DNA of 64,000 bases from the NCBI GenBank assembly GCA_002070355.1, contig MWDC01000002.1, positions 8,814 to 72,813 of the forward strand. The letters are read 5' to 3'. This DNA is from Parcubacteria group bacterium ADurb.Bin159. Lineage in GTDB: Bacteria > Patescibacteriota > Patescibacteriia > UBA2591 > MWDC01. Both the position numbers and the translations under genes were made by a program. Positions 1 to 64,000 of this stretch are shown in pieces (position 1 is the first letter of the stretch; each line of letters begins with the position of its first letter). A model generated the notes under the pieces. That model searched no databases, was not told where the DNA came from, and saw only the letters and a program-made list of their open reading frames with translations.

Positions 1-638
1 CCATAAATTTAAAAGAAAATATTAAAAATTTTAGTCCGGCTAAAATAGACAAAAGAATTCCTTCTTTTTGTCCGGGTTGTCCTCATCAGCCAGTTTTTTA
101 CGCGGTAAGAGAAGTTTTGGGTAAAGATAAAATTTATGGCGGCGATATTGGCTGTTATTTATTGGGGGCAATGCCTCCTTTTTATGGTGAAGATTTTATT
201 GTGGCTATGGGCGCGGGAATAGGCATATCGCATGGCATTAGCCAAACAAATAAAAAAAAGCCAGTGGCTTTTATTGGTGATTCCACTTTTTTTCACGCGG
301 GCATTCCTGCTTTGATAAATTTAATTTTTAATCAAGCTGATATTTTAGTGATTATTTTGAACAATCATTTTACCTCTATGACCGGACAGCAGCCGCATCC
401 AGAAACCGGAGAAAACGCCCGAGGCATAACTAAAAAAATTGCGATTGAAGATGTGGTTAAATCTATTCAAGTTGATTGGGTGAAAACCGTCAGCGCTTAT
501 AATTTAACTGAGTTAAAAAAAGCCCTTAAAGAGGGTTATGAGAAAAAAGGGGTTTGTGTTTTAATTACCGAAGGTCCCTGTCGTCTCGGTAAAAGACTTA
601 AGGGTGGAACCCTTAAATCCCCTGTAGTAGAGCGGTAA
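1..638 (+). CDS. iorA: indolepyruvate/2-oxoacid:ferredoxin oxidoreductase alpha (TPP-binding) subunit, 3' portion; gene begins upstream of window
   Basis: Frame is open from nt 3. The translation contains SFCPGCPHQPVFYAV (CPGCPH motif) and the GDIGCY / FIGDSTFFHAGIPALIN TPP-binding signatures. The last ~14 codons (KRLKGGTLKSPVVER) are encoded by the 41-bp hairpin repeat at 595-635. Confidence 0.7.
   Translation, partial: INLKENIKNFSPAKIDKRIPSFCPGCPHQPVFYAVREVLGKDKIYGGDIGCYLLGAMPPFYGEDFIVAMGAGIGISHGISQTNKKKPVAFIGDSTFFHAGIPALINLIFNQADILVIILNNHFTSMTGQQPHPETGENARGITKKIAIEDVVKSIQVDWVKTVSAYNLTELKKALKEGYEKKGVCVLITEGPCRLGKRLKGGTLKSPVVER
595..635 (+). repeat. 41-bp hairpin repeat R2, copy 1 (gacttaagggTGGAAcccttaaatcccctgtagtagagcgg)
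   Basis: Near-identical to 20101-20141. The stem is cttaaggg/cccttaa(g). The 5-nt loop TGGAA is the reverse complement of the loop TTCCA in copy 2, while the 3' tail tcccctgtagtagagcgg is in the same orientation. It ends 11 nt before the iorB ATG. Confidence 0.8.
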
Positions 639-646
639 AAACAACT

Positions 647-1216
647 ATGACAAAATTTTTTAATTTAATTATTTGCGGTTATGGAGGCCAAGGAGTTTTA
701 ACTTTGGCGGAAATAATTTCTCGCGCTGCTTTGGAAGAAAATTATAAAGTAATGGAATCCGAGTTGCACGGTTTAGCGCAAAGAGGCGGTCCTTTGGATT
801 GCCATATTAGAATGGGAAAAAACCAAGAATTTTTTTCTCCCTTAATCAGGCGAGGGGAAGCGGATTTAATTATTGCTTTGGATTTATTAGAAGCTTGGCG
901 GGCTTGTTATTTCGCTAACAAAAAAAAGACGAAAATTATTAGTAACGAAGAAATAGGTTTTCTTGGTAAATGGCAGGGGACGGACAAAAAACAAATGATT
1001 TCCCAAATTAAAAAAAACAGTCAAGAACAAGAATTTATAGAAGCAACAAAAATAGTTAAAGAAAACGTGGGGATTATTGGGCCTTTAAATATTTTTATGC
1101 TTTCTCAAGCGCTGAAAAAAAATTATCTCCCCTTAAAGAGGGAGACAGTTTGGCGAGTTATTGAAGAAAGATTAAAAGGTAAAAATTTGGAAATTAATAA
1201 AAAAGTTTTTTGTTAG
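647..1216 (+). CDS. iorB: indolepyruvate ferredoxin oxidoreductase beta subunit (POR/OFOR gamma-type catalytic domain)
   Basis: 189 aa. N-terminus ICGYGGQGVLTLAEIISRAAL..GLAQRGGPLDCHIRMG is the typical IorB/PorG fold. It lies 9 nt downstream of iorA. Confidence 0.75.
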   Translation: MTKFFNLIICGYGGQGVLTLAEIISRAALEENYKVMESELHGLAQRGGPLDCHIRMGKNQEFFSPLIRRGEADLIIALDLLEAWRACYFANKKKTKIISNEEIGFLGKWQGTDKKQMISQIKKNSQEQEFIEATKIVKENVGIIGPLNIFMLSQALKKNYLPLKRETVWRVIEERLKGKNLEINKKVFC

Positions 1217-1461
1217 GGTCAGACCCCAAAAACCGACCGCTGATAACCCTTTATTGATGCGGGTTTGCGGGCGATTTTTCAAAAATGGCACGATTTTGAT
1301 CAGAATTTGGAATTTAGAATTTTAAATATAAAATTTATTTTATTTTTATCATTTTTTACATTATTTTAAATTTGGTAAAAAAAGTGTCAAAATTGATTTT
1401 CGGGCGATTTTACCCTTTATTGATGCGGGTTTGCAGAGGTCGGAAAAAGGGGACTGTCCCC
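1216..1461 (-). repeat. modular intergenic repeat element, copy A (~246 bp), an inverted copy of element F at 53985-54222
   Basis: Modules found: M2 palindrome GGGTCAGACCCC (1216-1227); M3 ccctttattgatgcgggttt twice (1247-1266, 1413-1432); M5 aaaaatggcacgattttgat (1281-1300); AT-rich core; M1 palindrome GGGGACTGTCCCC (1449-1461). The reverse complement aligns to copy F over the full length at roughly 85-90% identity. Confidence 0.85.
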
Positions 1462-3659
1462 TTTGCAATTGACTTTGGCCAATCTTGAATAAGAAGAAGA
1501 TTGGCTTTTTCATTTGGATGAAATTCTTGCCAAATTTTTTCCGTGACAAAGGGAATAAACGGGTGTAAAAGTTTAAGCAGATCAAATAAAATTAAATATA
1601 AAATTTTAATTGTTTGATCCTTTAACTCAGCGTTTTTAATTTGTTTTTTAGCGGTTTCAATATATATATCGGCTAATTCGTGCCAAGAAAACTGATAAAG
1701 CTCTTGCGCGGCTTTACCTAATTCGTATTGTTCGATTTTTGAAGTAACGGAAATAATTATTTCGTTTAATCGCGAAAGGATTTGAATATCAGCAGGGGTC
1801 AGATTTTTATAATTTATTTTTTCTTTACTAAAATCTGTATCTATTGAATCTTGCATTTTTATAAATCGGGCAATGTTATAAATTTTATTAACGAAATTTC
1901 TCGCTCCCACTAAAGAGCGTTCATCAAATTTTATAGATTGCTGTTCTGGGGTAAGATTAAAAATTAAGCTCCAGCGAGTGGCATCGGCTCCGTAATTTTT
2001 AATTAAGTTTAATGGGTCAACGCCTGTGCCCAATGATTTGCTCATTCGTCGGCCTTCGGGGTTAAGAATAGTGGGATGAATATAAACCGTGGAAAACGGA
2101 ATTTTGCCGGTAAATTCTAAAGAGGAAAAAATCATTCGGGATACCCACAGATAAAGAATTTCTTGGGCAGTAGTTAAAAAATCAGTAGGATAAAAATTTT
2201 TTAAATCTTTTGTTTTTTTAGGCCAGCCAAGAATGGCAAATGGCCAAAGAGCAGAAGAAAACCAGGTATCTAACACATCGGGGACTTGCTCGTATTCTGA
2301 ATTACATATGGGGCATTTTTCTTTCGGCTTATTTATGGAAACTATGAAATTTGTTTTTTGGTTTTGATGGGCAGATTTTGAATTTTCTGCTTGACATTGC
2401 CAAACAGGCAATCTGTGCCCCCACCACAATTGGCGGGAAATACACCAATCTTCGATATTTTGAAGCCAATTAAAATATAATTTTTCTAAACGTGAGGGAA
2501 TTATTTTGATTTTTCCTTGTTTTACTACTTTAATGGCTGGGCGAACCAATTTATCCATTTTAATAAACCACTGAGTAGATATTTGCGGTTCGATAGGCGT
2601 TAGACACCGGTCGCATAAAGAAAGATGGTGAGTATAATCTTCTTCTTTAACTAATAATTTGAGACGTTCTAACTCCTCCTTTATTTTCTGCCGCGCTTCT
2701 AAAACAGGCAGCCCTTTATATTTACCCGCTTCATCAGTCATTTTTGCTTGCGGGCCAATAACATTTATAATTTTTAATTTATGCGCTTGGCCAATTTTCC
2801 AGTCAAGAGCATCGTGGGCAGGGGTGATTTTAACTGCTCCGGTGCCAAATTGAGGGTCAACAAAATGATTGGCAATAATAGGTATCTCCCGGTTAACTAT
2901 GGGCAGAATTGCTGTTTTGCCTATTAAATTTTTATATCTTTTGTCCTTAGGATTAACGGCTATGGCGGTATCGCCCAACATTGTTTCCGGCCGAGTAGTA
3001 GCCACAATAATATATTCTGAATTTTGAATTAAATTTGAATTTTTAATTTTATATTTTATATAGTAAAGTTTTGTTTTTTCTTCTTTATATTTAATTTCAA
3101 TATCAGAAATGGCTGTTTCGCATCTTGGACACCAGTTAACTAAACGCGGGCCACGATAAATATAGCCCTTTTGGTAATAATGAAAAAAAGCTTTCTCTAC
3201 AGCAGTGGAATAATCATCATCTAAAGTAAAACGAGTTCTTGACCAGTCGCAAGAACAACCCAATTTTTCAAATTGTGATAAAATAATATTGCCATATTTT
3301 TCTTTCCATTGCCAAACATACTCTAAAAATTTTTCACGGCCAATATTTTTGCGAGTTATTCCTTTTTTAGCTAATTCTTTTTCTACAACATTTTGAGTGG
3401 CAATGCCGGCATGGTCAGTACCGGGAACCCATAAAGTTTTTTCTCCTTTAAGCCGATGATAGCGAATTAAAATATCTTGAATAGTGGAGTTTAGGGCATG
3501 TCCCATATGGAGAGAACCGGTAATATTTGGTGGAGGGATAGCAATTACAAATTTTTTCTTTCTTTTCCCTGGCAGATTATCAGGATTAAAAAAGCCGCTC
3601 TCTTTCCAGAGCTGGTAAATTTCCTCTTCAAATTTTTCCGCTTGCCATTTCGGCTCCAT
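1410..3659 (-). CDS. valS: valine--tRNA ligase (short form, about 749 aa, no long C-terminal coiled coil)
   Basis: PPPNITGSLHMGHALN (HIGH region), KMSKS motif, and the CP1 editing motif GTGAVKITPAHD. The last ~17 codons are read through repeat element A. Confidence 0.9.
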   Translation of the reverse strand: MEPKWQAEKFEEEIYQLWKESGFFNPDNLPGKRKKKFVIAIPPPNITGSLHMGHALNSTIQDILIRYHRLKGEKTLWVPGTDHAGIATQNVVEKELAKKGITRKNIGREKFLEYVWQWKEKYGNIILSQFEKLGCSCDWSRTRFTLDDDYSTAVEKAFFHYYQKGYIYRGPRLVNWCPRCETAISDIEIKYKEEKTKLYYIKYKIKNSNLIQNSEYIIVATTRPETMLGDTAIAVNPKDKRYKNLIGKTAILPIVNREIPIIANHFVDPQFGTGAVKITPAHDALDWKIGQAHKLKIINVIGPQAKMTDEAGKYKGLPVLEARQKIKEELERLKLLVKEEDYTHHLSLCDRCLTPIEPQISTQWFIKMDKLVRPAIKVVKQGKIKIIPSRLEKLYFNWLQNIEDWCISRQLWWGHRLPVWQCQAENSKSAHQNQKTNFIVSINKPKEKCPICNSEYEQVPDVLDTWFSSALWPFAILGWPKKTKDLKNFYPTDFLTTAQEILYLWVSRMIFSSLEFTGKIPFSTVYIHPTILNPEGRRMSKSLGTGVDPLNLIKNYGADATRWSLIFNLTPEQQSIKFDERSLVGARNFVNKIYNIARFIKMQDSIDTDFSKEKINYKNLTPADIQILSRLNEIIISVTSKIEQYELGKAAQELYQFSWHELADIYIETAKKQIKNAELKDQTIKILYLILFDLLKLLHPFIPFVTEKIWQEFHPNEKANLLLIQDWPKSIAKGTVPFFRPLQTRINKG

Positions 3660-3703
3660 AATTTTTATTGTATTGATTTTTTGTATTAAGTCAATAATTT
3701 ATA

Positions 3704-3732
3704 TTGCTTGATTTCTAAAAATATATTATAAT
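3704..3732 (+). promoter_or_regulatory. sigma70-like promoter TTGCTT-N17-TATAAT; the -10 box ends 7 nt before the ATG at 3740 (leaderless mRNA)
   Basis: ttgctt at 3704-3709 and tataat at 3727-3732. No Shine-Dalgarno sequence is present. Confidence 0.5.
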
Positions 3733-3739
3733 ATAACAT

Positions 3740-4615
3740 ATGTCGATAGAGAGGCAATCAAATTCGGCAATTAAACAAGAAAAAGTTATAATCCCTAAAG
3801 AAGAAGGGGATAATTATAAGAAAGAAAAAGAAGAGCAAAAGCAGATAAAAGAATTTTATACTGATAATCTAAAAAACATTTTTGAAAAATTTTACCAGTC
3901 CTCTTTGGACTGGCGATTAATTGGTGGAACGGCTTTAAGTCTTTGTTTAGATAAAATTCCCGAACCTTATCGTTCTGATGGAACAGTTAGAGATGTGGAT
4001 ATTATGATTTTAGATGAAAAGCCAGAGAATCTTGAAGAAATAGACAAATTTTTTGAAAAAGAAAGGGAAAAATATAATATAAAAAATCCACATAATCCTG
4101 TTTATCCAGAAGTATCTATTTTTGCTATTAAAAATAAAAAATATTTGGAAGAAAAGAAGGCCTCTGTTTCTCAATTAGTGCCCCATATTTTGCGAGATGG
4201 TTCCCGTTTTTTTCTCCAATTTAGAGACATTTGGGAAGAGCTTGATCCAAAAATTTTAGAACCATATACTTTGGAAGTGGAAACAAATAAAGGGATTATT
4301 AAAGCCGAATCTTTTAATCCACAAACATTAGTTCATCTATACCTTAAACGTATCGGATGCTTAAAACTCAAAGATATAGATAAAATAAAAAATTTTTTAA
4401 GAGAATATAAAGAAAAAAACAAAAATCCGGAAATAGAAGAGAACCATAATTTATATTTGCCTTTTCATAGATTAGCTAAAAAGATGAGAGAAAAATATAA
4501 AATTGTCACCAAAGCTTGGCAATTATACAATTTAGTTGATTATAAATTGTTTAATTCGGCTTTGAGTCATAAAATAGTGCCGGAAAAAATAATTAAGATA
4601 TTTTTAGAAAAATAA
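3740..4615 (+). CDS. hypothetical K/E-rich protein with a possible nucleotidyltransferase-fold core
   Basis: 291 aa. LIGGTALSL..(x15)..DGTVRDVDIMI loosely fits the hG[GS]...DhDh motif of Pol-beta-like nucleotidyltransferases. Beyond that motif the recognisable similarity is weak. Confidence 0.45.
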   Translation: MSIERQSNSAIKQEKVIIPKEEGDNYKKEKEEQKQIKEFYTDNLKNIFEKFYQSSLDWRLIGGTALSLCLDKIPEPYRSDGTVRDVDIMILDEKPENLEEIDKFFEKEREKYNIKNPHNPVYPEVSIFAIKNKKYLEEKKASVSQLVPHILRDGSRFFLQFRDIWEELDPKILEPYTLEVETNKGIIKAESFNPQTLVHLYLKRIGCLKLKDIDKIKNFLREYKEKNKNPEIEENHNLYLPFHRLAKKMREKYKIVTKAWQLYNLVDYKLFNSALSHKIVPEKIIKIFLEK

Positions 4616-4629
4616 TTAACAGATTTTAT

Positions 4630-5655
4630 ATGGATATTCTAAATATCAAAAAACAAATAGAAGAAGATATTAGCCGCGTGAGGACATTAAATGATTTAGA
4701 AAATATTTCTAAAAAATATTTAGGCAGAAAAGGCGAGATTACTCGTTTTTTTGATGAAATAAAAAATTTTTCTTCAAAGCAAAGAGCAGAGAAAGGAAGA
4801 GAGGGGAATGAACTTAAAAATTGGTTAATTACCCAAATAGAAAGCAAGAGGCAAATATTTGAAAAGGGAGGAGAAGAGAGTAAATACAAAAAAGATATAG
4901 ACATTACTCAGCCCGGGGAAAAAATAGAAAGGGGTAATTTGTCGCTGATTACCCAGATGAAAAATGAAATAGAAATGTTTTTTCTTTCTATGGGGTTTGA
5001 TATAGCTGAGGGGCCGAATGTGGAAACAGAATTTTATAATTTTGATGCCTTAAATATACCAGAATATCATCCGGCTCGAGATATACAAGATACTTTTTGG
5101 CTGAAAGAAAAGGGAATAAATAAAGAAAAATTACTTTTGCGCACTCACACTTCGCCGGTGCAAATAAGATATATGAGAGAGCATAAGCCGCCGCTGAAAA
5201 TGATAACTATTGGCAATACTTTTAGACATGAAGCCATTGATGCTTCCCATGAAGCGCAATTTTGCCAAATGGAAGGGTTGGCTGTTGATAAAAACATTTC
5301 TTTGGCGAATTTAAAAGATGTGGTGGAAAATTTTTTGCGGCATTTTTTCGGCAAAAAAATGGCTATTCAATGGCGACCAGGTTATTTTCCTTTTGTTGAG
5401 CCGGGAGTAGAAGTGGATATGGAGTGTTTGATGTGTCGCGGAAAAGGATGTCCGGTTTGTAAAAATAGTGGATGGCTGGAAGTAATGGGGGCAGGAATGG
5501 TTCATCCGTATGTTTTAAAAAAAGGAGGTATTGACCCTCATAAATGGCAGGGATTTGCTTTTGGTATAGGCATTGACCGTTTGGTGATGTTAAGACACTG
5601 TATTACTGACATTCGAGTTTTCCGCGGGGGACAGTCCCCAAAGATTGACTTCTGA
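4630..5655 (+). CDS. pheS: phenylalanine--tRNA ligase alpha subunit
   Basis: 341 aa. The class II core motifs FRHEAIDASHEAQFCQMEGL and GAGMVHP are present. The last codons run into repeat element B. Confidence 0.95.
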   Translation: MDILNIKKQIEEDISRVRTLNDLENISKKYLGRKGEITRFFDEIKNFSSKQRAEKGREGNELKNWLITQIESKRQIFEKGGEESKYKKDIDITQPGEKIERGNLSLITQMKNEIEMFFLSMGFDIAEGPNVETEFYNFDALNIPEYHPARDIQDTFWLKEKGINKEKLLLRTHTSPVQIRYMREHKPPLKMITIGNTFRHEAIDASHEAQFCQMEGLAVDKNISLANLKDVVENFLRHFFGKKMAIQWRPGYFPFVEPGVEVDMECLMCRGKGCPVCKNSGWLEVMGAGMVHPYVLKKGGIDPHKWQGFAFGIGIDRLVMLRHCITDIRVFRGGQSPKIDF

Positions 5656-5933
5656 AAATCCGCATAAATAAAGGCGAAACAAGCGAATTTTTAAAATTAG
5701 GGTTGTGGACCCTAAATTTGAAAAATTATTTAAATTGGTCAAAAAATATATTAGTATTAAAGGAACAGTCCCCAAAAAAAGTAAAAAGTTGTTTAAATTG
5801 ATTAAAAAATATAATTTTTATTTTGAATAAACAAAATTCTAAATTTAGGGTTGTGAGCCCTAAATTTGAAAAATGCCTTTGAAACGCAGATGAATAAAGG
5901 CTTTTAGAGGGGCGGAAACAAGGGACTGTCCCC
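5627..5933 (+). repeat. modular intergenic repeat element, copy B (long form with an internal partial duplication)
   Basis: M1 GGGGACAGTCCCC (5627-5639); M3 aaatccgcataaataaaggc (5656-5675); M4 palindrome tagggttgtggaccctaa (5698-5715); half M1 ggaacagtcccc (5762-5773); M4 copy (5846-5863); M3-like cgcagatgaataaaggc (5885-5901); M1 (5922-5933). It is co-linear with copy E. Confidence 0.85.
5789..5815 (+). promoter_or_regulatory. promoter-like TTGTTT-N15-TATAAT embedded in repeat B, facing pheT
   Basis: The same arrangement (TTGCTT-N15-TATAAT) occurs at the equivalent position of repeat E (14772-14798). The 15-nt spacer is shorter than optimal. Confidence 0.35.
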
Positions 5934-5951
5934 AAAAAACCCAAAAAAATT

Positions 5952-8339
5952 ATGCTTTTGTCTTATTCGTGGTTAAAAGAATTAACAGGATTTAAATTAA
6001 AGCCAGAAAAACTGGCGGATATTTTGTCTACCCATACAGCAGAAGTAGAGAAAATAATTAAATTAGGACAAGGATTGGATAAAATAGTGGTGGGTGAAAT
6101 AAAAGAAATTAAACCTTTACCCAAATCTAAAAAATTAAGTTTAGCTAAAGTTCAAACAAAAATAAATAAAAAGGTGAAAGAATTGGATATAGTTTGCGGG
6201 GCGGAAAATATTGCCGTGGGGCAAAAAGTTCCCTTAGCCTTAACAGGAGCGAAAATATTAGGCGAGGAGATTAAAGAAGTTTCTATTTTGGGAGTAAAAT
6301 CTCAAGGCATGCTTTGCGCGGAAGACGAATTAGGCATTGGCGAAGATCATAGCGGAATTTATATTTTACCCGAAGAAACAAAAATAGGTGAACCAGTTGC
6401 TAAAGTTTTAGGACTTAATGATTATATATTAGAAATAGAAAATTCATCTCTTACCCATCGGCCGGATTTATTTAATCATTTTGGCTTGGCAAGAGAAATA
6501 ATGGCTTGCTTAGGGCAAATTAAAATTAAAAATTTTTACTTGCCAGCAGGTAAAGAAAATTCAAAATTAAAAGTTCAAAATCCAAAAATAAAACAACTCA
6601 AAATTATTGTTCAGGACAATAAATTATGTCCGCGTTATATGGCAGTAATTATAGACGGAATTAAAATTGTGCCTTCTCCTTTATGGATGCAGAATAGGTT
6701 AAGAAATTGCGGTATTCGGCCGATTAATAATGTAGTGGACATCACTAATTATGTTTTATTGGAATTAGGTCAACCCTTACACGCCTTTGATTTGAATAAT
6801 TTAGAGGGAACGCAAATAATGGTCAGGCCTGCAAAAAAAGGAGAAAAAATTTTAGCTTTGGACGGCAAGGAATATGAATTAGATAAAACAGATTTAATTA
6901 TTGCCGATAAAATAAAACCTGTTGCTTTAGCCGGAATAATGGGAGGAGAATATTCCGGAATATCCGAGAAAACAAAAACCATTGTTATTGAATCAGCCAA
7001 TTTTAACCCTATAAATATTCGTCAATCTTCCAAGCGTTTAGGGATAAGGACAGAATCATCTTTACGTTTTGAAAAGGGTTTGCCATTGAATTTTAGCCAA
7101 GAAGGTCTTTATCGAGCCATTGAATTAGTGAAAAATTTAGCGCAAGGGCAAGTGGTCAGCCAAATTTTTGATATAAAAAGTGAAGAAGCAAAAAGGCGAT
7201 TAACCGGTTCTAAAAAAATTTTTTTGAATTTTGAAAAATTAGAAAGAGTAGCCGGCATAAAATTTTCTACTAAAGAGATATTAAGTATATTAAAATTTTT
7301 AGGGTTTAAAACAAAGGAGCAAAAAAAGGACATTTTAGTTCAAGCGCCGATTTGGCGAAACGATATTAATATCCCCGAAGATATTATTGAAGAGGTTGTC
7401 AGGATTTACGGCATAAATAAAATTAAACCTAAGCCGATAGTAGCAGAGATTAAACCAGTTGCTTTAAGCCCGGAAATGAGTTGGGAAAATAAATTAAAAG
7501 ATATTTTAGCGGGAGCGGGGTTTGATGAAATCTACACTTATATTTTTTATCAAACACCAATAGAAACAAAAGTAGAACATTTAGAATTAGCTAACCCTTT
7601 AAATCCAAGTCAAAGATATTTAAGAATAAGTCTTTTGCCAAATTTAGAGAAAAGTATAGAAAAAAATCAGCGGTTTTTTGAGAAGATAAAAGTTTTCGAA
7701 TTAAGTAATGTCTTTTATAGAAAAGATAATCAAATTGTGGAAAAGAAAAATTTGGCAGGTATAATTTATGGAGAAAAAGAATTATTTTTTAAGGCAAAAG
7801 GAGTAGTAGAAATGATTTGTCGCGCTTGCGGAGTAGGGAGAGAATCATTGAGGTTTGAATTTTTTTCTTCAGACGAGATGAAGGAGTGGATTGATTTAAG
7901 CAAAGATGGTTTAGAGATAGAGATATTAATAGATAATAATATTTTAGGAATATTTGGGGAGAGAAAATTAGAAAAATATAAAATTGGTTTTTTTGAACTT
8001 GATTTTAAAGTTTTGGTAAATTACGCTAAGCAAATTAAAAAGTATGAACCAGCTTCCCGATACGAGCCGGTTAAGAGAGATTTGGCTTTTTTAATAGATA
8101 AAAATATTTCTTGTCAAAAAATAGAAGCGACAATTAAAAGTATTGACCCATTAATAAAAAAAGTAGAATTGTTTGATATTTTTACCAGTGAACGGTTTGG
8201 TGAAAAAAGAAATTTAGCTTTTCATATTATTTATCAAAGCAATGAACGAACTCTTGTTACTGAAGAAGTAGATGTTATTCAGAAAAAAATTATTGATAGT
8301 TTAGAAAAAAATTTTAAAGCCATTCTGCGTGATTTCTAA
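5952..8339 (+). CDS. pheT: phenylalanine--tRNA ligase beta subunit
   Basis: 795 aa. N-terminus MLLSYSWLKELTG is the typical PheT start. It includes the B3/4 and B5 domains and the C-terminal anticodon-binding region, and follows pheS. Confidence 0.95.
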   Translation: MLLSYSWLKELTGFKLKPEKLADILSTHTAEVEKIIKLGQGLDKIVVGEIKEIKPLPKSKKLSLAKVQTKINKKVKELDIVCGAENIAVGQKVPLALTGAKILGEEIKEVSILGVKSQGMLCAEDELGIGEDHSGIYILPEETKIGEPVAKVLGLNDYILEIENSSLTHRPDLFNHFGLAREIMACLGQIKIKNFYLPAGKENSKLKVQNPKIKQLKIIVQDNKLCPRYMAVIIDGIKIVPSPLWMQNRLRNCGIRPINNVVDITNYVLLELGQPLHAFDLNNLEGTQIMVRPAKKGEKILALDGKEYELDKTDLIIADKIKPVALAGIMGGEYSGISEKTKTIVIESANFNPINIRQSSKRLGIRTESSLRFEKGLPLNFSQEGLYRAIELVKNLAQGQVVSQIFDIKSEEAKRRLTGSKKIFLNFEKLERVAGIKFSTKEILSILKFLGFKTKEQKKDILVQAPIWRNDINIPEDIIEEVVRIYGINKIKPKPIVAEIKPVALSPEMSWENKLKDILAGAGFDEIYTYIFYQTPIETKVEHLELANPLNPSQRYLRISLLPNLEKSIEKNQRFFEKIKVFELSNVFYRKDNQIVEKKNLAGIIYGEKELFFKAKGVVEMICRACGVGRESLRFEFFSSDEMKEWIDLSKDGLEIEILIDNNILGIFGERKLEKYKIGFFELDFKVLVNYAKQIKKYEPASRYEPVKRDLAFLIDKNISCQKIEATIKSIDPLIKKVELFDIFTSERFGEKRNLAFHIIYQSNERTLVTEEVDVIQKKIIDSLEKNFKAILRDF

Positions 8340-8340
8340 T

Positions 8341-8353
8341 GGGGACTGTCCCC
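8341..8353. repeat. solo M1 palindrome GGGGACTGTCCCC immediately after the pheT stop
   Basis: This 13-mer terminates or begins repeat elements A, B, E and F. It is followed by atatccaca (8361-8369), which matches the DnaA-box consensus at 8 of 9 positions. Confidence 0.7.
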
Positions 8354-8378
8354 AAAAAATATATCCACATAATTTAAT

Positions 8379-8406
8379 TTGACATATTTTGTTTATTTTT
8401 TATAAT
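8379..8406 (+). promoter_or_regulatory. consensus sigma70 promoter TTGACA-N16-TATAAT
   Basis: ttgaca at 8379-8384 and tataat at 8401-8406, 49 nt upstream of the 8455 ATG. Confidence 0.6.
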
Positions 8407-8454
8407 TAATTTATTATTTAATTTTTATTTATATTTTTATTTAATTTTAACATT

Positions 8455-9441
8455 ATGAAAAAAGAAAACATTTGGTTAATCGTTTCTATTGTGTTGTTTA
8501 TTGGTTTAGTTGCTTCTATGTTTACTGGTGGTTTTGGTATAAAAATTAGCGGCAGTGGCGATTCTCCAGTAGAAGTAGCCGACAAGGCGGTAAAATTTAT
8601 TAATGATTACGGTTTAGGAGGAGGAGCAACTGCTTCAGTTGTGCCGGGTTCTTCAGAGTATTTAAAAAGCGACCTTTATAAATTTGGTTTAAATATAGGT
8701 GGGCAAGAATATACTTCTTATGTTTCTCGAGACGGCAAATTACTTTTTCCTAGTGTCATTGATATGGGAGAAATGTCCAAGTCCTCGCCGGAAGCAACAG
8801 CCGAAAATGAATCAGTAGAAATACCTCAGACAGAAAAGCCGGAGGTGAGATTATTTGTGATGGCTTATTGCCCTTATGGCAATCAAGCAGAAGCAGCGAT
8901 GATACCTGCGGCTAATCTCCTGAAAGACAAAGCTGATATTAGTTTAAATAGTGTTATTTATTCTGATTACGCTACAAATATGGGAGGAGAAGCCAAAGAT
9001 TGGTGTTTAGATGAAGAGCAAAAATATTGTTCTATGCATGGGATTAATGAATTAAATGAAGATATTAGAGAATTGTGTGTGGCTAAATACGAGCCGGAAA
9101 AACTTTGGGATTTTGTAGGGAAAATAAATGACGAAACAACTACTCAAGATGTGGAAACTAAATGGGAAGATATTGCCAAAGAAATGAAAATAGATGTTAA
9201 TAAAATAAAAGATTGTCAAAAAAATGAAGCGGAAAGTTTATTAGACGAACAAGTGGCTTTAAATGAAGAATATGGCATTTCCGGTTCACCTACTCTTTTA
9301 ATCAACGGAGTGAGATATCAAGGAGACCGCACTGCTGAGGCATATAAAACGGCCATTTGTCAGGCTTTTACAGAAATGCCGGAAGAATGCAAAACAACAT
9401 TAGACGAAGGAACAGTTGCTGCTCAAGGGACTTGTAACTAA
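8455..9441 (+). CDS. membrane-anchored thioredoxin-fold (DsbA-like) protein with a variant CPYG active-site motif
   Basis: An N-terminal transmembrane helix, FVMAYCPYGNQ, and GISGSPTLLINGVRYQG (thioredoxin/DsbA C-terminal signature). The second active-site Cys is replaced by Gly. Confidence 0.55.
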   Translation: MKKENIWLIVSIVLFIGLVASMFTGGFGIKISGSGDSPVEVADKAVKFINDYGLGGGATASVVPGSSEYLKSDLYKFGLNIGGQEYTSYVSRDGKLLFPSVIDMGEMSKSSPEATAENESVEIPQTEKPEVRLFVMAYCPYGNQAEAAMIPAANLLKDKADISLNSVIYSDYATNMGGEAKDWCLDEEQKYCSMHGINELNEDIRELCVAKYEPEKLWDFVGKINDETTTQDVETKWEDIAKEMKIDVNKIKDCQKNEAESLLDEQVALNEEYGISGSPTLLINGVRYQGDRTAEAYKTAICQAFTEMPEECKTTLDEGTVAAQGTCN

Positions 9442-9617
9442 TAAAAAGGATAGTTCCCACAAAGTAATCCTATAAAATCAATAAAGGGCTATCTTTTAAA
9501 AAAATAAAATAACTTGTCTTATTTTGTTTACTCTGTTTACTGACAGGCAGGCGGCAGACAGGCGTTTTTTGCCTATTTAAAAATTAATCACAAAAAATAT
9601 AAGAAAAGGAGGAAAAA

Positions 9618-10445
9618 ATGAAGCACCTTAAATCATCGAAATTATGGGATTGTCAAAGTTTTTGGTTGATTTTTTTTTGGGCTGGATTTCTTGTAATTCT
9701 ATCTTTTCAAGAACCATATTGGCGAGCAGGGAAGCAATACGCGGACATCATTAAAGAGCTGAGAGAATTGGGGTTCTCAGACAAACAAATAGATTCTATT
9801 TTTTCCGATCCCAGAATTCGGCTTCACCCGGATTTAGTTCAAAAATCAAAAGGGGTAAATGTTCCTAGTTTAATTAGTTCGAATTCCCGATTGCTATCCC
9901 AGGAGTCGGTTGCAAGAGGGAAAAAATTTTTAGAAGAAAATCGGGAATTTTTAGAAAAGATAGAATCAAAATATGGGGTGGAAAAAGAAGCAATAGTAGC
10001 GATTTTAAGGATAGAAACCGATTTTGGTAAATATTTAGGGGAATACTACGCTTTTAATATCTTTAATAGCGTAGTTTTCTATACGGATTCAGGGTTTTAC
10101 CGTTATGAATGGGCAAAGAAAGAATTAATAAGCCTCATCAAACTTTCTCAACTTTCCCAAAGAGAAAAATTTGATTATTTAGGGATTAGATCCTCATCAG
10201 CCGGCGCTATTGGGTTAGCCCAATTTTTACCCTCTAGCTATCTGCAATTTGCTGTTGATGGTAATGGAGATGGGAAAATTAATCTTTTTGAGGTAGAAGA
10301 TAGTATAGAGAGTATTGCCAATTATTTGAAAGAATCTGGTTGGCAAAAAAACAGAAATAAGGCAATTTGGCGATACAATCCCGACGAACATTACGTCGAG
10401 GGAGTTAATGTTTATGCACAAAAATTAAAAGAGGCGGATAAATAA
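9618..10445 (+). CDS. lytic murein transglycosylase (MltB family)
   Basis: GIRSSSAGAIGLAQFLPSSY..AVDGNGDGKINLFE..DSIESIANYL matches MltB-family motifs. There is a signal/TM N-terminus and a strong SD (aaaggagg) 8 nt upstream. Confidence 0.8.
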   Translation: MKHLKSSKLWDCQSFWLIFFWAGFLVILSFQEPYWRAGKQYADIIKELRELGFSDKQIDSIFSDPRIRLHPDLVQKSKGVNVPSLISSNSRLLSQESVARGKKFLEENREFLEKIESKYGVEKEAIVAILRIETDFGKYLGEYYAFNIFNSVVFYTDSGFYRYEWAKKELISLIKLSQLSQREKFDYLGIRSSSAGAIGLAQFLPSSYLQFAVDGNGDGKINLFEVEDSIESIANYLKESGWQKNRNKAIWRYNPDEHYVEGVNVYAQKLKEADK

Positions 10446-10476
10446 TCCGTCTTTTTGTTTGACATCTATTATTTAG

Positions 10477-11868
10477 ATGATATATTTTAAATATATGCAA
10501 AAGCCATCTCTTTTTTTTACCGTGTTAAAAGTTCCACTTGATTGGTTGATGCTTATTCTATCCGGTCTTTTTGTTTATTGGTTGCGTTTTATCGCTTTGG
10601 CTAATCGATGGCCAGTAGTTTTTGAGATAAAATTTCTTGATTATTTTTTAATTTTAATTATTTTAGCCTTTGTTTGGGTAGGCCTTTTTGCTATTAGCGG
10701 TCTTTACCAAACCAAAAGAATACATTTTTCCAAAGAAGCCCTAAAAATATTTTTAGCTTCTTCCATTGGCATTATTTTTCTTTTTTTAGTTAGTTTCTTT
10801 TCTAGAGAATTAATTCCCTCTCGATTTATTATTATTGCTTTTTGGTTTTTTTCTATTATTTTTGTTTGTTGGGGAAGAATTTTTATCCATTATTTACTGA
10901 ATAATCAATTTAAAAAAGGAAAAGGACTGGAGCCGATTATTATTTTAGGGAAAAATGAAATAGCGCAGCGTTTAATCACAATTATTAATAAAAATCCGAA
11001 TTTAGGATATAAAGTAATTGATAATCTCTCTTCAGTATTTCTTTTAAAAGAAAAATGGCAAGGCAAAGAAAGAAGAATAAATCAAATTATTCAAGCAGAT
11101 CCAAATATTAGTTCCGAAGAATTAAAAACTATTATTGATTTTTGTGTGGAAAATCAAATTATTTTTAGATACATTCCTGATTTAGTTGGTTTAGTTAGTC
11201 CGAAAATGGAGTTAGATTTTTTGGGAGGATTTCCTATAATGGAGATTAAGGAAAGTGTTTGTCAGGGTTGGGGGAGTGTAGCTAAAGATATTTTTGATCT
11301 CATCGTCTCTGATATTATTGTCACCTTGCTTTTACCTGTTTTTGTTATTATTATTTTGGCTATTAAATTAGATTCACCTGGTCCGGCTTTTGTTACTTTA
11401 ACTCGTCTTGGAGCAAGAGGAAAGCCATTCGGGCTTTTCAAATTCCGTTCTATGATAAAGGATGCAGATAAAATGAAAGAACAATTAGCCGCTTTAAATG
11501 AAAGAGAGGGACCTCTTTTTAAAATTAAAAACGACCCGCGAATTACGCGAGTAGGTAAAGTTTTACGCCGTTTAAGTTTAGATGAATTACCTCAATTTTT
11601 TAATGTTTTAAGGGGAGAAATGAGTTTAGTTGGCCCGCGGCCCCATGAGCCCGGAGAAGTGGCTAAATATGAAACTTGGCATAAAAAATTATTAAATGTC
11701 AAACCGGGCATAACCGGTTTAGCTCAAATTTCCGGTCGTTCAGATTTGAGTTTTGAAGAAGAGGCGCGGCTTGATTTATATTATCTTCAAAATTGGTCTT
11801 TTTTGTTTGATTTAGAAATTTTAATTAAAACTATCCCTGCGGTCTTAAACTTTAAACATTCTGCTTAA
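10477..11868 (+). CDS. polyprenyl-phosphate glycosylphosphotransferase (WbaP/bacterial sugar transferase family)
   Basis: 463 aa with an N-terminal multi-TM region. C-terminal motifs KFRSM..KNDPRITRVGKVLRRLSLDELPQFFNVLRGEMSLVGPRP are characteristic of this family. Confidence 0.85.
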   Translation: MIYFKYMQKPSLFFTVLKVPLDWLMLILSGLFVYWLRFIALANRWPVVFEIKFLDYFLILIILAFVWVGLFAISGLYQTKRIHFSKEALKIFLASSIGIIFLFLVSFFSRELIPSRFIIIAFWFFSIIFVCWGRIFIHYLLNNQFKKGKGLEPIIILGKNEIAQRLITIINKNPNLGYKVIDNLSSVFLLKEKWQGKERRINQIIQADPNISSEELKTIIDFCVENQIIFRYIPDLVGLVSPKMELDFLGGFPIMEIKESVCQGWGSVAKDIFDLIVSDIIVTLLLPVFVIIILAIKLDSPGPAFVTLTRLGARGKPFGLFKFRSMIKDADKMKEQLAALNEREGPLFKIKNDPRITRVGKVLRRLSLDELPQFFNVLRGEMSLVGPRPHEPGEVAKYETWHKKLLNVKPGITGLAQISGRSDLSFEEEARLDLYYLQNWSFLFDLEILIKTIPAVLNFKHSA

Positions 11869-11973
11869 ATGGGGTCTCCGCTTAAATGGGGTCAGACCCC
11901 CAAAACCAACCTCCGGAAAGCCGCATAAATAAAAGGATATCTTTCAAATTTTTAAAAATGGCACGATTTTGAT
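11863..11973 (+). repeat. modular intergenic repeat, copy D (partial: tandem 14-mer, M2, M3, M5)
   Basis: gcttaaatggggtc occurs twice (11863-11876, 11880-11893). M2 GGGGTCAGACCCCC (11888-11901); M3 ccgcataaataaaagg (11921-11936) in the opposite orientation relative to M2/M5 compared with copy A; M5 aaaaatggcacgattttgat (11954-11973). Confidence 0.75.
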
Positions 11974-11994
11974 TAAAATGATTAAAAAGACATC

Positions 11995-12023
11995 TTGATT
12001 TAAAAAATAAAATTTGTTATATT
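11995..12023 (+). promoter_or_regulatory. promoter TTGATT-N17-TATATT; the -10 box ends 6 nt before the ATG at 12030 (leaderless)
   Basis: ttgatt at 11995-12000 and tatatt at 12018-12023. Confidence 0.45.
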
Positions 12024-12029
12024 TATTTT

Positions 12030-12479
12030 ATGCCACGAAATTGTGTTTTTTGTAAAATTATTCAAGGGGAAATTCCTGCTGTAAAAATTTGGGAAGATAA
12101 AAATTATTTGGCGATTTTAGATTTAAATCCAAATACTGAAGGGATGACTTTGGTTTTACCTAAAAAACATTATTCTTCCGATGCTTTTAATATGCCGGAG
12201 AAAGAATATAAAAATTTTTTTATCGCCGGCAGGAAGATGGCAAAATTATTAAAAAGAAAATTAAAAGTAAAAAGAGTGGCTTTGGTTATGGAGGGAATGG
12301 GGGTTGACCATGCTCATCTTAAATTATATCCCCTTTATGGTTTGGAGAAAAATTTTGTTTCTATTACTCCTGCTCAAAAAATATTTTTTGAAAAATATCC
12401 CGGCTATTTAACTACTCAATTAGGCCCTCAAAAATCATTAAAAGAATTAGAAAAAACAGCCAAAAAAATTAGAAAATAA
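12030..12479 (+). CDS. HIT-family (histidine triad) hydrolase
   Basis: 149 aa. N-terminus CVFCKII.GEIPA, and a His triad region VDHAHLKLYP. Confidence 0.8.
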   Translation: MPRNCVFCKIIQGEIPAVKIWEDKNYLAILDLNPNTEGMTLVLPKKHYSSDAFNMPEKEYKNFFIAGRKMAKLLKRKLKVKRVALVMEGMGVDHAHLKLYPLYGLEKNFVSITPAQKIFFEKYPGYLTTQLGPQKSLKELEKTAKKIRK

Positions 12480-12496
12480 AATTTTACATTATTATT

Positions 12497-13783
12497 ATGT
12501 CCAACAAACAATGGACCAAAATTATTATAGTTTTAGTTATAGTCATTTTTGCCATACTTGTAGATATTCCTCGGCTTCCTTCCTGGGTGCCGGGTTATAA
12601 ATGGTTTAGCGACTTGAAGGTGCATTTAGGCCTTGATTTGCAAGGGGGGATACATCTTATTTACGAAACAGACACAACTAACATTCCGGAAGAAGATAAA
12701 GAATATGCTGTGGAAGGAGCGCGCGACGTTATTGAAAAGCGGGTAAATGTTTTTGGTGTTGGTGAACCCCAAATTCAAACGGCTAAAACTGGTTCAGAAT
12801 GGCGGATTATTGTGGAATTGCCGGGAATTAGCGACGTAGGAGAAGCGTTAGAAATAATTGGCCAGACACCCACTTTAGAGTTTAGGGAACCCGGAGATTT
12901 ATCATCTCTTACTGAGGAGCAAATTTCTTCGATTTCTTCTTGGGTTTATACTGGTTTATCGGGACAGCAGCTTAAAATGGCGCGTTTGTCTTTTGATCAG
13001 CAAAACAGACCGCAAGTGTCTTTAGAATTTAATGAAGAAGGGACAAAATTGTTTAAAGAAATAACCGAAAGGAACATTGGTAAACCTGTGGCTATATTTT
13101 TAGATGGCGCTCCTTTAAGTATTCCCACCGTTCAAGAGGCCATTCCTTCCGGGCAAGCGGTAATTACCGGAGATTTTTCTATAACCGAAGCCAAAGAATT
13201 AGCCGAACGTTTAGCTGCTGGCGCTTTGCCTGTACCTATTAAATTAATTTCGCAACAACATATTGGCCCGACATTGGGGAAAATTTCTTTAGAACAAAGT
13301 TTTTTCGCCGGCTTGTTGGGTTTAATTTTGGTTATGGTCTTTATGATTTATTTTTATAAAGGCAAAGGGGTGTGCGCTTCTTTGGCGTTAATTATTTATT
13401 GCTTAATAAATTTGGCAATTTTTAAATTAATCCCCGTTACTTTAACTTTAGCCGGTATTGCCGGATTTATTCTTTCCATAGGTATGGCTGTTGACGCTAA
13501 TGTTTTAATTTTTGAACAGATTAAAGACGAAGAAGAACAAGGGAAAAATTCGTTAGTTGCTCTTAATTCAGGGTTTCGCCACGCTTGGACAGCTATTCGC
13601 GACAGCAATATCACTACATTAATAGTGTGTTTTATTCTTTATGAATTCGGTACCGGATTAATTAGGGGATTTGGCTTGACCTTAGGTATTGGCGTAGCTG
13701 TTAGTATGTTCTCTGCACTTACTATAACAAGAATAATATTAGAGATATTTTATCAACCAAAAATTAAAACAGTGAAAGTATAA
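12497..13783 (+). CDS. secD: protein translocase subunit SecD
   Basis: LGLDLQGGIHLIYE is the SecD periplasmic P1 head motif. There are six C-terminal TM helices, and it lies immediately upstream of secF. Confidence 0.9.
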   Translation: MSNKQWTKIIIVLVIVIFAILVDIPRLPSWVPGYKWFSDLKVHLGLDLQGGIHLIYETDTTNIPEEDKEYAVEGARDVIEKRVNVFGVGEPQIQTAKTGSEWRIIVELPGISDVGEALEIIGQTPTLEFREPGDLSSLTEEQISSISSWVYTGLSGQQLKMARLSFDQQNRPQVSLEFNEEGTKLFKEITERNIGKPVAIFLDGAPLSIPTVQEAIPSGQAVITGDFSITEAKELAERLAAGALPVPIKLISQQHIGPTLGKISLEQSFFAGLLGLILVMVFMIYFYKGKGVCASLALIIYCLINLAIFKLIPVTLTLAGIAGFILSIGMAVDANVLIFEQIKDEEEQGKNSLVALNSGFRHAWTAIRDSNITTLIVCFILYEFGTGLIRGFGLTLGIGVAVSMFSALTITRIILEIFYQPKIKTVKV

Positions 13784-13785
13784 TT

Positions 13786-14727
13786 TTGATATATTTTATG
13801 TTTTCCATTGTTTCAAAAAGAAAAATTTTTTTTAGCATATCAGCGGTTGTTTGTTTAGCGGCAATTTTATGTTTGATTATTTGCCCCCTGAAATTAGGTA
13901 TTGATTTTACTGGTGGAGCAATGATTGAATTGTCCTTTGAAGAAAGGCCGTCAATAGAACAAATTAAAGAAAAGCTCAATTCTTTTAATTTAGGAGAAGT
14001 AAAAATCAGTCAAACAGGAGAGAATGGTTATCTTTTAAGATTTAAAGAAATTGACGAGCAAACTCACCAAGAAATTCTTAAAGTATTAACCGGCGCTAAA
14101 GAGGAAAGATATGAAATTGTTGGGCCGACTATTGGGCAAGAAGTAAAAACAAAAGCGAAAACAGCGATTATTTTGTCAGTTATTCTTATATTTGTTTATA
14201 TTGTTTGGGCTTTTCGTAAAATATCACGTTTTTTTGGCAGGCAGGAATCATGGCGTTATGGAGCAGGAGCAATTTTAGCCTTAGTTCATGATATGTTGAT
14301 TATGTGTGGATTTTTTGCTTTGCTCGGTTTTTTGAAGGGAACAGAAGTGGACACGCTTTTTATTAGCGCCTTATTAACGATTTTAGGATATTCAGTCAAT
14401 GATACTATTGTTATTTATGACCGCATTAGGGAAAACACCCTTCTCTACGGCAGAGATAATTTTGAAGAGGTGGTTAATCTTTCTTTAAACGAATCTTTAG
14501 TTCGTTCTTTAAATACTTCTTTAACTACTCTTTTAGTGGTTTTGACCATTGCTTTATTTACTGGTTCAAGTACTCAAATATTTGCTTTAGCTTTAGCTGT
14601 GGGTATTATATCCGGTACTTGGTCTACTATTGCCATTGCTACACCCTTTGTCCTTTTGGGCCACACCAAAAAGGGGACAGTCCCCAAAAGTCGACCTTCG
14701 CAAACCCGCATAAACATTGGCTTTTAG
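13786..14727 (+). CDS. secF: protein translocase subunit SecF
   Basis: LGIDFTGG motif with an RND-like TM region. The last ~15 codons (GTVPKSRPSQTRINIGF) run into repeat E. Confidence 0.9.
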   Translation: MIYFMFSIVSKRKIFFSISAVVCLAAILCLIICPLKLGIDFTGGAMIELSFEERPSIEQIKEKLNSFNLGEVKISQTGENGYLLRFKEIDEQTHQEILKVLTGAKEERYEIVGPTIGQEVKTKAKTAIILSVILIFVYIVWAFRKISRFFGRQESWRYGAGAILALVHDMLIMCGFFALLGFLKGTEVDTLFISALLTILGYSVNDTIVIYDRIRENTLLYGRDNFEEVVNLSLNESLVRSLNTSLTTLLVVLTIALFTGSSTQIFALALAVGIISGTWSTIAIATPFVLLGHTKKGTVPKSRPSQTRINIGF

Positions 14728-14918
14728 GACGAATTTTAAAAATTAGGGCTGTGAACCCTAAATTTGCAAAATTGCTTAAATTGGTCAAAAAATATAATTT
14801 TTATTTTAAATAAACAAAATTCTGAAAATTAGGGTTGTGAACCCTAATTTTGAAAAAATGCCTTTGAAACGCAGATGAATAAAGGCTTTTGGAGGGGCGG
14901 AAACGGGGGACTGTCCCC
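14673..14918 (+). repeat. modular intergenic repeat element, copy E (canonical long form)
   Basis: M1 (14673-14685); M3 variant aaacccgcataaacattggc (14702-14721); M4 tagggctgtgaaccctaa (14744-14761); promoter-like TTGCTT-N15-TATAAT (14772-14798); M4 (14830-14847); cgcagatgaataaaggc (14870-14886); M1 (14905-14918). It is co-linear with copy B. Confidence 0.85.
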
Positions 14919-14931
14919 AAAATAATAGAAT

Positions 14932-16527
14932 ATGATTCAAGCGATTATATTAGGCATTTTAGGACTTGTCTTTTTTTTCATTGGCGTTTTTGAATTGAAT
15001 TCTGTTGTCCAGAAAATCTTTAATTTTAGAATCAGACAATATCTTCAATCGGTTAATAAAAATCGATTTTTCGGCGCTATTTTTGGTTTTATTTTAACCG
15101 CTCTTCTTCAAAGCAGTTCAGTGGCAAGTGTTTTAATCATAGCTTTAGTCAACGCTGGACTTTTGAATTTTCTCGGGTCTTTACCTATTATTTTGGGTAT
15201 AGGAGTTGGTTCAACTATTGCTCCGGCTTTAGTCGCTTTTAAAATAACTAATATTGCCCCCATTTTTATTATTATTGGGGGTTTTTTATATCTTTTTTCA
15301 AAAAAAGATAAATTGCAATCTTTGGGACAGGCATTTTTATACTTTGGTTTATTATTTTTTGGGTTAGATTTAATTGGCGAAGCAGCGGAGCCCATAAAAA
15401 ATAGCGCTTTTTTTATGAGATTGGCTCAGGAAGGAATGTCTCCATTTTTTGGTTTGCTGTTTGGCATAATTTTTACCGCTATTATTCAAAGCAGCGTAGT
15501 GCCTATTGGGCTTTTAGTTATTTTAGCCGGAGAAGGTTTAGTCGGTTTAAACCTTGCTCTACCTATTATTTTAGGAGCGAATATTGGCACTACATTTAGC
15601 GCAATTTTAGTTAGTTTGAAAGAAAATTTAGCCGCTAAAAGAACAGCTTTATTTTATTTAATTTTTAAAATTATTGGTGTAATTATTATTTTTCCTTTTT
15701 TAGGACTATTCACTTCCTTTTTAGAAAAAATTTTTCCTTCTTTACCGTTTCAAATTATTGGCGCTCATTTCTTTTTCAATTTGTTTTTATTTTTAATTTT
15801 TATTTTTTTGACAGAAGCAATAGGAAAGATTATAAAACAAATTTTACCCGGGGAAGAGAAAGTATTGCCCCTTTTTCCTATTTATTTAGATAAGCGTTTA
15901 ACCGAATATCCATCTCAATCTTTTTCTGTTGTTTTAGAAGAATTGTCTCGGGCGGTTATTTTAATAAAAGAAATGTTTGAAGAAACGGAAAATCTTTTTA
16001 TAAATTTTAAACCTTCTGATTTTAAAAGAATAGATTATATTGAAGTAGTTATAGATGAATTACAAGACGAGATTTTGGATTTTTTGAATTGCCTTAAAAA
16101 AGAAAAATTAACGCAAAAAGACGTAAAAAAAGCAATCTGTTTAGCGACCATTACTGATGAGTTAGAAAGAATAGGTGATAGGATATTAAATGTGGCAAAA
16201 TTGGCTCGGCTTAAAGCAAAAAAAGAAGTTGTTTTTTCTCAAGAAGCAGAGGAAGAAATTAAGGGCATTTTATCTATGCTTAAAAATAGTTTTTCTATTT
16301 TAGAAAAAGCAATTTCTTCTTTAAGTCCTAATTATCTTAATGACATATTAGCGCAAAAAAAAGATTTTGAAGAAAAAATATCTTCAGCTTTGAATAACCA
16401 TCTTGAAAGATTTTATGAGAGAAAATGCCCAATGGCTGATAGCACTATTTTTAATAATATTCTTATTAATTTTCGGGAAATTTATAATCATTGTTTGAAA
16501 ATAATTCAAACACTTACGATGATATAG
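14932..16527 (+). CDS. Na+/phosphate cotransporter family protein (NptA-like) with a C-terminal PhoU-like domain
   Basis: Duplicated QSSS motifs (TALLQSSSVASVL / AIIQSSVVPIG) within a polytopic N-terminal half, and an alpha-helical PhoU-like C-terminus. Confidence 0.8.
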   Translation: MIQAIILGILGLVFFFIGVFELNSVVQKIFNFRIRQYLQSVNKNRFFGAIFGFILTALLQSSSVASVLIIALVNAGLLNFLGSLPIILGIGVGSTIAPALVAFKITNIAPIFIIIGGFLYLFSKKDKLQSLGQAFLYFGLLFFGLDLIGEAAEPIKNSAFFMRLAQEGMSPFFGLLFGIIFTAIIQSSVVPIGLLVILAGEGLVGLNLALPIILGANIGTTFSAILVSLKENLAAKRTALFYLIFKIIGVIIIFPFLGLFTSFLEKIFPSLPFQIIGAHFFFNLFLFLIFIFLTEAIGKIIKQILPGEEKVLPLFPIYLDKRLTEYPSQSFSVVLEELSRAVILIKEMFEETENLFINFKPSDFKRIDYIEVVIDELQDEILDFLNCLKKEKLTQKDVKKAICLATITDELERIGDRILNVAKLARLKAKKEVVFSQEAEEEIKGILSMLKNSFSILEKAISSLSPNYLNDILAQKKDFEEKISSALNNHLERFYERKCPMADSTIFNNILINFREIYNHCLKIIQTLTMI

Positions 16528-16561
16528 TAAAATTATTTTAATAAGAATTTTTAGATAATTT

Positions 16562-16585
16562 TCTGGTTTTAAGCCAGATTTTTTG
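16562..16585 (+). terminator. weak intrinsic terminator (tctgg-ttttaag-ccaga + T7)
   Basis: A 5-bp stem at 16562-16578 followed by tttttt, 35 nt after the transporter stop. Confidence 0.35.
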
Positions 16586-16594
16586 TTTTAAAAG

Positions 16595-16679
16595 TTATCC
16601 ACAGAAAGGACTTGTTTTGTGGTAAAAAATGGTGTATAATGTAAGCGCTGTGGAAATCTGTGGATAAAAGTGGGGATAA
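16595..16679. promoter_or_regulatory. DnaA-box cluster upstream of mraZ: TTATCCACA (16595-16603) plus three inverted boxes phased about 10-11 bp apart (tgtggaaat 16649-16657, tgtggataa 16659-16667, tggggataa 16671-16679)
   Basis: One box is a perfect match and one is the exact reverse complement of the TTATCCACA consensus; the other two have 1-2 mismatches. An extended -10 box tgtgtataat (16631-16640) lies between them. Confidence 0.6.
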
Positions 16680-16740
16680 CTCAAAATTTTAGAGGATAAG
16701 TTCCAAAAAACTATTATTTCTGCTTTTTTAACTTTTTATT

Positions 16741-17172
16741 ATGTTTATTGGTGAATATCATTATTTAATAGACGATAAAAATAGATTATCTATTCCAGTA
16801 AAATTTCGAAGCTACTTTAATAAAGGAGCAGTAATTACTCGAGGAATAGATAATTGTTTGACTCTTTATCCATTAGTTGAGTGGAAAAAAGTAGCAGAAA
16901 AATTAGTTAATCTTCCCACAAATCAAGCTAAACCACGAGCTTTTGCCCGTTTAATGTTAGCCGGAGCCATGGATGTTAAATTAGATTCTTTGGGCAGAAT
17001 TGTTTTGCCTGATTATTTAAAAAAATACGCTGGGTTAAAAAAAGAAATAGTCATTAGCGGCCTTTATAATAAGTTAGAAATTTGGGATGAGGTAAAATGG
17101 GAAGAAGTAAAAGCAAAAGCCGAATCTTCCAGCATTGACATTGCCGAAACATTAGGAGAAATGGGAGTATGA
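16741..17172 (+). CDS. mraZ: division/cell-wall cluster transcriptional regulator MraZ
   Basis: 143 aa. MFIGEYHYLIDDKNRLSIPVKFR and a second DXXXR-type repeat; it overlaps rsmH by 4 nt. Confidence 0.9.
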   Translation: MFIGEYHYLIDDKNRLSIPVKFRSYFNKGAVITRGIDNCLTLYPLVEWKKVAEKLVNLPTNQAKPRAFARLMLAGAMDVKLDSLGRIVLPDYLKKYAGLKKEIVISGLYNKLEIWDEVKWEEVKAKAESSSIDIAETLGEMGV

Positions 17173-18041
17173 AACACCTTCCTGTTCTTTTAAAAGAAAC
17201 AATACAATTTTTAGCTCCTTGTCCTAACGAGAATTTTATTGACGCGACTATCGGTGGAGGGGGGCATAGCTTGGCTATTTTAGAAAAAACAAAGTCAAAA
17301 GGAAAAGTTTTAGGTATTGATTGGTCATTAGAAGCTATTACTGAACTTGAACAGCAAAAAAAGAATAAACTGGATATTTCATCAAGATTGATTCTGGTGG
17401 CAGACAATTTTATAAATATTGCCGCTATTGCCCATAAATTAAATTTTAAACCTATCCATGGCATTTTATTTGATTTAGGATTGTCAACTGATATTTTAGA
17501 AAGCAAACGAGGATTTTCTTTTAAAGACAATGAGCCATTAGATATGCGCTATAATCCGAAGATGACAGATTTAACTGCTAGCCACATTTTGAATACAGCG
17601 AGCGAAAAAGAAATTTATTATATTTTAAAAAATTTTGGCGAAGAAAAATATTCTTACAAGATTGCTAAAACCATCATCTTCCTGCGCCAAAAAGAACCTT
17701 TTACCACCACCAAACAATTAAAAATAGCCGTAATTAAAGCCACTAAGCAAAATTTTAATATTAAAATTTTAGCCAGAGTTTTCCAGGCATTAAGAATCGT
17801 GGTAAATAAAGAATTGGAAAATTTAGAAAAAGCATTAGATGATTCTTTCAATATTTTGGCGGAAAACGGTAGAATAGTGGTTATTAGCTATCATTCTTTA
17901 GAAGATAGAATTGTTAAAAATAAATTTAAACAGGCAAAAAATTTTAAGATATTAACCAAAAAACCGATTATACCGAAAGAAGAAGAAATAAAAAATAATC
18001 CTCGTTCCCGCAGCGCTAAACTTCGAGCTATTAAAAAATGA
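17169..18041 (+). CDS. rsmH: 16S rRNA (cytosine1402-N4)-methyltransferase
   Basis: MKHLPVLLKE..DATIGGGGHS SAM-binding motif. It follows mraZ. Confidence 0.9.
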   Translation: MKHLPVLLKETIQFLAPCPNENFIDATIGGGGHSLAILEKTKSKGKVLGIDWSLEAITELEQQKKNKLDISSRLILVADNFINIAAIAHKLNFKPIHGILFDLGLSTDILESKRGFSFKDNEPLDMRYNPKMTDLTASHILNTASEKEIYYILKNFGEEKYSYKIAKTIIFLRQKEPFTTTKQLKIAVIKATKQNFNIKILARVFQALRIVVNKELENLEKALDDSFNILAENGRIVVISYHSLEDRIVKNKFKQAKNFKILTKKPIIPKEEEIKNNPRSRSAKLRAIKK

Positions 18042-18155
18042 AATTTTTGACGTTTGTTTGTCAGTAATGAGGCAAGGATTTTAAATTTTTGCTTTATTAT
18101 TTTGATTTTTGCCTTTAAATTTTAATTTTTGATTTTTACATTTTGATTTTTTATT

Positions 18156-18506
18156 ATGTCTCCTTTTCTTCAAAAACAATATAAAGAAAGAAAAGAAAAG
18201 AAAAATTTGATTATAAATATTATTCTTTTGGCTGTTTTTATCTTTTTTTTCGTTTCTACTATAGTGATAACTAATTTAAATCGAGACACCATAGAAGATT
18301 TAATTGTTTTAAGAGAAAAGACGAATAATTTAAAAATAGAAAACGAAGTTTTGTCTTTAAAATTCTCTCAAGCATTAGAACTTAGTAAATTAGAGAAGAG
18401 AGCAAAGGAGCTTTCGTATCTTCCTCTCTCTTCTATTATTTGGCTTAAATTACAGCCAGAAATTTTAGTAAAAAGTGACTTACTATCAAACGAAAAACAA
18501 TTTTAA
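18156..18506 (+). CDS. ftsL: FtsL-like small bitopic division protein
   Basis: 116 aa, a single TM helix followed by a coiled-coil segment. It sits between rsmH and the PBP gene. Confidence 0.5.
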   Translation: MSPFLQKQYKERKEKKNLIINIILLAVFIFFFVSTIVITNLNRDTIEDLIVLREKTNNLKIENEVLSLKFSQALELSKLEKRAKELSYLPLSSIIWLKLQPEILVKSDLLSNEKQF

Positions 18507-20100
18507 ACGGCTTAATTTGATGACGGGATGCGTTTTCATCTGCGCCTTAATAATTTTGGGGCGTCTTTTTTATTGCCAAATTATTGATAATTCTTTAATA
18601 AAAGCGGCGACGAATATAGAAAATACAGGGCATCAAAGAGCGGAAATTTTTGCCACTGATAAAACAGGAAAAGATTGGCCAATTGCCGTTAATATTGTAA
18701 TGTGGCGCCTTATTGCTGACCCTTCAAAAATTGACGAGCCGGTTTCCACATTAAAAATTCTTTCTCCCTTTTTAGATATTCCATCAAAATTTTTTGATGA
18801 AGATTTTTTGGAAGACAGCGAAGAAAATTTAGAATTTAAGAAATTGGTTAATCGTCTTTCTAATAAAAATTCTTATTATGAAATTTTAAAAATCGTTGAT
18901 AGAGAAGAAAAAGAAAAAATTGAACAGATGAGAATTCCCGGAATTTATTTTGAAGAAATAGATGGACGTTTTTGGCCAGAAAAAGATTATTTTGGCCAGA
19001 TTACTGGATTTACCAGATTAGAAAATGGCAAACTTGTTGGTCAATATGGTTTGGAAAAATTGATTGATGAATCAGATAATAAAAATTTATATATTACTAT
19101 TGATAGAACTCTTCAATTTTTTAGTTGTCAGCTTTTGAAAGAATCTTTAAAAAATTATAAGGCGGAGGGGGGGACAATTATTGTTTTAAATAAAGAAGGG
19201 GCTATTAAAGCTATGTGCAATTTGCCGAGTTTTGACCCTAATGATTATTCTTCTATCAGCGATTTTCATCTTTTCCAAAATGCCTCTATAGAAACTCCTT
19301 ATGAACCGGGTTCTATTTTCAAAATGATTACTATGGCGGCAGGATTGGATTCAAAAAAAGTAAAACCAGAGACAACTTATTTTGATCAAGGTTTTGTTAA
19401 AATTGGTCCAGAACCAAAAATTATTAAAAATTCAACAGGCCAGAGTTATGGAGAGCAAACAATGACTAATGTTTTGGAAAAATCTTTGAATACTGGCGCG
19501 GTTTGGGTGGCTAAACAGGTAGGCAGGGATTTATTTAAATATTACGTCAAGGAATTCGGTTTTGGCAGTTTAAGTGGGGTAGAATTGCCCGAAGAAGCTA
19601 AGGGTAATATTGATAATTTAGACAAGCCAAGTGAAATTTATTTAGCTACTGCCTCTTTTGGCCAAGGGCTTACTACTACTTCTTTGCAATTAGCTAATGC
19701 CTTTTTAGCCGTGGCTAATCAAGGAAAATTATACAGACCTTATATTTTAAGAGAAACAGGACCTTATTTTGTGAAACAAGTTATTAGCGAAGAAGCAGCG
19801 GAAGATTTAACAGAAATGTTAGTTTCAGTAGTGGAAAATGGTTATGGCCGTCGAGCTAAAGTAGCTGGCTATAAAGTTGCCGGCAAAACAGGAACAGCCG
19901 AAGTTCCTGAAGAAGGGGAATATAAAGGAAAAGTTATTCATTCTTTTGTGGGATTTGCCCCGGCGGAAAATCCTGAATTTGTAGCTTTGGTTAAATTAGA
20001 TAATCCTCAAATAGGCACATTTTCTGAATATACTGCTGTACCTGTTTTTGGCCAATTAGCCGATTTTGTTTTAAAATATTATCGTATCCCTCCTCAATAA
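18475..20100 (+). CDS. ftsI: peptidoglycan D,D-transpeptidase (class B PBP, FtsI-like); the likely start is the internal ATG at 18520
   Basis: SXXK (PGSIFKM), SXN (KSLNTG) and KTG (AGKTGTA) motifs, plus an N-terminal TM helix and dimerisation domain. Confidence 0.85.
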   Translation: MTYYQTKNNFKRLNLMTGCVFICALIILGRLFYCQIIDNSLIKAATNIENTGHQRAEIFATDKTGKDWPIAVNIVMWRLIADPSKIDEPVSTLKILSPFLDIPSKFFDEDFLEDSEENLEFKKLVNRLSNKNSYYEILKIVDREEKEKIEQMRIPGIYFEEIDGRFWPEKDYFGQITGFTRLENGKLVGQYGLEKLIDESDNKNLYITIDRTLQFFSCQLLKESLKNYKAEGGTIIVLNKEGAIKAMCNLPSFDPNDYSSISDFHLFQNASIETPYEPGSIFKMITMAAGLDSKKVKPETTYFDQGFVKIGPEPKIIKNSTGQSYGEQTMTNVLEKSLNTGAVWVAKQVGRDLFKYYVKEFGFGSLSGVELPEEAKGNIDNLDKPSEIYLATASFGQGLTTTSLQLANAFLAVANQGKLYRPYILRETGPYFVKQVISEEAAEDLTEMLVSVVENGYGRRAKVAGYKVAGKTGTAEVPEEGEYKGKVIHSFVGFAPAENPEFVALVKLDNPQIGTFSEYTAVPVFGQLADFVLKYYRIPPQ

Positions 20101-20141
20101 GACTTAAGGGTTCCACCCTTAAGTCCCCTGTAGTAGAGCGG
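20101..20141 (+). repeat. 41-bp hairpin repeat R2, copy 2 (gacttaagggTTCCAcccttaagtcccctgtagtagagcgg)
   Basis: It starts 1 nt after the ftsI stop and ends 10 nt before the murF ATG. The loop is inverted relative to copy 1. Confidence 0.8.
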
Positions 20142-20151
20142 AAATTGAGAT

Positions 20152-21399
20152 ATGAGTTTTAGAAAAATTATTCAATTTATTTTAAAGAAAAAAGCGAAAA
20201 AAGTCGTTCGCCGCTTTAATCCTTTGGTTATTGGCATAACCGGCAGTGTAGGAAAATCATCAACTAAAGAAATGATTGCTTTAGCTTTGTCTTCAAAATT
20301 TTCTCGTCTTCGCCAATCACCTTCAAATTATAATAATGAAGTTGGCTTACCTTTGACTATTTTAAACGAAAAAGGGCAAGAAAATAATTTAGGTAAATGG
20401 CTTAGTCTTTTTTGGCGAACAAGAGGAAGAGCACTACGACAGATGAAAGAATATCCGGAAATATTAGTTTTAGAAATGGCTGCTGACCATCCCGGAGATA
20501 TTTCCTATCTTCTTTCTATTGTCAAGCCTAAAATCGGTATTCTTACTGCTATCGCTCCTTGTCATTTGGAATATTTTAAAAATATAGAAAATGTTAAACG
20601 GGAAAAAATAAAATTATTAACTAGCATTAGCGAAGATGGTTGGGCTATTTTTAATTCTGACGATCCGAATTTAAGCGATATTAAACAAAAAATAAAAGCA
20701 AAAATTATCACTTTCGGATTTAATCCTTCGTCTGATATTTATCCTTTAGAAATTCAACTTGACCAAGAGTTAAAAGGCAAAAGAATTCATATTTTAGGGC
20801 TTCGTTTTAAAATAAAATGCCAAGGAAATGTTATTCCTGTATTTTTACCTAAGGTTTTATCAGGGTCTTTGGTTAATTCTGTTTTAGCCACTATGGCTGT
20901 GGGTGTTACTCAAGAAATCAATCTTTTAAAAATTGCTGAAAAAATAAGACAATATAAGCCGCTTTCTCAAAGAATGAATTTAATTTATGGGAAAAATGGA
21001 ACATTGATTATTGATGATACTTACAATTCTTCTCCTTATTCTTTAAAAAGCGCTCTCTCTGATTTGGATCAAATAAAAAATCATCCGCAAACCCAAAAAT
21101 GGGTGGTTTTATCAGATATGTTGGAATTGGGCGTTGAAGGGAAAAAATATCATTTAGAAATAGGGCAAGAAATAGCGCGGAAGAAAGATTGCCGATTAGT
21201 GGCTACAGGGGATTTATCTCTTTATTTTGTTAAAGGAGCGAGAGAGGAAGGAACGAGCAAAGAAAGGGCTTTATATTTTAAGGAAAAGCAGCAAGCCATA
21301 GAATATCTTTTAAAAAATATTAAAGAAGGAGATGTTATTTTGGTTAAAGGTTCTCGCGCTACTAAAATGGAAGAAGTGGTAGAAAAACTGAAAAAATAA
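20152..21399 (+). CDS. murF: Mur ligase family protein, probably UDP-MurNAc-tripeptide--D-Ala-D-Ala ligase (short form)
   Basis: ITGSVGKSSTKEMIA is the P-loop typical of MurF. The position after ftsI fits the dcw order. At 415 aa it is short. Confidence 0.7.
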   Translation: MSFRKIIQFILKKKAKKVVRRFNPLVIGITGSVGKSSTKEMIALALSSKFSRLRQSPSNYNNEVGLPLTILNEKGQENNLGKWLSLFWRTRGRALRQMKEYPEILVLEMAADHPGDISYLLSIVKPKIGILTAIAPCHLEYFKNIENVKREKIKLLTSISEDGWAIFNSDDPNLSDIKQKIKAKIITFGFNPSSDIYPLEIQLDQELKGKRIHILGLRFKIKCQGNVIPVFLPKVLSGSLVNSVLATMAVGVTQEINLLKIAEKIRQYKPLSQRMNLIYGKNGTLIIDDTYNSSPYSLKSALSDLDQIKNHPQTQKWVVLSDMLELGVEGKKYHLEIGQEIARKKDCRLVATGDLSLYFVKGAREEGTSKERALYFKEKQQAIEYLLKNIKEGDVILVKGSRATKMEEVVEKLKK

Positions 21400-21412
21400 A
21401 AATTTTGAACAT

Positions 21413-21441
21413 AAAAAAACCGAGATATTTCGGTTTTTTTT
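21413..21441. terminator. bidirectional intrinsic terminator (A7-ccga-gatatt-tcgg-T7) between convergent murF and smc
   Basis: aaaaaaaccgagatatttcggttttttt. Confidence 0.55.
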
Positions 21442-21460
21442 ATTTAATTAAAATCCAATA

Positions 21461-23635
21461 TTAATTTTCGTCTAATTTGACAGAAATAATTTTAGAAACT
21501 CCATCTCGGCCCATAGTAATGCCGTAAAGAGTATCAGCCGCTTGCATTGTTTGACGATTATGAGTGATAATAATAAGTTGGCTGTCTTTATTTATTTCTT
21601 TTAGAATTTCGGCGAAACGAAGAGAATTTTCTTCATCAAGAGCAGCATCAACTTCGTCATAAATAGCAAAAGGCGGTTTATTTAAAGAAAGAATAGCTGA
21701 AATCAAAGCTAAAGAAGTAAGAGTTTTTTCGCCGCCAGAAAGAGTTTTAACACTCTTTATTTTTTTTCCAGGAGGACAGGCTTCTATCTCAATGCCTTCT
21801 ACTTCTTTTAACTCATCTTTTGAAGGATTTTCTTCGTTTTTAAATTTAATGGGAATTAATTTAGTATAACCGCCATCAAAAAGTCGTTTAAAATATTCAT
21901 CAAATTTTTTATTTATTTCATTAAATTGTTTATTAAATTGTTTTTTTGTTTGTTCTTTTAATTCATCAATAATTTTATTTAAAGATTTTATTGACTTTAT
22001 AAGGTCATCGCTTTCTTGTTTAAGAAAATTATGGCGAGAAGAAATTTTAGGATATTCTTTTTCTACTTCCGGGTCAATTTCGCCAATAATTAAGAGTTCT
22101 CTTTTTATTTTAGCGATTTTTTCTTCTTTGTCGTCTATTGGAGATTCAACGGCCGGCCCCAGAGAATTATTAATTATTTTTTCTAAATTATCTTTGCCCA
22201 ATTCTTTTTCTATCTCTTTATATAAATTTTCTCGTTTTTCTTGAAGCCGGGCTAAATTAATTTTATTTTCTTGTAGAATATTTTCTTTTATTTCTAATTC
22301 TTTTCTTAATTTTTGATTTTCTTGTTCAAAAATAGCGAAAGATTGACGAAATTTATCCTCTTCTTCGCCGAGAGAGGATAATTTCAAAAAAATATCTTTT
22401 GCTTCTTTGGAAATTTTCTCCAAACGTTCTTCGAACTCTTTTTTTGTTTGAAGCAGATTTTGTGATTTTTCTTGAAATGTTTTGTCAGGCTCTTGCTTTT
22501 TGAAATAAGACAATATCTTATTAACGGAAGCGATTAATTCTTTAATTTGATTTTTAAAAGAAGAAGGATTCACAGAAGAAGAAATATCTGCTAATACAGA
22601 ATTCATTTTTTGTTCAATTGTTTTTAATTCTTGAAAAAGTAATTCGTTTTTTACTGTTAAAACAATCTCTTCATTTTTGGGTATATTTTTAAGTGATTTA
22701 ATTTCAAACTCTAAGGCAATAATTTCTCGGGAGTATTGATTCTTTTTTGCTTCTTTGTCTTGATATTCTTTTTGAAGTTCTTGCCAACGGCTAGACAGAT
22801 TAGAGGAGGAGAGGGTTTGAATTTTTTTCTCGTTTTCTTCTATGGATTTTTTTAATTTTTCTATTTTATTTAAAAGGTCAGGATTTTCCGTCTCATTTTC
22901 AGATATTTCCTGATTTATTTTTTTAGCTTCTATTTGATAAAAATCTTTTTCTAATTGAAATAACTCGCGTTTTAATTCTTGTTTTTTGGCTAATTTTTGG
23001 ACTTGCCGAGAAAGATAAGATAATTGAGGGCTAATTTCTTTCAAGGCAACTTCGACTTTAGCTAAATTCTCCTTTGCCATTTCAATTTTTTTTTGGGAAT
23101 TTTCTATTTTTTTAAGATAGGGCTTAACGCCGGTGGCTTCGTTAAAAAATTCTTTTTTCCCCGCGGGAGTCATTTCTAAAAGGCGAATAATTTCTCCTTG
23201 ACCGATAATGCTATAATTGTATTTACCAAAATTTAATTTAAAAAGTGTATCTTCAATATCTGCCAAGCGCACTTTATTTTTATTAAGTATATAATCACTA
23301 TCTCCGTTATACCAGAGCCGGCGTTTAATTTCAACTAATGGCCAAATATCTTTATTTGTTTTATTTTCTAAAGTAATACCAACTTCCGCATAATCGGCTC
23401 TAGCGCGAAGAGGGGAGCCGGAAAAAATAAGATCTTGGCTGTTGTGGGAGCGAAGAGTTTTATGACCTTGTTCGCCCAAGACCCATTGGATTGCTTCTAC
23501 GATATTAGATTTCCCACTGCCATTGGGTCCCACAATAGCGGTAATGCCAAAATTTTCCTCATTTGGTCGAGGAAAAATTAATTTTATTTTATCGGCAAAT
23601 GATTTAAAGCCGAATATCTCTAATTCCTTTAACAT
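21461..23635 (-). CDS. smc: SMC-family chromosome condensation ATPase, unusually short (724 aa) with no recognisable hinge
   Basis: N-terminus FKSFADK..ITAIVGPNGSGKSNIVEAIQWVLGEQ (SMC head). C-terminus LSGGEKTLTSLALI..FAIYDEVDAALDE (signature motif plus Walker B). About 450 aa of K/E-rich coiled coil in between. The rnc-smc synteny is conserved. Confidence 0.8.
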   Translation of the reverse strand: MLKELEIFGFKSFADKIKLIFPRPNEENFGITAIVGPNGSGKSNIVEAIQWVLGEQGHKTLRSHNSQDLIFSGSPLRARADYAEVGITLENKTNKDIWPLVEIKRRLWYNGDSDYILNKNKVRLADIEDTLFKLNFGKYNYSIIGQGEIIRLLEMTPAGKKEFFNEATGVKPYLKKIENSQKKIEMAKENLAKVEVALKEISPQLSYLSRQVQKLAKKQELKRELFQLEKDFYQIEAKKINQEISENETENPDLLNKIEKLKKSIEENEKKIQTLSSSNLSSRWQELQKEYQDKEAKKNQYSREIIALEFEIKSLKNIPKNEEIVLTVKNELLFQELKTIEQKMNSVLADISSSVNPSSFKNQIKELIASVNKILSYFKKQEPDKTFQEKSQNLLQTKKEFEERLEKISKEAKDIFLKLSSLGEEEDKFRQSFAIFEQENQKLRKELEIKENILQENKINLARLQEKRENLYKEIEKELGKDNLEKIINNSLGPAVESPIDDKEEKIAKIKRELLIIGEIDPEVEKEYPKISSRHNFLKQESDDLIKSIKSLNKIIDELKEQTKKQFNKQFNEINKKFDEYFKRLFDGGYTKLIPIKFKNEENPSKDELKEVEGIEIEACPPGKKIKSVKTLSGGEKTLTSLALISAILSLNKPPFAIYDEVDAALDEENSLRFAEILKEINKDSQLIIITHNRQTMQAADTLYGITMGRDGVSKIISVKLDEN

Positions 23636-24363
23636 ATTTTATTTGGGGATTGTTTCCATCGAGAAAGGGCGAGGGAGGCGGCAACGGTTTGCGCTTCTTG
23701 TTTACTTTTTCCCTTGCCTTTAGCAATAATTTTATCGCCAAGCATTAAATTAATCGTAAAAATTTTAGCGTGCGAGGGTCCGCTTTCTTCCACTAATTTA
23801 TAAGTGGGAGTAATACCAAAGCGGTTTTGGGCTATTTCCTGAAAAGTGCTTTTGGCATCTTTGTATAATTCATTTTTTAGAATGAAATTTGCTTTTTTTA
23901 AAAGATATTTAGAAAGAAATTTTTTAACCACTTCTATTCCTTGATCCAAATAAAGGGCCCCTATAAAGGCCTCTAATGTATTGGCTAAAATATGTTGTTT
24001 CCCTCTGGGGAAAGTAGCGCGCTCTCCTTTGGACAGATAAAGGAATTCGTCAAAATGTAGTTTTTGTGCCAATTCAGCTAAACTTTTGGTATTGACTAAA
24101 CTTGCCCGGAGGTGAGTTAATTGCCCCTCAGATAATTCAAAGGTAAAATAAAGGTATTCTGTAGTGATTAATTCCAAAACAGCATCGCCTAAAAACTCTA
24201 ATCTCTCATTTTGGCCATAAATCCAATTTTTACATTCATTGAGATAAGAGCGATGAGTAAAGGCTTGTTGGAATAAATTAATATTTTTAAATTTTAACCC
24301 CAATATTTTTTCCAATTGAAATAAATTTTTAGGAGTTGTCGTGTTTTTTTTATCTTTCTTCAT
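23629..24363 (-). CDS. rnc: ribonuclease III (start trimmed to MKKDKK; the longer ORF extension overlaps nusB)
   Basis: ERLEFLGDAVLELITTEYLY RNase III signature, and a C-terminal dsRBD. Confidence 0.9.
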   Translation of the reverse strand: MKKDKKNTTTPKNLFQLEKILGLKFKNINLFQQAFTHRSYLNECKNWIYGQNERLEFLGDAVLELITTEYLYFTFELSEGQLTHLRASLVNTKSLAELAQKLHFDEFLYLSKGERATFPRGKQHILANTLEAFIGALYLDQGIEVVKKFLSKYLLKKANFILKNELYKDAKSTFQEIAQNRFGITPTYKLVEESGPSHAKIFTINLMLGDKIIAKGKGKSKQEAQTVAASLALSRWKQSPNKIC

Positions 24364-24811
24364 CCTTTTTATATTTATTATAGATTGTCCCCAATACACC
24401 ATTAACAAATTTTCCTGAAGATATATTGCCAAAAATTTTAGCAATTTCCACCGCTTCATTAATGGCTACTTTCGGCGGAACATTTTTTGAAAACATCATT
24501 TCCCAGATACTCAAGCGTAAGATATTGCGATCAACAGGAGTAATTTTATCTAAGGGCCAATGAGGAGCAAATTCTTTTATATATGTATCGATTTTATCTA
24601 AATTTTTATAAACGCCTAAAACTAATTCTTCAACAAATTCTTTTTCATCAAAATTTTTTGGCGCAAAATATTCAAGATTATTTTTAATAACTTCATTTAA
24701 ATCCAAAGATTTGCCCAAAATAGAGGTATTAAAGTCCCATTGGGCAAGTATTTGTAAAGCAATCCCTCTGGCAAGATGCCGTGAAGACATAATAGATAAT
24801 TTAAATCTCAA
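24350..24811 (-). CDS. nusB: transcription antitermination factor NusB
   Basis: 153 aa. ARGIALQILAQWDF and the all-helical NusB family pattern. It lies upstream of rnc. Confidence 0.8.
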   Translation of the reverse strand: MRFKLSIMSSRHLARGIALQILAQWDFNTSILGKSLDLNEVIKNNLEYFAPKNFDEKEFVEELVLGVYKNLDKIDTYIKEFAPHWPLDKITPVDRNILRLSIWEMMFSKNVPPKVAINEAVEIAKIFGNISSGKFVNGVLGTIYNKYKKDEER

Positions 24812-24837
24812 AATGTAAAATAACCCGAAGAAGCGTG

Positions 24838-25059
24838 TTAGTCACGCGCTTGTCCTTCTTTTTTCATTTTTTTCTGTTTTTTCTCTTTTTTAGGTAGAAT
24901 TTCTTTGCCCTTAAAAAATCCGCAATAAGGGCAAATATGATGAGGTTTAATCAATTTTTTGCATTGGGGGCAGGGGATAAGGTTTGGTTTTTTTAACCGC
25001 AAATGAAAACGTTTTATTTTTGTCCTGCTTTTAGTGCTTTTTTGTGTTGGATTAGCCAT
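24838..25059 (-). CDS. rpmF: 50S ribosomal protein L32 (start at MANPTQK)
   Basis: ANPTQKSTKSRTKIKR..CPQCKKLIKPHHICPYCGFFKG shows the zinc-ribbon L32 pattern. Confidence 0.85.
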   Translation of the reverse strand: MANPTQKSTKSRTKIKRFHLRLKKPNLIPCPQCKKLIKPHHICPYCGFFKGKEILPKKEKKQKKMKKEGQARD

Positions 25060-25188
25060 AAAAATTAAAACGCAAAAATCAAATTTCAAAATACAAATTT
25101 AAAATTAAAAATAACCTTTTTAATTTTTTTATTATATCTTTTATTCCCTTTTTTGTCAATAAATTAAAGTTTATTAAATTTTAGATTT

Positions 25189-25197
25189 TGCTATAAT
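25189..25197 (+). promoter_or_regulatory. extended -10 promoter TGcTATAAT, 6 nt upstream of the polX ATG (leaderless)
   Basis: tgctataat at 25189-25197, ATG at 25204. Confidence 0.4.
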
Positions 25198-25203
25198 ATT
25201 TTT

Positions 25204-26937
25204 ATGGACAACATTGAGGTTAGCAAAATTTTGGAAGAAACGGCTGATATTTTGGAAATTAAAGGAGAAAATCAATTTCGGGTTGGCGCTTATCGTAAAG
25301 CATCGCAGGTTATAGGCACTTTATCTAAAGATATTAATGAAATTTATCGGCAAAATAAATTAGAAGAAATACCCGGCATAGGGAAGAATATCGCCTCTCA
25401 TATTAAAGAATTGTTAGAAAATGGCAAGTGTCGAGAATTCGAAAGTTTAAAAAAACAGGTTCCTTCTTCATTAATTGAACTTTTAAAAATAGAAGGATTA
25501 GGTCCCAAAAAGGTTAAATTTTTATTTGAAAAGTTTAACGTTAAAAGTGTAAGTCAATTGGAAAAATTATTAAAATCTCATTGTTTGGAAAATATTCCGA
25601 ATTGGGGAGAAAAATCAGTAGAAAATATTTTAAAAAGCTTAAAACTCTATAAAAAATATAAAAAGCGGTTTATTTTAGGAGAAATTTATCCTTTAGCTCA
25701 AGATATTTTATTTAAATTAAAAAAACAGAAATATATAGACCAAGCGGAAATTTGCGGTTCTATCCGCCGTATGAAAGAAACTATCGGTGATTTAGATTTT
25801 TTAGTTGCCAGCAAAAAACCAGGGAAAGCTATTGATTTTTTTTGTCGAATGAACGAAGTAGGGCGAATTATTGCTAAAGGAGAAACCAAAGTAAATGTTG
25901 TTCTAAAAAGAAATATTGACGCTGATTTACGAGTGGTCAACCCTCAAAGTTTTGGCGCAGCTCTTTGCTATTTTACCGGTTCAAAAGCGCATAATATTGT
26001 TTTGCGTCGTTTAGCAATGAAAAAGGGATTAAAAATTAATGAATACGGAGTTTTCAAAAAAAACGACAAAAATTTAATTAAAAAAGCTGGCGAAAAAGAA
26101 GAAGATATTTATCGTTTATTGGGTTTGTCTTATATTCCTCCTGAACTTCGAGAAAATAGGGGAGAGATTGAGGTGGCGCAAAAAAATCAATTGCCGACTT
26201 TAATTAAATCATCAGAAATTAAAGGAGATTTACATCTGCATACCAATTGGTCTGATGGCGATAATTCTATAGAAGAAATAGTTGAAGCTTGTCGCAGTAA
26301 AGGTTATAAATACATAGCCATTACTGACCATGCTTCTAATATAGGAGTGGCTAATGGTTTATCCCCAGAAAGAGTGTTAAAGCAGATAAAAGAAATAAGG
26401 CGTTTGGATAAAAAGTTTAAGAATATTAAGATTTTAGCTGGTATAGAAGTGGATATTCAAAAAGACGGCAGTTTAGTTTTACCTAATAGTGTTTTGGAAA
26501 AACTTGATTTTGTCATTGCTTCTATCCATAGTTCTTTTCATCTTTCCCGGGAAGAGATGACTAAGCGGTTGCTTAAAGCAATGGAAAATCCTTATATTAA
26601 TGTTATTGGCCATCTTACTGGTCGTTTAATCAATAAACGTGAACCCTATAATTTGGATTTGGGTGCTATATTTAAGCAAGCCCAAAAAAATAAAATTGCC
26701 TTAGAGATAAATGCTTTTTTTAATAGATTGGATTTAAATGATATCAATGCCCGGCAAGCCAAAGATATGGGAGTGAAAATAGTTATTAGCACAGATGCTC
26801 ATAATATTTCTCATTTATCTATGATGGATTACGGTATTTCCCAAGCTCGTCGCGCTTGGTTAGGCAGAAAAGATGTTTTAAATACCCAAAATTTAAATGC
26901 TTTTCTCGCCTCAATTTCAAGGCCCTTCCGCATTTAA
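25204..26937 (+). CDS. polX: DNA polymerase X family protein with a C-terminal PHP phosphoesterase domain
   Basis: N-terminal HhH motifs (GIGKNIASHI), a Pol-beta-like nucleotidyltransferase core, and a PHP domain (GDLHLHTNWSDGDNSIEEIV..YIAITDH). Confidence 0.85.
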   Translation: MDNIEVSKILEETADILEIKGENQFRVGAYRKASQVIGTLSKDINEIYRQNKLEEIPGIGKNIASHIKELLENGKCREFESLKKQVPSSLIELLKIEGLGPKKVKFLFEKFNVKSVSQLEKLLKSHCLENIPNWGEKSVENILKSLKLYKKYKKRFILGEIYPLAQDILFKLKKQKYIDQAEICGSIRRMKETIGDLDFLVASKKPGKAIDFFCRMNEVGRIIAKGETKVNVVLKRNIDADLRVVNPQSFGAALCYFTGSKAHNIVLRRLAMKKGLKINEYGVFKKNDKNLIKKAGEKEEDIYRLLGLSYIPPELRENRGEIEVAQKNQLPTLIKSSEIKGDLHLHTNWSDGDNSIEEIVEACRSKGYKYIAITDHASNIGVANGLSPERVLKQIKEIRRLDKKFKNIKILAGIEVDIQKDGSLVLPNSVLEKLDFVIASIHSSFHLSREEMTKRLLKAMENPYINVIGHLTGRLINKREPYNLDLGAIFKQAQKNKIALEINAFFNRLDLNDINARQAKDMGVKIVISTDAHNISHLSMMDYGISQARRAWLGRKDVLNTQNLNAFLASISRPFRI

Positions 26938-27055
26938 TGAAATATACCTAGTAATGCTTCTAAATTTGGTAAAACAAGGGATATATTAAAAAAATAGATG
27001 GATTTCTTTTTAAATATGAAAAAATGTTACCAAGAAGCCTTCCCGGCATAAACCC

Positions 27056-27083
27056 TTGACGTTTTTAAAAGAAAATATATAAT
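27056..27083 (+). promoter_or_regulatory. sigma70 promoter TTGACG-N16-TATAAT giving a ~165-nt 5' UTR for the RRM gene
   Basis: ttgacg at 27056-27061 and tataat at 27078-27083. The UTR contains ggcgaa..ttcgcc and cacca-aatt-tggtg hairpins. Confidence 0.55.
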
Positions 27084-27253
27084 ATAAAAACATTTTTTGG
27101 CGAAGAGCTAATGAATGTCGTACTCTTTAATTTCGCCTTACAAGGCTTTTACTTCCCGCCAAATTTTGGAAAGGAGTATAGCCGTAAGAAAATATGGGAG
27201 TAGGTCGTTTATTAAAATTTTTTTTATCACCATTTGGTGAGGAAGTTTAATTT

Positions 27254-27541
27254 ATGGAAAAGAAACTTTATGTAGGCAGTTTATCTTATAATACTACGGA
27301 AAATTCTTTAAAAGATTTTTTTTCTCAAGCAGGTACTGTGGAATCAGTCACTATTATTATGGATAAAATGTCTGGCAGGTCAAAAGGTTTTGGTTTTGTG
27401 GAAATGTCTAGCGAAGAAGAGGCTAAAAAAGCCATAGAAATGTTTGATGGAAAGGAATTAGACGGGAGAAGCATTAGGGTAAGCGAAGCAAGACCAATGA
27501 AAGAAAGACCTCAAAGAAGAAACTTTGATTATCGTAGATAA
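27254..27541 (+). CDS. RNA-binding protein with a single RRM domain
   Basis: RNP-2 LYVGSL and RNP-1 KGFGFVEM. 95 aa. SD gaggaag. Confidence 0.85.
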   Translation: MEKKLYVGSLSYNTTENSLKDFFSQAGTVESVTIIMDKMSGRSKGFGFVEMSSEEEAKKAIEMFDGKELDGRSIRVSEARPMKERPQRRNFDYRR

Positions 27542-27567
27542 TTAAAAGAATCTTTTCATTTTTAAAC

Positions 27568-27600
27568 AAAAGAGCCCGTTAAGGGTTCTTTTGTTTTTTA
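27568..27600. terminator. intrinsic terminator (aaagagccc-gtta-gggttcttt + T-run), usable from both strands
   Basis: A 9-bp stem with one G-U pair, followed by tgtttttt. It sits between convergent genes. Confidence 0.6.
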
Positions 27601-27620
27601 AAAGGGCTTAAAAGAAAAAT

Positions 27621-29051
27621 TTATTTTAAAAGCGGGCCATCGGAATAAGTATTTAAATCAGAATAACTAATAGTAATAATATCGCTCCATTTATAACCCA
27701 TTTTTTCAAAAACTTCTGCTGAATAAATTGGTCTTTTTGTTTTACCTTCTAATAAATATACTGTTGCTTTGTCTGGAGTTTTGACTAATGTAACATCTTT
27801 ATATTGAGCGAGTTTAGCTGAGTCAATTATTTTAACATTACTCCAATAATAGCCATAATTTTCAAAAACAGAGGGGCCGGGAATCCAGTGTTTTTTATTA
27901 TTATAAATAGCATATATTTTGTCGTCCCCTTTAGCTTTAACTAAAGCAGTTGGTTTAGTGTAGAAAGAAGGAGGAAAAAATTCTTCGTGGGAGGGGGGAG
28001 ATTGAATTATGGGAGAAGGAACGGGATTTTCGGTTTTTTCGTTGTTAAGAGAAGAATTATCATTAGAGATATTTTCATTAGATTCATTAGAAGGAGGAGG
28101 CGTTTGTTTGGTGGTAAAAAATAAATTTGAAGAAGACACTTTGTTACCAAAAATATCAGAAGAGGTAATCTTAAAGATATAAGTTGTGTTTGGTTTAAGA
28201 TTTTCTAAAACAAAAAAATGCTCTAATTTTTTAGGAGGTTTGGATTTGAGGGTATTACGGCAACGTGTTCCTTCTCCCCAGCAAATTTCACCGGTGGTAA
28301 TACGATTTGTTCGCCAACTAATAATAGCGCTATTCTCGGTGATATTTTGGTCATTATCGGAAATAGGGGAAATGTACGAGATTGACAAGGGTTCTTTATC
28401 TGCCTTAACATTATTATCCGTAATAAAATTCAATATTCCCGAAGAGCCAACATTTCCTGAAGAATCTCTTGATTCAAAGTAAAAATAATATTGAGTACTA
28501 GAAGACAAGCCAGTTAAATCTATTTCGTGAAAGGTTTGATATGCGGATGTTTTCTTTTGTTTTTTGCATTCTTGTGTAGTGCCGTATTTAAAAGTATCTT
28601 TAGCTGGTTCATCGGTTTCCCAACTGATAGTAGCGGTAGTGGCAGTAACAGAAACGATTTTTATATCTTTAATTTTTGGCGGATAGATGTCTTTATATTT
28701 TTCCGTTTTGAAATAAAGGTCATTAGAAAAAATTTGTTCGCCTGAAAGACTTGATGCCATTACTTTAAAATGATAAGTTGTTTCAGGTAAAAGATTGGTT
28801 AAAGCAACTTGATGAGAAGTGCTTTGGTCGTATTCGGAATAAGTCCAATAAATATAATTGTCTTTTTCTAAGCCAAATTTTACCATTCCCTTACTTGTTT
28901 CATTTGTTTGAAAAGTTATTATTGCTGAATTATCGGTAATTTCAGAAATATTTATATTAAGAATTTGAAAAGAAGCCGCTTCAAGCGGTGAGAAGATAAA
29001 GAAAGAAACTAAAAAAAACCCTAAAACAGATTTTTTATTTATTAAAGACAT
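27621..29051 (-). CDS. secreted protein with three FN3-like repeats and a C-terminal tandem ~45-aa repeat domain
   Basis: A signal peptide (MSLINKKSVLGFFLVSFFIFSPLEAA), three AIITFQT../ATISWET../AIISWRT.. FN3-like modules each ending in a TxYxFK pattern, a Pro/Ser linker, and a duplicated YAIYNNKKHWIP..YGYYWSNV / TVYLLEGKTKRPIY..MGYKWSDI unit. Confidence 0.55.
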   Translation of the reverse strand: MSLINKKSVLGFFLVSFFIFSPLEAASFQILNINISEITDNSAIITFQTNETSKGMVKFGLEKDNYIYWTYSEYDQSTSHQVALTNLLPETTYHFKVMASSLSGEQIFSNDLYFKTEKYKDIYPPKIKDIKIVSVTATTATISWETDEPAKDTFKYGTTQECKKQKKTSAYQTFHEIDLTGLSSSTQYYFYFESRDSSGNVGSSGILNFITDNNVKADKEPLSISYISPISDNDQNITENSAIISWRTNRITTGEICWGEGTRCRNTLKSKPPKKLEHFFVLENLKPNTTYIFKITSSDIFGNKVSSSNLFFTTKQTPPPSNESNENISNDNSSLNNEKTENPVPSPIIQSPPSHEEFFPPSFYTKPTALVKAKGDDKIYAIYNNKKHWIPGPSVFENYGYYWSNVKIIDSAKLAQYKDVTLVKTPDKATVYLLEGKTKRPIYSAEVFEKMGYKWSDIITISYSDLNTYSDGPLLK

Positions 29052-29193
29052 AATTTATTTTTTCAAAAATCATTTTAATTATACAAAATTTTAGGCTTTT
29101 GTCAAGAAGGTTGCTTATTTTTTAAAAGCATATATAATAAAAGTATCAATAAAGGTCGCCTATAGAGAATTATATATAAATTAAACTAATTTT

Positions 29194-29325
29194 ATGACAG
29201 CAGTAATAATAATATTAGTTGTGGCGCTTCTTGTTGTTTTATTCCTTTTAAAGAAGAGAAAAAAAGCAGAATCTATGCCTAAAAAAGAAGAAGAACCAAA
29301 AGAAGAGAATAAAGAAGAAATGTAA
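29194..29325 (+). CDS. candidate 43-aa single-TM small protein (MTAVIIILVVALLVVLFLLKKRKKAESMPKKEEEPKEENKEEM)
   Basis: Preceded by TTGCTT-N16-TATAAT (about 29111-29138) and followed by an intrinsic terminator (29353-29386). It is below the ORF-track size cutoff. Confidence 0.3.
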   Translation: MTAVIIILVVALLVVLFLLKKRKKAESMPKKEEEPKEENKEEM

Positions 29326-29352
29326 TATGGCGTTTTTAGCAATAAAATATAA

Positions 29353-29386
29353 GGGGGCAAGGGCTACTTGTCCCCTTTTTTATTTT
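29353..29386 (+). terminator. intrinsic terminator gggggcaag-ggcta-cttgtcccc + T6aT5
   Basis: A GC-rich stem with one bulge followed by a long T-run. It is followed immediately by the extended -10 box tgctataat (29387-29395). Confidence 0.6.
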
Positions 29387-29422
29387 TGCTATAATATAAA
29401 TAATGTGAAAATTAAACATCAA

Positions 29423-29797
29423 ATGCAAACTGATAATGTAAAATACGAAATTGAAGTTAATAACAAGATAAAAGCGCCGATTAAAGAAGAAGAAATCAAA
29501 AAAGAGGCGGAAAAAATTTTACAAGAATTATTTCCTTCAATCAAATTTTTATCCCCCCTTTCTATTGCCTTAGTAGATAAAAACACCATTAGGGCGCTTA
29601 ATAAAAAATATCGGAAATTAAATAAAATTACCAATGTTCTAACCTTTGGCGCTATAGGAGAAGATTTAATGGAAATTGTTATTTGCTGGGACAGAATAAA
29701 AAAAGAGGCGGATAGGGCAAAAATCTCCCTTAAAGAATATTTTGAATATGTATTAAGACACGGAATTGAAAATTTAAAACTTGCGGTTGAAACTTAA
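29423..29797 (+). CDS. ybeY: YbeY-like endoribonuclease homolog lacking the HxxxHxxxxxH metal-binding motif (possibly inactive)
   Basis: LSIALVDKNTIRALNKKYRKLNKITNVLTFG..GEDLMEIVICWDRIKKEADRAKISL aligns with the YbeY core. At the site of the canonical HGxLHLxGxDH motif it has RHGIENLKLAVET and then a stop. Confidence 0.55.
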   Translation: MQTDNVKYEIEVNNKIKAPIKEEEIKKEAEKILQELFPSIKFLSPLSIALVDKNTIRALNKKYRKLNKITNVLTFGAIGEDLMEIVICWDRIKKEADRAKISLKEYFEYVLRHGIENLKLAVET

Positions 29798-29861
29798 AAC
29801 TTGTAACGTCAGAAAAATTCAAAATTTTCGAAGGAATTTTTACATTTTAATTTTTTATTAT

Positions 29862-31079
29862 ATGCGTCTTGAAATTATAACTGGTATCGACCTCGGTTCA
29901 AAAACAATTAGAATTGCCGTGGGCGAGAAAGACCCAAAAACAAAAAAAATAAAAATTATCGGCGCAGCAGAAGGGGAATCAGAGGGCATTTCTAAAGGAG
30001 TTATTTCTAATTTAGAAGATACGATTTCCTCTATTTCCAAAGTAGTGGAAAAAACGGAAAGAATAATTGGTACATCTATTGAAAGGGCTAATATTGGTAT
30101 TTCGGGAACACACATTATTTCTGAAGAAAGCAAAGGTGTAGTGGCTGTTTCTCGAGCCGATGGAGAAATATCGCCAGAAGATGTGGCTAGGGCTTTAAGT
30201 GCAGCTCAAATTATTGCTACTCCGCCAAATTATGAAATTCTTCATATTATTCCGCGAAGCTATACTATTGATAGTCAACCAGGTATTAAAGATCCTGTAG
30301 GTATGACAGGCTCTCGATTAGAAGTTGATGCTCAAGTTATTTTAGGATTATCCAATCAAATTAAAACACTAAATAAAACATTTTATCGGGTGGGCATAGA
30401 AGTTAATGAATTTATTTTTTCGATTTTAGCCTGTGCTGAATCTGTTCTTAATCGAGAGCAAAAAGAGTTGGGGGTTGTTTTAGTTAATCTCGGAGAAACA
30501 ACAGCAAGTATGGCTGTTTTTGAAGAAGGAGATATTCTAAAAGCTAATGTTTTACCCATAGGTTCTCGCCATATTACTGCTGATATTGCTATTGGTTTGC
30601 AGATTCCTATGAAATTAGCAGAGAAAATAAAAATTAATTATGGCACAGCCAAACCAGAGACAGTTCCTAAATATGAACAAATTAATCTTAGCGAATTAGA
30701 TGAGAAGATAAAAACAATAGTGAGCAGGAAGGAGGTAGCAGAAATTATTTCTGCTAGATGCGAGGAAATTTTTAATCTTGTGGACGAAGAATTGAAAAAA
30801 ATTGGCCGTAGCGGGAAATTGCCAGCAGGAGTGGTTTTAACCGGCGCGGCAGCTCAGCTTGACGGCATAGCGGAATTAGCAAAACGTGTTTTTAAATTAC
30901 CAACATCGATTGGATTCCCTTCGGGTTATGATACGGCTATTGATAAAATCAATGACCCCAGTTTTTCTGCAGCTATTGGTTTGGTGTTATGGAATCCAGC
31001 TTATTCAATAGAATCTTCTCCTAAAGGGACAATGGGATTAAAATTTAAAAATTGGGTTAAAAATTTATGGCCGAAATAA
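29862..31079 (+). CDS. ftsA: cell division protein FtsA (start at MRLEIITGIDLGS)
   Basis: Actin-like ATPase motifs (GIDLGSKTIRIAV, GGGTS-equivalent regions) and a C-terminal amphipathic tail. It overlaps ftsZ by 13 nt. Confidence 0.9.
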   Translation: MRLEIITGIDLGSKTIRIAVGEKDPKTKKIKIIGAAEGESEGISKGVISNLEDTISSISKVVEKTERIIGTSIERANIGISGTHIISEESKGVVAVSRADGEISPEDVARALSAAQIIATPPNYEILHIIPRSYTIDSQPGIKDPVGMTGSRLEVDAQVILGLSNQIKTLNKTFYRVGIEVNEFIFSILACAESVLNREQKELGVVLVNLGETTASMAVFEEGDILKANVLPIGSRHITADIAIGLQIPMKLAEKIKINYGTAKPETVPKYEQINLSELDEKIKTIVSRKEVAEIISARCEEIFNLVDEELKKIGRSGKLPAGVVLTGAAAQLDGIAELAKRVFKLPTSIGFPSGYDTAIDKINDPSFSAAIGLVLWNPAYSIESSPKGTMGLKFKNWVKNLWPK

Positions 31080-32347
31080 TAAAAAGTCAAAAATCTCTTG
31101 CCTACCATCAGGTAGAAAAAAACAAAAGCCAAAATGATAAATTAAAAGTTAAAGATAAAAAGATAAAAAAAGAAATAAATAAATCAGATAAATTAACCAA
31201 TAAAAAATATTACGGGCCAAGGATTAAGATTATAGGGGTAGGGGGAGCAGGGGGGAATATAGTAGCGCGGCTTAGAAAGAAAAGTAAAGCTGATGGTTTA
31301 GATTATTTAGCCATTAATACTGATAAACAAGCATTAAGCGCGCTTCCTAGATTGATTAAGAAAATAATAATTGGTCAAAAAATTACCGGGGGATTGGGAG
31401 CAGGAATGAATCCGGATATTGGCCGAGCAGCGGCAGAAGAAGATGAAGAAATTATAAAAGAAGAGATAAAAAAAGCAGATATGGTTTTTATTTTAGCTGG
31501 TTTTGGCGGAGGGACGGGTACAGGGGCAACACCAGTGATTGCTGAAATAGCCAGAAAATTGGGAATTTTAACAGTGGTTTTGGCTATTCGTCCCTTTTCT
31601 TTTGAAGGGGAAGAACGGCTTTCTATCGCCGAAAACGGTTTTAAGGAAGTTCTTAATTTTGTAGATACGGCTATTTTTTTATCTAACGAACAATTATTCA
31701 GTCATTTGCCAGAAGGGGTTTCTCTTTTAGAAGGTTTTGATATAGCGGATAATATTTTTTCTGACGGACTTTTAGGAATTTTTAATATTTTGATTGAACC
31801 AGGTTTAATTAATCTTGATTTTGCTGATCTTAGAGTTGTTTTAGAAAATGGCGGGCAAGGTATTTTGGCTATTGGCGAAGGGGAAGGAGATAAGAAAGAT
31901 GAAGAAATTATAAAGGGTTTATTGAAAAATATTCCTCCTGATTTTCTATTGAAAAATTCAAAAAGAATTTTTTATGCCATAACAAGTAGTCCTTCTTCGG
32001 CTTTTAGTGAAATCCAAAAAATTATTGAAAAAATTAAAGAATTGTCTAATCCTGAAGCTAAAATAATTTTTGGCATTTCCATTGATTTAAAATTACACAA
32101 TAAAGTGAAAGCAACTCTCATCGCTACATCTTCCGATAATTCCTCAACCTTTTTGGCATCTAATTACAAACCCATAGAACAGAAAGATAAGGAAAAAGAT
32201 AAAAATAAATCGGAGGATTATGCTGATTTTGAAAAAAAGGAGGACAAACAAAAAATATTTGAAGAGACAAAAAATCAAAAGTATCAAGATTCTTTATACG
32301 ATGAATTGGATATTCCCGCTTTTATTAGGCGCCGTCTGCATAAATAA
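31067..32347 (+). CDS. ftsZ: cell division GTPase FtsZ
   Basis: GVGGAGGNIV and the tubulin signature GGGTGTGATPVIAEIA. The C-terminal conserved peptide DIPAFIRRR is present. Confidence 0.95.
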   Translation: MAEIIKSQKSLAYHQVEKNKSQNDKLKVKDKKIKKEINKSDKLTNKKYYGPRIKIIGVGGAGGNIVARLRKKSKADGLDYLAINTDKQALSALPRLIKKIIIGQKITGGLGAGMNPDIGRAAAEEDEEIIKEEIKKADMVFILAGFGGGTGTGATPVIAEIARKLGILTVVLAIRPFSFEGEERLSIAENGFKEVLNFVDTAIFLSNEQLFSHLPEGVSLLEGFDIADNIFSDGLLGIFNILIEPGLINLDFADLRVVLENGGQGILAIGEGEGDKKDEEIIKGLLKNIPPDFLLKNSKRIFYAITSSPSSAFSEIQKIIEKIKELSNPEAKIIFGISIDLKLHNKVKATLIATSSDNSSTFLASNYKPIEQKDKEKDKNKSEDYADFEKKEDKQKIFEETKNQKYQDSLYDELDIPAFIRRRLHK

Positions 32348-32423
32348 AGCGATTTTTTCAAAATTCACGAGTCAAAAGCAAGAATCAGAAAAAATTTATA
32401 ATTTTAGATTTATTCAATAATTT

Positions 32424-34406
32424 ATGTCAAAACCAACAGATTCATATAAAGCAGAATCAATTACCATTTTAGAAGGGTTAGCAGCTGTTCGTCGCCATCC
32501 GGCAATGTATATTGGTTCAACTGGCATAGCCGGCCTCCATCATCTTGTATACGAAGTTTGTGATAACGCGTTAGATGAAGTTATTGCTGGCTATGGTAAA
32601 AATATTATTGTTGACCTTTTAGATGATAATATGGTGAGAGTGAGTGACGATGGTAGGGGTATTCCTGTTGATATTCATAAGCCTACAGGACTTTCGGCGT
32701 TAGAAGTGGTAATGACCCGTTTGCATGCTGGGGCTAAATTTTCTCAAGATATTTATAAAGTATCGGGCGGTTTGCATGGTGTAGGAGTCGCAGCGGTTAA
32801 TGCCTTGTCTTCTTATCTTAAAGCAGAGGTTAAAAGAGACGGTTATCTTTACGAACAAACTTACCGCCAAGGTAAACCGGAAACAAAAGTTAAAAAAGTC
32901 AAAAAGGCGGAAGGCACAGGGACAATAATTACTTTTCAACCAGATGTGTCTATTTTTGGCAACATTGAGTTTAATCTTAAAACTATTCTTGCCCATCTTC
33001 GCCAGCAAGCATATCTTACTTCCGGAGTAAAAATACAAGTAAATGATTTTAGAAAAAAGAATTACAATCCTTATACTTTTTATTTTGAGGGAGGAATAAG
33101 ATCTTTTGTGCGATATCTTAATCGAACAAATAAACCTATTTCAGAAGAAATTTTTTATGTGAGTAAAGAGGTGGATAAAGTTTTTGTAGAAATCGCTCTT
33201 CAATATGTTGATGATTATAAAGAAAATGTTTTGGGTTTTGCTAATAATATTTATACCGTCGATGGAGGAACACATTTAGTTGGTTTTAGAACAGCATTAA
33301 CTCGGGCATTAAATAGTTTTGCTCGAAACAAAGAATTATTAAAAGAAAAAGATATTAATTTAACAGGAGATGATGTTAAAGAAGGACTTACCACTATAGT
33401 AAGTGTTCGTTTACCTCGTCCTCAATTTGAAGGACAGACAAAAGGGAAACTTGGCAATGAAGAGATAAGAAGCATTGTAGACAATGTTTTTTCTACTGCC
33501 TTTAAAACATATTTAGAAGAGCATCCCAAATCAGCGGGAGCTATCATAAATAAATGCCTTTTAACATTAAGAGCGAGGAGAGCGGCTAAAAATGCCAAAG
33601 AAGCAATTCTTAGAAAGGGATTACTTGAATCGTTTTCTCTTCCCGGCAAATTATCCGATTGTTCTTCCGGGGAGGCAGCTATATCTGAACTTTATATTGT
33701 AGAAGGGGACAGCGCTGGTGGTTCGGCTCGTCAGGGGAGAGATCCAAGATTCCAAGCAATATTACCCTTAAGGGGGAAAATTTTAAATGCTGAACGGACA
33801 AGAATGGAAAAAATTTTAGTCAATGAAGAGTTAAAATCTTTGATTATTGCTTTAGGAACAAATATTGGGGAACAATTTAATATAAATAAACTTCGTTATC
33901 ACAAAATTATTATTATGACCGATGCTGATGTTGACGGCTTGCATATTAGAACACTTCTCCTGACTTTTTTTTGGCGATACTTCCCTGAATTAATAAAAGG
34001 CGGTTATATTTATATTGCTTGTCCGCCTCTTTATCGGATAAATTATAAAGGAAAAAATTATTATGTTTATAGTGATGAAGAAAAAGAAAAATTAATAAAA
34101 AAAATAACTTATAAAACGCCATCTTCTAAAGCAGAAAAGTCAAGTTTTAAGATTAAAAAATTGGAAGAGAAAAAATCAGGAGAAGAGAAAATTGATATCC
34201 AAAGATATAAAGGATTAGGAGAAATGAACCCTGATGAATTATATACCACAACAATGGATCCAGAAAACAGAATTTTAAAACTTGTTACTGTGGAAGACGC
34301 TACTCAAGCCGATGAAATTTTTGAAATTTTAATGGGGGAAGATGTTGAGGCAAGAAAACATTTTATTCAAGTTCACGCTAAACAAGCAGAAAACATAGAT
34401 GTGTAA
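32424..34406 (+). CDS. gyrB: DNA gyrase subunit B (660 aa, short insertion form)
   Basis: GHKL ATPase motifs (LHHLVYEVCDNALDE, GLHGVGVAAVNALS), the Toprim EGDSAGGS motif, and the YKGLGEMNP motif. Confidence 0.9.
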   Translation: MSKPTDSYKAESITILEGLAAVRRHPAMYIGSTGIAGLHHLVYEVCDNALDEVIAGYGKNIIVDLLDDNMVRVSDDGRGIPVDIHKPTGLSALEVVMTRLHAGAKFSQDIYKVSGGLHGVGVAAVNALSSYLKAEVKRDGYLYEQTYRQGKPETKVKKVKKAEGTGTIITFQPDVSIFGNIEFNLKTILAHLRQQAYLTSGVKIQVNDFRKKNYNPYTFYFEGGIRSFVRYLNRTNKPISEEIFYVSKEVDKVFVEIALQYVDDYKENVLGFANNIYTVDGGTHLVGFRTALTRALNSFARNKELLKEKDINLTGDDVKEGLTTIVSVRLPRPQFEGQTKGKLGNEEIRSIVDNVFSTAFKTYLEEHPKSAGAIINKCLLTLRARRAAKNAKEAILRKGLLESFSLPGKLSDCSSGEAAISELYIVEGDSAGGSARQGRDPRFQAILPLRGKILNAERTRMEKILVNEELKSLIIALGTNIGEQFNINKLRYHKIIIMTDADVDGLHIRTLLLTFFWRYFPELIKGGYIYIACPPLYRINYKGKNYYVYSDEEKEKLIKKITYKTPSSKAEKSSFKIKKLEEKKSGEEKIDIQRYKGLGEMNPDELYTTTMDPENRILKLVTVEDATQADEIFEILMGEDVEARKHFIQVHAKQAENIDV

Positions 34407-34461
34407 AAATTTTTATTTTAATAATAATTTTAATTTTTAATATTTAATTTTTAATTTTATT

Positions 34462-35400
34462 ATGTTTGATGCAGTTACTGTGGGGGGAACGGTTCAGGAT
34501 ATTATTTTTATTACTAAAGAAGGAAAAACTATTTCAAATTACAATGATCCTCTTTGTCAAAAATTGATGGGATTTGAGGAGGGGGCAAAAATTTATAGTA
34601 AAGAAGTATATTTCACTTCAGGCGGAGGAGCAGCCAATTTGGCTGTCGGTTTAAGTAGATTTGGCGTTAAAACAAGTATTTTATCTCGTCTCGGTAAAGA
34701 TGATATAGGGAAAACAATTATAAGCAATTTAAAAAAAGAAGGAGTGGACACTTCTAACATTCAGTTAGATTCACATTTATCAACGGGTATTTCTTTTATT
34801 GTAAGTTTCCCTAAATCTCCCAAACAAATTATTTTTTCCTATCGCGGAGCGAACGATAAATTAAAAGTTCCAACTCAAAAAATTTCTACTCGCTGGTTTG
34901 TTGTTTCTTCTTTAAGTTTTTCTCATTGGACAAATATTTTAGATTATATAATTTCTCAAAAATGCGAAATTCTTTGGAACCCGGGAATTTCTCAAATTAG
35001 AATCCCGTTTTTTGTTTTCAGTAAATATCTTAAACAAATAATGATTTTTGTGGTTAATGAAGATGAAGCGCGAGAAATAGTTTTTAGAAAAAACAAAATA
35101 AAAAAAATATCCCTTAAAGAAGTTATAAAACAAATTTATTCTCTTGGTCCAAAAATAGTAGTTGTCACTCAGGGAAAGAATGGAGCAACTGCTTTTGATG
35201 GAAAAAATTTTTATTTTAAAAAAGCCAAGAAAACAAATATTATAAACGTGACCGGAGCAGGGGACGCCTTTAATAGCGGTTTTTTGGCTTATTATATGAA
35301 GTATGCTTCAATTAATAAGGCTTTGGAAGGCGGAATTTTAAATAGTGCGGCAGTTATTTCTCAAATTGGCGCGCAAAAAGGACTATTTAAAATAAATTAG
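34462..35400 (+). CDS. PfkB-family carbohydrate kinase (ribokinase-like)
   Basis: GGGAANLAVGLSRFG and VTGAGDAFNSGFLA (the anion-hole GAGD motif). Confidence 0.8.
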   Translation: MFDAVTVGGTVQDIIFITKEGKTISNYNDPLCQKLMGFEEGAKIYSKEVYFTSGGGAANLAVGLSRFGVKTSILSRLGKDDIGKTIISNLKKEGVDTSNIQLDSHLSTGISFIVSFPKSPKQIIFSYRGANDKLKVPTQKISTRWFVVSSLSFSHWTNILDYIISQKCEILWNPGISQIRIPFFVFSKYLKQIMIFVVNEDEAREIVFRKNKIKKISLKEVIKQIYSLGPKIVVVTQGKNGATAFDGKNFYFKKAKKTNIINVTGAGDAFNSGFLAYYMKYASINKALEGGILNSAAVISQIGAQKGLFKIN

Positions 35401-35458
35401 AATTTCTATTTTCATCTTTTGATTTATATCTTTAAGATTTAATTTTTAAGATATCATT

Positions 35459-36037
35459 ATGTCTACTTTTATTAAAGTTCCTGTTGAGATTTCGGCAAGA
35501 CATATTCATTTGTCAAAAAAAGATTTAGATAACCTTTTCGGCAGAGGATATAAATTAAAAAAATTACGGTCTCTTTCTCAACCAGGGATGTTTGCTGCTG
35601 AAGAAACAGTAGTTATTTGTAATAAGCAAAATTGTTTAAAAAATGTCAGAATTTTGGGACCAATTCGCCCTCAAACACAAATAGAAATTTCTCAAACAGA
35701 CGCTCGAGCGCTTGGACTAAAACCGCCCCTTAGAATTTCTGAAGATATTAGAGGTAGCGCTGGCTGTCAAATAAAAGGGCCCAAAGGAACTATTGATTTA
35801 AAAGAAGGCGTTATTATTGCTTGGCGACATCTTCATTGCCCGTTATCTTTTGCCAAAAAATATAATTTAGAAAAAAGAAAATTTGTTTCTATTAAAATAA
35901 ATAATCAGCGGTCATTGACTTTTCATAAAGTATGGTTGAGAATTAGCCCAAATTATAGATTGGCTTTTCATTTAGATACTGACGAGGGTAATGCCGCGGG
36001 AATAAAAAAAATAGCCAGAGGCTATTTAATACTATAA
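35459..36037 (+). CDS. pduL: phosphate propanoyl/acetyl-transferase PduL
   Basis: The duplicated PduL signature: ISARHIHLSKKDLDNLFG..QPGMFAAEE..RILGPIR and GVIIAWRHLHC..LDTDEGNAAGI. Confidence 0.8.
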   Translation: MSTFIKVPVEISARHIHLSKKDLDNLFGRGYKLKKLRSLSQPGMFAAEETVVICNKQNCLKNVRILGPIRPQTQIEISQTDARALGLKPPLRISEDIRGSAGCQIKGPKGTIDLKEGVIIAWRHLHCPLSFAKKYNLEKRKFVSIKINNQRSLTFHKVWLRISPNYRLAFHLDTDEGNAAGIKKIARGYLIL

Positions 36038-36058
36038 AATAATCATTTTAATTTAAAC

Positions 36059-36086
36059 AATCCCGGTTTTTGAGCGGGATTTTTTA
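36059..36086 (+). terminator. intrinsic terminator aatcccg-gtttttgag-cgggatt + T5
   Basis: A 7-bp stem 22 nt after the pduL stop. Confidence 0.6.
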
Positions 36087-36244
36087 TTTGGTCGCAATTA
36101 CTGAACGAGGGAATTTAATTTTTACTTTACAAATTTTAGAATTGGAAAGACCGACTGTTTTGGCTTTAAATATGGCTAACTTACTCAAGGGCGAAAGCGA
36201 GGGCGGGGCAGGAATTCCTTTCCCCCAATTCCTTTTCCTTATTT

Positions 36245-37336
36245 TTACTCTACGGCTATACGACGTACATAAACGTAAATTGAAGAAAGGTAATAATCAT
36301 AAGGGGTAACTTTTAAAGTATACTCTCCCGCCTGGTTAGGAGTAAAATAAAGTTTTCTCGTAATTGAAGTAACTTTTCCATCAAAATTACGAGGCCTTGT
36401 AAAAGGTTCTTCTTTGCTAATATAAATTATTGTTTTTTTATCAGGATTTTTTAATTCTATTTCTACTGAGAATTTTGGATCCGGCAATTCTATTTGAGGC
36501 ATAACTTGAACTTCTAAAATCATTTTTTCATTTATTGCCTCTGTTAAAGAAAATTTGACCGTGGTTGGCGTCCCAGGCACTATACAAGAGGGATCCAAAG
36601 TTCCCTTTTCCCCCACCGAAGTATTTATTAATAAAACTGATGTACAGGGAAATTTATTTTGCCAGACAATTGGATATTTCTTTTCTTCTTTGGTCCCCAG
36701 AAAAATACCGGCAGCTAAAGCTCCAATTGTCAGTAAAATCCCACAAATAATAATAATTGTTTTTTCTTTTTTAGAAGCGTGTTTATATACCTTTTTTGTT
36801 TCTTTAAAAGATTTTTCTTCTTTCGCTGTTTTTTTCTTATTAATTTCCAAAGCAAAACCAACATTAAATTTGGTTAAAATTAATAAAATTGCTGATTTGA
36901 GTTGTATTAAAAGCATTAAGATAATATCAACGAAACCAGCCCAAAAAATAAAATCAATAACTTTTCCTTGAATAGTGAAACCAACAAAATTATTAATTAC
37001 TTCCGGAAATACCCATACAAAATTAGGGTCTACTCCCAAATTAAAAGAATTAAAAAATTGATAAGCATGAGTATAATAAAAATAAGCGATAAAAGAAAAA
37101 ATACCTATTTGAAGCCAAGGTGGAGAAAAAAGTGATAACAACTCGGCTGTCGTACCAACCACAAGGAAAATACCCAAAAGTATCTCAAACAAATACTGCC
37201 CTTGGTTAAAATTCAATTTGCTTTGAATAATAATAAGAACAAAAATCCCTATCCCTACAAAACAAAATAGCCATAAAAGCAAAGAAATAATTTTTGAAAA
37301 AATATTCCAAATAATTTTTCCAAAGGAAACGTTCAT
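36245..37336 (-). CDS. polytopic membrane protein (about 6 N-terminal TM helices) with a C-terminal ~150-aa extracytoplasmic domain; paralog of the next gene
   Basis: Its C-terminal domain shares VE(I/V)ELKNPDKKTIIY(I/L)(S/E)KEE, W(Q/R)..FP.T, and AG(E/D)YTLK(V/I)TPY with the protein at 37346-37897. Confidence 0.6.
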   Translation of the reverse strand: MNVSFGKIIWNIFSKIISLLLWLFCFVGIGIFVLIIIQSKLNFNQGQYLFEILLGIFLVVGTTAELLSLFSPPWLQIGIFSFIAYFYYTHAYQFFNSFNLGVDPNFVWVFPEVINNFVGFTIQGKVIDFIFWAGFVDIILMLLIQLKSAILLILTKFNVGFALEINKKKTAKEEKSFKETKKVYKHASKKEKTIIIICGILLTIGALAAGIFLGTKEEKKYPIVWQNKFPCTSVLLINTSVGEKGTLDPSCIVPGTPTTVKFSLTEAINEKMILEVQVMPQIELPDPKFSVEIELKNPDKKTIIYISKEEPFTRPRNFDGKVTSITRKLYFTPNQAGEYTLKVTPYDYYLSSIYVYVRRIAVE

Positions 37337-37345
37337 ATTTTTATT

Positions 37346-37897
37346 TTACGTTGCTTCACGAATTGTTACATCAATATATTCAATGCCGTAGCTATAAGGA
37401 GTAATTTTTAAGGTGTAATCTCCTGCTTTTTCAATAGTAAAATTAAATTCTTTAAAAGAATTAGAGTTTTTATTTGGAGAATTAGGAATAGATCCTTTTA
37501 AAATTTCTTCTTTTTCTAAGTAAATAATTGTTTTTTTGTCAGGATTTTTTAATTCTACTTCAACAGAGGCCTCTGGCGAATTTTTCCCTTCTTGAATAAG
37601 AGGTTGCATAGCAACCATTAAATATAAAATTAATTTTTCATTTTCTTTCTCTAATGGAATAAGAGCTGTTTTTGTTTCTCCTGGTTTAATCGAGGAAGGA
37701 AGTAAATTGTCTTTTTTACCACAATCTTCTTTATAACAAATAGCTGTTCCAGGAAATCTGCCTCGCCAAATAGCAGGATGTTTTATCTCTTGTTGATCCG
37801 CAAACCAAACAATGGTAAAAATTACTCCTACAGCAAGCGCCATAGTAAAAAACATTATAAAAAGAGGATTTTGAAATATGTTTCGTTTTTTGGGCAT
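37346..37897 (-). CDS. single-TM membrane protein with the same extracytoplasmic domain (paralog)
   Basis: 183 aa; an N-terminal TM helix followed by the shared domain. It lies 9 nt upstream of its paralog and is co-oriented with tRNA-Pro. Confidence 0.6.
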   Translation of the reverse strand: MPKKRNIFQNPLFIMFFTMALAVGVIFTIVWFADQQEIKHPAIWRGRFPGTAICYKEDCGKKDNLLPSSIKPGETKTALIPLEKENEKLILYLMVAMQPLIQEGKNSPEASVEVELKNPDKKTIIYLEKEEILKGSIPNSPNKNSNSFKEFNFTIEKAGDYTLKITPYSYGIEYIDVTIREAT

Positions 37898-38078
37898 TTT
37901 TTTTAATTTCTATAGTTTTAAAACCAAAAGATTCAATTCGCATTACTAAACGAAGTACGAACCTTTTTTGAGTAAAGTCCTGAATGATTGCCGTGCTTTG
38001 CGGGCAGACACCAAAACGGAACGCTCGGGCGGGGCGAGTGAGTGAACAAATTCCTCACAAAATTCGTAATGTTTAGAT

Positions 38079-38153
38079 TGGTCGGGGTAGCCGGACTTGA
38101 ACCGGCGACCTCATCGTCCCGAACGATGCGCGCTACCACTGCGCTATACCCCG
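38079..38153 (-). tRNA. tRNA-Pro (anticodon CGG), with CCA encoded
   Basis: The reverse complement reads CGGGGTA-TA-GCGC-AGTGGTA-GCGC-G-CATCG-TTCGGGA-CGATG-AGGTC-GCCGG-TTCAAGT-CCGGC-TACCCCG-A-CCA. This is a canonical cloverleaf with a 7-bp acceptor stem and TTCGGGA anticodon loop. Two ORF-track entries (37933-38190 and 38097-38462) overlap it and are spurious. Confidence 0.9.
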
Positions 38154-38162
38154 CTTGCTTTA

Positions 38163-38190
38163 ATTGTAAAAGATTATGGTAAAAAGTCAA
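38163..38190 (-). promoter_or_regulatory. promoter TTGACT-N16-TACAAT for tRNA-Pro (minus strand); the -10 box ends 9 nt before the mature 5' end
   Basis: The reverse complement of agtcaa (38185-38190) and attgta (38163-38168). Confidence 0.5.
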
Positions 38191-38280
38191 AATATGCCAA
38201 ATACTCCTTCTGCTGGTTTGTCATGGAAATTTTGGATTTTAATATCTTGTTTTCGTTTTATAAATTGCTAAAATATTATT

Positions 38281-40476
38281 ATGAGCCAAAAAACACAAAA
38301 TATATTATTAGAGATAATTTATTTTGGCAGCGCCCTGATTTTGTTTTTGCCTCTTTTGGTCTTAAAAACCACTATATATCCTTTTATTTTTCCCAAGGTT
38401 ATTTTTTTTCAAATTATTGTAGAAATTATTTTTGCTGTTTGGCTGGGATTGGCTATTTATGAGCCAAAATTTCGCCCAAATTGGAAAAACCCAGTGCTTA
38501 TAAGTTTAATTGTTTTTGTAAGTTTTTTAATTCTTTCGGGTATTTTTGGCTTGGATATTTATCGTTCTTTTTATTCAACTCAAGAAAGAATGACAGGCAT
38601 ATTAACTTGGTTGCATCTTTTGATTTGGTTTATAATACTTTCGTCTGTTTTTACACAAGAAAAAGAAATTAAAAAATTAATTTGGATAACGCTAATTGTT
38701 TCTTTCTTGGTTGGTTTATACGGCATTGGCCAACGTTTTGGTCTGTCATTTTTGATAAAAGATAAAAATGTGCGATTGACCTCTACTTTGGGTAATCCTA
38801 TTTTTTTGGGTGTATATAGTATGATGCACTTTTTTCTGGGCCTTTTTTTGTTTTTAAAAGAAAAGAGAAAAATTCGTTTTTTCACTTTGGCTTTATCTAT
38901 TTTTAATTTAGTAATTATGTTTTTGGCTGCTTCAAGGGGGGTGATGCTGGCTACTATAATTGGTATAATACTTATAATTGGAGTGATGATTTTTACTTTA
39001 AAAAAACGAAAATTAAGGAATATTTTAAGCATTTTATTTGTTATTTTTATTATCAGTGTTGTTTCAATTATTATTTATATTCAGGGTAAACCATTACCCC
39101 AAAAAGCGCCTTATGCTTTAACTCGTTTATCTAATTTAATGGGTTCAGCTGAAGATAGATTAATTGCTTGGGGAATTGCCAAGAATGGTTTTGAAGAAAA
39201 GCCATTTTTAGGTTGGGGTTGGGCTAATTATAACTTAATTTTTAATAAATATTATAACCCCTATTTTTTAGAAAAAGGCCTGTCAGCCACTTGGTTTGAT
39301 CATTCTCATAATCAACTTTTAGATATTTTGGCGTTAAGTGGAATTTTAGGATTTTTAGCTTATCTCTCTATTTTTTTAACCATTTTAATTATTTGGGGAA
39401 AATTTTTGAAAGAAGCGGATAAACAGGACAAATTGGCTATTTCTGTTTTATCCACTTTGAATATAGCATATTTTATTCAAAATATTTTTGTTTTTGATAC
39501 ACCAGCGCCTCTTTTTATTTTTATTTTTAATTTAGCTTTATTTTCTTTTTATAGTCAAAAACAATATTCTTCTAAAAATCTTGTTAAAGAAAATAAAAAA
39601 AATAAATTTCCTTTGCCAATTTTTATTTTTTTAATTATTTTATTTTTATCTTTTTCTCTTTGGTCTTTTAATTTTTCTCCTTTTAATCAATCTAAATTAG
39701 GCGCGCAAGCAAATCAGGCGTCAAAAGTTGATTTTAGCCAAAGTATTTATTTATTTAACAAATCTTTGGAAAAAAGCACTTTTACTGCGCCAGAAATTAG
39801 GGCTCTTTTAGCTAAAACAATAAGCGATAATAAACCACCCAAAGTTTCTACTGATACTTATAATATTGGTTTGGAATTGGCTATTTCCCAAATGGAAAAA
39901 AACGTTAAAGAACATCCTTTGGATGCCCATTATTGGCTATATTTAGGTCAACTTTACGGGCTTTCTAGCGATCAAAATAATAAAAATCTTGATTTAGCTG
40001 AAGAAGCGCTAAAAAAGGCATTTTCTCTTTCACCTAAACGGCAAGAAATATATTATGAATTAAGTAATATATATCTTTTAAAACGAGAACCAGCAAAAGC
40101 TTTAGAATGGGCGAGACAAGCTGTTATTTTAGATGGAAATGTGGGAATGAGCTGGTGGCATTTAGCCGTAGCTTATCTTGTTTCTGGAGAGAAAATAAAA
40201 GCCACAAAAGTTCTTGATAAAGCTGTTTGGCAATTTGGTTATTATAGGCCGGGATTAGATAAATATTTTGCTGATGCTTATAAAGAAGCGGAAAATTATG
40301 AGCGGGCTATTTATTTCTGCGATAAAGCCGTGGTAAATGAGCCGAAAGATTTAGAAGGTTCAATTTTTTGTTTTACTTTAGCTAAACAAAAAGGGAAAGA
40401 AGATAAAGCCAATTATTATTTTTCAAAAATTAAAGAGCAAGATGAAGAATTAGCTGAACAATTGGCCGGAATATAG
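38281..40476 (+). CDS. O-antigen ligase (Wzy_C) family membrane protein fused to C-terminal TPR repeats
   Basis: An N-terminal half of about 12 TM helices with HSHNQLLDILALSGILGFLAY (O-antigen ligase motif), and a C-terminal 250 aa of TPR-like helical repeats. It is a paralog of 59549-61822. Confidence 0.7.
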   Translation: MSQKTQNILLEIIYFGSALILFLPLLVLKTTIYPFIFPKVIFFQIIVEIIFAVWLGLAIYEPKFRPNWKNPVLISLIVFVSFLILSGIFGLDIYRSFYSTQERMTGILTWLHLLIWFIILSSVFTQEKEIKKLIWITLIVSFLVGLYGIGQRFGLSFLIKDKNVRLTSTLGNPIFLGVYSMMHFFLGLFLFLKEKRKIRFFTLALSIFNLVIMFLAASRGVMLATIIGIILIIGVMIFTLKKRKLRNILSILFVIFIISVVSIIIYIQGKPLPQKAPYALTRLSNLMGSAEDRLIAWGIAKNGFEEKPFLGWGWANYNLIFNKYYNPYFLEKGLSATWFDHSHNQLLDILALSGILGFLAYLSIFLTILIIWGKFLKEADKQDKLAISVLSTLNIAYFIQNIFVFDTPAPLFIFIFNLALFSFYSQKQYSSKNLVKENKKNKFPLPIFIFLIILFLSFSLWSFNFSPFNQSKLGAQANQASKVDFSQSIYLFNKSLEKSTFTAPEIRALLAKTISDNKPPKVSTDTYNIGLELAISQMEKNVKEHPLDAHYWLYLGQLYGLSSDQNNKNLDLAEEALKKAFSLSPKRQEIYYELSNIYLLKREPAKALEWARQAVILDGNVGMSWWHLAVAYLVSGEKIKATKVLDKAVWQFGYYRPGLDKYFADAYKEAENYERAIYFCDKAVVNEPKDLEGSIFCFTLAKQKGKEDKANYYFSKIKEQDEELAEQLAGI

Positions 40477-40575
40477 AATAAATAAAATTTTAAATCCGAA
40501 TTTTAGAAAATTTAAAAGTTAAAATGAGATTAAATCTTAAAATTCAAAAAATTAAAACCTAAATTTTGATTTATT

Positions 40576-41802
40576 ATGGCGTTTTTTAGGACAATTAAAA
40601 ATATTAAAAATCTTTACGGGAAACGAGTTTTAATGCGCGTTGATTTTAATTTTACCCTAAAAGACGGAAAACCCATAGATAGTTTTCGTTTAAAAGCCAT
40701 ATTTCCTACTTTAGAATTTTTAAAACCATTTAGAACAAAACTAATTTTAATCAGTCATTTTGGCGAACCCAAGGGAAAATTTGATAAAAAATATAGTTTA
40801 GAGCCTATAGCTAAATGGCTATTAAACCAAGATAAAATTTTTCAAAACTTAAAATTTATTGTCAATCCGTTTGAGAAAGAGGGGAGAGAAGCAATCCAAA
40901 ATTTGAAAGAAGGAGATATTGCTCTTTTAGAAAATATCCGCTTCTGGAAAGGAGAAGAAGAAAATAATCCAAAATTTGCGCAAAAATTAGCTAATTTTGG
41001 GGATATTTATATTAACGAAGCATTTTCTGTTTCTCATCGAGCACATTCTTCTATAACGGGATTACCTAAAATTTTACCCAGTTACGCTGGGATAAATTTT
41101 GAAAATGAAGTTAATAATTTAAATCAAGTTTTAAAAAAATATCATCATCCTTTTACTCTTATTTTAGGAGGAGCAAAAATTAGCACTAAACTTGGTTTGC
41201 TTTTAAATTTTAAGAACAAAGCAAATTTTATTCTTATTGGCGGCGCTATGGCTAACACTTTTTTAAAAGCAAAGGGATCCAATATAGGCAATTCTTTAAT
41301 AGAAGAAACAATGCTTTCAAAAGCCAAAGAAATTCTAAAACAAAAAAATTTGATTTTACCTAATGATGTGATGATAAAAATGAGAAATAAAAAAATACGA
41401 ATTATAGATATTGACAAATTAAACGATTTAAAGCATAATGATTTTAAGATATTGGATATTGGCCCGAAAACGATAAAAAAATTTTCTGATATTATTAAAA
41501 CATCTAAAGAAATAATTTGGAATGGACCATTAGGTTATTTTGAGGAGAAACCCTTTACTCAAGGAACGGTAAAAATAATTCAAAGTATTTTGTCTAATAA
41601 AAAGGCGAGAATAACTATTGGTGGGGGAGAAACCATAGTTTGCCTTGGACAGGCAAAGGTTAAACGTCCGATGCCAAATGCCGAAAATAAAATATTCGTT
41701 TCTACTGGAGGAGGGGCGATGCTTGAATTTTTAAGCGGGAAAGAATTACCCGGTTTAATCGCCTTGACAAAAAATAAGGATTTGGTAAATTTAAATAAAT
41801 AA
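40576..41802 (+). CDS. pgk: phosphoglycerate kinase
   Basis: 408 aa. N-terminus VLMRVDFNFTLKDGKPID, the hinge, and C-terminal nucleotide-binding GGGETIV / GGGAMLEFL motifs. Confidence 0.9.
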   Translation: MAFFRTIKNIKNLYGKRVLMRVDFNFTLKDGKPIDSFRLKAIFPTLEFLKPFRTKLILISHFGEPKGKFDKKYSLEPIAKWLLNQDKIFQNLKFIVNPFEKEGREAIQNLKEGDIALLENIRFWKGEEENNPKFAQKLANFGDIYINEAFSVSHRAHSSITGLPKILPSYAGINFENEVNNLNQVLKKYHHPFTLILGGAKISTKLGLLLNFKNKANFILIGGAMANTFLKAKGSNIGNSLIEETMLSKAKEILKQKNLILPNDVMIKMRNKKIRIIDIDKLNDLKHNDFKILDIGPKTIKKFSDIIKTSKEIIWNGPLGYFEEKPFTQGTVKIIQSILSNKKARITIGGGETIVCLGQAKVKRPMPNAENKIFVSTGGGAMLEFLSGKELPGLIALTKNKDLVNLNK

Positions 41803-41814
41803 AATAATTTAGCC

Positions 41815-41901
41815 GAAGAAAGTAGGGGATTATAACAATCTTAAAAATCCTATTGAGGCAAAACATTAGACCTACTTTCTTCTTTATACTGTAGGTTTTT
41901 T
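41815..41901 (+). terminator. pgk 3' structure: a perfect 12-bp inverted repeat gaagaaagtagg/cctactttcttc (41815-41826 and 41871-41882), plus an alternative cctac..gtagg + T6 hairpin (41871-41901)
   Basis: There are two mutually exclusive pairings for the cctac segment. The T-run is followed by tatataat (41901-41908), a -10-like box. Confidence 0.45.
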
Positions 41902-41944
41902 ATATAATTAAAAAATAAATTTTACCTTTACTAAACAGAAATTT

Positions 41945-42160
41945 GTTTTCGTGGTAATCCCTCGCTACCGCTCCGAGCTTTGACAAATAATACTCGCTCG
42001 CTTCGGGGAGCCCTCTAAAATTCCGCTCGCTTTGCTCGCTCCAGTTTTAGTTTCCCTCTCGCTCGCTTCGTTTATTTGTTACAAATCTCTCCGCTCAAAC
42101 GCTCGGGATTAGACGAAAACAATTAATTTTTTCCTGCCCACCTATTGGCAGGCAGGGATT
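41945..42160 (+). promoter_or_regulatory. structured 5' leader of rplJ-rplL (candidate L10 autoregulatory leader) ending in a terminator-like hairpin
   Basis: Two 7-bp long-range helices, gttttcg..taatccc (41945-41961) with gggatta..cgaaaac (42105-42120), enclose about 140 nt rich in ctcgctcgcttcg repeats. Then cctgcc-cacctatt-ggcagg (42133-42154) plus a T-rich run immediately before the ATG. Confidence 0.5.
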
Positions 42161-42173
42161 TTTGATTTTTTTT

Positions 42174-42686
42174 ATGCCTAAAACACGTCAAGAAAAAGAA
42201 AATCTTATTAAAAATTTGTCTTATGATTTAAATGAGGCAAAAATTGTGGTTTTTACTAATCATTTAGGTTTGAATGCCAATGAATTAAATAGTTTAAGGA
42301 AAATTTTAAGAGAAAATGAATGTAAATACCAAGTAGTTAAAAAAACCCTTTTAAAAAAGGTTTACCAAAATAAAAATATAGAAGAAGAGATAGATAAACT
42401 TGAAGGAGGAGTGGGAGTAATTTTTAGTTTTGGAGACGAGATTAAGGGGCCCAAAGCAGCTCTTAAATTTTCAGAGGAAAAAGCAAAATTTAAGATAAAC
42501 GGGGGAATTTGGAATAAAAATTATTTAACTGGAAACGAAATTTTGTCTTTAGCTAATTTACCTTCTAAAAAAACGCTTTTATCCCAAGTTGCGGGTAATA
42601 TTAGTTTTCCCTTAAAACGATTAGATTATATTCTTAAATATAATTTACAAAGGTTGATTTTAGTTTTAGAATCTTTATCTAAATAA
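42174..42686 (+). CDS. rplJ: 50S ribosomal protein L10
   Basis: MPKTRQEKENLIKNL..IVVFTNHLGLNANELNSLRKILRE..KYQVVKKTL. Confidence 0.9.
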   Translation: MPKTRQEKENLIKNLSYDLNEAKIVVFTNHLGLNANELNSLRKILRENECKYQVVKKTLLKKVYQNKNIEEEIDKLEGGVGVIFSFGDEIKGPKAALKFSEEKAKFKINGGIWNKNYLTGNEILSLANLPSKKTLLSQVAGNISFPLKRLDYILKYNLQRLILVLESLSK

Positions 42687-42703
42687 TTTTTATATTTTTT
42701 ATT

Positions 42704-43132
42704 ATGGTTGAAGAAAAACAAAAACAAGAAGAAAAAAAAGAGGCAAATGAAGTGCCTTTAAAGTTTCAGAAGATTGTTGAAGAAATAGAAAAATTGAATG
42801 TTTTGGAGCTTAGCGAGTTAGTTAAGGTTCTGGAAAAGAGATTTGATATTTCTCCTATGCCGATAGTAAGCGGAGCGATAGGGGTGGCTTCTGAAGCGCC
42901 AGAGAAGAAAGGTGAAGAACAAACTGTTTTTAATGTGGAATTAGCTGATGCGGGAACGAATAAAATCGGAGTGATTAAAAGCTTAAGAGAAGTTATTCAG
43001 ATTGGTTTAAAAGAAGCTAAAGATTTAGTTGATAATTTACCCAAAGTTGTTAAAGAGGGGGTTAATAAAGAAGAGGCCGAAACATTAAAGAAAAAGTTTG
43101 AAGAAGCGGGGGCGAAAGTGAATTTAATCTGA
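42704..43132 (+). CDS. rplL: 50S ribosomal protein L7/L12
   Basis: The C-terminal domain FNVELADAG..KIGVIKSLREV..GLKEAKDLVDNLPKVVKEGVNKEEAE..KKKFEEAGAKV. Confidence 0.9.
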   Translation: MVEEKQKQEEKKEANEVPLKFQKIVEEIEKLNVLELSELVKVLEKRFDISPMPIVSGAIGVASEAPEKKGEEQTVFNVELADAGTNKIGVIKSLREVIQIGLKEAKDLVDNLPKVVKEGVNKEEAETLKKKFEEAGAKVNLI

Positions 43133-45094
43133 AATTTGATATATTTCTGTTCCGGCAAGCAAGGTTATAACCCCATTTTTTTCTTCTATGCTTTTTAGGT
43201 TGGCAAAAGCAGGATTTTTATATTGGCTTACAAGCTCTCCTTCTTTATTATAAATAATAATTCTTTCTGTTTCTTTATCAGTAAAATAAAGATTATCTGT
43301 TTCAGAATGGGTATAAAGAAGAGCAGCGTTTTCTATTTCAGGGAAAACGTCTTTTTGTTTAAATTCTTTTTGTTCGCCGAGATAAAATTTGCTTATTATC
43401 CCGTCATTTCTTAGTAAATAGATATTGCCATTTATAGCAAAAGAAGCAATATTAGTGAAATTTCTTGGTTGGTTTTCCAATATCCAAGGCGTTCCTTTGG
43501 AAAAACCAATAATTGTTTCGGGGTATTTAAAAATTTGATGGGCTGTTTTGTCTAAAACATAGAGCCTGCCACCGTAAAGAGAAATATCGGAAATTTCAGT
43601 ATTATTTTGAGCTAATTCAATTGTTAGAGGAGTATAAGTTTTAGTTTTTAAATTAAAACGGCCAATATGTTTTGTCTCATCTAAAACCAAAAGATTGTCT
43701 TTATCCCAAGATATTAATTTATCAATTGTTGTTTTACCCTCTAAAGAAGTAGAGTAAAGAACAGATTTTTTGTTTAAAAGATTTATTTGCCAAAGATGAT
43801 TTGTTGTTTTATTGATTACATAAAAATAATCGCCATTCATTAATAAATTTGTTGGATTAAAGTTGATTTCTAAATCTTTAAGGCTAAACAAAGGAGTCAG
43901 ATCAATTGTCTGATATTTAAAGTATTGATTTATTAAAGCAAGCCATTCTTTTTTTAGGTCAGCATATTTTTCTTTTTGTAATTCATTGTTTTGGGGGAAT
44001 TCTTCTAAAATTGTTTCCATTTCTTTTAAAATAGTTTTTATTTCTCCCCCTGTTTGAACTACAGACAATTGTTCTTTTCTAAGATCGAATTCGGTTTGCG
44101 TCTCGGTAAGAAGTTGTTCTTCTTTTTTAATTTGAGAATTCTTTTTTGAGACGCTAATATTTTGAGCGAAAATAATTAAAGCAATGATAATTAAAATAAA
44201 AATAGCTTTTTGAAGAGAGCTTAAATGAGGCAATCGCACCTTTTTATTTTTTAAGGGTTGTTCTATCTTATAACCATTTTCTGGGACAAGATTAGCTAAC
44301 TCTTTTTTGGGCGGTTTTACTTTAACTTCTTTAATCTCTTTAACCTCTTTTTTTTCAGGTTTTAACTGTTCTTCCTTTTTATTTTCCGCTAAAAGTTTTT
44401 TTTCATCTTCTTCCTTATTATTTTTTGTTTCTTTCATTTGAATAATAAGCCCCTCTAAATTAAAATTAAAAGAAGAAGAACGATTTTCCAAAACAGCTTG
44501 AAATTCTAAAGGATTATTTGTTTTAAGCAATTCAGATATTTTATCTTCAGCAAAATAATCAAAGATATTTTCTAAAGTAAAAAACAAGGTATCTCCTTCG
44601 GATAAATTTCCGCTGATTATATTAATAAATTTTTTATCCTTTTCTTTCTCTTTGGGCTCGAGAAATTCAAATTGATTATCAGAAACTAAAAAAATTTGAA
44701 ACCCGCCGAATTTAGAAGAAAATATTTTTTCTTCAACAGCAAGAACTAAGCATAGCTCCATATTCTCAAAATATAATTTTTGAGAACGGAGTATTTCCCT
44801 TTTAAGCCAATCGTTGATTTTATTGAGCAAATTTTCAAAACCATCTTCCGGGGATTTAATTGATTCTATAGGGTTATAATAAATATCTTCTATTTGTATT
44901 AAAATTTTTTTTATAAATTCTTTAATTTCATCCTTTTCGTTTTTTAGGGGAGGGGAAGAAAACCAAAAATTGCTCATTAAATAAATATTGCCAAATTTTT
45001 GGAATTTACCAGTTGGCTCAATAGAGCGAATTAAGGGATAATTTTTCGCTTCAAGATTGTCGTCCCAGCAAAAATATGAGATTTGTGTTTGCAT
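43124..45094 (-). CDS. hypothetical bitopic membrane protein: N-terminal cytoplasmic domain (weak PP2C-like pattern), K/E-rich linker, TM helix, C-terminal beta-propeller-like repeats
   Basis: 656 aa. A TM helix AIFILIIIALIIF at about residue 300. The C-terminal repeats (GRLYVLDKTAHQIFKY, NLYFTDKETERIIIYNKEG) resemble NHL/YVTN blades. LSEGDTLFFTLENIFDY weakly resembles the PP2C GD..SDG motif. Confidence 0.45.
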   Translation of the reverse strand: MQTQISYFCWDDNLEAKNYPLIRSIEPTGKFQKFGNIYLMSNFWFSSPPLKNEKDEIKEFIKKILIQIEDIYYNPIESIKSPEDGFENLLNKINDWLKREILRSQKLYFENMELCLVLAVEEKIFSSKFGGFQIFLVSDNQFEFLEPKEKEKDKKFINIISGNLSEGDTLFFTLENIFDYFAEDKISELLKTNNPLEFQAVLENRSSSFNFNLEGLIIQMKETKNNKEEDEKKLLAENKKEEQLKPEKKEVKEIKEVKVKPPKKELANLVPENGYKIEQPLKNKKVRLPHLSSLQKAIFILIIIALIIFAQNISVSKKNSQIKKEEQLLTETQTEFDLRKEQLSVVQTGGEIKTILKEMETILEEFPQNNELQKEKYADLKKEWLALINQYFKYQTIDLTPLFSLKDLEINFNPTNLLMNGDYFYVINKTTNHLWQINLLNKKSVLYSTSLEGKTTIDKLISWDKDNLLVLDETKHIGRFNLKTKTYTPLTIELAQNNTEISDISLYGGRLYVLDKTAHQIFKYPETIIGFSKGTPWILENQPRNFTNIASFAINGNIYLLRNDGIISKFYLGEQKEFKQKDVFPEIENAALLYTHSETDNLYFTDKETERIIIYNKEGELVSQYKNPAFANLKSIEEKNGVITLLAGTEIYQISD

Positions 45095-45188
45095 AATTAT
45101 TATGTTTTGCTAAAATGATATAAAGAATTTTAATTATAGTATACAAAAAACAAAAAAATGTGCAACTTCAAAATAAGGTCTTCACTTT

Positions 45189-45578
45189 TTGACATTTATT
45201 ATGTTTTTATATTTTAACACTTTAGGAGATAAAAAAACAATTAAGGTTTTGGGAGCCAAAAAAGATGATGAAATTTGCTTTTTTGCTCCTAATAATTCAC
45301 AAGAGCATATTTTACTATATTTAAATAAATTGCAAAAAAGGGCAGGATTTGATTTAAAAGATATAAAAGGAATAATGGTGAATCAAGGGCCAGGTTCTTT
45401 TGCCGGAATTCGCAAGATTTTAACCATAGTTAATGTTATGGGGTGGTGTTTGCAAATTCCTGTACAGGGAGTTTCTTTAGAGCGAGAGAAAACAGAAGAA
45501 GAAGCGGTCAAAAAAGCATTAGCGAAAATAAAAAGAAAAAAAACAGGAAGTTTTGCTATGCCCGTGTATAAGATTTAA
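45189..45578 (+). CDS. truncated TsaB/YeaZ-like protein (N-terminal Kae1/YeaZ fold only; TTG start)
   Basis: 129 aa. IMVNQGPGSFAGIRKILTIVNVMGWCLQIPVQGVSLE matches the GPGSFTGxR core of TsaB. Confidence 0.45.
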   Translation: MTFIMFLYFNTLGDKKTIKVLGAKKDDEICFFAPNNSQEHILLYLNKLQKRAGFDLKDIKGIMVNQGPGSFAGIRKILTIVNVMGWCLQIPVQGVSLEREKTEEEAVKKALAKIKRKKTGSFAMPVYKI

Positions 45579-45664
45579 TATTAAAAGAGGCCTTGTCAAT
45601 TTTAATTAAATATGTTAATCTAAAATCAAAAATAAAGTTTTTAAAAAATTAATTAAAAATTTAT

Positions 45665-46417
45665 ATGATCAATATTCCTCTTACCAATGAATTAGCTAAA
45701 AACGCCGTACATTTAGGACATCGGACGAGCAGAGTCTGCCCTCAGATGCTTCCTTATATTAGCGGAGTGCAGGCGACTATTCATATTATTGATTTAGAAA
45801 AAACAAGGCAAAAATTAGAAGAAGCCTTGAATTTTTTAACCCATCTTATTCAAAATCAAGGTGTGATTCTTTTTGTGGGGACAAAACCATCGGCTAAAAA
45901 GATTATTAAAGAAGCGGCCTTAAAGGCAAATGTGCCTTATGTTAATGAAAAGTGGATAGGGGGAACATTGACCAATTTTCCAGTTATATTAGATAAACTG
46001 ATATCAAAACTAAAAACAATGCGCCAAGAGAAGAAAGATAATCTTTGGTTAGAATTGAATAAAAAAGAACAAATTGAAAAAGCAAGAGAAATAGAACGAT
46101 TAGAAAAAATGGTAGGGGGGATTGCTTCTCTTACAAAAATACCTGATGCTTTATTTGTAATAGATTTAATTAAAGAAAAAACGGCTATTCGTGAGGCAAA
46201 ACGGCTTAATATTCCAGTAATTGGTTTAGTTGACACCAACGCCAACCCTACGTTAATCGATTGGCCAATTCCCGCTAACGATGATGCTCGCCGGTCTATT
46301 CAATTTATTACTGATTTAGTTGTCCGAGCAATAAAAGAGGCTCAAAATCAACCCAAAAATTTAAAAAAAGAAAAAGAAAAAAATGAGAAAAAAGAAGAAA
46401 AAAAATCTGAAAAATAA
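45665..46417 (+). CDS. rpsB: 30S ribosomal protein S2 with a K/E-rich C-terminal tail
   Basis: AVHLGHRTSRVCPQMLPYI and the S2 fold. The tail is KNLKKEKEKNEKKEEKKSEK. Confidence 0.9.
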   Translation: MINIPLTNELAKNAVHLGHRTSRVCPQMLPYISGVQATIHIIDLEKTRQKLEEALNFLTHLIQNQGVILFVGTKPSAKKIIKEAALKANVPYVNEKWIGGTLTNFPVILDKLISKLKTMRQEKKDNLWLELNKKEQIEKAREIERLEKMVGGIASLTKIPDALFVIDLIKEKTAIREAKRLNIPVIGLVDTNANPTLIDWPIPANDDARRSIQFITDLVVRAIKEAQNQPKNLKKEKEKNEKKEEKKSEK

Positions 46418-46426
46418 TTTAATTTT

Positions 46427-47011
46427 ATGGAAATACAAATTCAAGATATTAAAATATTAAGAGAAAAAACGGGTTTAGGAATTGCTGAATGTAAATCTGC
46501 CCTTAAAGAAGCAGGAGGAAACAAGGAAAAGGCTCTTGAAATTCTTGCTATGAAAAGTAAAATTATTTCCCAAGAAAAAGAAAATAGAATAGTTAAAGAA
46601 GGGGTCATTTCAGCTTATGTTCATAGTAATAATAAAATTGGCGTTTTAGTTGAACTTCTTTGTGAAACAGATTTTGTGGCCCGTTCAGTTAAATTTCAAA
46701 ATTTGGCTCATGAAATTGCCCTTCAAATAGCCGCTGCTAATCCTCAATGGATTTCTAAAAACGAGGTTCCACTTAAAATTATGCAAGAAAAAAGAAAAAT
46801 AATAGAAGAGAGTTTAGAAGAAAATAAACCATTGGAAATTAAAGAAAAAATTATTCAAGGGAAGTTAGAGCAATTTTTAAAAGAAAATTGCCTTTTAGAA
46901 CAATCTTATATTCGCGATGAAAAATTTACCATAAATGATTTAATTCAAGAACACATAGCTTTATTTAAAGAAAACATTAAATTATCTCGATTCATTAGAT
47001 TCTCTATATGA
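46427..47011 (+). CDS. tsf: elongation factor Ts (short form)
   Basis: LREKTGLGIAECKSALKEAGGNKEKALEIL (the UBA-like N-terminus) and the dimerisation core. Confidence 0.9.
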   Translation: MEIQIQDIKILREKTGLGIAECKSALKEAGGNKEKALEILAMKSKIISQEKENRIVKEGVISAYVHSNNKIGVLVELLCETDFVARSVKFQNLAHEIALQIAAANPQWISKNEVPLKIMQEKRKIIEESLEENKPLEIKEKIIQGKLEQFLKENCLLEQSYIRDEKFTINDLIQEHIALFKENIKLSRFIRFSI

Positions 47012-47778
47012 GGATTTATGAAATTTTAATAACATCGTGGGATAAGCCATATCTTCTTTCATGCCAAAATGAAAGTATTTCTGAATTATTAAAAGTGGGG
47101 GAGAGAGTAATTTTACGATCTAAATCAGGTATAGATTTAGCGGAGATAGTGGCTATTAAAGAAGTTAATGAATCTCCGGAATTAGTAGAAAAAATAAAAG
47201 AATTTTCTATTTTAAGAAAAGCAAGCGAGGAAGATTGTCAAAAATATAATTATCTTAATCAAGAGGAAAAAATAAAAGAAGCAATAGAAGTCAGTAATAA
47301 ATTGGTTAAAAAGCATAATTTGCCCATTAAAATAATGGGTGCTTATTTTTCTTTTGATGGGGGGAGAATTACTTTTCTTTTTACTGCTCCGGATAGGGTT
47401 GATTTTCGGGAGTTAGTTAAAAATCTCACTCAAGAATTTCATAAGTCAATTAGATTGCATCAAGTTGGCATTAGGCAAGCTCTCGAATTCAGTGGCGATA
47501 TAGGCTCTTGCGGCAGGCCTATTTGTTGTAAAGATTTTTTAAAAGAATTAGGTAAAATAACTACGGATTTAATAGCAGACCAAAATTTATTTAATCGAGG
47601 AGCAGATCGATTAACGGGCATCTGCGGGCGTTTAAAATGTTGTCTCCTTTTTGAAGAAGAAGATTATAAAAAGTCAAAAGCGCCTGTGGCGCGACGAGCA
47701 AGAATACCTATTGGCAAGCAAGGGGTAAGTAAGGAAAATCCTTCAATTCACCGCAAGCAGAAAAAATCAACATTATAA
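47008..47778 (+). CDS. PSP1 C-terminal domain protein (RicT/YaaT-like)
   Basis: GSCGRPICCKDFL..GICGRLKCCLLFEE is the PSP1/RicT hallmark. Its start overlaps the tsf stop (ATGA). Confidence 0.7.
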   Translation: MRIYEILITSWDKPYLLSCQNESISELLKVGERVILRSKSGIDLAEIVAIKEVNESPELVEKIKEFSILRKASEEDCQKYNYLNQEEKIKEAIEVSNKLVKKHNLPIKIMGAYFSFDGGRITFLFTAPDRVDFRELVKNLTQEFHKSIRLHQVGIRQALEFSGDIGSCGRPICCKDFLKELGKITTDLIADQNLFNRGADRLTGICGRLKCCLLFEEEDYKKSKAPVARRARIPIGKQGVSKENPSIHRKQKKSTL

Positions 47779-47787
47779 ATTAAAAGT

Positions 47788-48447
47788 ATGTTTAAAAAGA
47801 TTATTTTGGTTATTATTATTTTAATTATTGTTTTTTTAATAGTTTATTTCTTCTTCATTAATAAAAAATTTAGCAATAAAATTTCTATGCCGGAAGAAAA
47901 AAAATTAAATTTAAGAGGGAAAAAAGTTGCTTTAATTATCGCTCAAGAGGGGTTTGAAGATGACGAATTCTCACAAACCAAAGATGTCTTAATAAGACAA
48001 GGGGCGGAAATATCAGTTGTTTCAAAAAATACGGTTTTGCCTGCTTTAGGGAAATATGGATTAGAAGTAATTCCTGATATTAAATTAGATGATTTGGAAG
48101 TTGAAGATTTTAATGCTATTGTTTTTATTGGCGGTCCTGGGGCAACAGTTTATGTTGATGATTTAAGGGCTCACCAAATTATAAAAGAAGCAGTAGAAAA
48201 AAAGAAAATTTTAGGAGCGATTTGTATTGCTCCGACGATTTTAGCCAAAGCTGGAGTTTTAAGAGGAGTAGAGGCTACGGTTTGGTCTAACGCTTTTGAT
48301 CCAAGTACCATTGATGTTTTAAAAGAAAGTGGGGCTAATTATATAGACAAACCAGTAGTTATTTCAGGTAAAATTGTTACTGCTAACGGTCCATCTGCTG
48401 CCTCTGAATTCGGTGAGGCTTTAGCTAGTTTATTGGGAGAAGAATAA
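47788..48447 (+). CDS. DJ-1/PfpI family protein with an N-terminal membrane anchor
   Basis: An N-terminal TM helix (IILVIIILIIVFLIVYFFFI), KKVALIIAQEGFEDDEF, and the nucleophile elbow AICIAP. Confidence 0.8.
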   Translation: MFKKIILVIIILIIVFLIVYFFFINKKFSNKISMPEEKKLNLRGKKVALIIAQEGFEDDEFSQTKDVLIRQGAEISVVSKNTVLPALGKYGLEVIPDIKLDDLEVEDFNAIVFIGGPGATVYVDDLRAHQIIKEAVEKKKILGAICIAPTILAKAGVLRGVEATVWSNAFDPSTIDVLKESGANYIDKPVVISGKIVTANGPSAASEFGEALASLLGEE

Positions 48448-48550
48448 AATAATCTAGAAATAAATTAAAAATTTTCTTCAAAGATTTCATTAAGAGCAGA
48501 ATGCCAAAATTTAAAATTCAAAATTCTATATTCTAATTAATTTTTTTATT

Positions 48551-49561
48551 ATGCTTTCCAAAATTCGTTTAGCTATTAATGGTTTTGGCCGTATTGGCCG
48601 AGCAGCATTTAAAATTGGTTGGGAAAGGCAAGATATTGAATTTGTTGCCATTAATGATTTGGGCGATATAAAGACAATGGCGCATCTTTTAAAATATGAT
48701 TCTATTTATGGCATTTGGGATAAAGAAATAGATTATGATGAGCAAGGTTTGATTATAAATAAAAAAAGAGTGCCTATTTTAAAAGAAAAAGAGCCGATGA
48801 ATTTGCCTTGGAAAAAGATGGGGGTTGATATTGTTTTAGAATCTACAGGTATTTTTTTAGACAAAGAATCATCAATGGGCCATATTAAAGCTGGAGCAAA
48901 AAGAGTTATCATTTCCGCGCCTGCTAAAGGAGAGGATATCCCTACCTATATTTTAGGAGTTAATGAAGAAAAATTAGATGCCTCCCAACTTATTATTTCT
49001 AATGGTTCCTGCACCACTAATTGTTTAGCGCCAATAGTAAAAATTTTAGATGATAATTTTGGTTTAGATTATGGATTTATGACCACGGTACATGCTTATA
49101 CAAATGACCAAAAAATATTAGATTTACCCCATAAAGATTTACGGCGAGCGAGAGCAGCGGGATTTAATATGATTCCGACTACAAGTGGCGCAACCAAAAC
49201 AGTAGTAGATGTCCTTCCTCATCTTAAAGGACGGTTAGACGGTTTAGCCATAAGAGTACCCATTCCCGTTGTTTCTCTTGTTGATTTTGTTTGTCTCACT
49301 AAAAAAGAAGTTAATGTTTCGTTAATTAATCAAACGTTTGAACAAGCTTCTAAGGGGGTGTTATCCAATATCATAGCCGTAACTAATGAGCCGCTTGTTT
49401 CTTCAGATTTTAAGGGGGACACTCATTCGGCTATTGTTGACCTTTCTTTAACTCAAGTTCAAAATAATAATTTAGTTAAAATTATTGCTTGGTATGATAA
49501 TGAATGGGGTTATTCTCAGCGCTATATTGAGTTGGCTGAATATTTAGGAAGGAAAATTTAA
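48551..49561 (+). CDS. gap: glyceraldehyde-3-phosphate dehydrogenase
   Basis: INGFGRIGR (Rossmann fold) and the catalytic SNGSCTTNCLAP. Confidence 0.95.
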   Translation: MLSKIRLAINGFGRIGRAAFKIGWERQDIEFVAINDLGDIKTMAHLLKYDSIYGIWDKEIDYDEQGLIINKKRVPILKEKEPMNLPWKKMGVDIVLESTGIFLDKESSMGHIKAGAKRVIISAPAKGEDIPTYILGVNEEKLDASQLIISNGSCTTNCLAPIVKILDDNFGLDYGFMTTVHAYTNDQKILDLPHKDLRRARAAGFNMIPTTSGATKTVVDVLPHLKGRLDGLAIRVPIPVVSLVDFVCLTKKEVNVSLINQTFEQASKGVLSNIIAVTNEPLVSSDFKGDTHSAIVDLSLTQVQNNNLVKIIAWYDNEWGYSQRYIELAEYLGRKI

Positions 49562-49572
49562 TATTTAAAATT

Positions 49573-49959
49573 ATGTCTCAAAAATTTATTCCAATTATTG
49601 TTTTAACCTCCATTTCTTTAATTGTTTGCTTTTTTATAGGTTGTCTTTTTATGTTTTTTAAAGACACTGCTTTAAGTATAATGTTTTCTGATGATAAAAT
49701 TGATGATTTAATGAGAGAAGAGGGTATTACTAATGAGATGATAAAAATATCAATGACTTTTGTTGGTTCTTTAAGTTTAGCTTTGGCAGCTTGGTTTGGT
49801 TTGGCTCTCAATCAAATGAGTTCAGGAAAAGCATTTATTCATTTTATTATTCCAGCAGTGTTATCTTTTGTTTTAGGTATTTGGTTAGCTGGTATTTGTG
49901 GTTTTATCGCTGCTTTTATTTATAAACATCAAATAAAAGCAAATAAATTGACAAAATAA
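49573..49959 (+). CDS. small hypothetical membrane protein (three TM helices)
   Basis: 128 aa, hydrophobic, no recognisable motifs. Confidence 0.4.
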   Translation: MSQKFIPIIVLTSISLIVCFFIGCLFMFFKDTALSIMFSDDKIDDLMREEGITNEMIKISMTFVGSLSLALAAWFGLALNQMSSGKAFIHFIIPAVLSFVLGIWLAGICGFIAAFIYKHQIKANKLTK

Positions 49960-49967
49960 GATAAAAG

Positions 49968-50034
49968 TTATCCACAATTTATCCACAGTTTATCCACTTC
50001 TTTGATTTGGATTTTTTTTATTTTAGTTTATAAT
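49968..50034 (+). promoter_or_regulatory. oriC-type DnaA-box array (three direct TTATCCACA boxes with 11-bp periodicity: 49968, 49979, 49990), an AT-rich segment, and a dnaA promoter (TTGGAT-N16-TATAAT, 50007-50034) ending 8 nt before the ATG
   Basis: ttatccacaat-ttatccacagt-ttatccact; the -10 box tataat is at 50029-50034. Confidence 0.8.
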
Positions 50035-50042
50035 AAACCAAT

Positions 50043-51434
50043 ATGACAGAAGAAAAAAATAATAAAATAGAAGAAATAAATAAAGAAGAACTTTGGCAAA
50101 GTGTTTTGGGTGAATTAGAAGTTTCTATTTCTCCGGCAAATTTCAAAACCTGGTTTTCTAATACTTTTATTTTACGATTTGAAAATAATGGAGAAACGGT
50201 TGTTATCGGTGTGCCCAATGTTTTTACTGAGCAATGGTTAAGTCAAAAATACCATAAAGCGATATTAGATGCCTTTCAAAACATAACCGATAATAAAATA
50301 AAAGAGATTGTTTATACTATTAAAGCCGCTCTTCCTCCTCAAGAAAGATTTTTGGATAATTTAATAAAAATAAAAGCAAATGATAATGAAGGAACTTTTA
50401 AAACAGATAAACACGGGCTTAATCCTCGTTATACTTTCGAAAATTTTATTGTGGGAAAGGGCAACGAATTAGCCCATGCCGCTGCTATAGCAGTAAGTAA
50501 ACAACCAGGGAAAAAATATAATCCGCTTTTTATTTACGGGGGAGTGGGATTAGGTAAAACTCATCTTCTTCAAGCGATAGGGCATCGTGTTCTAGCTAAA
50601 AATCCTAAAACTAAAGTTCGTTATGTTAATGCCGAGGTTTTTACAAATGAATTTATTGAAGGCATTAGAACTGGTCAAAATGATAATTTTAAAAATAAGT
50701 ATCGTCAACTTGATTTTCTTTTAGTTGATGATATTCAATTTATGGCAGGGAAAGAGAGGACAGAAGAAGAATTTTTTCACACTTTTGATTGGCTTCATCA
50801 AGGAGGCAAACAAATAGTTATTACTTCTGATAGGCCCCCGAAATCTTTACCTGCTCTAGAAAAGAGGATTATTTCCCGATTTGAATGGGGATTAATTTGC
50901 GATATTACTCCTCCTGATTTTGAAACACGTTTGGCTATTTTAAAAACAAAATCAAAAGAAAAGGGATATAAATTAGAAGATGATGTTTTAAATTATTTAG
51001 CTAGTCATATACAAAATAATGTAAGAGAATTGGAAGGAGCGTTGAATAAAATTTTTGCTTGGCATGAATTAAAAGGAGGGCCGATTAATCTTGATGTAGT
51101 AGAAAAAATTATAAAAAGTTTGAATCAAATACAAAAAGGGTCTGTTAAAAGTGATAAAATAATTCAAGAAGTATCAGAGTTTTATAATTTGACGCCTCTT
51201 GATTTGAAAAGCGCTTCTCGAAAAAAAGAATTAGTGATGTCAAGGCAAATAGCTATGTATTTATTAAGAGAAGATTTAAACTTATCTTTTCCTGCTATTG
51301 GAAAAATTATAGGGGGGCGCGATCATTCTACCACTATGCATGGATGGGAAAAGGTAAAAAAAGAAGTTGAAGAAGGGGGAGAAACAAAACAAGATATTGA
51401 TTCTATCAGACAAAGAATTTATACTCATAAATAA
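50043..51434 (+). CDS. dnaA: chromosomal replication initiator DnaA
   Basis: AAA+ Walker A GGVGLGKTHLLQAIG, Walker B LLVDDIQF, and a C-terminal DnaA-box binding HTH (SRQIAMYLLRE..IGKIIGGRDHSTTMH). Confidence 0.95.
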   Translation: MTEEKNNKIEEINKEELWQSVLGELEVSISPANFKTWFSNTFILRFENNGETVVIGVPNVFTEQWLSQKYHKAILDAFQNITDNKIKEIVYTIKAALPPQERFLDNLIKIKANDNEGTFKTDKHGLNPRYTFENFIVGKGNELAHAAAIAVSKQPGKKYNPLFIYGGVGLGKTHLLQAIGHRVLAKNPKTKVRYVNAEVFTNEFIEGIRTGQNDNFKNKYRQLDFLLVDDIQFMAGKERTEEEFFHTFDWLHQGGKQIVITSDRPPKSLPALEKRIISRFEWGLICDITPPDFETRLAILKTKSKEKGYKLEDDVLNYLASHIQNNVRELEGALNKIFAWHELKGGPINLDVVEKIIKSLNQIQKGSVKSDKIIQEVSEFYNLTPLDLKSASRKKELVMSRQIAMYLLREDLNLSFPAIGKIIGGRDHSTTMHGWEKVKKEVEEGGETKQDIDSIRQRIYTHK

Positions 51435-51441
51435 ATTTAAA

Positions 51442-52293
51442 ATGACCAAAAATAAAGAAATTTTTGTTCGAAAAGCTACTGGAGGAAGAGATAAATTTAG
51501 ACCGGAAAAAATAAAAAATACTTGTTTGAGGATTGGGGTAAACCCTGAAACAGCCCAAAAAATCGTTGATAAGGTTTCTGAAGAGATATATAACGGTATT
51601 TCCACTAAAAAAATATTAGAAAAAACACGTTATTATTTAAAAGAAATTTCTCCGGTTTTATCTGATATTTATTCTTTAAAATCAGCTATGTTAGAACTTG
51701 GTCCAGATGGTTTTATTTTTGAAGAATATTGTCGCCGACTTTTAAATTATTACAATATTCCCGCTGTTTGCCCTAAAACTATTTTTGGGTTTTGTATTAG
51801 TCATGAAGTTGATATAATTTTTGAAAATGAAAAAAAATATACTTTTATTGAATGTAAATATCACAATAGGCAAGGAATATATTGCGGTTCAAAGGATATT
51901 CTTTATACTTGGGCAAGATTTTTAGATCTGCAAGATGGATTTAAATCACAAAAAAATTTTTATAATTTTACTTCAGTTTGGCTAATTACCAATACTAAAT
52001 TTTCTGACCATGCTAAACAATTTGGCTTATGTAAAAAGATGGGTCTTTTAGGATGGAATTGGCCAGAAAATGGAGGGTTGGCTTATTATATTAAAAAAGC
52101 AAAATTTTGGCCAATTACCATTTTGTCTAATATTGATAATAACATTCGTAAAATTTTATTTAAAGAAGGAATTATATTAATAAGCGATTTACTTAAACCA
52201 AATTTTACTTTAAAAAACGGTAAAATCAGCCAAAAGAAAATATCTATCATCCAAGAAGAAGCCCAAAAAGTAATGGATTATTTTAAAGAGTAA
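51442..52293 (+). CDS. ATP-cone domain fused to a PD-(D/E)xK (Mrr-like restriction endonuclease fold) domain
   Basis: N-terminus IFVRKATGGRDKFRPEKIKNTCLRIGV is ATP-cone-like, as in NrdR. The C-terminal half has ..FIFEEYCRRLL..HEVDIIFENEKKYTFIECKYH. (hD..ExK). The start is trimmed to MTKNKE to avoid overlapping dnaA. Confidence 0.55.
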   Translation: MTKNKEIFVRKATGGRDKFRPEKIKNTCLRIGVNPETAQKIVDKVSEEIYNGISTKKILEKTRYYLKEISPVLSDIYSLKSAMLELGPDGFIFEEYCRRLLNYYNIPAVCPKTIFGFCISHEVDIIFENEKKYTFIECKYHNRQGIYCGSKDILYTWARFLDLQDGFKSQKNFYNFTSVWLITNTKFSDHAKQFGLCKKMGLLGWNWPENGGLAYYIKKAKFWPITILSNIDNNIRKILFKEGIILISDLLKPNFTLKNGKISQKKISIIQEEAQKVMDYFKE

Positions 52294-52312
52294 AATAAAT
52301 ATATTTTTTATT

Positions 52313-53983
52313 ATGCCTCAAAACAACACATCTCCCACTTCCGAAGAAATGGAAAAAAAATTAAAAGATAAACTTAGCGGTCTTGCTTTAGAAAAGGAAG
52401 AAGAAAACGCTAGAAATATGGCTTACAGCTTAGGATTAGATTATATTAATTTATATAACTTTCCTATTGCCCCGGAAGCCTTAAGGTTAATTTCCGAAGA
52501 AGAGGCGAGACAATTTAATACTGTTTGTTTTTGGTTGGGAGAGAAAGAGGCGAAATTAGCTACAACCTTAATAGAAAAATCAAAAATAAGAGAATTCCAA
52601 AAAATTTTTGAAGAAAGGGCGGGGGTATCTACTCGTCTTTTTTTTGTTTCTCAAAATAGTTTAAAATATGCTCTTGATTTTTATAAAACGCTTCCCAAAA
52701 TTTATCAGCCATCTAAGGGGGTTCAAATTACTTCTGTTGATTTAGCACGTTTTGAAGATAAAATAAAAACCTTTAAGGATTTAAACGAAGAGATAAAAAA
52801 TGTTTCTATTTCAGATATCGTAACCTTAATTGTTGCTTCAGCTATTAATTCCCGCGCTTCAGATATTCATATAGAAGCAGAAGAAAAGGAAATTAAAGTT
52901 CGATTTAGAGTTGATGGAGTTTTAGTGGATGTAGCTGATATAGATAAAGATTTATGGAAAAGTATTATTTCGCGTATAAAATTACTCTCCGCTCTTAAAA
53001 TTAACATTAATGACCAACCCCAAGATGGCCGTTTTACCATAAATTTGCCGAACGATAAAGTAGATGTAAGGGTTTCTACTTTGCCGACGGCATTTGGAGA
53101 AAGCGTAGTAATGAGGTTGCTTCGTTCTTCTTCTGTTGGTTTGCAATTTGAAGATTTAGGTTTAATAGACAGGGCGTTTGACATACTATCCCGGGCAATT
53201 AAGAGGCCGAATGGTATGATTATTACCACTGGTCCGACTGGTTCAGGGAAAACGACTACTCTTTACGCTATTTTAAATAAAATTAATCGGCCAGAAATAA
53301 AAATTCTTACTTTAGAAGACCCTATTGAATATCACTTAGAAGGAATTAATCAAAGTCAAGTAGATAAAGAAAAAGATTATACTTTTGCTAAAGGCCTTCG
53401 CTCACTTATGCGGCAAGATCCTGATGTAATAATGATTGGAGAAATTAGGGACGGGGAAACAGCAGAAATAGCTATTCAAGCAGCTTTAACCGGCCATTTA
53501 GTTATTTCCACTCTTCATACTAATGACGCCGCTGGAGCAATTCCCAGATTTATTGCTTTAGGAGCAAAACCATTTCTTTTAGCCCCGGCTTTAAATGTGA
53601 TTATTGCTCAAAGATTAGTTCGCCGAATTTGCCCTGAATGCAAGAAAGAAACAAAATTATCTCCTGACCTTCTCAAAAGAGTTTCTGCTGATTTGAATAA
53701 AATTCCGCAGAAAAACAATCTTTCTTTAGAAAAACTTAAATTTTATAAAGGAGAGGGATGTTCTCATTGTCAAGGATTAGGATATCATGGCCGTATCGGT
53801 ATTTATGAGGTTTTAGAAATTACTTCAGAAGCTGAAAAGATTATCAACGAAGGAGATGTTTCTGAATATAAAATAAAAGAATTCGCCGCCAGCCAAGGGA
53901 TGGTTCCTATGGTGGGCGATGGTTTATTAAAAGCCATTAATGGAATTACTACTGTAGACGAAGTATATCGTGTCATCGAATAA
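52313..53983 (+). CDS. type II secretion / type IV pilus assembly ATPase (GspE/PilB family)
   Basis: Walker A GPTGSGKTTT, Asp/His boxes, Walker B DPDVIMIGEIRD, and the tetracysteine CPECKK..CSHCQGLGY. Confidence 0.9.
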   Translation: MPQNNTSPTSEEMEKKLKDKLSGLALEKEEENARNMAYSLGLDYINLYNFPIAPEALRLISEEEARQFNTVCFWLGEKEAKLATTLIEKSKIREFQKIFEERAGVSTRLFFVSQNSLKYALDFYKTLPKIYQPSKGVQITSVDLARFEDKIKTFKDLNEEIKNVSISDIVTLIVASAINSRASDIHIEAEEKEIKVRFRVDGVLVDVADIDKDLWKSIISRIKLLSALKININDQPQDGRFTINLPNDKVDVRVSTLPTAFGESVVMRLLRSSSVGLQFEDLGLIDRAFDILSRAIKRPNGMIITTGPTGSGKTTTLYAILNKINRPEIKILTLEDPIEYHLEGINQSQVDKEKDYTFAKGLRSLMRQDPDVIMIGEIRDGETAEIAIQAALTGHLVISTLHTNDAAGAIPRFIALGAKPFLLAPALNVIIAQRLVRRICPECKKETKLSPDLLKRVSADLNKIPQKNNLSLEKLKFYKGEGCSHCQGLGYHGRIGIYEVLEITSEAEKIINEGDVSEYKIKEFAASQGMVPMVGDGLLKAINGITTVDEVYRVIE

Positions 53984-53984
53984 A

Positions 53985-54222
53985 GGGGACAGTCCCCTTT
54001 TTCTGCCTCTCGCAAACCCGCATCAATAAAGGCTTATCTCGCGAGAAAATCAAATTTGACACTTTTTTTACCTTTTTAAAATAATAATAAAAATAAATTA
54101 AATTTTATATTCCATATTCCAAATTCTAAATTCTGATCAAAATCGTGCCATTTTTGAAAAATCGCCTGGAAATCCGCATCAATAAAGGGCTTCCTGCGGT
54201 CGGTTTTTGGGGTCTGACCCCC
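53985..54222 (+). repeat. modular intergenic repeat element, copy F (~238 bp), inverted partner of copy A
   Basis: M1 (53985-53997) starts 1 nt after the gspE stop. M3 aaacccgcatcaataaagg (54014-54032); TTGACA-N15-TAAAAT (54056-54082); AT-rich core; M5 in reverse complement (54136-54155); M3 (54170-54189); M2 GGGGTCTGACCCCC (54209-54222). Confidence 0.85.
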
Positions 54223-54255
54223 AATTAAAATACCAATTTTTTATTTACGCCTAAA

Positions 54256-55329
54256 ATGGAAAAATTATTCCAAAAACAAACAAAAGAGAGGATGAAAAAC
54301 TCCTCTTTATTTATAGTTATTCCTTGCCATAATGGTAGAAAATATATTAAAGATTTAATTTATTCGCTTAATCAAGGCGAAGTAAAACCAAATTCAATAA
54401 TTATTATAGATAATGGCTCAACTGACGGCACTGCGGATCTAATTCAACAAGAATTTCCCGAAGTTAGATTATTCTCTTATAAAGAAAGCCTTGGTTATGC
54501 CAAGGCATCTAATTTAGGAATAAAAAAAGCTTTAGAAGATGGGCCGGATTATATTTTTCTTCTTAATCAAGATATAATTTGCAAAAAAGACACTATAAAA
54601 AATTTGATTGATTTTGCCGAAATCCATCAAAATTTTTTTATTCTCTCTCCCTTAATTCTTTGTTGGCCTGAAAAAGATTTAATACAAACTTCGGGAGATA
54701 TGATGCATTTTTTAGGTTTTGGCTATTCAGGCAATTATAAATTGCCTTTATCCGAATTTAAATTAAAACCATTTACTTATGCTTCAGGCGCGGCAATGTT
54801 TTTCAACGCTCAAAAATTAAAAAAAATTGGTTTTTTTGATGAAGATTTTGTTATGTATCACGAAGATGCAGATTTGTGTTTAAGGGCGCAATTAAAAAAA
54901 GAAAAATATTTACTTGTTCCCCAAGCGCAACTTTATCATCGTTATAAAGAAGAAATTAGCGATTTTCGCTGGTTTTGGTCGGAAAGAAATAGAATTTTAA
55001 CTTTGATAAAATTTTATAAATTACCCACTTTACTTCTTATTGCTCCCTTATTTAAGTTTATGGAATTAGGGGTTCTTGGTTTTAGCTTATTCGATGGCTG
55101 GTTAAACCTTAAAATAAAAAGCTATCAGGACATTTATAAATTGCTTCCTAAAATATTAAAAAAGAGAAAAATTATTCAAAAAGAACGGAAAATATCAGAT
55201 AAAGAATTTTTAAAATATTTTGTAGCTACTTTTCATTTTGAAGGATTTACTCATCCTTTGCTTAAATACATAGTAAATCCTATTTTTGGTTTTGCCTGGA
55301 AAATTCTTTATTCTTGTGTATTTTGGTAA
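54256..55329 (+). CDS. family 2 glycosyltransferase
   Basis: LFIVIPCHNGRKYI..IIIIDNGSTDGT and a DxD-containing region EDADLCLRA. Confidence 0.8.
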   Translation: MEKLFQKQTKERMKNSSLFIVIPCHNGRKYIKDLIYSLNQGEVKPNSIIIIDNGSTDGTADLIQQEFPEVRLFSYKESLGYAKASNLGIKKALEDGPDYIFLLNQDIICKKDTIKNLIDFAEIHQNFFILSPLILCWPEKDLIQTSGDMMHFLGFGYSGNYKLPLSEFKLKPFTYASGAAMFFNAQKLKKIGFFDEDFVMYHEDADLCLRAQLKKEKYLLVPQAQLYHRYKEEISDFRWFWSERNRILTLIKFYKLPTLLLIAPLFKFMELGVLGFSLFDGWLNLKIKSYQDIYKLLPKILKKRKIIQKERKISDKEFLKYFVATFHFEGFTHPLLKYIVNPIFGFAWKILYSCVFW

Positions 55330-55444
55330 AATACAGCAGAAACCTTTTTAAGACACTCTTTTCTTATTTTTAAAATAGCCCAAGAATCATTTATATCTTG
55401 GGTCTTTATTTTAAGGGTTAAAATGATATAATAATATAAAGATT

Positions 55445-56575
55445 ATGTTAAAAATCGCTCATATTGTTTGCGCTTTTCCCCCTTATCAGGGAGGGATGGG
55501 TAATGTTTGTTTTAATCAAGCCACATATTTGGCTAAAATTGGCCATCAAGTTACTGTTTTTGCTCCTCAAATAAACAATCAAGAGTCATTTTCTTTGGGA
55601 TTTAAGCAGCAAAAATTAATATCTCTTTTGACCTTAGGCAACGCCAGTTTAATTTTCCCTCAAATTTCTATTTTAAACAAATTTGATATTTTACATTTTC
55701 ATTATCCTTTTATTGGTTTAGGGGAGCAAATACTTTTTTTAAAAAAAATAGGGCTTATTAAAATTCCTTTAATTATTCAATATCATATGGATTTAATCGG
55801 GGAGGGGAATAGAAAATTATTTTTTGAAATTTATAATAAAAAAACTTTACCCTTATTGCTTTGCGCAGATAAAATTTTAGTAAGCTCTGAAGATTATTTG
55901 CTGCATTCAAAAATAAAGAAATATTTTCTAAAAGCAAAAAATAAATTTGAAATTTTACCTTTAGGGGTAGATGAAAATAAATTTTATCCTTCTTTTGAAG
56001 CAACTTCTTCAGAATATCAAAACATTCTTTTTGTTGGCGCTTTAGATAAAGCCCATTATTTCAAGGGAGTTGATGTTTTGATTAAGGCGTTTAAAAAAGT
56101 AAATAATATTTTACCGCAAAGCCGTTTAATTATTGTGGGCAAAGGAGATTTAAGAAATCAATTTATTGATTTAGCTAAAAAATTAAACATTAGAGACAAA
56201 ATTGAATTTGCTGATAATGTTCTAAAAGAAGAATTGCCTCTTTATTATCAAAAAACGGCTGTTTTTGTTCTTCCCTCCACTACTCGTTCTGAGGCTTTTG
56301 GTTTAGTTACTTTGGAAGCAATGGCTAGCGGTTTGCCAGTTATTGTTTCTAATCTTCCCGGACCTCGTTCTTTAGTTGATAATAATGGTTTTCTAGTAAA
56401 ACCCGGCGATTCAGATGATTTGTCTGCCAAAATAATTAAAATTTTACAAAACGATAAGCTAAAAAAAGAGTTTGGCAACCAATCGCGGCAATTAGTTAAT
56501 AAGTATTATTGTTGGTCTAAAATAGTTCCTCGTTTATCAACTATTTATGAAAATATTCTTTCAGCAAAATTGTGA
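55445..56575 (+). CDS. family 4 (GT-B) glycosyltransferase
   Basis: The C-terminal EAFGLVTLEAMASGLPVIVSN motif (EX7E-type). Confidence 0.85.
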   Translation: MLKIAHIVCAFPPYQGGMGNVCFNQATYLAKIGHQVTVFAPQINNQESFSLGFKQQKLISLLTLGNASLIFPQISILNKFDILHFHYPFIGLGEQILFLKKIGLIKIPLIIQYHMDLIGEGNRKLFFEIYNKKTLPLLLCADKILVSSEDYLLHSKIKKYFLKAKNKFEILPLGVDENKFYPSFEATSSEYQNILFVGALDKAHYFKGVDVLIKAFKKVNNILPQSRLIIVGKGDLRNQFIDLAKKLNIRDKIEFADNVLKEELPLYYQKTAVFVLPSTTRSEAFGLVTLEAMASGLPVIVSNLPGPRSLVDNNGFLVKPGDSDDLSAKIIKILQNDKLKKEFGNQSRQLVNKYYCWSKIVPRLSTIYENILSAKL

Positions 56576-58799
56576 AAATTTGATTTTAACTATAAAAAAA
56601 AATAAATATTTTCTAGGAACAATTTTAGAAGTAATTATTCCCCTTTTTTGGTTTTTAAATTTTACCAACGGAAAAAACATATTAATTAATGTTTTTTTAT
56701 TTATTAGTTATTTTGCTCTTAATGGATTTTATCTTGGTTTAATTTTAAAAAAGTATTTGAAAATAAGATATTTTTTTATTTTAGGTATTTTAGCTATTTT
56801 TTATTTAATTAGCTTTGCTCTATCTATACCTATTGTTTTTTATAAAATTGCGCCTTTATATTTATTTATTATTTTAGCTATTATCGGGATTATTCTTTCT
56901 TTAAGCGTTCAATATTTATTTAAGGATAAGCAGTACGACGGACCTAGCCGCAACACGAATTCCGGAAATAGCAACCCTATTCCTCTTTGGTGGAAAATTA
57001 GTTTTTTAATTCTTTTTTTGGCTTCTTTGTTTGTTCTTTTACATTCCCGTACTTCCAGCATAATTCGTTCTCCTTGGCAAGAGATTCATCCGCTTTATAT
57101 TTACGGCTATATAGGGCTAATAATTTTAGTCCTTTATTTAATTAAATTAAAACCAAAATTTAAGATTTTTATTTTTTTTGTTATTTTGCTTTCTTTATTA
57201 GCTCATAGTTATGTAATTTTTCCTTATGAAGCTGGTTTTGGCGGAGATAAATGGCGACATTTAGGAGCAGAGCAATGGCTAATGGAAGGCAATATATATT
57301 CTCCCTCTCTTTTTGGCGAAAAAATTTCTTATAAACAATTGGGGCCACTTAAAATACCTGAAGTGTTTTTAATTGGCAATAAAACTTCTTATGCCAATCT
57401 TTGGGCGGGAGTTATTAATTTATCTTGGTTATTAAATATATCTCCTTTTTGGATTGATATTTTTTTATGTTTTATTTTATCCAGTATTTTTTTGCCATTT
57501 TTACTTTACGAATTAGGGAAAAAAGTATTTAAAAAAAGAGAAGCAATTTATTTTTTTATTTTGGCTCCTCTTTTTTTCTTTCCCTTTCAATTATATGGCT
57601 CTTTAACTGTGCCCACATTTTTTGGTTTTATTCTTTTTTGTTTTTCTTTGCTTTTGCTTTTTTCTTTATATCAATTTGCTTGCCGAGAAAAGTTGTCTTT
57701 AAAATATTTTTTCTTAGCGCTAATTTTACCCTGTCTTTTTCTTTATTTTAATTATGTTCTGTATCTCATTCTTTATTTAATGGTTTTTATTTTATTTATA
57801 TTTTTTTATCGGCTTTTACCTCTTTTAAATCGTTCTCTTTCAACCATCTTATTGATAATTTTAATTTGTTTTATGGCAATCGTCTTTCCTTGTTTAGATG
57901 TAGCAAGCGGTTATTCACAATTTAAATCAGAAAAATTATCTGGTACAACAATTAAAAATTTCGGTCATAATTTATTATTTTCTTTGCCTATATTTTATCG
58001 GGAAAATGGGTTTGAACAAGACAGCTGGCTTTATAGCGGGATAGAAGAAAATTTATCTTCATCTATTTTTAGTCAAATTATTAAATGGAACTATTTTTTT
58101 ACCCCTATTTTTTGGCTGATTACCATTATCGGTTTTTTTTCATTTTATTTTTGGCAATCAAAAAAAGAAATAGGTTTAATTTTTAGTTTATTAATAATTA
58201 TTTTGATATCACAATTTATAGGTTCTTCTTTTTTAGAAGGAAGCTGTCTTTTTAGCAAACGTTTAATTTTAGTTTTTTCTTTTTTCTTATTTTTCTCTTT
58301 TGCCGCTGGTTTAAGTTGGGTTGTTTTTAAAAAAGAAAAACTTTTTATATTTCTTATAATTTTTTTAGGTCTTTTTTCGGGAAGCAGTTATATCTCCGGA
58401 CCGAAGTTTGAAGCAGTAACCGGCAATGAATTAAAGGCGGTTTCTTATATCTGGCAAAATCTTAAATCTGAAGATGGGCCATATTGCGTTATAGGCAATA
58501 CTTGGCCACTTTTGGCTTTGGAAGGAGTAAGTGGCAGGCAAATTATTGCCGGCGGTTTTCCTGTTTATCAAGAATATAAACAACCGGAAAGAGTGCAGTT
58601 ATTTGAAAATTTAAATAGCTATCCCCATATAAATGATTTTAATAAAGCATTAGAAATAACCGGTGCTTCTTCTTGTTATTTTATGACCGAAGAACGTTGG
58701 ATAAGAGGAGGGAAAAAGGATATTGTTTTTAATAATTTAAAGACAATAATCGGTGAGCCTTTTATTCTTGGCGATATTTATATTTGGCATTATCAATAA
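56547..58799 (+). CDS. large polytopic membrane protein (about 14 TM helices plus a C-terminal ~180-aa soluble domain); possible GT-C-type glycosyltransferase
   Basis: 750 aa, with the topology of PMT/ArnT/STT3-like enzymes and a position between glycosyltransferases and the O-antigen ligase. No WWDYG or DE motif was found. Confidence 0.4.
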   Translation: MKIFFQQNCENLILTIKKNKYFLGTILEVIIPLFWFLNFTNGKNILINVFLFISYFALNGFYLGLILKKYLKIRYFFILGILAIFYLISFALSIPIVFYKIAPLYLFIILAIIGIILSLSVQYLFKDKQYDGPSRNTNSGNSNPIPLWWKISFLILFLASLFVLLHSRTSSIIRSPWQEIHPLYIYGYIGLIILVLYLIKLKPKFKIFIFFVILLSLLAHSYVIFPYEAGFGGDKWRHLGAEQWLMEGNIYSPSLFGEKISYKQLGPLKIPEVFLIGNKTSYANLWAGVINLSWLLNISPFWIDIFLCFILSSIFLPFLLYELGKKVFKKREAIYFFILAPLFFFPFQLYGSLTVPTFFGFILFCFSLLLLFSLYQFACREKLSLKYFFLALILPCLFLYFNYVLYLILYLMVFILFIFFYRLLPLLNRSLSTILLIILICFMAIVFPCLDVASGYSQFKSEKLSGTTIKNFGHNLLFSLPIFYRENGFEQDSWLYSGIEENLSSSIFSQIIKWNYFFTPIFWLITIIGFFSFYFWQSKKEIGLIFSLLIIILISQFIGSSFLEGSCLFSKRLILVFSFFLFFSFAAGLSWVVFKKEKLFIFLIIFLGLFSGSSYISGPKFEAVTGNELKAVSYIWQNLKSEDGPYCVIGNTWPLLALEGVSGRQIIAGGFPVYQEYKQPERVQLFENLNSYPHINDFNKALEITGASSCYFMTEERWIRGGKKDIVFNNLKTIIGEPFILGDIYIWHYQ

Positions 58800-58809
58800 A
58801 ATAATTTTT

Positions 58810-59349
58810 ATGACTTTTTCTCGTTTTTACCGTTTAATTTTTATTTTAACCATTTTTGGGCTTTTTATTTGGCTGGGGGCGCAAAATTTTATGCCTCAAA
58901 AGGAGCTTCTTTTAGAATGGACCCCAGAAGGAAGAGGCAAGTTTGTAAGTGATATTTATCCCCAAGAAAGAGTATTAAATGTTTGGGAAGAAAATAATTC
59001 ATATAGCAAAGTTTTATTTGAGCCGATTTATTTTTTTGTTTATTTGCCCAAATCTTTTAAAAAAGCAGAAGTCAATCTTATCTATCAAAGCGATTTAGAT
59101 ATAAGGATTGGTTTGATGTATCGTCAGGGAGTTTTACCTAATTGGCAATTTGACCTTAAAGATATAAAAGAAAAAAATATTGGTATGGATATTTGGAAAA
59201 ATGGTGAAGTAGAATTTAATATTACTTCCGAATTTATTAATAAAAAAAATCGTTTTAATGGTTTAGAATTTATAATTTCTATTCCCGAGATTTATAAAAA
59301 AGAAGGAGATGTTAAAATCAAAAAAATAGAAATTTTATTAAAAAATTAG
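58810..59349 (+). CDS. hypothetical single-TM protein
   Basis: An N-terminal TM helix (FYRLIFILTIFGLFIWL); no recognisable motifs. The start is trimmed to the ATG after the upstream stop. Confidence 0.4.
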   Translation: MTFSRFYRLIFILTIFGLFIWLGAQNFMPQKELLLEWTPEGRGKFVSDIYPQERVLNVWEENNSYSKVLFEPIYFFVYLPKSFKKAEVNLIYQSDLDIRIGLMYRQGVLPNWQFDLKDIKEKNIGMDIWKNGEVEFNITSEFINKKNRFNGLEFIISIPEIYKKEGDVKIKKIEILLKN

Positions 59350-59351
59350 TT

Positions 59352-59552
59352 ATGTTTAAATTTAATTTACAATTTTTTAAAGATTTGAGTTTGGTAAGTA
59401 TTCTAACTTTTATTTTACTTTTAATGATAGAGGATTTTAAACCAGGTTTTGTTGTTTTTTGGTTTGACCCAAAAATTATTTTTTATATTTTTTTATTTAG
59501 TTTTTTAATTTATTTATTTTTAATTATATTTAATACAAAATCAGAAAAATGA
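59352..59552 (+). CDS. small hydrophobic protein (66 aa, two TM helices)
   Basis: Tightly packed between flanking genes (overlapping or abutting stop/start codons). Confidence 0.3.
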   Translation: MFKFNLQFFKDLSLVSILTFILLLMIEDFKPGFVVFWFDPKIIFYIFLFSFLIYLFLIIFNTKSEK

Positions 59553-61822
59553 ACAAAATCGCCTCTGCCTGCCAATTAGACAGGCCAAATTTAAAAAATG
59601 AGCCAAAAAACCGTATAAATAAAGGGTTTCATAAGGAGGAGGAAAGAGAGTGTGAAGAAAAAAAAGGATTATCCCTTTTGGAGGTGGTGTGGTTAATCAC
59701 TATTGCTATTGTGCCGCTTTGTTTTTGTCTTAATATGTTTAACCCTTGGCAAATGGCTAAAAATATCATTTTCCAAAGTTTAGTTGAAATATCTTTTTTT
59801 ATTTTTTGGGGACAAATTATAATTTTTGGCTTTCCTAAAGAAGAATTCAAGAAAAAATTAAAATTTATTATACCACCATTTATTTTTATTATTATTTTAG
59901 GTTTGGCTACTTTGTTCTCTCCTACGCGCTGGTTTAGTTTTTGGGGTTATTGGGAAAGAAAATTGGGGTTTTTAACTTGGCTTCACTTTTTTATTTTTTA
60001 TGTAATTTTACTTCTAAATATAAAAAATAAAGTTCAAATTAAACGCATTATTTTAACTGTTTTGATAACAGCAACGCTCGTAGCCTTCTATGGTTTTATG
60101 CAGTTTGCCAGATATGACCCTTTTGAGTGGGATCTTAATCCTATTTTGAAAATATCCGATTACCGCGTTTTTTCTTCTTTAGGACAACCGAATTTTTTAG
60201 CTTCTTGGCTACTTTTGGTCATCCCTTTAAATATTTTAGCCATATTTATTTACAAAAAAAGAATAGTTAGGTTTTTTTTATTTTTACTTTTTTCTATTTT
60301 AATTGTTCTTTTAATTTTAACTCAGAGTAGGGGAGGGCTAATTGGTTTTATCTTTGAAATTGTTTTTTTGCTTCTTTCTTTCTCCTATTTTAAAAAAAAG
60401 AAAAAAATATTTATTTTTATTTCTATTGTTTTAATTTTAGGAATTTTATTTATTTTTTGGATAAATTCAAAAAATATCGATTTAGAAAAAACAGAGAATA
60501 ACCTTTTTAATCGTCTTCAGTCTTTAGTTAATCTTAAAGAAGCTGGAGAATATCGGCTTTGGCATTGGCAGGCGAGTTTAGAATTGATAAAAAAGAAACC
60601 GATTTTGGGTTATGGTTTAGAAAGTCAACGTTTTTATTTTCCCTCTTATTACCGCAAAGAATTTGCCATGAAAGAAGCGCCGAATATTTTTTTAGATAGA
60701 GCGCATAACGATATTTTAGATGTTCTTTTGAATAGCGGGTTTTTGGGGCTTATTTCTTGGTGGTTTTTTCTTGGCTATTTATTTTATCAAGGATTTAAAA
60801 CAGTAAAAAGGGGTAAGATTAATATTTTATTTCTTTTAGCCGGTATTTTCGGTTATTTGGTTTCTTTACAATTTTCTTTTCATACTCATTCTACCTTGCT
60901 TTATTTTTGGATATGGGCAATATTAATTTTTTTAAATAATGATGATAATGAATTTAAAATAGATTGCTCCAAAAAGTATTTCAAAGAAAAACCCGAGGTA
61001 CATTCTTGTATTTCTAAAATTCAAATAGCAATAATTTTTCTTTTAATTATTTTAACCTGTTCTTTTATTTGGTTTATTAATGGTTATGAGTATTTAGCCA
61101 GTCATTATTTACTTAAAGCGGAGATAGCTAAAATTGAAGGAAAGGGAGAAGATGCTGATATTTTTTATACTAAATCAATAAAATATGGCAGAAATGACCC
61201 TTATTTTCGTCAAATGTCGGCTGAGGGTATGTTAGAATTAGGTTTAATGGAGCAAGATTTGTCAAAAAAAATGTTTTTTATTCAAACAGGTATCAAGCAG
61301 ATAGAAGATATCCCAAACAATTTAAGGCCCATTGAAGCCAGAATTTATTTACCACAGTTATTAACCCAAAAAGCAAAATTAACTAATAACCCAGATGATT
61401 TTGAAAAAGCCGAATATTATTTTAAAGATTTAATTGAGTTTAGCCCAAATTTAGCTTTAGCTTGGCGGAATTGGGCGGAATTAGATATAGTTAGAAAAGA
61501 TTGGGATAAAGCTAGAGAAAAAATAAATTTGTCTTTAAACTTGTGCCCTGACCCTTTTGACAAAGAGAACGAACATTCAGAAGAGGTTATTAGTGAAATA
61601 ATTGCAGCTAAAGAAAAATTAGCCCGTATAGAATTAGAAACAGGAAATTACGATAAATCCTTAGAAATTTATAATGAAATTCTCCGGCTTGATCCAGAAC
61701 AATTTTTTGTTTGGCAAAAAATAAGCGAAATTTATGAAATGAAAGGAGACAAAGATAATGCAATTAAAGCTCAAAATGAATTTTTAAAAAGAATGAGAGA
61801 TAGAAATTTTTATGATTTATGA
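59549..61822 (+). CDS. O-antigen ligase (Wzy_C) family membrane protein fused to C-terminal TPR repeats (paralog of 38281-40476)
   Basis: RAHNDILDVLLNSGFLGLISW matches the O-antigen ligase motif, and the C-terminus carries TPR-like repeats. Confidence 0.7.
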   Translation: MNKIASACQLDRPNLKNEPKNRINKGFHKEEERECEEKKGLSLLEVVWLITIAIVPLCFCLNMFNPWQMAKNIIFQSLVEISFFIFWGQIIIFGFPKEEFKKKLKFIIPPFIFIIILGLATLFSPTRWFSFWGYWERKLGFLTWLHFFIFYVILLLNIKNKVQIKRIILTVLITATLVAFYGFMQFARYDPFEWDLNPILKISDYRVFSSLGQPNFLASWLLLVIPLNILAIFIYKKRIVRFFLFLLFSILIVLLILTQSRGGLIGFIFEIVFLLLSFSYFKKKKKIFIFISIVLILGILFIFWINSKNIDLEKTENNLFNRLQSLVNLKEAGEYRLWHWQASLELIKKKPILGYGLESQRFYFPSYYRKEFAMKEAPNIFLDRAHNDILDVLLNSGFLGLISWWFFLGYLFYQGFKTVKRGKINILFLLAGIFGYLVSLQFSFHTHSTLLYFWIWAILIFLNNDDNEFKIDCSKKYFKEKPEVHSCISKIQIAIIFLLIILTCSFIWFINGYEYLASHYLLKAEIAKIEGKGEDADIFYTKSIKYGRNDPYFRQMSAEGMLELGLMEQDLSKKMFFIQTGIKQIEDIPNNLRPIEARIYLPQLLTQKAKLTNNPDDFEKAEYYFKDLIEFSPNLALAWRNWAELDIVRKDWDKAREKINLSLNLCPDPFDKENEHSEEVISEIIAAKEKLARIELETGNYDKSLEIYNEILRLDPEQFFVWQKISEIYEMKGDKDNAIKAQNEFLKRMRDRNFYDL

Positions 61823-61851
61823 TATAATAATTCTATTAATAAGAATAAATT

Positions 61852-62754
61852 ATGTTATTTGAAATTATTCTAATCATATTTTTTGCCCTTGGTTTAACTG
61901 GTCTTTTTTTGTATTTTAAGAAAAGAATGGATGAGATAAGCGAAACAAAAAAAGGAGACCAAAGTTTGCTTTTGCTCAATCAAAATATTCAGGGTATTGA
62001 ACAAAAAATTAACAGTCAAATAAATCAGCTCGCTTCTAATTTAGGAGAACTTACCGAAGTAGGAAGAGATATTAAATCTTTTAGTGAATTTTTAAAATCT
62101 CCCAAGCTTAGGGGAAATATTGGCGAAGAAATTTTGCAGGACCTTTTGGAGCAATATTTTTCCAAAGAGCATTTTGCTTTGCAGTATAAGTTTAAAAGCG
62201 GAGAAAGAGTTGACGCTATTTTAAAAACAAGGGAGGGGATAATCCCTATTGATGCTAAATTTCCTTTAGAAAATTTTCAGAAATGGAATAAAGCAAATAA
62301 AGAAGAAGAAAAAAAAATTTATTTTAAAGCGTTTATTAATGATGTTAAGAAACATATTGATAAAATTTCTCAAAAATACATTTTGCCAGAAGAGGGCACG
62401 GTTGATTTTGCAGTAATGTATATTCCCTCTGAAACAATTTATTATGAATTAATAGGGCGGGAGACAGATATTTCGGAATTTAGCAGGCGAAAAAGAGTTT
62501 ATTTTACTTCACCTAATAGTTTTTATTATTTTTTGAAGGTTATTATGATGAGCATGCAAGGAGAAAAAATTCAAGAAAATTCAAAAAAAATTTTAGAGGT
62601 TCTTGAAGCCATTAGAGTAGACAGTTTAAAGTTTGCTAAAACCCTGAAATTAGTAAGTTCACATTTTAATAATGCGGAAAAAGCATTAAATGAGGCAACC
62701 AATGAATATAGAAATCTTTCTTTAAAGATTGACCAAATAAAACTTTTAAAATGA
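61852..62754 (+). CDS. rmuC: DNA recombination protein RmuC
   Basis: An N-terminal TM helix, a coiled coil, then KLRGNIGEEILQDLLE..RVDAILKTREGIIPIDAKFPLENF..DFAVMYIPSE, which is the RmuC nuclease-like core. Confidence 0.8.
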   Translation: MLFEIILIIFFALGLTGLFLYFKKRMDEISETKKGDQSLLLLNQNIQGIEQKINSQINQLASNLGELTEVGRDIKSFSEFLKSPKLRGNIGEEILQDLLEQYFSKEHFALQYKFKSGERVDAILKTREGIIPIDAKFPLENFQKWNKANKEEEKKIYFKAFINDVKKHIDKISQKYILPEEGTVDFAVMYIPSETIYYELIGRETDISEFSRRKRVYFTSPNSFYYFLKVIMMSMQGEKIQENSKKILEVLEAIRVDSLKFAKTLKLVSSHFNNAEKALNEATNEYRNLSLKIDQIKLLK

Positions 62755-63890
62755 AATTTAAACAAAAATCTTTTTATTTAGCTATAAGCGCTTTTATAGG
62801 GACAGTTATTGGGGCAGGAATTTTTGCCTTGCCTTATGTTTTTTCTCAATCCGGCTTTGGTATCGGATTTTTTTGGTTAGTTTTATTAAGTTTAATATTA
62901 ATAATTGTTTCTTTATCTTATGGCGAAGTTGTTTTGCGAACTCCTCAAGATTTAGAAATGGCTGGTTATGCTGAATATTATTTAGGTAAAAAGGGCAAAA
63001 TTATGGCTACGGTCTCTATGATTTTAGGAACTTACGCCGCCTTAATCGCTTATATAATCGGTGTAGGTAATTTTTTATCCGAACTTTTGGTAACATTTAA
63101 TTATGAGCCTATTTTTTGGGGTATTATTTTTTGGGCTATAGCCAGTTTCATACTTTTTTTGGGTATACAGGCGGTAAGCAAATTAGAATTAGTATTGAAT
63201 TTAGGAGTGGCTTTAATCATCATAATTATTATTTTTTCCTGCCTCGGCTTTATTGATTTGTCAAATTTCACTTATTTAAATCTCGACAACTTTTGGGTTC
63301 CTTACGGGCCTCTTCTTTTTGCTTTAGGAGGAATAAGCGCTGTGCCGACAATGAAAAGAATATTAAAAAATGAGCCGAAACTTTTAAAAAAAGCAGTTAT
63401 TAACGGGAAAATAATTGTTTTTTTTATTTATCTGATATTTATTATAACTGTTTTAGGGGTAGCTGGCAAAAATACTTCACCTCAAGCCATTAGCGGATTG
63501 ATTAATATAGTAAGCCCTTATGTTTTAATTCTTAGTTTTATTTTAGGCATTTTAACAATGACTACTTCTTTTTTAATCTTGGGTCACATTTTAATCCAAT
63601 TATATGGATATGATTGGAAGATCCCCAAAATTGCTGCTTGGTTTTTGGTTGTTTTCCCTCCTCTTTTACTCTTGCTTTTGGGGTTGAATAATTTTATTTT
63701 AGTTATTTCTTTGGGTGGAGGATTATTGTCAGGATTAGAAGGCATTCTTTTACTTTTAGTTTGGAAAAGGGCAAAAAAGCAGGGGAAACGTCAGCCAGAA
63801 TATGAAATTAAAATTCCTCCTTTTGTTTTTTATTTTATTTTGTTAATTTTCGCTTTTAGTATAATTTATCAAATAATTGATTTAATATGA
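62751..63890 (+). CDS. amino-acid permease-like transporter (Aa_trans / aromatic amino acid permease-like)
   Basis: 11 TM helices; the N-terminus AISAFIGTVIGAGIFALPYVFSQSGFGIG resembles the amino acid/auxin permease signature. Confidence 0.55.
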   Translation: MKFKQKSFYLAISAFIGTVIGAGIFALPYVFSQSGFGIGFFWLVLLSLILIIVSLSYGEVVLRTPQDLEMAGYAEYYLGKKGKIMATVSMILGTYAALIAYIIGVGNFLSELLVTFNYEPIFWGIIFWAIASFILFLGIQAVSKLELVLNLGVALIIIIIIFSCLGFIDLSNFTYLNLDNFWVPYGPLLFALGGISAVPTMKRILKNEPKLLKKAVINGKIIVFFIYLIFIITVLGVAGKNTSPQAISGLINIVSPYVLILSFILGILTMTTSFLILGHILIQLYGYDWKIPKIAAWFLVVFPPLLLLLLGLNNFILVISLGGGLLSGLEGILLLLVWKRAKKQGKRQPEYEIKIPPFVFYFILLIFAFSIIYQIIDLI

Positions 63891-64000
63891 AAAATTTAAC
63901 AAAATCTATAGCTGTTTTAAATGCCGGCAGCACTTCTTTAAAATATAAAGTTTTTTCTCTTGATTTAAAAATTTTAGCTTCCGGAGAATTTGCTAATTTA
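63887..64000 (+). CDS. ackA: acetate kinase, 5' end (continues beyond window)
   Basis: MKNLTKSIAVLNAGSTSLKYKVF matches the AckA N-terminal phosphate-1 motif (LVLNCGSSSIKY). Its ATG overlaps the permease stop (ATGA). Confidence 0.7.
   Translation, partial: MKNLTKSIAVLNAGSTSLKYKVFSLDLKILASGEFANL

What the first reader, a model, noticed from the sequence alone, without database searches (positions are those of the whole stretch)
51442..52293. ATP-cone domain fused to an Mrr-like PD-(D/E)xK nuclease fold, immediately after dnaA
The N-terminal ~90 aa match the ATP-cone, the nucleotide-sensing module of NrdR and RNR. The C-terminal ~190 aa carry a D..ExK pattern (HEVDIIF..TFIECKYH) in a restriction-endonuclease-like context. 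A nucleotide-regulated nuclease next to the replication initiator is unusual. It could be a defence nuclease, or a regulator responsive to dNTP or ATP pools. There is no cognate methyltransferase nearby.
Basis: partly seen in the sequence, partly recalled or inferred. Interest (0 to 1): 0.6.

Follow-up and report, generated by a model that had tools for sequence, protein, structure and literature searches.

The report
ATP-cone-gated DNA nuclease beside dnaA
The gene after dnaA encodes a three-part protein: an ATP/dATP-sensing ATP-cone, an intact restriction-endonuclease-fold nuclease and a small DNA-binding domain. It belongs to a very large, uncharacterised family whose neighbours point to nucleotide and nucleic-acid housekeeping rather than phage defence.

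Summary
ORF 51442-52293 (+, 283 aa) starts 7 nt after the dnaA stop. It encodes an N-terminal ATP-cone, an AF1548/Mrr-type PD-(D/E)xK nuclease (PDB 1Y88, E=1e-27) and a C-terminal Rad51-N-like helix-hairpin-helix (HhH) domain. The AlphaFold2 model has pLDDT 96.6.

The nuclease residues E94, D124, E137 and K139 are conserved in 263-264 of 264 relatives. The ATP-cone residues K11 and K23 are conserved in 252-254.

The architecture is not rare. At least 936 clusters (50% identity), 598 or more species genomes and more than 7,500 Bacteroidota clusters carry it. Pipelines name it "ATP cone domain-containing protein" or "restriction endonuclease". I found no functional study.

The dnaA-gene-pilB order holds only in one Patescibacteria clade (13-16 loci).

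- **DPANN archaea:** the gene sits beside ribonucleotide reductase, NrdR and thioredoxin reductase.
- **Bacteroidota and Chlamydiota:** it leads an operon with a beta-CASP nuclease, an AMP/thymidine-phosphorylase-like enzyme and PRPP synthase.

No methyltransferase or defence gene recurs nearby. There is no PADLOC hit and no phage copy.

Best reading: an adenine-nucleotide-gated DNase that serves nucleotide economy. The enzymology and the role are inferred, not shown. I rate it a new variant of a known kind, of moderate interest.

The parts
49968..49998 (+). Three direct DnaA-box repeats (TTATCCACA, TTATCCACA, TTATCCACT) with an 11-bp period, 45 nt upstream of the dnaA ATG. This is the likely control region of the dnaA-led gene string.
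   Evidence: Window-wide, 28 one-mismatch matches against 15.8 expected. These three are tandem.
50043..51434 (+). dnaA (463 aa), the upstream neighbour. Probably co-transcribed with the finding.
   Evidence: Pfam DnaA_N, Bac_DnaA and Bac_DnaA_C. There is a 7-nt gap to the next ATG and no + strand terminator-like site between them.
51442..52293 (+). The finding: a 283-aa ATP-cone / PD-(D/E)xK nuclease / HhH protein, referred to here as ACN.
51460..51696 (+). ATP-cone domain (residues ~7-85): a beta-hairpin (8-10, 16-18) plus helices 21-30, 35-47, 55-69 and 71-84. K11, F19, K23 and T55 are conserved.
   Evidence: Pfam PF03477 on residues 8-61 (21.7 bits) and in 55 of 58 relatives. Foldseek matches NrdR and RNR cones. 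Alignment A4. Conservation counts.
51697..51723 (+). Near-invariant junction motif L-G-P-x-G-F-x-F-E (residues 86-94), ending in the first catalytic-site glutamate, E94. It is the candidate coupling element between sensor and nuclease.
   Evidence: L86 249, G87 258, P88 252, G90 258, F93 264 and E94 263 of 264. The coupling role is inferred.
51703..52107 (+). PD-(D/E)xK nuclease core (residues ~88-222). Catalytic residues are E94, E122 and D124 (51805-51813), and E137 and K139 (51850-51858). R159, D162 and N184 are further invariant residues.
   Evidence: 1Y88 E=1e-27 and profile 5.4e-60. Mrr_cat in 54 of 58 relatives. Secondary structure. Conservation. The AF1548 triad was predicted in PMC1821046.
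52108..52290 (+). AF1548-like C-terminal helical domain (residues ~223-283), similar to the Rad51/RadA N-terminal HhH domain. Presumed DNA-binding module.
   Evidence: PF22357 E=1.2e-7. Domain model pLDDT 90.8. Foldseek RAD51 N-terminal domain: TM 0.72, rmsd 2.0 A over 63 columns, prob 1.00 but E=0.04.
52313..53983 (+). Type II/IV secretion-family ATPase (PilB-like, 556 aa), the downstream neighbour. It follows the finding in all 18 loci of the same clade.
   Evidence: Pfam T2SSE 1.6e-129. Synteny.

Best explanation
**What is shown.** The gene encodes a soluble three-domain enzyme: an N-terminal ATP-cone, an AF1548/Mrr-type PD-(D/E)xK nuclease with a complete metal-binding and catalytic set (E94, E122/D124, E137-x-K139), and a C-terminal HhH-like domain. 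The model packs the three into one rigid unit.

**What is inferred about how it works.**
- The HhH domain holds DNA without sequence specificity, and the nuclease cuts it in a Mg2+-dependent way.
- The ATP-cone reads adenine-nucleotide pools (ATP against dATP, possibly ADP or AMP). As in ribonucleotide reductase and NrdR, it would switch the protein between active and inactive oligomers.
- The near-invariant LGPxGFxFE junction runs straight from the cone into catalytic E94. It is the likely coupling element.

**Inferred role.** Gene neighbourhoods suggest a housekeeping nuclease in nucleotide economy. It would open up DNA (or nucleic acid generally) for turnover or salvage when the nucleotide or energy state calls for it.
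- In Bacteroidota and Chlamydiota it is the first gene of an operon with a beta-CASP nuclease, an archaeal-type AMP/thymidine phosphorylase and PRPP synthase, often next to PPK2.
- In DPANN archaea it sits beside ribonucleotide reductase, NrdR and thioredoxin reductase.
- In this Patescibacteria lineage, a group reported to depend on nucleotide salvage, it is packed between dnaA and a PilB-type pilus ATPase and is probably co-transcribed with them.

The dnaA adjacency is lineage-specific. It need not mean direct action on the replication initiator.
For: **Architecture and active site.**. D124, E137 and K139 are kept in 264 of 264 sequences, E94 in 263 and E122 in 261. 261 of 264 carry the cone. 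K11 is kept in 254, K23 in 252, and T55 in 231 (plus 30 Ser).

**Structure.** pLDDT 96.6 and pTM 0.92. Foldseek gives 1Y88 at 2.6e-13, and NrdR/RNR cones at prob 1.00. The C-terminal domain resembles the Rad51 N-terminal domain.

**ATP-cone logic in known systems.**
- Competitive ATP/dATP binding turns RNR off (PMC4390871).
- NrdR binds DNA only when loaded with both dATP and ATP (abstract of 10.1101/2024.05.27.596032).

**Neighbourhoods.**
- ACN, beta-CASP, TP-family and PRS form one string in Pontibacter and Criblamydia plasmids, L079 and L095.
- ACN plus beta-CASP occurs in four more Bacteroidota loci.
- A TP-family gene lies directly upstream in two Bathyarchaeia loci.
- RNR lies within 6 kb in 6 of 48 archaeal species loci plus L086. 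Class II and class III enzymes both occur, with RNR identities of about 28-54%.
- NrdR-RNR-glutaredoxin follow directly in L034. TrxB is near in 12-13 loci.
- A trio of adjacent genes with the same PGAP names (MBL fold metallo-hydrolase, ribose-phosphate pyrophosphokinase, thymidine phosphorylase family) is in the core microoxia-induced proteome of Bradyrhizobium (PMC6515984). Homology to the Bacteroidota trio was not checked.
- CPR and DPANN reliance on nucleotide salvage and an AMP-phosphorylase/RuBisCO route is described in PMC5113843 and PMC6389311.

**Operon signals in the window.** Gaps are 7 and 19 nt, with no + strand terminator-like site between the three genes.

**Synteny.** The dnaA-ACN-pilB trio persists in 16-18 loci while the genes outside it change.
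Against: - No biochemical data exist for any member, AF1548 included.
- The window protein's own ATP-cone score is below Pfam's threshold.
- The family has K-A-S-G where RNR and NrdR have K-(R/K)-D-G. Ligand identity and even ligand binding are therefore unproven.
- Neighbourhood links are lineage-specific and partly inherited by descent, so the counts overstate independence.
- Many loci have unrelated neighbours, such as membrane proteins, malic enzyme and PFOR.
- In this window there is no RNR, NrdR, phosphorylase or beta-CASP gene. The salvage role is therefore extrapolated from other phyla.
- The substrate (DNA or RNA, double-stranded or branched) is not established. The HhH match has a weak E-value of 0.04.
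Confidence: 0.5

Rival explanations
1. Replication/repair nuclease. It would be a structure-specific endonuclease for forks, flaps or Holliday junctions, in the manner of Hjc, NucS or XPF/Hef (nuclease plus HhH). Its activity would be licensed by the dATP/ATP ratio, for example to process stalled forks when dNTPs run out. That would explain the position next to dnaA or RNR.
For: - Weak profile similarity to Hjc (13.5 bits). Hjc, UPF0102 and NERD hits occur in 5-13 of 58 relatives.
- The HhH-like C-terminal domain resembles the Rad51 N-terminal domain.
- dnaA is adjacent in 16 loci.
- NucS lies directly upstream in L044 and L054, and Ogg upstream in L016.
- RNR and NrdR are adjacent in archaeal loci.
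Against: - Hjc scores are far below threshold (13.5 against 21.1 bits).
- No recombination partner such as RuvAB or RadA recurs.
- The strongest operon link is to catabolic and salvage enzymes (beta-CASP, TP-family, PRS, PPK2), not repair genes.
- The gene is absent from most bacteria, which argues against a core replication role.
Confidence: 0.2
2. Defence or abortive-infection nuclease. It would be a stand-alone effector that senses a phage-induced change in ATP or dNTP pools through the ATP-cone and then degrades DNA. Can2/Card1, NucC and Cap4 are analogous, being switched on by signalling nucleotides.
For: - The sensor-plus-PD-(D/E)xK layout is shared with ligand-activated defence nucleases. 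Foldseek and HMM similarity to the Can2 and Cdn1 nuclease domains is weak (E 5e-3 to 0.12).
- A weak GapS1 hit (17 bits).
- A near-identical strain contig (L001) carries an N6-adenine methyltransferase ORF joined at this locus.
Against: - 0 PADLOC hits.
- The GapS1 score is 17 against a cut-off of 320.
- None in 50,697 phage records, none in IMG/VR by pattern, and 2 of 72,556 plasmids.
- No recurrent defence or methyltransferase neighbour in 90+ loci.
- Synteny with housekeeping genes is stable across deep divergence (DnaA 49-76% identity), unlike mobile defence islands.
- L001 is a single 3.2-kb contig and may be a chimeric assembly.
Confidence: 0.15
3. Non-catalytic regulator. It would be an NrdR-like, nucleotide-sensing DNA-binding protein that uses the nuclease fold and HhH domain only to bind operators of nrd or replication genes.
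For: - It shares with NrdR an ATP-cone joined to a DNA-binding part.
- It shares NrdR-like genomic company, namely RNR genes and replication genes.
Against: - Every catalytic residue is invariant in 261-264 of 264 sequences, which is unexpected for a mere binding scaffold.
- Canonical NrdR (Zn-ribbon plus ATP-cone) is encoded right beside it in L034 and L082, so it does not replace NrdR.
- No shared palindrome was seen upstream of the adjacent RNR genes.
Confidence: 0.05

Closest known systems
AF1548 of Archaeoglobus fulgidus (PDB 1Y88), a structural-genomics protein of unknown function. Pfam Mrr_cat (PF04471) plus AF1548-like_C (PF22357).
   Same: Clear homologue over residues 97-278 (E=1e-27; profile 5.4e-60; Foldseek TM 0.85 on the target). 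It has the same D...ExK triad, predicted as D38/E51/K53 in PMC1821046, and the same C-terminal helical domain.
   Different: AF1548 has no ATP-cone. The match starts about 20 residues into the chain. It has Gln where this family has H121. Its function is also unknown, so the homology names a fold and not a role.
ATP-cone of ribonucleotide reductases and of the repressor NrdR (PF03477)
   Same: - Same fold (Foldseek prob 1.00, rmsd 1.5-1.9 A).
- Same invariant K...F...K core.
- Same position as an N-terminal add-on to a catalytic body, as in RNR.
- Genomic company of RNR and replication genes.
   Different: - It is attached to a nuclease, not to a reductase or a Zn-ribbon.
- The motif is K-A-S-G instead of K-(R/K)-D-G.
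- The window protein scores below the Pfam cut-off.
- Ligand and oligomeric switching are untested.
Ligand-activated PD-(D/E)xK nucleases of CRISPR/CBASS signalling (Can2/Card1, Cdn1, Cap4, NucC)
   Same: It works on the same plan: a small-nucleotide sensor domain fused to, or controlling, a restriction-endonuclease-fold nuclease. There is weak structural and profile similarity to the nuclease domain.
   Different: - The sensor is an ATP-cone, not CARF or SAVED.
- No cyclase, CRISPR or CBASS genes lie nearby.
- The context is housekeeping.
- It is not a member of those families.
Mrr / type IV restriction endonucleases
   Same: The catalytic domain belongs to the same Pfam family in most relatives (54 of 58). 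NCBI pipelines name relatives "restriction endonuclease".
   Different: - It has no N-terminal modified-DNA reader domain.
- It has no restriction-modification or defence context.
- The window protein's own Mrr_cat score is insignificant (12.1 bits, E=0.22).
XPF/Mus81/Hef-type nucleases (nuclease domain followed by HhH2). Comparison made from general knowledge.
   Same: The order of modules is the same: a restriction-endonuclease-like nuclease followed by an HhH-type DNA-binding domain.
   Different: No sequence or profile match was seen here. There is only one small HhH-like unit. This is a resemblance of layout only.

Membership tests
ATP-cone domain (PF03477) | Profile match above the curated threshold | tested here: inconclusive
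   The window protein scores 21.7 bits against a cut-off of 25.8 (E=3e-4). 55 of 58 relatives match at E<=0.01, with a best E of 6.6e-10. The family profile hits NrdR chains at E~0.009.
ATP-cone domain (PF03477) | Fold: a beta-hairpin capping a four-helix bundle, superposable on RNR/NrdR cones | tested here: met
   Model strands 8-10 and 16-18 and helices 21-30, 35-47, 55-69 and 71-77. Foldseek prob 1.00, rmsd 1.5-1.9 A over 81-85 residues to NrdR (9a6n, 7p37, 9gex) and RNR.
ATP-cone domain (PF03477) | Conserved nucleotide-contact residues (K in the first strand, K at the start of helix 1, T/S before helix 3) | tested here: met
   K11, F19 and K23 are invariant in the alignment with NrdR and RNR cones. 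Across the family K11 is kept in 254, K23 in 252 and T55 in 231 (plus 30 Ser) of 264. The second basic residue and the Asp of K(R/K)DG are replaced by A and S.
ATP-cone domain (PF03477) | Binds ATP/dATP and changes oligomeric state | not testable with these tools
   Needs ITC or DSF and SEC-MALS or mass photometry on purified protein.
PD-(D/E)xK nuclease, AF1548/Mrr_cat branch | Homology to a member with a solved restriction-endonuclease-like fold | tested here: met
   1Y88 E=1e-27, profile 5.4e-60, Foldseek 2.6e-13 with TM 0.85.
PD-(D/E)xK nuclease, AF1548/Mrr_cat branch | Catalytic signature: E on helix 1, D on strand 2, (D/E)xK on strand 3, within an alpha-beta-beta-beta-alpha-beta core | tested here: met
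   E94 on helix 89-103; D124 at the start of strand 125-129; E137 and K139 on strand 132-139; helix 150-168; strand 176-183. Conserved in 263-264 of 264.
PD-(D/E)xK nuclease, AF1548/Mrr_cat branch | Metal-dependent phosphodiester cleavage | not testable with these tools
   No member has been assayed, as far as the searched literature shows.
Type IV (Mrr-like) restriction or R-M system | N-terminal modified-DNA recognition domain, and/or a cognate methyltransferase or defence-island context | tested here: not met
   The N-terminus is an ATP-cone. No methyltransferase lies within 5 kb. No recurrent methyltransferase or defence neighbour in other loci. PADLOC gives 0 hits.
NrdR repressor | N-terminal Zn-ribbon (two CxxC pairs) followed by an ATP-cone | tested here: not met
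   No Zn_ribbon_NrdR match. The cone is N-terminal and followed by a nuclease. Genuine NrdR (PF22811 plus PF03477) is encoded beside the homologue in L034 and L082.
Holliday junction resolvase Hjc | Profile match above threshold | tested here: not met
   PF01870 13.5 bits against 21.1; NF040854 13.6 against 70.
CARF/SAVED-type ligand-activated nucleases (Can2/Card1/Cap4) | CARF or SAVED sensor domain, and an associated cyclic-oligonucleotide synthase | tested here: not met
   No such domains in the protein or in neighbours. Only weak similarity to the nuclease domain.

The most novel reading that the evidence does not exclude
The ATP-cone is so far known as the overall-activity switch of ribonucleotide reductases and of NrdR. 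In this family it would have been recruited to gate a DNA endonuclease that is the entry step of a conserved nucleic-acid-to-nucleotide route.

- In Bacteroidota and Chlamydiota that route would be the ACN, beta-CASP, AMP/thymidine-phosphorylase-like and PRPP-synthase operon, set in hypoxia and energy-stress islands.
- In DPANN archaea the gene would work alongside RNR, NrdR and TrxB.
- In Patescibacteria it would sit between dnaA and a pilus ATPase.

One adenylate/dATP signal would then coordinate dNTP synthesis (RNR), its transcription (NrdR) and DNA breakdown or salvage (this nuclease). In ultra-small symbionts the enzyme would help turn scavenged DNA into building blocks for replication.
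Probability: 0.3. Interest if true: 0.7.

Novelty: new variant of a known kind. Interest (0 to 1): 0.5.

Why it matters
If the inference holds, this family would be the first ATP-cone-regulated enzyme outside ribonucleotide reduction. It would extend a classic allosteric module to nucleic-acid degradation.

It would also assign a function to several things at once:
- a structural-genomics orphan (AF1548);
- thousands of proteins annotated as "restriction endonuclease", "ATPase" or "Holliday junction resolvase";
- the first gene of an operon whose other members appear to be microoxia-induced in Bradyrhizobium, going by annotation names.

For CPR bacteria and DPANN archaea, which are reported to live on scavenged nucleotides, it offers a concrete, testable control point between nucleotide supply and DNA replication.

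The hypothesis is cheap to test. The protein is small and soluble-looking, is predicted with very high confidence, and occurs in culturable Bacteroidota.

Tried and rejected
- **Defence system.** PADLOC scan (0 hits), phage records (0), IMG/VR pattern scan (0), plasmids (2 hits, both in metabolic operons). Rejected as the leading reading.
- **NrdR paralogue or analogue.** No Zn-ribbon. It co-occurs with real NrdR. A look for shared palindromes upstream of four adjacent RNR genes found nothing common.
- **Zn site from C118/H121/C138/H141.** Rejected. C138 is replaced by A, V, I or L in 35 of 264 sequences, and C118 by S or A.
- **Origin of replication at dnaA.** Cumulative GC skew rises monotonically through the window with no minimum near 50 kb. 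The position "at the origin" is therefore not supported by skew. Only the promoter-proximal DnaA boxes are seen.
- **Second cluster of DnaA-box-like sites at 16595-16679.** It lies upstream of mraZ and reads as GTGG-N6 direct repeats, more likely MraZ boxes.
- **Other ATP-cone, RNR, beta-CASP, TP or PRS genes in the window.** None found.
- **Promoter and terminator scans around the gene.** Counts were no better than in shuffled sequence.
- **Literature.** Searches for ATP-cone with nuclease, restriction endonuclease, Mrr, REase or Patescibacteria found no study of this architecture.
Full report
**1. What is in the sequence**

dnaA (50043-51434) carries the Pfam DnaA_N, Bac_DnaA and Bac_DnaA_C domains. 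It stops 7 nt before the ATG. A PilB-like T2SSE ATPase (52313-53983, E=1.6e-129) starts 19 nt after the stop.

There is no + strand terminator-like site between the three genes. Promoter-like matches are no more frequent than in shuffled sequence. Co-transcription is therefore likely but only inferred.

Three tandem DnaA boxes with an 11-bp period lie at 49968-49998, just upstream of dnaA.

The window has about 31% G+C, and its genes lie almost all on one strand. The closest relatives of this protein and of its DnaA come from Parcubacteria/Patescibacteria assemblies.

**2. Domain anatomy**

Pfam on the single protein gives:

| Family | Residues | Score | Curated cut-off |
|---|---|---|---|
| AF1548-like_C | 224-278 | E=1.2e-7 | passed |
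| ATP-cone | 8-61 | 21.7 bits | 25.8 bits, not reached |
| Mrr_cat, Hjc, DUF234 | - | faint | not reached |

Against PDB sequences there is one strong hit, AF1548 (1Y88), at E=1e-27 over residues 97-278. AF1548 is a structural-genomics protein. The GOS paper predicted it to be a restriction-endonuclease-fold enzyme with catalytic D38, E51 and K53 (PMC1821046). Those residues align with D124, E137 and K139 here.

A 58-sequence alignment (A1) sharpens everything:
- The family profile hits 1Y88 at 5.4e-60, and NrdR and class III RNR ATP-cones at about 0.01.
- Scanned individually, 55 of 58 members match ATP-cone, 54 of 58 match Mrr_cat and 45 of 58 match AF1548-like_C.

AlphaFold2 with this alignment gives pLDDT 96.6 and pTM 0.92. 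That implies one rigid three-domain body. Its elements are:
- a beta-hairpin plus helical bundle (residues 8-84);
- an alpha-beta-beta-beta-alpha-beta core (helix 89-103; strands ~114-121, 125-129 and 132-139; helix 150-168; strand 176-183);
- a small helical C-terminal domain.

Foldseek against the PDB returns three groups of matches:
- 1Y88 (E=2.6e-13, TM 0.85 on the target);
- a long list of NrdR and RNR ATP-cones (prob 1.00, rmsd 1.5-1.9 A over 81-85 residues);
- weaker matches to the nuclease domains of Can2 and Cdn1.

The C-terminal 64 residues, modelled alone (pLDDT 90.8), are most similar to the HhH-containing N-terminal domain of RAD51/RadA (TM 0.72, rmsd 2.0 A, prob 1.00, E=0.04) and to 1Y88 itself. 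I read this as a DNA-binding HhH-type module. The weak E-value is a caveat.

**3. Conservation**

Counts come from 264 family sequences.

| Group | Residue | Kept (of 264) |
|---|---|---|
| Catalytic and invariant | D124, E137, K139, D162, F93, P224 | 264 |
| Catalytic | E94 | 263 |
| Catalytic | E122 | 261 |
| Nuclease core | N184 | 263 |
| Nuclease core | R159 | 259 |
| Nuclease core | H121 | 252 |
| ATP-cone | K11 | 254 |
| ATP-cone | K23 | 252 |
| ATP-cone | G14 | 248 |
| ATP-cone | F19 | 239 |
| ATP-cone | T55 | 231, plus 30 Ser |

The cone is present in 261 of 264 sequences.

K11, F19 and K23 are invariant, but the family has K-A-S-G where the others have K-(R/K)-D-G.

The junction L86-G-P-x-G-F-x-F-E94 is nearly invariant and runs directly from the cone into the first catalytic glutamate.

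I draw three conclusions:
- The nuclease is under selection as an enzyme.
- The cone is an obligatory part of it.
- The cone is a divergent subtype whose ligand is not certain.

**4. How common it is**

- An exhaustive HMMER search of 1.84 billion cluster representatives finds 936 at E<=1e-3 and 316 at E<=1e-30. Nearly all of the 150 best listed are 265-295 aa and matched end to end.
- A search from a Pontibacter member finds at least 7,522 clusters (90% identity) at E<=1e-10.
- Hosts include DPANN archaea (Aenigmatarchaeota, Woesearchaeota, Nanoarchaeota, Altiarchaeota), Hadarchaeota, Bathyarchaeia, Patescibacteria, many Bacteroidota (Chitinophaga, Pontibacter, Flavobacterium, Cyclobacterium, Sporocytophaga) and a Chlamydiota plasmid.
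- Source names are "ATP cone domain-containing protein", "restriction endonuclease", "ATPase" and "Holliday junction resolvase".

The architecture is therefore catalogued, but I found no paper that studies it.

**5. Genomic company**

I called ORFs in 84-95 loci, clustered the neighbours and annotated recurrent ones.

(a) *Patescibacteria clade of the window.*
- dnaA, this gene and pilB lie in that order in 16-18 loci. That includes 13-14 of the 80 species genomes.
- DnaA identity to the window is 49-76%, PilB 54-71%, and the nuclease about 38-64%.
- Genes outside the trio differ between subclades. One has GAPDH and a small membrane protein upstream; the other has rpmF-like, nusB and rnc genes on the opposite strand.
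- Other Patescibacteria with the gene lack this arrangement.

(b) *DPANN and other archaea.*
- An RNR gene lies within 6 kb in 6 of 48 archaeal species loci, plus the marine lineage L086-88.
- L086 has ACN followed 122 nt later by an ATP-cone RNR, with a divergent T2SSE ATPase upstream.
- L034 has ACN, NrdR, RNR and glutaredoxin in one string. L082 has ACN, then NrdR and RNR. L024 has ACN, RNR and TrxB.
- L033 has a class III NrdD divergent across 181 nt, and L009 also has NrdD nearby.
- Thioredoxin reductase lies 0.3-3.5 kb downstream on the same strand in 11-13 loci.
- With one or two RNR genes per roughly 1-Mb genome, I would expect about one such case among 48. These loci are not phylogenetically independent, so I call this suggestive only.
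- Directly adjacent same-strand genes elsewhere include an AMP/thymidine-phosphorylase-family gene (Bathyarchaeia L050, L066), NucS (L044, L054), Ogg (L016), LOG and RpiB (L078), and PPK2 (L056).

(c) *Bacteroidota and Chlamydiota.*
- The only two plasmid hits, Pontibacter actiniarum and Criblamydia sequanensis, both show a tight operon.
- Its order is ACN, MBL-fold beta-CASP hydrolase, thymidine-phosphorylase-family protein (TIGR02645 at 589 bits; AMP_phos at 480, below its 535 cut-off), then ribose-phosphate diphosphokinase.
- The same string occurs in L079 and in a Cyclobacterium contig, where PPK2 and a P-type ATPase follow.
- ACN plus beta-CASP occurs in four more loci.
- In Criblamydia the operon is embedded among phosphoketolase, glycogen phosphorylase and acetate kinase.
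- Universal stress proteins, PPK2 and P-type ATPases recur around the gene in Bacteroidota.
- In Bradyrhizobium diazoefficiens three adjacent genes with the same annotation names belong to the core microoxia-induced proteome and transcriptome: bll3115 (MBL fold metallo-hydrolase), bll3116 (ribose-phosphate pyrophosphokinase) and bll3117 (thymidine phosphorylase family). This is Table 2 of PMC6515984. I did not test homology to the Bacteroidota trio.

(d) *What is absent.*
- No methyltransferase or known defence gene recurs.
- PADLOC gives no hit.
- There is no relative in 50,697 phage records or, by pattern, in IMG/VR.

**6. Interpretation**

*Shown:*
- the three-domain architecture;
- an intact and strongly conserved PD-(D/E)xK active site;
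- a conserved ATP-cone;
- a very wide, mostly chromosomal distribution with lineage-stable synteny;
- repeated proximity to genes of dNTP synthesis and nucleotide or nucleic-acid turnover.

*Inferred from the established behaviour of ATP-cones.* Competitive ATP/dATP binding switches RNR off (PMC4390871). The nucleotide loading of NrdR decides which oligomer forms and whether it binds DNA (abstract of 10.1101/2024.05.27.596032). By analogy, this nuclease would be gated by adenine nucleotides, probably through a change of oligomeric state.

*Inferred from context.* Its role is in nucleotide economy, either opening nucleic acid for salvage or catabolism or trimming DNA in step with dNTP supply. 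It is not restriction or defence. For Patescibacteria and DPANN archaea this fits their reported dependence on nucleotide salvage (PMC5113843 and PMC6389311). The window itself holds none of the salvage enzymes. The neighbour pilB is only a hint towards DNA uptake.

The dnaA adjacency is real and conserved in one clade. By itself it is compatible with simple operon inheritance.

*Rivals.* I rank a dATP-licensed structure-specific repair or replication nuclease second, a stand-alone nucleotide-sensing defence nuclease third, and a non-catalytic NrdR-like regulator last.

**7. Novelty and score**

The protein is an ordinary member of a large family that databases already delineate, so the sequence feature itself is not new. 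The function is unassigned.

A sensor domain controlling a restriction-fold nuclease is a known design (Can2/Card1, Cap4, NucC). An ATP-cone as that sensor, in a housekeeping nucleotide-metabolism setting, would be a new variant. It would also be the first ATP-cone-controlled enzyme outside ribonucleotide reduction.

Interest is moderate (0.5). The hypothesis is specific and easily testable, and it touches CPR/DPANN biology. Every functional step is still inference.

Noticed in passing
L001 1-1640 against window 51817 onward (JGI sample 3300009664, protein P0004): A 3.2-kb contig is 98.7% identical to window 51817-53410. Upstream of codon 126 of this gene, between catalytic D124 and E137, it carries an N6-adenine methyltransferase/Eco57I-like ORF fused in frame, giving a 491-aa product. 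It is either a strain variant in which an R-M gene disrupted this nuclease, or a chimeric assembly joined at an A/T-rich stretch.
   Followed up: partly
window 16595-16679: Two perfect and one near-perfect 'DnaA boxes' lie in the 213-nt gap upstream of mraZ (16741-17172; the dcw cluster follows). They read as three GTGG-N6 direct repeats (GTGGAAATCT GTGGATAAAA GTGGGGATAA). They are more likely MraZ operator repeats than an origin.
   Followed up: partly
window 1-64000 (composition), dnaA at 50043: Cumulative GC skew rises almost monotonically across all 64 kb, and nearly all genes are on the + strand. There is no skew minimum at dnaA, so the replication origin is not evident next to dnaA in this window despite the three DnaA boxes at 49968-49998.
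   Followed up: no
L034 6975-7430 and L082 7297-7785: Canonical NrdR genes (Zn_ribbon_NrdR plus ATP-cone) sit directly upstream of class II RNR in assemblies labelled archaeal (an uncultured archaeon and a Woesearchaeota MAG). NrdR is generally regarded as bacterial. This suggests transfer into DPANN archaea, or mis-binned contigs.
   Followed up: partly
L091 (Pontibacter plasmid NZ_CP021236), L092 (Criblamydia plasmid NZ_LK031773), L079, L095: A conserved operon (ATP-cone nuclease, beta-CASP MBL hydrolase, archaeal-type thymidine/AMP-phosphorylase-like protein, PRPP synthase, with or without PPK2 and a P-type ATPase) is shared by Bacteroidota and a Chlamydiota plasmid. It is flanked by phosphoketolase, glycogen phosphorylase and acetate kinase in Criblamydia. 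Three adjacent genes with the same annotation names are microoxia-induced in Bradyrhizobium (PMC6515984).
   Followed up: partly
window 51367-51441 (protein P0001): The public gene call for this protein (298 aa) starts upstream of the ATG and overlaps the end of dnaA. Homologues start at the ATG at 51442, so the database start is probably over-extended.
   Followed up: yes
L006, L008, L010, L012, L017, L021, L023, L032, L047, L063 (record titles): Several species-representative MAGs are titled 'uncultured Gammaproteobacteria bacterium'. Most of them carry the dnaA-nuclease-pilB trio, with DnaA 49-58% identical to this low-GC, Patescibacteria-like window. The taxonomic labels look wrong.
   Followed up: no
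window 43124-45094 (-) and 56547-58799 (+): Two large ORFs (655 and 750 aa) have no Pfam match at E<=1e-5. The second is a highly hydrophobic multi-pass membrane protein that overlaps the end of the GT4 glycosyltransferase gene by 29 nt.
   Followed up: no
L086-L088 3487-5532 (-), and L080: A T2SSE-family ATPase also lies next to the nuclease in a marine DPANN-like archaeon (divergent, about 0.5 kb away) and 2.4 kb away in a Hadesarchaea contig. This echoes the pilB adjacency in Patescibacteria. It may be coincidence, since archaea carry several such ATPases.
   Followed up: partly
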